Assembly (NCBI GenBank): GCA_011364975.1
Contig: RDOE01000107.1
Coordinates: 1 to 10,135 of the forward strand
Source of the DNA: Promethearchaeota archaeon
Lineage (GTDB): Archaea > Asgardarchaeota > Lokiarchaeia > Sigyniarchaeales > SOKP01
Direction: 5' to 3'
DNA length: 10,135 bases
Positions 1 to 10,135 of the stretch are shown one piece after another. Under the pieces are notes generated by a model. That model saw only the letters and a program-made list of their open reading frames with translations. It did no database searches and was not told the origin of the DNA. The position numbers and the translations under genes were made by a program. Numbering within the stretch: position 1 is the first letter of the stretch; each line of letters begins with the position of its first letter.

Positions 1-791
1 ACAAACGCATTTGATAAGTATTGCGGGCCGGTACCCCAGTCATTAAAATAGACTCTTAATGTTCCTCCTGATAGTTGGTTATCCAGTATGGTTATATTTG
101 TAAACCGAGGGAAACGGTTATAACCATATGGGATATCGTAGGCAAAGGAATTTCCAAATCCAGGATATACATTAAGATATCCAAGAATTCCGTAACCCGG
201 AATACTAGGACCTAGAGGTCCTCGTAATTTTGTTACATTCCAGGACGCAGTTGCATAAGGAGCCCAATCACTTATACTCATCCAATAAAGCGGTCTATTA
301 CCAGTCACAGCTGAATCAACTGTACTTCCAAGACAAAAATTAATATTTCCCAAAATGACCATTTGCCGATCAAGATTCCATTTGCAAACTGTGGCGTTCC
401 AATCTGAGCCATCGTGAAATTTAACATTTTCTCTAAGCGTAATATCCATATAGTCTACTCCATCATAATTCATAAACCCAGCAGCGTTCATTTCATTTGG
501 TCGAGAATGGATCGTCCAGTTGGTTGCAAGTAATGGTACAAAATTATCATAATCTCCAGTTGGCGCTACATATGGTAACTCAAATAATCCTTCAAGAGCG
601 TTATACCTGAAATAATCCCCAGTACTTGCTCCAAAACAAACACCATCCCAATTGCCTATGGGGGCTGGTCCACAAGCTCCCACAGTGAAATTGGGCGTCT
701 CTTCTTGAGCCACAACCACTAAAGGTAAAACTGGAAACACCATAGAAATAATAAGCAGAGAAAAAATTAATCCTTTTGACCAATTTCTCAT
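1..791 (-). CDS. ABC transporter substrate-binding protein, family 5 (DppA/OppA-like); 5' part only, truncated by the window edge
   Basis: Hand translation of the minus strand from ATG at 791 (AAGGAG SD about 10 nt upstream) is open to position 1. It begins MRNWSKGLIFSLLIISMVFPVLPLVVVAQEE (signal-peptide-like) and contains EGLFE...VPLLATNW...ITLRENVKFHDGSDWNATVCKWNLDR, matching the family-5 SBP signature (LA..W...LR..VKFHDG..FNA..VK.S.DR). It is absent from the ORF track because it has no stop in the window. Confidence 0.93.
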   Translation of the reverse strand, partial: MRNWSKGLIFSLLIISMVFPVLPLVVVAQEETPNFTVGACGPAPIGNWDGVCFGASTGDYFRYNALEGLFELPYVAPTGDYDNFVPLLATNWTIHSRPNEMNAAGFMNYDGVDYMDITLRENVKFHDGSDWNATVCKWNLDRQMVILGNINFCLGSTVDSAVTGNRPLYWMSISDWAPYATASWNVTKLRGPLGPSIPGYGILGYLNVYPGFGNSFAYDIPYGYNRFPRFTNITILDNQLSGGTLRVYFNDWGTGPQYLSNAF

Positions 792-862
792 TTTTATTAA
801 TCTCCTTATTTTTCTTGTTGATTACTTCTTATATTTTTTTGTTAAATTTTTTGTATCAAATT

Positions 863-910
863 AATTTACGACGTAAATTTATTTAAAGCTTGTGGAATTA
901 TATATTTAAA
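863..910 (-). promoter_or_regulatory. Putative archaeal promoter plus palindromic operator for the SBP gene
   Basis: The minus strand reads acaaatg-TTTAAATAT(910-902)-N14-TTTAAATA(887-880)-AATTTACG-T-CGTAAATT(879-863). The 17-bp palindrome is perfect, and the same cassette recurs at 7209-7257. Confidence 0.75.
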
Positions 911-1022
911 CATTTGTGAAAATTATAATTTGATGGTAACCAAATTGTGCAATGTAGAAGAAATATAAGGAACATTGCCTTTTTTGATATAATTTAATAT
1001 TAAAAAAATCAGGTTCTAGATA

Positions 1023-1559
1023 ATGTTGCAAGACAAAGAAAAACAATTTAAACCTGACAATAACAAGAAGAAAGGTAAAATAAAAATCGATTTTGGCCGC
1101 CAAGGTGGCACTTTTTTAGCTTATACACTTGTCTTACTAGGATATTATGGGCTTGTTGTTAACATCGTTATGGTTAATGAGTGGTTTTCTCTTACGGAAC
1201 AAACTTGGATAAGTTTTACTGAAATGGATAGAACAGTGTTATTTTGGACTCATGAAACGTATGTAGATACATTCTTTTTGCCTTTAATATTATTATTTGT
1301 TACTTGTTTTTTATTAACTTACAAAGAGGATATTCCGCACTATGGAATAAAAGCGTCAATCTGGCTTGTTCCTTTTATCATTCTTGAAGCGTTTATTTTC
1401 TATACATTCATGTTTGGTTTTAGTTTAGAGCCATTTATCCTACAATTTGGAAATTGGAACGGTTATCTCCATATTATTATTTTAATGGCAACCACGCTCT
1501 CTGGTGCTATAAGTGGTATGAAACTCAAACAATTAATTATATCAAAAAGAAAAATATAA
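1023..1559 (+). CDS. Hypothetical integral membrane protein (about 4 TM helices), first gene of the transporter operon
   Basis: 178-aa ORF with AGGT 8 nt upstream of ATG, a Lys-rich N-terminus, four hydrophobic stretches and a basic C-terminus. It ends 46 nt before the dppB-like gene on the same strand. No family recognised. Confidence 0.8.
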   Translation: MLQDKEKQFKPDNNKKKGKIKIDFGRQGGTFLAYTLVLLGYYGLVVNIVMVNEWFSLTEQTWISFTEMDRTVLFWTHETYVDTFFLPLILLFVTCFLLTYKEDIPHYGIKASIWLVPFIILEAFIFYTFMFGFSLEPFILQFGNWNGYLHIIILMATTLSGAISGMKLKQLIISKRKI

Positions 1560-1605
1560 TAAAAAAATTAAAACGATAAAATATCCAAAATAAGGGGAAA
1601 AAAAG

Positions 1606-2676
1606 ATGGCAAAACAACCAAAAAATATGATAAAATATATCATCAAACGGATATTAATGATGATTCCGATGTTGGTCTTAGTTCTAACTCTTTCTTGGCT
1701 CTTATCATATTTAATGGTACAACAAAATTTAGTTAATCCGGTTGCTGGTAGATTGGGTGCTACTCTTGATCCTGATATCATTGAAGCAGAATTACGGAGA
1801 ATTGGATACTATGATCCTTGGTTTGTTCAACTTGCTATATATTATAAGAATTTCTTCACAGGTAATTGGGGTCTCTCTTATAATATTATGCGAGATAAAC
1901 CCGTAATAGATTTAATATCAGAAATATTTCCAAGAACAATAGAATTAATGATAATCCCAATTATATTAAGTCCTATACTCGCAGTTAAACTTGGAATAGC
2001 TTCTGCAACCCATAAGGATAAATCAAAAGATGTAGGTGTTAGAACTATTGCAATCTTAGGAGCGGGCTTCCCGATTTTCTGGATTGCTGACATGATCCAA
2101 CGCTTTTTTGGGTACTATGTAAGTAATTTTACATATGAAAGCTTCGATATACCTGCATTTTTCGCAAATACTCCTGGATTAAGCCCGACCCCTCCACGTA
2201 TAACAGGATTTCGGATTATTGATAGCATACTAGCTAATAACCAAATTTACTTAATAGACACGATTATTCATTTGATACTGCCAGCTATATGTATAACTTT
2301 TGTCTCATTGGCGAGTATGACAAGACAAACGCGATCAAGCATGTTGGATGTTTTAAATCAAGATTATATCAGAACTGCTCGAGCTAAAGGTGTGTTAGAA
2401 CATGATGTAATAAACAAACATGCGATTCGCAACGCATTATTACCTGTCAGTAATCTTATTGTAGGAGGTACAGCGACTGCATTATTAGGCTCGTTTTTCA
2501 TAGAGGTTACGTTTAATTATAAAGGTTATGGCTATTACATGGTAATTTCTATATTAACAGGAGATTACCTAGTTACCCTCGGGCTCTTGGTATTTGCTAC
2601 CATAATAATCCTCACAGGGACTTTAGTAGCTGATGTTTTATATACCATCATTGACCCCCGAATTACATATACATAA
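1606..2676 (+). CDS. dppB: Peptide/nickel-family ABC transporter permease (DppB/OppB-like)
   Basis: N-terminal YIIKRILMMIP, DPWFVQLAIY...GNWGLS, FPRTIEL, HLILPA, EAA loop TRSSMLDVLNQDYIRTARAKG..KHAIRNAL and C-terminal ADVLYTIIDPRI. The symbol is family-level only. Confidence 0.95.
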   Translation: MAKQPKNMIKYIIKRILMMIPMLVLVLTLSWLLSYLMVQQNLVNPVAGRLGATLDPDIIEAELRRIGYYDPWFVQLAIYYKNFFTGNWGLSYNIMRDKPVIDLISEIFPRTIELMIIPIILSPILAVKLGIASATHKDKSKDVGVRTIAILGAGFPIFWIADMIQRFFGYYVSNFTYESFDIPAFFANTPGLSPTPPRITGFRIIDSILANNQIYLIDTIIHLILPAICITFVSLASMTRQTRSSMLDVLNQDYIRTARAKGVLEHDVINKHAIRNALLPVSNLIVGGTATALLGSFFIEVTFNYKGYGYYMVISILTGDYLVTLGLLVFATIIILTGTLVADVLYTIIDPRITYT

Positions 2677-2687
2677 AAATTGAGAGG

Positions 2688-3698
2688 TTGTTTAAAATAG
2701 CTGAACAAATTTTGAAAGAGAAAAAGGTAGAGGAGCGCACTCCTTCGGAATTCTCGAGAAAAGTGAAATTTCTTCGATTCTTAAAGTTCTATTTAATTCC
2801 TGGTTGGCGGGATCCAGACTTTTCTTTGCAAGAATATGAGATTGAAAAAGTAAAATCTAAAAGGAGATTGTTTCGACACCTTGTTAAACCTCTTACAATA
2901 ATAGGACTATTAATGATTTTATTTATTACTGTATTAGCTATATTTACACCTTGGCTGACAATCTATCCATTACAAGATCTAGTAGTACCAAATATTCCAC
3001 CTAGTCCACATGTGTTTGCTCCCCCGTCAGCAGAACATCCGTTAGGGACAACTTATAACGGATACGATGTTTTAGCTAGAATTATTTGGGGGGCTAGAAC
3101 TACAATTTTAACATCGTTGATCCCCGTAACAATATCCATTGGAGGGGGTCTTATTTTAGGCATTATTTCTGCGTATTTCGGTGGGGTTGTTGATTATCTT
3201 ATGATGCGCTTTGTAGACTTATTCTACGCTTTTCCAACACTGATACTCATTATCATAATTACTCCTCTAGTTGGTAGCGATTTATTAACTCTTCTTGTTA
3301 TTTATGGACTTCTTTTTATACCACTTAATATAAGGTTCATGCGATCCCTTGTTTTCCAAGTAAAGCAACTTGAATACGTCCAAGCCGCAAAAGTAGGCGG
3401 TGCGTCAAAGTTCACTGTAATGTTTAAACATATTTTACCAAACGCAATATCCCCTATGTTAATATCTTTTTTTGGAGGTGCCGCAATAGCAATTATAGGC
3501 TTAGCAGGTCTTGCGTTTATAGGATTTTCAGACAATACTGTAGCAAGTTGGGGTCTTGATATTTTATGGGCTCGAGGAAAATTTAGCAATATCAGCGCTG
3601 CTGTTTGGCCTGGATTGTTTATTGGAATTGCTGCCATAGGATATATACTCGTTGGAGACGGATTGCGGGATGCACTTGATCCAAGACTAAAATTATAA
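2688..3698 (+). CDS. dppC: Peptide/nickel-family ABC transporter permease (DppC/OppC-like)
   Basis: PPSAEHPLGTTYNGYDVLARIIWGARTT, MRFVDLFYAFP, EAA loop EYVQAAKVGGAS...KHILPN and C-terminal GDGLRDALDPR. The start is uncertain: TTG at 2688 abuts the GAGG SD, while ATA at 2697 has better spacing. The symbol is family-level only. Confidence 0.95.
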   Translation: MFKIAEQILKEKKVEERTPSEFSRKVKFLRFLKFYLIPGWRDPDFSLQEYEIEKVKSKRRLFRHLVKPLTIIGLLMILFITVLAIFTPWLTIYPLQDLVVPNIPPSPHVFAPPSAEHPLGTTYNGYDVLARIIWGARTTILTSLIPVTISIGGGLILGIISAYFGGVVDYLMMRFVDLFYAFPTLILIIIITPLVGSDLLTLLVIYGLLFIPLNIRFMRSLVFQVKQLEYVQAAKVGGASKFTVMFKHILPNAISPMLISFFGGAAIAIIGLAGLAFIGFSDNTVASWGLDILWARGKFSNISAAVWPGLFIGIAAIGYILVGDGLRDALDPRLKL

Positions 3699-3714
3699 AT
3701 AGGAGGGATCGAAC

Positions 3715-5673
3715 ATTTTAACTACAATATATCAAACGGAATTTGGATTAAATTACGGAAGAGCTATAATAGGGTCAATTTTTATTGCGGTTGCTTTATA
3801 TTTAATTTCAAATTTTATCAATAATCAAATTCCTGAGGAGCATCAACTTTCAAAAAAAGTGTTTAAAAAAAGTTCGGCAGTAATTTGTATTATATTATTA
3901 GGTATTATATTTGGTATTAAATCTCTTTTTGAAACTTTAGGATATTTTAATTACATATTTTTAATTTTCAATAATGATGCTGTATCATTCGCAATAATAA
4001 CAACACTATTTTACTTATTATATAAAAAAATGGTATTAAAGGGCAAAAGATTTGGAGCCTCAGAAGATGAATCCGTTAATAATCCATTTATGAAAATATA
4101 TAAAATATTTATTCTAATAACTTGGATAATTTCGATAATATTTATTTCAATTCCTCTTTTAGGGATTCAAAGGACTCAAACGATAGGACCAATAAAAGTT
4201 GACATTTTTTACCTTGGATTTATATGGGCAGGATTTACCGTTGGATTTGATATTCTCATCACAATTCTAATTAATAAGGTTCGTACAATTGAGAAGCAAA
4301 TTCCTGAGATACCTTTAAAATATGCTATGTATTCTGGGGGGCTAATCTCATTTGGAATTTGGTCAATACAATTAGTAATCTTTGAATTATATTTGAAAAG
4401 GTTATTTGGCATAATAGCATTTGATCAAGATATTCGAATATTAATTATTGTTATTAGCGGTCTTTATGCTGTCATATTTTATATATCATTGAAAAAGAAA
4501 TTTATGCCAAGTGCAAAGGAGAGGAGTGCGTTAAAACTCCAAAAAGCTTTAGAATTATTGAAAGATGAATCCTTAGAACTCTCTAAATTAAGCAGCAATC
4601 ACATTATTCTTAATGTGAAAGACCTTACCACATACTTTTATACAGAAGAGGGAGTCGTTCGTGCAGTTGAAAATGTTTCTTTTAAAATATTTGAAGGCGA
4701 AACTCTTGGTCTTGTAGGTGAAACTGGTTGCGGGAAATCGGTTACTGCATTATCGATTGTCCAACTAATACGTCCTCCAGGAAAAATAGAAAAAGGAAAT
4801 ATCTTATTCAGAGGAGAAGATTTATCTTTAAAATCGGAATCAGAGATCTTAAAATATCGTGGAAAAGATATAACTATGATTTTTCAAGATCCACTTAATT
4901 CACTTAATCCCGTTTTTAAGATAGGTAAACAAATATCGGAAGTATTTTTATTGCATATGGAAAATGAGCTACTGGTTGAAACTGCTAAATATCCTGATAA
5001 AAGTGTAAATAGTATCGCTCAGGAAAGGAGTGTAGCTCTTTTGAAAGATCTAAATATACCCCGTCCTGAAATAATTTTTGATAGATATCCACATGAATTA
5101 AGTGGTGGGATGCGACAAAGAGTTCAGATTGCGATGGCATTGGCATGCAGACCTAAATTACTCATTGCTGATGAGCCCACTACTGCGTTAGATGTTACAA
5201 TTCAGAACCAAATATTAAAACTGATGAAAGATCTACGTGTGAAATACAATACTAGTATATTATATATTACGCACGATTTAGGGATCATCTCTAAAATGTG
5301 TGATCGTGTTGCTGTAATGTACAGCGGATTTATTGTTGAATATGGAGATATAAAGAAGTTATTAACTAATCCTTATCATCCATATACGAGGGGACTTATA
5401 ACTTCTATTCCTGTTGTCGGAAAGAAGCAAACTAGACTTGAAGTTATACCGGGAATGGTCCCAAATCTAATTTATCCCCCTTCAGGATGCAGATTTCATC
5501 CTAGATGTAAATATTGTTTTGAGCCTTGTGATTCAATAGTTCCAAAAGAAAATGAGGTTGCGAAAGATTATTTTGTGGCATGTCATTTATATGATCCAGA
5601 ATATAAACCTTTAGCAGAAATAAGTATAAATAACGTAGAAGGTAAAAATGAGGTGGAGTATATCAATGAATAA
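3715..5673 (+). CDS. dppD: Peptide ABC transporter ATPase (DppD/OppD-like) fused to an N-terminal multi-TM domain
   Basis: Walker A GETGCGKS (4717-4740), Q-loop MIFQDP, signature LSGGMRQR, Walker B LLIADEPTTALD, H-loop ITHDL and C-terminal HPYT...GCRFHPRC...C...ACH. Roughly the first 260 aa are hydrophobic (about 7 TM). The ORF track starts at GTG 3859, but the frame is open from 3703 and AGGAGG (3701-3706) sits 8 nt before ATT at 3715, so the start given here is inferred. Confidence 0.92.
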   Translation: MLTTIYQTEFGLNYGRAIIGSIFIAVALYLISNFINNQIPEEHQLSKKVFKKSSAVICIILLGIIFGIKSLFETLGYFNYIFLIFNNDAVSFAIITTLFYLLYKKMVLKGKRFGASEDESVNNPFMKIYKIFILITWIISIIFISIPLLGIQRTQTIGPIKVDIFYLGFIWAGFTVGFDILITILINKVRTIEKQIPEIPLKYAMYSGGLISFGIWSIQLVIFELYLKRLFGIIAFDQDIRILIIVISGLYAVIFYISLKKKFMPSAKERSALKLQKALELLKDESLELSKLSSNHIILNVKDLTTYFYTEEGVVRAVENVSFKIFEGETLGLVGETGCGKSVTALSIVQLIRPPGKIEKGNILFRGEDLSLKSESEILKYRGKDITMIFQDPLNSLNPVFKIGKQISEVFLLHMENELLVETAKYPDKSVNSIAQERSVALLKDLNIPRPEIIFDRYPHELSGGMRQRVQIAMALACRPKLLIADEPTTALDVTIQNQILKLMKDLRVKYNTSILYITHDLGIISKMCDRVAVMYSGFIVEYGDIKKLLTNPYHPYTRGLITSIPVVGKKQTRLEVIPGMVPNLIYPPSGCRFHPRCKYCFEPCDSIVPKENEVAKDYFVACHLYDPEYKPLAEISINNVEGKNEVEYINE

Positions 5674-7069
5674 AACTCGTATTCTAAAAATAATCATTGG
5701 CTTGTCACTTATTTCAATGTACACAGTTTTGATAATAACAATAACGTATTACTTATTAGTGACCACCACTCCTCCTATGACCGTATTTATAATGGAAGAC
5801 TTTTTACTTTTTTTTAGTGTTGCTTACATTATTTCATTTTTTATCATTAACTGGGATGCTCGATCCCAATTAATTAGAGTGAAGCTCCATTTATATGAAA
5901 TTTCAGCACTTATTAGTACGGTCTTAATCTTTATTCCTTTACCAGAATTTATCTCAGGTAACTTTTGGGTATTTGTTATTATTTACAGTTTAATCTCAGG
6001 GATTATTAGTTTTGCTATTAAATATGTGACATTTAAAATAATTAAGGTTGAAAGATTTAGTGAAATCACTACTCTCAAACCAAGCAGGAATTTACTTGAA
6101 GTTAAAGTTCTTAGAGTACATTATCCTCTCCTAGGAGGTATTTTGAAAAGAAGAATAGGAGCTGTTAAAGCAGTTGATGGAGTTACATTTGATGTTAATA
6201 TTGGTGAAACAGTTGGATTAGTAGGAGAGAGCGGGTGTGGAAAAACAACTATCGCAAAAGCGATCCTAGGTTTAGTGGATATAACTAACGGAAAAATCCT
6301 CTTTCAAGACAAACCAATTCCTCCGGATTATTCATCTTATTTAAGGCAAAAGATTCAAATGATTTTCCAAGACCCTGATGCTTCATTGAATCCTCGTAAA
6401 AAAGTTGTTGACATCATAGCAGAGCCTCTCAAAAACCTTCTTGCTATATCTGATAAAATAAAACTCAGAAAAAGGGTTCTAGCATTATTAGAACAAGTAT
6501 CCTTAAAACGAGAACATATGGACAGATATCCTCACGAATTCTCAGGAGGACAAAAGCAAAGAATAGTTATAGCTAGAGCTTTAGCTTGCAATCCAGAATT
6601 GATAATTTTAGATGAACCTACATCCGCCCTTGATGTATCCGTTCAAGCACAAATTCTTAACCTGCTTAAAGATTTGCAAGGAACATATGGCTACGGATTT
6701 TTATTTATTACCCATAATTTAGCGGTTGTATCCCATGTTGCGGATCGTGTAGCTGTTATGTATCTTGGTAAATTTGTAGAGGTTGGAAGTAAGGAACAGA
6801 TTTTTTCAAATCCAACTCATCCCTATACCCGAGCCCTCCTCGCCTCGCGTTCTGAGATCAACCCTTACAATCAAGATATCAGTTTTGTTATTAAGGGAGA
6901 AGTCCCAAGCCCTATAGCTCCACCACCTGGTTGTACGTATAATCCACGCTGTACTTCTGAATTTCGCACAAAAGAGTGTGAATTAAATATTCCTCATAAG
7001 ATTGAAATTGAAGAAGGTCACTTTATATGGTGTAATAATCCACCGTCCTCTACACCGTCAAAAGTTTAA
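5666..7069 (+). CDS. dppF: Peptide ABC transporter ATPase (DppF/OppF-like) fused to an N-terminal 4-TM domain
   Basis: VKAVDGVTF, Walker A GESGCGKT, MIFQDP, FSGGQKQR, LIILDEPTSALDVSVQAQ, ITHNL and HPYT...GCTYNPRC...C...WC. I place the start at ATG 5666 (GAGGTGGAG SD at 5650-5658; 8-nt ATGAATAA overlap with the dppD stop) rather than 5648. Confidence 0.93.
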   Translation: MNKTRILKIIIGLSLISMYTVLIITITYYLLVTTTPPMTVFIMEDFLLFFSVAYIISFFIINWDARSQLIRVKLHLYEISALISTVLIFIPLPEFISGNFWVFVIIYSLISGIISFAIKYVTFKIIKVERFSEITTLKPSRNLLEVKVLRVHYPLLGGILKRRIGAVKAVDGVTFDVNIGETVGLVGESGCGKTTIAKAILGLVDITNGKILFQDKPIPPDYSSYLRQKIQMIFQDPDASLNPRKKVVDIIAEPLKNLLAISDKIKLRKRVLALLEQVSLKREHMDRYPHEFSGGQKQRIVIARALACNPELIILDEPTSALDVSVQAQILNLLKDLQGTYGYGFLFITHNLAVVSHVADRVAVMYLGKFVEVGSKEQIFSNPTHPYTRALLASRSEINPYNQDISFVIKGEVPSPIAPPPGCTYNPRCTSEFRTKECELNIPHKIEIEEGHFIWCNNPPSSTPSKV

Positions 7070-7202
7070 TTATTTAAAGAGAATTTGCTGGCTAAATAAA
7101 TAAAAATTTTTCGTCCCTAACCTCAATATAAGGCTTAAAGTATTAAGGCAGTTAACATATATTATATTTAGAAGGTTGTTTATTGAAACTTAAAAATCTC
7201 TA

Positions 7203-7259
7203 GAAAGTTTTAAATATTTTATTATACATACTTTTAAATAAATTTACGACGTAAATTTA
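7203..7259 (+). promoter_or_regulatory. Putative archaeal BRE/TATA promoter plus palindromic operator for the GRE gene
   Basis: gaaagt-TTTAAATAT(7209-7217)-N15-TTTAAATA(7233-7240), then the palindrome core. The perfect 21-bp palindrome TAAATTTACG-A-CGTAAATTTA spans 7239-7259 and ends 27 nt before ATG 7287. Confidence 0.78.
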
Positions 7260-7286
7260 ATTAATAATAAAAACAATTGTTAAATT

Positions 7287-9734
7287 ATGGTAGTTCAAGA
7301 TTTGAAGATGACCCCTCTTCAAGGGATACCTTCAGAGAGGGTCCGAAAGATTAGAGATAGAATGCTCTCTATGCCTCGAGAGCTTGATCTTGAGCGTGCT
7401 CGATGTTATACAAGAATATATAAACAAATGGAAGATGCTCCTCCTTGTATGAGGAATGTCAAAGCATTAGAAGAATTTTTACGCTGTCTACCAATAAGAA
7501 TTGATGAAGATGAGCTTCTCGTGGGTGTAAAATCTAGTAAAGTTAGAGCTGATCCAATAGAAATAGAACGGGGAATGCGTGTTAAACTTTTGGGACTTGT
7601 CGTTAGTGAAAAAATAGATCCAAAAGTTAAAGCGATGCTTATTTCAAAAATTTCTTTTATTAACCGATACGCACCTTTGACTGAAGAAGAAATGAAAGAG
7701 TTGAGGGATGAAATTCTGCCTTTCTGGGATGGAAGAACGGTAGCAGATAAAAAGATAGAAAATTGGAAAAAGGCGGGTTTAGTTGAGGATCCAAAGGGAC
7801 CTATCCCTTCAATGCTACTCATTAGTTTTGGGAGCGGTACTGATTTGTTTGCTGGTTCTTCGGGTCAAGGACATGTTATTCCAGGTTATAGGCGAGTTCT
7901 TAAAATGGGATTTCGAGGAATTGAAAAGATGGCGGAAGAGGGACTCGCCAAACTCAATGAGACAGATGAAAAGTATGACCAGCGCAAAGATTTTTATGAA
8001 TCAGTAATTGTTGCTGCACGAGCGGTTTGTGATTATTCCAATCGCTATGTTGATCTCGCAATAGAAATGGCGGAAAATGCATCAGAAACAAGAAAAGCTG
8101 AGCTGTTAGATATTGCTGAACGTGCAAGACGGGTACCTGCACTACCACCTAGAACGTTTATGGAAGCCCTTCAGTCAATTTGGTTTACGAATGTAGTGAT
8201 GGAGATGAGCTATGGTGAAGGGAATATATTCTCTCAAGGACGAGTTGATCAATATCTTTATCCATATTACGCAGATGACTTAGCAGAAGGTCGTATTACT
8301 TATGAGGAAGCGGTAGAAGCAATTGAGGAATATTTAGTTAAACTTTCTTCTGTTGTTATAGCCGGACAGAACAATGTAACTATTGGGGGATTAGATAAGG
8401 ATGGAAAGGATGCCACTAATGATGTATCTTACATGTTCCTCGAAGCCATTTCTAACGTAAAAAGTTTATTGAATACTTTATCAATAAGAATTTCTTCAAA
8501 GTCTCCCCGTGATTTTCTGAAAAGAACTCTTGAAGCTTTTAAATATACAGCTGGAATGGGAATTCATAATGATGAGGTCTTAGTACCACAACTTCATGAT
8601 ACAGGATATTCATTAGAAGATGCCCGAGATTATTCCATCGTTGGTTGCGTAGAACCACATGGCACAGGGAATGACTTCTCTTATACTGCAGGTAATGCAG
8701 TTCAGATTTCAATCCTTTTAAACATGGCTTTAAATGAAGGCCGTACACTTTTATCAGGAAAAGAGACTGTTGGGGCAAAAACACCCCCGGCTAGTACTTT
8801 CAAAACTTTTGAAGATGTAAAAAAGGCGTTTGTAGACCAACTTAAATTCGCGATAGATCTTTGCGTAAGAAAGGCTGAGATAAAAGATAAAACATTTGCA
8901 GAATATTTGCCTTCTCCGTTACTTTCTTCTTCAATAGAGGGATGTCTCGAAAGTGGAATGGATGCAACTCGAAATGGAGCTAAATATAATAATAACCCAA
9001 TGGGCTCACAAGGGCTTGGTACTGTGGTTGATTCCTTAGCAGCGATTCGGTGGGCAGTATTTGAAGAAAAATTAGTTACCATGGAAGAATTAGTAAACTT
9101 CATGAATAAAAATTTCAAGGGGGCCGAAGAACTTCGGGAAAAATTACGAAATAAAGCTCCCAAATTTGGTAATGGTGATGAAAGAACCGATGAATTAGGC
9201 AGATGGGTAGCTCAAACTCTATGTGATCTTACAAGACATTATAAAGCGAGAGGCGGAGATGGTATCTATCATAATTGCCTTGTATCTTCTGGAACACAGA
9301 TTATAGAGGGTAATTCATTAGGTGCAACCGCAGATGGTAGATTAAAAGGTGAACCCGTAGCGAACGGTATCTCTCCTTCAAATGGCACAGAAAAGAATGG
9401 CCTTACGATGACACTCAAATCAGTAGCTTATGCGACAGCTGAACCTCATTTAACTAATGGAGCATCATTTAATATTAGATTAAATCCAAGTATTCTTCAA
9501 ACAGATGAAGGCCTCGATCAATTAACGTCAATAGTAGAGGCATACTTAGACTTAGGAGGACGAGAGCTTCAAATAAATCCAATAAGTTCAGAAACTCTTA
9601 GAGACGCGCAAGCTCATCCAGAGAATTATCCTGACTTATCAGTTAAAGTAACAGGTTACTCCGCTCGATTCATTGATTTAACAAAAGAGCTTCAAGATGA
9701 TATCATCGCAAGAACAGTATTTAATGAAGTATAG
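7287..9734 (+). CDS. Glycyl radical enzyme (PFL2/glycerol dehydratase-like family), substrate unknown
   Basis: 815 aa with ERARCYT...LPIRIDEDELLVG, GHVIPGY (His196), PPRTFMEALQ..WF, GRVDQYLYPYY, a Cys loop IVGCVEP (Cys454), GATADGR..G.P.A.G.SP and a C-terminal Gly loop HPENYPDLSVKVTGYSARF (Gly790). It has a single active-site Cys, so it is not canonical PflB. Confidence 0.95.
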   Translation: MVVQDLKMTPLQGIPSERVRKIRDRMLSMPRELDLERARCYTRIYKQMEDAPPCMRNVKALEEFLRCLPIRIDEDELLVGVKSSKVRADPIEIERGMRVKLLGLVVSEKIDPKVKAMLISKISFINRYAPLTEEEMKELRDEILPFWDGRTVADKKIENWKKAGLVEDPKGPIPSMLLISFGSGTDLFAGSSGQGHVIPGYRRVLKMGFRGIEKMAEEGLAKLNETDEKYDQRKDFYESVIVAARAVCDYSNRYVDLAIEMAENASETRKAELLDIAERARRVPALPPRTFMEALQSIWFTNVVMEMSYGEGNIFSQGRVDQYLYPYYADDLAEGRITYEEAVEAIEEYLVKLSSVVIAGQNNVTIGGLDKDGKDATNDVSYMFLEAISNVKSLLNTLSIRISSKSPRDFLKRTLEAFKYTAGMGIHNDEVLVPQLHDTGYSLEDARDYSIVGCVEPHGTGNDFSYTAGNAVQISILLNMALNEGRTLLSGKETVGAKTPPASTFKTFEDVKKAFVDQLKFAIDLCVRKAEIKDKTFAEYLPSPLLSSSIEGCLESGMDATRNGAKYNNNPMGSQGLGTVVDSLAAIRWAVFEEKLVTMEELVNFMNKNFKGAEELREKLRNKAPKFGNGDERTDELGRWVAQTLCDLTRHYKARGGDGIYHNCLVSSGTQIIEGNSLGATADGRLKGEPVANGISPSNGTEKNGLTMTLKSVAYATAEPHLTNGASFNIRLNPSILQTDEGLDQLTSIVEAYLDLGGRELQINPISSETLRDAQAHPENYPDLSVKVTGYSARFIDLTKELQDDIIARTVFNEV

Positions 9735-9736
9735 AC

Positions 9737-9766
9737 TTTTACTTTTTTTTATATTTTTATTTTTTT
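9737..9766 (+). terminator. Oligo-T tract, probable archaeal-type terminator of the GRE gene
   Basis: ttttacttttttttatatttttatttttttg begins 2 nt after the TAG stop. No GC hairpin is present. Confidence 0.6.
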
Positions 9767-9817
9767 GAAAACGAGTATTACCTTATTTAGGCTAATATTA
9801 AAAAATTAACATTGCAT

Positions 9818-10135
9818 TTAACGAGTTAAACCAGACCACTTAACATTTCTAGCACCAGTATTTGATGCAATTTCAAGAAATTTATCCATCTCCTCTACTG
9901 TCATTAAACGCTCATCCTTTAAAATCCATGTTATACCTAGTCTTGAATATTTTATTTCGCAGAGTTTATTGAAACTTAATAAGTCCCATTTATCAGGTAT
10001 GTTATTTAATTCATTAACAATAAATTGTCCAATTCTTTTTATATTCTCTTCTGTTGCCGTGTAATGGGGTATTATCGGTGTTCTTATCCACATTATTTTT
10101 CCGTTTTCTTTGACATATTCAGCCATCCATTTAGC
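9818..10135 (-). CDS. Glycyl-radical enzyme activating enzyme (radical SAM, PflA/PflC-like); 3' part only
   Basis: The frame stays open to the window end (..AKWMAEYVK..), so ATG 10126 is probably internal. The sequence MWIRTPIIPHYTATEENIKRIGQFI...WDLLSFNKLCEIKYSRLG matches the C-terminal activase pattern (IRxPxIPgxnd.xeni...eLLpyh.lg..KY..LG). It lies next to a GRE. The CxxxCxxC motif would be outside the window. Confidence 0.85.
   Translation of the reverse strand, partial: AKWMAEYVKENGKIMWIRTPIIPHYTATEENIKRIGQFIVNELNNIPDKWDLLSFNKLCEIKYSRLGITWILKDERLMTVEEMDKFLEIASNTGARNVKWSGLTR

Follow-up and report, generated by a model that had tools for sequence, protein, structure and literature searches.

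The locus described here is probably a TetR-repressed, substrate-inducible module with which Asgard archaea import a compound and cleave it with an oxygen-sensitive glycyl radical enzyme (GRE), a reading built from comparative sequence analysis. The window, i.e. the whole 10,135-bp stretch that was analysed, is an entire contig of a Lokiarchaeial MAG from sediment (genome size 3.74 Mb; G000 below), and both of its ends cut genes. An earlier sequence-only reading had described a cluster of a family-5 solute-binding protein, a Dpp-type importer, a GRE and an activase, and Pfam and NCBIfam searches found all of these in the window. The same reading had called the DNA "Asgard-like". The genome is indeed Lokiarchaeial, and the best matches of the GRE (93-64% identity) are, where named, all Asgard, being assigned to Lokiarchaeota, Promethearchaeota, Thor-, Odin-, Hod- or Hermodarchaeota. 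The features of the window are as follows.

3..791, minus strand: family-5 solute-binding protein, N-terminal 263 aa (Pfam SBP_bac_5, 27.3 bits), truncated by the contig end
863..879, no strand: operator copy 1, palindrome AATTTACGACGTAAATT, just downstream of the binding-protein TATA box
880..888, minus strand: TATA-like box TTTAAATAA of the binding-protein gene, seen in the sequence and kept in the G012/G029 alignment; putative promoter element
1023..1559, plus strand: 178-aa membrane protein with three hydrophobic segments, first gene of the permease operon
1606..2676, plus strand: DppB/OppB-type permease (BPD_transp_1, 109.9 bits)
2688..3698, plus strand: DppC/OppC-type permease (BPD_transp_1, 97.7 bits; OppC_N, 23.5 bits)
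3859..5673, plus strand: DppD/OppD-type ATPase, 604 aa (ABC_tran at residues 271-442, oligo_HPY at 493-557)
5648..7069, plus strand: DppF/OppF-type ATPase, longest ORF 473 aa (ABC_tran at 177-326, oligo_HPY at 377-444)
7232..7240, plus strand: TATA-like box TTTAAATAA before the GRE gene, seen in the sequence and kept in G012 and G029; putative promoter element
7241..7257, no strand: operator copy 2, palindrome AATTTACGACGTAAATT, with its end 30 nt upstream of the GRE start codon
7287..9734, plus strand: GRE, 815 aa (Pfam PFL-like, 536.2 bits; Gly_radical, 85.4 bits)
9818..10135, minus strand: GRE activase, C-terminal 105 aa, convergent with the GRE gene and truncated by the contig end

The 815-aa protein belongs to the GRE superfamily, scoring far above the cut-offs of PF02901 (536.2 bits; cut-off 24.3) and PF01228 (85.4 bits; cut-off 22.2). 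It carries the CXE motif of GRE 1,2-eliminases and isomerases as G453-C454-V455-E456 (GCVE), in which Cys and Glu align with Cys433 and Glu435 of glycerol dehydratase. The counterpart of His164 in that enzyme is His196, and Gly790, within KVTGYSARF, aligns with its RVAGYSA. All 43 Asgard rows of the alignment retain both the CXE motif and the His at the His164 position, L075 having Ala rather than Val as the middle residue. The catalytic roles that we assign to the CXE and His residues are those given in a 2026 review of GREs.

The window GRE does not fall within any curated family. Its identity to glycerol dehydratase, CutC and HypD is 31-33% (33% for glycerol dehydratase, 31% for a HypD named by PGAP), and every NCBIfam equivalogue score lies below half its cut-off: 462.5 bits against 1050 for CutC (TIGR04394), 485.5 against 1100 for HypD (NF043068), 489.6 and 443.1 against 1000 each for HpsG (NF048011) and HpfG (NF048009), 132 against 994.2 for pyruvate formate-lyase (PFL; TIGR01255) and 402 against 1109 for the formate C-acetyltransferase model NF007437. 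The glycerol dehydratase and PFL2-3 subfamily model TIGR01774 gives 543 bits, under its cut-off of 678.2. Among solved structures, the top match by score is choline TMA-lyase (9f3w, 447 bits). The predicted pocket also differs from those of the nearest characterised enzymes. The window GRE has Ile at Ser282, Ala at Asp447 and Val at Tyr640 of glycerol dehydratase, and a 10-residue active-site loop, which carries Tyr339 in glycerol dehydratase, is deleted; we take these four residues to be the polar glycerol-binding residues of that enzyme. Where CutC has the Asp of GGGD, which presumably binds the trimethylammonium group, the window GRE has His (GQGH). In a phylogenetic tree, a long branch with full support separates the Asgard GREs and their 50%-identical bacterial sisters from glycerol dehydratase, HypD and CutC. 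These comparisons are best read as marking a new clade of GRE 1,2-eliminases that has no characterised member, and the earlier suggestion of a GRE with possibly new specificity thus gains support from both the tree and the model scores.

GREs are numerous in these archaea. G000 encodes about eight, at least one is present in 49 of 61 relatives, and Asgard loci carry two to four tandem copies that differ at positions aligned with the substrate contacts of glycerol dehydratase. A 70-aa GRE tail encoded on contig C19 was considered as a conserved spare-part gene and rejected, there being no close stand-alone copy in 40 relatives. The tail aligns best with the ends of full-length genes and, judging from these alignments, is more likely a remnant.

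Evidence that the importer and the GRE belong together came from synteny in 38 related Asgard loci. In 16 of the 29 loci that could be assessed, the GRE array directly follows dppBCDF, and one more locus has the importer genes inverted nearby; a GRE without importer occurs in 12 of the 29. G012 and G029 have the same genes as the window, one for one. The 16 importer-GRE loci are labelled Promethearchaeota, Hodarchaeota or Odinarchaeota, with importer identity down to 59-69%. The sequence-only reading had proposed that it should fall if the two were never co-located or co-regulated in relatives, and this outcome is set aside because importer and GRE adjoin in many of them. The runs listed for the window number 20, all of DNA type, none of RNA, and from 6 studies, with sources given as marine sediment, estuary, mangrove or soil, or coded.

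The binding-protein and GRE genes also share an operator. A repeat search of the window returned a 29-nt direct repeat (858-886 and 7236-7264, 93%) and a 41-nt inverted match (847-887 and 7233-7273, 85%). Within these, the 17-nt core AATTTACGACGTAAATT is identical at both sites (two matches where 0.12 are expected; none of 200 shuffles reaches two), and, in the sense of its own gene, each site reads TTTAAATAA-ATTTAC-N3-GTAAAT. Across the whole genome, the 25-nt composite of TATA box and palindrome occurs at these two sites only at up to 2 mismatches, all others having 3-4. In a footprint alignment of G012, G029 and G025, the half-sites are invariant and the 3-nt centre is variable. The near-identical cassette that had been noticed at the two promoters is therefore conserved in relatives as well as in the window.

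Operators were then counted in the 38 Asgard loci, non-independent samples from related genomes, as ATTTAC-N3-GTAAAT with up to 2 mismatches within 130 nt upstream of a gene (background rate 0.035 per 160 nt). By this count, the operator precedes 30 of 47 GRE genes, 17 having no canonical copy, along with 10 of 12 binding-protein orthologues and 10 of 18 TetR genes. It precedes none of 63 dppB, dppC, dppD or dppF genes, none of 10 genes for aldehyde:ferredoxin oxidoreductase (AOR) or alcohol dehydrogenase (ADH), 1 of 27 activase genes and 6 of 157 other ORFs. Among the 30 operator-bearing GRE genes, the start of the operator mostly lies 44-47 nt upstream of the start codon, and ATAAATAA or TTAAATAA precedes it in most related loci. 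An operator common to importer, GRE and activase, as initially proposed, thus holds for the binding-protein and GRE genes, and not for the activase or the permease and ATPase genes. The divergent region between the binding-protein gene and the permease operon has a single operator, downstream of the binding-protein TATA box only, which leaves control of the permease operon unaccounted for.

The best candidate for the protein that binds this operator is a TetR-family regulator, whose gene is found in 18 of the 38 loci, usually divergent from the activase gene. Profile searches identified TetR_N domains in the locus copies and in a protein encoded on contig C72 of G000. The C72 protein, although not encoded at the window locus, belongs to the same orthologue group (63-73% identical overall), and NNLYNYVESKRELWIAIRKKF in the N-terminal DNA-binding domain is nearly invariant throughout, the C72 copy included. 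No canonical operator was found before the C72 gene, where there are only half-sites 10 nt apart. Matches to solved TetR structures are of low identity (best E 2.6e-10), and B. subtilis FadR (3whb) is among the weak ones (E 3e-6, residues 22-192). Because regulator and operator co-occur, and because operator copies precede 10 of the 18 TetR genes themselves, we infer that TetR binds the palindrome ATTTAC-N3-GTAAAT.

The activase is represented in the window by its last 105 aa, which match NCBIfam PFLA and PFLE_PFLC (about 1e-11) and score 42.4 bits against TIGR02494 (cut-off 174.35). In G012 the orthologue is complete and shares 72% identity with this fragment; it reaches 301.8 bits with the same model and has Radical_SAM and Fer4 domains. 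The activase N-terminus was not found in the G000 assembly, and because the contig ends inside this gene, AOR, ADH and TetR genes are not seen beside the window GRE. Elsewhere, the locus includes both AOR, whose nearest solved relative is 1AOR (348 bits), and an iron alcohol dehydrogenase (Fe-ADH) in 5 of 38 cases, all in the Loki-genus group, and AOR alone stands at the end of a sixth locus, L075. The copies of AOR and ADH that match best in G000 (66% and 52%) lie on contig C160 in another context. Acyl-CoA genes occur in the context of the bacterial GRE relatives. Together with the AOR and ADH genes and the less polar predicted pocket, they suggest that the product is a carbonyl compound formed from a less polar hydroxylated one. 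This is a different direction from the modified peptide, polyol or glycoside offered by the sequence-only reading, although those classes may still apply.

The importer has the components of an Opp/Dpp-type system: a family-5 binding protein, two BPD_transp_1 permeases and two ATPases with oligo_HPY domains. None of its proteins reaches a Dpp, Opp, Gsi, Nik or Cnt equivalogue cut-off in NCBIfam; the best matches of the DppB-like permease are Opp4B and DppB, each under its cut-off. The binding-protein fragment scores 27.3 bits against SBP_bac_5, under the cut-off of 32.4, whereas full-length orthologues pass with 73.6 and 82 bits. The fragment has a signal peptide and one hydrophobic segment (residues 4-22), and its orthologues in G012 and G029, 768-770 aa long, are 73-82% identical to it. 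A search of solved structures with the full-length G012 protein for a clue to the ligand gave a single weak match (E 2e-4 over 32 residues), and NCBIfam gave none. The 178-aa membrane protein has no Pfam or NCBIfam match. In 9 related loci a copy with 60-84% identity stands at the corresponding place, and its nearest Protein Atlas clusters are archaeal hypotheticals only; by these comparisons it is an Asgard-only hypothetical family. The N-terminus of the DppD-like ATPase is unusual in being extended by about 245 aa, with about six hydrophobic segments, and its C-terminus has a four-Cys motif, CRFHPRCKYCFEPC. The extension gave no usable match in the Protein Atlas, and it is kept in G012 and G029, where the protein aligns over its full length at 78-79% identity. 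The DppF-like ATPase also has a hydrophobic N-terminal extension; relatives align only from residue 44-47 onward, and the true start may lie downstream of that of the longest ORF. G000 has two more Dpp-type systems, on contigs C65 and C106.

Starting from the gene identities, the conserved synteny, and the conservation and placement of the operator and the catalytic residues, all of which are observed, a mechanism can be proposed for the binding of the operator, the imported compound and the reaction. In front of the binding-protein gene and of each GRE gene, TetR would occupy the palindrome, which is placed after the TATA box and before the start of transcription, and would keep RNA polymerase from being recruited until an inducer arrives. 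The Opp/Dpp-type importer, with its 770-aa binding protein, two permeases, two ATPases and small membrane protein, would then take up the compound, which would be the substrate of the GRE. Once the activase had generated a glycyl radical on Gly790, a thiyl radical at Cys454, with Glu456 as base and His196 as acid, would drive a 1,2-elimination beside a hydroxyl group, dehydration to a carbonyl product being the likeliest reaction. In the closest relatives, the genes that come next encode AOR and Fe-ADH; by analogy with clostridial glycerol or propanediol fermentation, an aldehyde product could be oxidised by the former or reduced by the latter.

Other interpretations of the GRE were considered. 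According to section 5.7 of the 2026 review, GRE isomerases keep the same CXE motif, so that elimination and ring-opening isomerisation both fit it. An isomerase of the YbiW, PflD or HplG kind would act on an imported cyclic compound, for example a cyclic amino acid or an anhydro-sugar, and break a C-O or C-N bond of the ring beside a hydroxyl; the product would be an isomeric ketone and not an aldehyde. Sugars are among the solutes that family-5 binding proteins can carry, solved PflD (322-332 bits) and YbiW (308 bits) score about like several eliminases, and AOR and ADH are absent from most Asgard loci. However, the conserved core has no kinase, aldolase or sugar-phosphate gene, the NF007437 score is far under its cut-off, and the AOR and ADH of the closest relatives suit an aldehyde better; we consider an isomerase unlikely. 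Somewhat less likely still is cleavage of a C-N or C-S bond as by CutC, IslA or HpsG, which would release an amine or sulfite and an aldehyde or ketone from a quaternary amine or a sulfonate. Choline TMA-lyase is the top solved match, aldehyde-handling genes would suit such a product, and there are two single cases of suggestive neighbours: a TauE/SafE sulfite-exporter gene adjoining the GRE in G038 (contig C106) and an MttB-family gene 3.6 kb from the G013 copy. Against this stand the low CutC, HpsG and HpfG scores and the His at the CutC Asp position. The 2026 review gives Arg/Gln/Arg as the sulfonate anchor of sulfonate GREs.

The importer and the GRE might instead be unrelated neighbours, with an ordinary peptide importer and a palindrome that serves a general regulator. 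Opp/Dpp systems are mostly peptide importers, further systems of this type exist in G000, and many assessable loci have the GRE without the importer. Nevertheless, the order of binding protein, permeases, ATPases and GRE recurs in 16 loci even as importer identity falls to 59-69%, the operator is limited to binding-protein, GRE and TetR promoters with two composite sites genome-wide, and the binding protein has no close solved relative, all of which makes a chance association very unlikely. Least probable of all, and hardly credible, is that the GRE is an alkyl- or benzylsuccinate synthase or a PFL. Database names such as "pyruvate formate lyase family protein" and "formate C-acetyltransferase" suggest the latter, and a paper on Hermodarchaeota assigned Asgard GREs with a Gly-Cys (single-cysteine) loop to Ass/Bss. 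In print, Asgard GREs have been taken for hydrocarbon-activating enzymes, on thin grounds. Both identities were rejected on model scores, on the Gly-Cys rather than Cys-Cys loop and on solved-structure scores, in which MASS (246 bits) and BSS (235 bits) fall far under the eliminases (333-447 bits). The conserved CXE Glu and His also speak against them, and an importer with a binding protein is ill-suited to hydrocarbons. Among ORFs of at least 80 aa there is no candidate for the small subunits of BSS or MASS: no free ORF of that length lies between the ATPase, GRE and activase genes, save out-of-frame ORFs inside the GRE gene.

Within the preferred reading of an import-and-cleave module, a more far-reaching version is conceivable, and we hold it to be a long shot: the Asgard GREs could be a new class of radical C-O-cleaving enzymes acting on larger, less polar hydroxylated compounds of sediments, with carbonyl products passing through AOR and acyl-CoA steps into beta-oxidation. 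Candidate substrates may include glycerol monoethers, vicinal diols and lignin-derived aryl-glycerol ethers. If this were true, an archaeal GRE would have its first assigned function, such compounds would have an anaerobic route not known before, and the importer, with its membrane-anchored ATPases and extra subunit, would be a new Opp/Dpp variant adapted to such solutes.

The locus is attractive because it offers three independent handles on one substrate: a dedicated binding protein, a putative repressor with a defined 15-17-nt operator, and an enzyme with its activase. The substrate, if found, would indicate which sedimentary organic matter these archaea use, and the fastest-growing GRE class would gain one or more new specificities. 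The 2026 review describes all characterised PFL-like GREs as bacterial and names archaeal GREs as a clear gap. A literature search on Asgard and Lokiarchaeial GREs, which took in neither subscription journals nor supplements, found no paper on this clade or locus. The locus offers a practical way to learn what archaeal GREs do.

There are parallels with the B12-independent glycerol dehydratase locus of Clostridium butyricum (gene order GRE, activase, Fe-ADH) and with propanediol dehydratase, including the CXE motif, the His164 equivalent, a dedicated activase and an adjoining Fe-ADH. The closest Asgard relatives add an aldehyde oxidiser, a tungsten-type AOR, and because they also encode this enzyme, the aldehyde could be both reduced and oxidised. 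One difference is that the Asgard locus has no microcompartment and instead has an ABC importer and a TetR operator; moreover, the window GRE is 33% identical to glycerol dehydratase and has the glycyl motif KVTGYS, not RVAGYS. With CutC, HypD, HpyG, HpzG, IslA, IseG, HpsG, HpfG, HplG, YbiW and PflD, the window GRE has the fold, the CXE motif and the radical chemistry in common. Their solved members score 308-447 bits against it, and none passes as its family. The sole solved archaeal PFL-like GRE, Archaeoglobus fulgidus PFL2 (PDB 2f3o; 374 bits), is distant and scores no better than the bacterial enzymes; its function is described as debated in the 2026 review.

The importer shares the five-component layout of DppABCDF, OppABCDF, GsiABCD and NikABCDE. 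Unlike these, it has a binding protein of about 770 aa with almost no solved relative, hydrophobic N-terminal extensions on both ATPases and an extra 178-aa membrane protein at the head of the operon. The regulator resembles TetR-family catabolic repressors such as FadR/YsiA of Bacillus subtilis in its TetR_N domain, its short palindromic operator and the position of its gene beside its putative targets, and autoregulation is likely here too, judging from the operator copies. FadR of Sulfolobus acidocaldarius is another catabolic repressor of this family. The Asgard operator differs from those of the repressors compared in its predicted position, after an archaeal TATA box and ahead of the start site.

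The window carries a family-5 binding-protein gene, a divergent permease operon and a glycyl radical enzyme (GRE) gene facing the end of its activase gene.

Genes of the window, from the ORF listing and from Pfam and NCBIfam scans
791..3, minus strand: family-5 solute-binding protein, N-terminal 263 aa, with signal peptide; truncated by the contig end
1023-1559, plus strand: membrane protein, 178 aa, no family
1606-2676, plus strand: DppB-like permease
2688-3698, plus strand: DppC-like permease
3859-5673, plus strand: DppD-like ATPase
5648-7069, plus strand: DppF-like ATPase
7287-9734, plus strand: GRE, 815 aa
10135..9818, minus strand: GRE activase, last 105 aa, convergent

The window equals contig C14 in its entirety (10,135 bp); this contig stops within the activase gene, the remainder of which is absent from the source assembly (G000; 3.74 Mb in 200 contigs, ~30-34% G+C). 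The named best homologues of the GRE, at 93-64% identity, carry Lokiarchaeota, Promethearchaeota, Thor-, Odin-, Hod- and Hermodarchaeota labels, all of them Asgard, so the sequence-only reading had guessed the host correctly.

The element shared by the binding-protein and GRE genes emerged from a repeat search of the window, which returned a direct repeat of 29 nt at 93% (858-886 and 7236-7264) and an inverted match of 41 nt at 85% (847-887 and 7233-7273). The perfect palindrome core, AATTTACGACGTAAATT, lies at 863-879 and 7241-7257; these two matches compare with 0.12 expected in the window, and none of 200 shuffles reached two. Read in the sense of its gene, each copy is TTTAAATAA-ATTTAC-N3-GTAAAT, a TATA-like box with the palindrome directly after it. 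The 12 specified bases alone are not rare in the genome (3 matches vs ~2.2 expected from base composition); the 25-nt composite occurs at ≤2 mismatches genome-wide only at the two window sites, other matches having 3-4 mismatches. The proposal that these clustered genes share an element is confirmed, well beyond chance. Because archaeal TATA boxes are centred ~26 nt upstream of the transcription start site, the GRE-side palindrome, which ends 30 nt upstream of the start codon, would span about -22 to -6 relative to the start site, and a protein occupying this stretch would keep polymerase from being recruited.

Both intergenic regions can be aligned with those of two related genomes, G012 and G029. 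The half-sites do not vary, whereas the three bases between them do (CGA, CGG, CTG or CTC on the GRE side, GAT on the other), a pattern that would be expected for a dimer-binding site. A wider count covered 38 Asgard loci from public genomes with GREs of at least 69% identity, which come from related genomes and are not independent. ATTTAC-N3-GTAAAT was sought at ≤2 mismatches within 130 nt upstream of every ORF, against a background rate of 0.035 matches per 160 nt.

Operator matches upstream of ORFs in the 38 Asgard loci (ORFs with operator/ORFs)
GRE: 30/47
Binding protein: 10/12
TetR: 10/18
178-aa protein (same divergent region as the binding protein): 4/9
dppB/C/D/F: 0/63
Activase: 1/27
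AOR and ADH: 0/10
All other ORFs: 6/157

In most operator-bearing GRE genes, ATAAATAA or TTAAATAA stands ahead of the operator, whose start lies 44-47 nt upstream of the start codon. The transporter core genes and the activase are without the operator, and the suggestion that the activase falls under the shared operator was not upheld, with a single activase gene preceded by one. Loci lacking the canonical operator (L060, L062, L071, L072, L078, L079, L080) have, by eye, other palindromes at the same promoter position, such as AAATGAA-N5-TTCATTT in L080; another, ACATTT-N9-AAATGT, overlaps the TATA box. Such palindromes suggest that there may be paralogous repressors with shifted specificity.

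A candidate regulator for the operator came from the far side of the loci. Beyond the activase, G012 and G029 have an aldehyde:ferredoxin oxidoreductase (AOR), an iron alcohol dehydrogenase (ADH) and then a divergent TetR-family gene. In the related genome G060, the TetR gene diverges from an FAD oxidoreductase-activase pair, with a two-mismatch palindrome in the divergent region and another palindrome before the first GRE gene. The TetR gene, present in 18 of the 38 loci, marks the cluster edge, since UvrA, IF-2 and CCA-adding enzyme genes lie past it. NNLYNYVESKRELWIAIRKKF in its N-terminal domain varies hardly at all among the copies, the TetR on contig C72 of G000 included. This C72 protein has 63-73% identity with the locus copies, and its gene is flanked on one side by a metallo-beta-lactamase-fold gene and on the other by genes for short-chain dehydrogenase and enoyl-CoA hydratase. 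Given this co-occurrence and the palindrome copies before TetR's own gene, we infer that TetR binds the palindrome and that the control element is part of a putative TetR regulon.

The gene set of the window is reproduced one for one in G012 and G029 (GRE 89-92% identical, importer proteins 73-89%). The GRE lies at a contig edge in nine of the 38 loci, which are not assessable; among the 29 that are, dppBCDF immediately precedes the single GRE or the GRE array in 16, is nearby but inverted in one and is absent from 12. One subclade accounts for six of these 12, each a single extra copy, and for five of the six the source MAG also holds another listed locus, with the importer in three cases and with its upstream side cut by the contig end in two. 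The window-GRE orthologue is patchy in the genus, found at ≥69% identity in 4 of 36 genomes searched; some GRE (E up to 1e-100) was found in 34 of 36. The conserved core is importer, GRE or GREs, activase and TetR. The coupled uptake and glycyl-radical catabolism of new specificity proposed for an Asgard host is largely borne out: the cluster stood, and the operator's reach to the activase and transporter core did not.

In many loci, a single importer and a single activase accompany a tandem run of two to four GRE genes: four in L060, three in L062 and, by the listing, two each in L049, L051, L057, L058, L068, L071, L053 and L047. In most two-copy arrays, each GRE copy has its own TATA-plus-operator; L060, L062 and L071, called as three- and four-copy arrays, have a different palindrome in its place. 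Tandem copies differ mainly in two stretches aligned with pocket positions that contact the substrate in glycerol dehydratase, the first reading GNAVQI, GNGVRL or GNGIWF and the second HNCLVS, RPCLVS or RTYFVS, and such paralogues would be tuned to related substrates. Two further loci depart from the common layout. Downstream of a solo GRE copy, L070:14162-21412 holds a UDP-glucose dehydrogenase-type gene and, in tandem, four genes for family-5 binding proteins of ~590-610 aa. In L038/L072 (G038:C106), the GRE match is in two pieces (residues 1-193 and 269-815), and the record contains a run of N. Genes for a TauE/SafE sulfite exporter and a DUF1254/DUF1214 protein lie nearby, with the dpp genes downstream in inverted orientation.

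Both ATPases of the window have N-terminal hydrophobic extensions (3859-4593 and 5648-6082), of ~245 aa with about six hydrophobic segments in DppD and ~100-145 aa with three to four in DppF, which in relatives are conserved along with the rest of the protein. No Opp/Dpp ATPase extended in this way is known to us from earlier descriptions. The first gene of the permease operon (1023-1559) encodes a membrane protein of 170-180 aa whose hypothetical family is confined to Asgard archaea; because this protein recurs beside the two other Dpp-type systems of G000 (C65:8121-8630; C106, about 87494-87919), it may be an extra transporter subunit. A paralogous module that has no GRE, G000:C65:1-11245, combines Dpp permeases and a membrane-extended ATPase with a family-5 binding protein of 823 aa and the small membrane protein. 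It also encodes an AMP-forming acyl-CoA ligase and a TetR in which the sequence of the N-terminal DNA-binding domain is almost unchanged. The third Dpp system, on C106, is without the ATPase extension.

The window GRE passes the Pfam GRE domains and scores below every curated NCBIfam cut-off: 543 against 678 for the PFL2-3 subfamily, 490 against 1000 for HpsG, 486 against 1100 for HypD, 462 against 1050 for CutC and 132 against 994 for PFL. It is 33% identical to Clostridium butyricum glycerol dehydratase, 32% to Klebsiella CutC and 31% to a PGAP-named HypD, enzymes that are 32-39% identical among themselves. In a FastTree phylogeny of 53 rows, rooted at midpoint only and with long branches flagged, the 43 Asgard sequences group together as a single clade (support 100) adjoined by six bacterial homologues of ~50% identity; a long branch splits this group of 49 from glycerol dehydratase, HypD and CutC (support 100). 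Concordant HMMER (to 1r8w) and MAFFT alignments map Cys433, Glu435, His164 and Gly763 of glycerol dehydratase to Cys454, Glu456, His196 and Gly790. At the residues that we take to bind glycerol, Ser282, Asp447 and Tyr640 are replaced by Ile, Ala and Val, and the loop with Tyr339 by a 10-residue deletion; the pocket would be larger and less polar than in glycerol dehydratase. The whole clade, bacterial sisters included, has QGH, the short loop and G-C-[VA]-E in common (GCVE, with two exceptions among the sequences examined), and the glycyl motif KV[TS]GYS, one bacterial sequence having RVSGYC.

A different assignment appears in the accessible part of a paper on Hermodarchaeota, where Asgard single-Cys GREs are taken as alkyl- or benzylsuccinate synthases. 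For the clade of the window GRE, this reading is opposed by the importer, by the conserved Glu and His and by scores against solved GREs (308-447 bits for eliminases and isomerases, 235-246 bits for succinate synthases). The roles of Cys433, Glu435 and His164 in glycerol dehydratase are stated in the accessible part of a 2026 review, which lists known GRE eliminases and isomerases and gives all characterised PFL-like GREs as bacterial. The window GRE is probably a 1,2-eliminase, most likely a dehydratase, of a CXE-type clade with a predicted remodelled pocket. The literature searched yielded no description of this clade or operon, and the accessible part of an archaeal microcompartment preprint holds nothing on the locus.

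Besides the window GRE, G000 encodes about seven paralogues that share 27-37% identity with it (C123, C200, C159, C130, C51, C147, C75); that on C51 is split over two frames, and that on C147 has an esterase, a sulfatase and an activase of its own alongside. A stand-alone 70-aa ORF (G000:C19:2124-2336, minus strand) copies the glycyl-radical tail of the window GRE family. Its identity is 83% with the window GRE itself and rises to 91-93% with the ends of the G013 and G012:C97 paralogues. Its homology extends slightly upstream of the ATG, up to a stop codon. It is probably the remnant of a lost paralogue; a GrcA-like spare part is possible.

Clues to the downstream chemistry came from gene neighbours. 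Metagenome stretches matching the clade number 568, of which 80 were retained. Around bacterial homologues of the GRE, ORFs were scanned in 12 longer metagenome loci of 73 listed, selected by length of contig: five have a TetR-type regulator, three a family-5 binding protein or dpp genes, two acyl-CoA dehydrogenases, and one each an enoyl-CoA hydratase, a thiolase plus short-chain dehydrogenase, a CoA-transferase plus acyl-CoA synthetase, and 2-hydroxyacyl-CoA dehydratase components plus a CoA ligase. A Liv-type transporter and an X-Pro dipeptidyl peptidase are further neighbours. Beside the GRE homologue, L109:6342-7295 and L162:6713-7639 combine a MerR helix-turn-helix with TetR_N in a single ORF, an unusual regulator architecture provided that the ORF calls are right. 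Among Asgard loci, L044 and L056 have an enoyl-CoA hydratase within the locus, and L043, L045 and L078 have thiolase, MaoC or AMP-ligase as flanking genes. There is a lean towards a GRE product ending as acyl-CoA, but a weak one, given how widespread genes of this kind are in the genomes concerned.

Only 5 of the 38 loci carry AOR together with ADH, and L075 has AOR alone at its end; the best G000 copies (66% and 52%) lie on contig C160 among unrelated genes. Among solved structures, the G012 AOR comes nearest to the broad-range enzyme of Pyrococcus (1aor, 348 bits). The dehydratase locus of C. butyricum has the order GRE, activase, iron ADH; by this comparison, the Loki-genus loci are laid out like a diol-dehydratase fermentation in which AOR would take the oxidising branch.

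Follow-up and report, generated by a model that had tools for sequence, protein, structure and literature searches.

Two promoters on one contig of a Promethearchaeota archaeon, the first preceding a solute-binding protein (SBP) gene and the second a glycyl-radical enzyme (GRE) gene, carry a palindromic site that is unique in its genome and is conserved in its arms, spacing, and position across Asgard archaea, where its occurrence is limited to the promoters of GRE, SBP, and TetR genes. Very probably, this dyad would be the specific protein-binding operator of some factor, and we favor, with less assurance, a TetR-family repressor linked to the same gene cluster as the protein that would bind it. 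From the sequence comparison, we infer TetR as the binder, repression as its effect, and a ligand as the agent of relief. In the proposed mechanism, a homodimer of the TetR-family repressor would occupy both palindromes, with the operator, TAAATTTAC-N3-GTAAATTTA, beginning within, or straight after, the TATA box; the bound dimer would block TBP/TFB or RNA polymerase at the SBP and GRE promoters, and a small-molecule ligand, presumably the substrate of the pathway or an intermediate, would free the promoter from the repressor.

Gene content of the window

The window, that is, the whole stretch of DNA analyzed here, is an entire contig of 10,135 bases (C14) from a genome of 3,743,160 bases, with 30.6% G+C and 200 contigs. 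The nearest relatives of the host are Promethearchaeota MAGs (Lokiarchaeota-type Asgard archaea), and its genome contains a TBP gene. The first target gene (3..791, minus strand) encodes the N-terminal part of an Opp/Dpp-type solute-binding protein (SBP_bac_5) and is truncated by the contig start; its Pfam score is under the curated cut-off (27.3 versus 32.4 bits), and its full-length orthologues, of 725 to 770 residues, match SBP_bac_5. Divergently from it runs a transporter operon (1023..7069, plus strand) composed of a 178-residue membrane protein (1023-1559), which is the first gene of the permease operon, OppB (1606-2676), OppC (2688-3698), OppD (3859-5673), and OppF (5648-7069). The second target gene (7287..9734, plus strand) encodes a GRE of 815 residues with PFL-like and Gly_radical domains, for which no equivalog cut-off of NCBIfam is reached. 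Finally, the C-terminal 105 residues of a GRE-activating radical-SAM enzyme (activase) are encoded at 9818..10135 on the minus strand; the contig end truncates this gene, and all its activase-family matches are under the cut-offs because it is a fragment. Contigs from two public DNA runs reach 918 to 965 nt past position 10135, and the interruption of the activase gene is therefore due to an assembly gap rather than to a true terminus. A DNA-binding regulator is absent from the eight ORFs of the window, in agreement with the first-pass annotation, which had stated that no regulator gene lies there.

With regard to the transporter, the 178-residue membrane protein has no match in Pfam or NCBIfam and is kept in the close clade (178-180 residues in G012, G042, L078, L095, and L108); other loci lack this gene and have OppB as the first of the operon. 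The OppD- and OppF-type ATPases are extended at the N terminus by about 240 and 145 residues, respectively, and the OppD extension has many hydrophobic, membrane-like stretches. Because long ORFs recur in the relatives (604-658 residues for OppD and 432-582 for OppF), these N termini are probably genuine and not a start-codon artefact.

The two putative operator cassettes

Site 1 (AATTTACGACGTAAATT, 863..879, extended dyad 861-881) precedes the SBP start codon (791, minus strand) by 71 nt, and site 2, with the same sequence (7241..7257, extended dyad 7239-7259), precedes the GRE start codon (7287) by 29 nt. Each site is abutted by a proximal TATA-like box, TTTAAATA, at 880..887 on the minus strand for the SBP promoter and at 7233..7240 on the plus strand for the GRE promoter, and both are candidate TATA boxes; at site 1, the last two bases of this box are part of the 21-bp dyad. 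Also, a distal TATA-like box, TTTAAATAT, is present at 902..910 on the minus strand, with the purine-rich flank acaaatg, and at 7209..7217 on the plus strand, with the BRE-like flank agaaagt, as an alternative TATA/BRE of the SBP and GRE promoters, respectively.

The description of the cassettes made in the first-pass annotation was reproduced. The 25-mers at 887-863 (minus strand) and 7233-7257 (plus strand) share 24 of 25 positions, the centre base alone differing because the cassettes face opposite ways; a TTTAAATAT box precedes each copy, with a gap of 14 nt for 910-902 (minus strand) and 15 nt for 7209-7217 (plus strand), and each cassette is oriented toward its own gene, SBP or GRE. Alignment of the two regions shows that their likeness extends from the distal box to ~10 nt beyond the palindrome, which corresponds to ~65 nt, and is absent outside. 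Contigs of near-identical strains from four DNA runs bridge both sites, with no cassette difference among the matches listed, a result to which no weight is given. The palindrome itself, however, had been drawn as AATTTACG-N-CGTAAATT, whereas the conserved dyad is AATTTAC-N3-GTAAATT, with three centre bases that vary among orthologues (GAC, TGT, TGC, TCC, ATA, and others). Comparison among relatives extends the dyad to 21 bp, with 9-nt arms that are conserved and a 3-nt centre that is free; T1 and A21 are unchanged in 49 of 49 aligned sites, and the best-kept positions of the arms are the C and the G, while the centre drifts.

Rarity of the dyad in the host genome

Allowing three mismatches, the window contains two matches against 0.12 expected, and two or more were obtained in none of 200 shuffles. 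In the 3,743,160-base genome, AATTTAC-N3-GTAAATT occurs exactly twice, both times in the window, which upholds the earlier claim of specificity to these two promoters; as a genome-wide control, 25 palindromes with scrambled arms were searched for, and none had more than one exact match. When mismatches are allowed, the genome holds 7 matches with up to one (2-26 in controls) and 140 with up to two (71-331 in controls), and the pattern of the first-pass annotation, with up to two mismatches, is found at 4 places versus 13 for the reversed control. A chance origin of the two cassettes is excluded.

With the weight matrix described below, both window sites score 22.9, jointly the highest in the genome, and 16 other matches score at least 13.5, 12 of them intragenic. 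A wider regulon is not evident in the assembled genome from the relaxed-consensus and matrix scans, whose matches are at chance level and mostly intragenic. Likewise, no copy of the operator is found near the start of the divergent Opp operon, the matrix scan of the window at a score of at least 5 returning the two known sites only.

Conservation among close relatives and across Asgard archaea

GRE homologues are present in 41 of 42 genomes of the genus, and an orthologue with 89-92% identity is found only in G052, G012, and G042. These three genomes all keep one site before the GRE gene and one before the SBP gene, with unchanged arms and with the centres GAC, TGT, and TCC for GRE, and GAC and GAT for SBP (plus strand). 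In the alignments of the intergenic regions (5 and 7 genomes), the longest invariant run covers the arms together with the abutting box, variation affects the three bases of the centre, and nothing is conserved upstream of the distal box. The remaining exact matches in the genus correspond to a coding stretch that is conserved in an unrelated gene, to a few single matches, and to one intergenic site in G002, located between an SBP_bac_5 gene and an operon of a small ORF and OppB. The exact pattern of the first-pass annotation, with up to one mismatch, also falls in the relatives mostly within the coding sequence of an unrelated gene, in a conserved part (L007, L009-L011); therefore, it was the centre and not the arms that was relaxed in the searches.

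A scan of species-representative genomes gave 62 loci, 38 of them from Asgard MAGs (L076-L113, GRE 69-92% identical) and the others bacterial (GRE 31-39% identical); some of the 38 probably come from the same genomes as those of the genus set and are not independent of them, and many loci belong to related genomes, so that the counts given here overstate the number of independent events. Gene calls in the locus counts are the longest ORFs. Thirty GRE promoters were compared, that of the window and those of 29 Asgard loci in which 80 nt or more of upstream sequence is available; in 23 of them the dyad, with up to three mismatches, starts at -44 to -48 from the GRE ATG, and the remaining 7, three of which are those of L111-L113, have other sequences at this position.

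A symmetrised weight matrix was built from these 23 sites and used to scan the 38 loci (563,947 nt) with a threshold of 13.5. The scan returned 46 matches, of which 46 are outside ORFs of at least 100 residues and 45 are located 15-80 nt before an ORF start. For 100 control matrices with scrambled arms, differing at three or more positions, the same three counts average 2.9, 0.96, and 0.35, with maxima of 15, 7, and 4. The matches comprise 21 training sites and 25 others (8 before GRE genes, 10 before SBP genes, and 7 before TetR genes), and they sort into three promoter classes. The GRE class (n = 29) lies 28-31 nt before GRE genes and joins the 21 training sites with the 8 new ones, including those of tandem second GRE paralogues; the SBP class (n = 10) lies 50-70 nt before SBP genes, and the TetR class (n = 7, in 6 loci) lies 20-42 nt before genes of 244-247 residues. 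In the first-pass annotation, the cassette was read as an operator of the dimeric-repressor type shared by two promoters, and this reading is supported by the conservation of the dyad, its genome-wide rarity, and its promoter-only placement in relatives.

Some loci deserve a separate description. Across the genus, up to 8 GRE matches per genome are found (many paralogues); tandem arrays of 3-4 full-length GRE genes are present in L093 (3566-14530) and L095 (6854-14530), and several tandem copies in L082, L084, L091, and L101 have an operator copy of their own. The most distant loci, L111-L113 (GRE 69% identity), have a different, degenerate dyad, e.g., AATGAAT-AGC-GTTCATT, straight after the TATA box and 25-35 nt (about 26 nt) before the GRE ATG, in a leaderless-type layout. 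In L112, a TetR-like ORF with 40% identity lies divergently upstream, and in L111 a fusion of activase and SCP2 domains adjoins an AMP-binding ligase gene.

A cluster-linked TetR protein as candidate regulator

All six genes behind the TetR-class sites match Pfam TetR_N, and these genes of 244-247 residues adjoin the GRE-activase operon divergently. In G012 and G042, the layout consists of the GRE gene, followed on the opposite strand by the activase, an aldehyde:ferredoxin oxidoreductase (AOR), and a Fe-alcohol dehydrogenase (ADH), and then by the TetR gene. In the four clusters that were annotated along their length, the TetR gene is the only regulator common to all four and the last conserved gene of the cluster, the genes beyond it being different between the loci; the other regulators in these clusters are a FUR gene at the end of the L089 locus and a winged-helix-glycoside hydrolase fusion in L087. 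Among the length-annotated loci, the TetR_N domain was confirmed in both TetR proteins tested.

Of the 38 Asgard loci, 17 contain a homologue of the G012 TetR, and in 10 of these 17 the best upstream match is located at -46 to -68 from the TetR ATG (score 10.5-17.6), mostly at -46, which is the distance of the dyad at the GRE genes. The operator copy before the TetR gene reaches 13.5 or more in 6 loci and is weaker in 4 more. For the clade nearest to the window (G012, G042, G052, L078, L088, L089, and L106), the best scores before the TetR gene are no higher than 4.4, and therefore the autoregulation argument rests on more distant loci. In 4 of 9 loci, the paralogous TetRs of the genus (60-67% identical) also have related dyads, AATATAC-N3-RTATAWATT, located ~80 nt upstream, with scores of 11.1-14.6 in L071-L073 and L075 and a weaker form (5.1) in L068 and L069; the AATATAC arm variant is found at GRE promoters too.

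The helix-turn-helix is mostly invariant across 27 aligned TetR proteins, including the YNY and SKRELWIAIR stretches. No signal of covariation between the recognition helix and the operator was found, since the helix-turn-helix hardly varies and different forms of the operator occur side by side in the same genome. The model of the TetR protein (mean pLDDT 73) matches solved TetR-family repressors with 13-19% identity, the best fold matches being TetRs of the fatty-acid/acyl-CoA type (6azh, FasR, and FadR of Bacillus), which gives a weak hint of a ligand of this type.

Because the contig stops within the activase gene, the cluster TetR is missing from both the window and the assembly. For the TetR, the AOR, the ADH, and the N-terminal part of the activase, the host assembly contains only paralogue-level matches, located on other contigs (52-66% identity versus 92% for the GRE), and the gene cluster of the window probably continues in unassembled DNA. 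Besides G012 itself, TetR orthologues with 79-82% identity are found only in G042 and G052. The TetR paralogue of the host, on contig C72 (1248-1979), is 66% identical, has the same recognition helix, groups with the paralogue clade, and is located in a different neighbourhood with no clear site upstream; a broken TetR copy is present on C65.

The strongest competitor of the TetR reading, which we consider unlikely and still well ahead of the others, is that the dyad would be the operator of a different dimeric transcription factor encoded elsewhere, and that the TetR protein would control another element, e.g., AATAGCTATAGTCTATT, between the TetR and alcohol-dehydrogenase genes. Consistent with this, the TetR promoter of the closest clade lacks the dyad and has another conserved, partly palindromic element, and L100 and L103, which extend for 9 kb or more downstream, have the GRE site with no TetR gene within reach (~10 kb); L080, which is titled as the same MAG as L103, does contain a TetR gene. 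On the contrary, no other regulator is common to the four length-annotated clusters, the dyad precedes TetR genes in 6 loci, and related dyads are found at the paralogous TetRs, which argues for the TetR protein as the binder. The linkage between the TetR gene and the site is in part a by-product of their common gene cluster.

Two further elements were observed in the neighbourhood of the TetR genes. The first, TTTTAATAGCTRTMGTCTATTTATT, is conserved between the Fe-ADH and TetR genes in L046 (8770-8800, from G012) and also in G042 and G052, and includes an imperfect dyad, AATAG-N7-CTATT; near it, a perfect AGTGTTG-N5-CAACACT is present in G012 alone. The second, AAAGTACTTGAA, holds the self-complementary AAGTACTT and is conserved ~15-30 nt upstream of the TetR-gene operator in L080, L091, L092, L101, L107, and L110, being not present at GRE or SBP promoters.

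Promoter geometry and mode of action

The abutting box is found in all three promoter classes. For example, TTTAAATA or TATAAATA occupies the proximal-box position in 12 of 12 SBP-class sites, and the consensus TaTAAATA lies immediately 5' of the dyad in the 29 GRE-class sites. The distal box is conserved in most SBP-class promoters, with its 5' half replaced in L079, and a box at the distal distance is kept in most GRE and SBP promoters and is lacking in those of the TetR class; its BRE-like GAAA flank is the better one. The archaeal TATA box is centred ~26 nt before the start site. If the abutting box acts as TATA, the dyad would lie at about -22 to -6, with predicted starts near 7263 and 857; if the distal box does, the dyad would lie at about +1 to +17, with predicted starts near 7240 and 880, as expected in the first-pass annotation. 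The genome-wide profile of TATA-like boxes is broad, covering -90 to -50 with a minor peak at -30, and is compatible with either box. We lean modestly toward the abutting box as the likely TATA because it is present in the three classes, because the TetR class has no distal box, and because L111-L113 show a TATA-then-dyad arrangement with leaderless spacing. Either choice gives, on this analysis, the predicted geometry of repression.

The position of the start site also bears on whether the palindrome would work at the RNA level, with the first 19-21 nt of both mRNAs forming a 5' hairpin that affects stability or translation. Starts near 7240 and 880, as the better BRE-like flank of the distal box would favor, make the dyad the beginning of the transcript, and the 21-mer folds with -3.6 kcal/mol (z = -3.2). 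Nonetheless, the A-U-rich stem is weak, with z of only -0.3 to -1.6 in a longer context. In the pairing test (49 aligned sites, 33 distinct), pairing cells amount to 91.6% versus 91.4% in shuffles, and the covariation score is 0.050 versus 0.044, with 144 of 500 shuffles at least as high. Moreover, for the two variable pairs, 10 and 8 of the 33 distinct sequences are unpaired against 1 compensatory change each; arm changes thus mostly break the pairing, as would be seen for two independently drifting half-sites and not for a structured RNA. In the TetR-class and L111-L113 promoters, which have the abutting TATA only, the dyad would not be transcribed, and no Rfam match is present in the window. 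In consequence, the dyad looks like a protein site and not an RNA stem, and a role of the hairpin is very unlikely.

Similarly improbable is that the TetR protein binds the dyad as an activator or a dual regulator. The sequence by itself is compatible with either sign of control; on the other hand, in all the promoter classes the site adjoins or overlaps the TATA box and is situated at the start site or ahead of it. Such an arrangement is the one used by archaeal repressors. In addition, the characterized archaeal TetR, FadR(Sa), acts as a repressor (PMC6449355).

The least credible possibility is a general core-promoter feature (an A/T-rich proximal element or an initiator) or a relic of promoter duplication with no dedicated factor, for although the region is A/T-rich, has two TATA-like boxes, and belongs to a genome of 30.6% G+C, a general element is expected to be common, yet only 2 copies exist in 3.74 Mb, the C and G of the arms are best kept while the centre drifts, and the same dyad precedes three unrelated gene classes across Asgard lineages.

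A broader version of the TetR-repressor proposal, which we advance tentatively and hold to be a little less than an even bet, is that one TetR subfamily with a near-invariant helix-turn-helix and one 21-bp dyad would form an Asgard-wide regulon that switches on a family of uncharacterised GRE paralogues together with their own Opp-type importer. In this version, the outer bases of the operator would double as the 3' end of the TATA box, so that repressor and TBP contend for the same base pairs.

Comparison with known systems and significance

The closest system found is FadR(Sa) of Sulfolobus acidocaldarius, an archaeal TetR repressor that is encoded within its own target cluster and has four semi-palindromic genomic sites, from which acyl-CoA releases it (PMC6449355). 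The present case is alike in the archaeal TetR family, the cluster-encoded candidate, and the few semi-palindromic sites, and the nearest solved relatives of the Asgard TetR, in sequence and fold, are also of the fatty-acid/acyl-CoA type, as FadR(Sa) is; it differs in the Asgard lineage, in the motif, and in having a GRE and an Opp-type SBP as targets. The case would join the FadR(Sa)-like kind with a new lineage, motif, and targets. In the literature on Asgard TetRs, regulons, or GREs, nothing closer than FadR(Sa) was found, and the literature search returned no published description of the palindrome or of any Asgard regulator/operator pair.

In the case of bacterial TetR/tetO, a dimer binds a dyad of ~15-21 bp with a centre of odd length, and the regulator gene adjoins the target operon, often divergently, with an operator in its own promoter. 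In 6 Asgard loci, the dyad, the adjoining divergent regulator gene, and the own-promoter operator are all present. However, the Asgard promoters are of the TATA/BRE type served by TBP/TFB, and the operator would compete with those or with the polymerase, not with sigma-70; in the nearest clade, moreover, the activase-AOR-ADH operon lies between the regulator gene and the targets, and the regulator gene lacks a self-operator. Archaeal repressors that act at or just after the TATA box (MDR1, Phr, and TrmB-type) have a palindrome between TATA and start or across the start, and the initiation complex is blocked. They belong to other protein families and bind other motifs, and the comparison with them is by position only.

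No known prokaryotes are closer to eukaryotes than the Asgard archaea, of which very few have been cultured. If the broader proposal is true, this would be their first bench-testable transcription factor/operator pair. A defined operator with a candidate repressor would give a direct route to the substrate biology of orphan GREs, as the ligand of the repressor is expected to be the substrate or an intermediate of the pathway. Asgard GREs have been discussed as possible alkyl/benzyl-succinate synthases (PMC8163825, in the part consulted, which does not discuss their regulation), and the ligand would show what these proposed synthases really act on.

Finally, the site would serve as a sequence tag for other pathway genes in any Asgard genome. 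In the host, an intergenic match at G000:C95:14633-14649 (AATTACCGTTGTAAATT), with a matrix score of 14.6, lies 46 nt before an ORF of 397 residues, the spacing seen at GRE and TetR genes. This ORF matches Fe-alcohol dehydrogenase with 30% identity, and the site is possibly a third member, though a weak one, of the regulon in the host.
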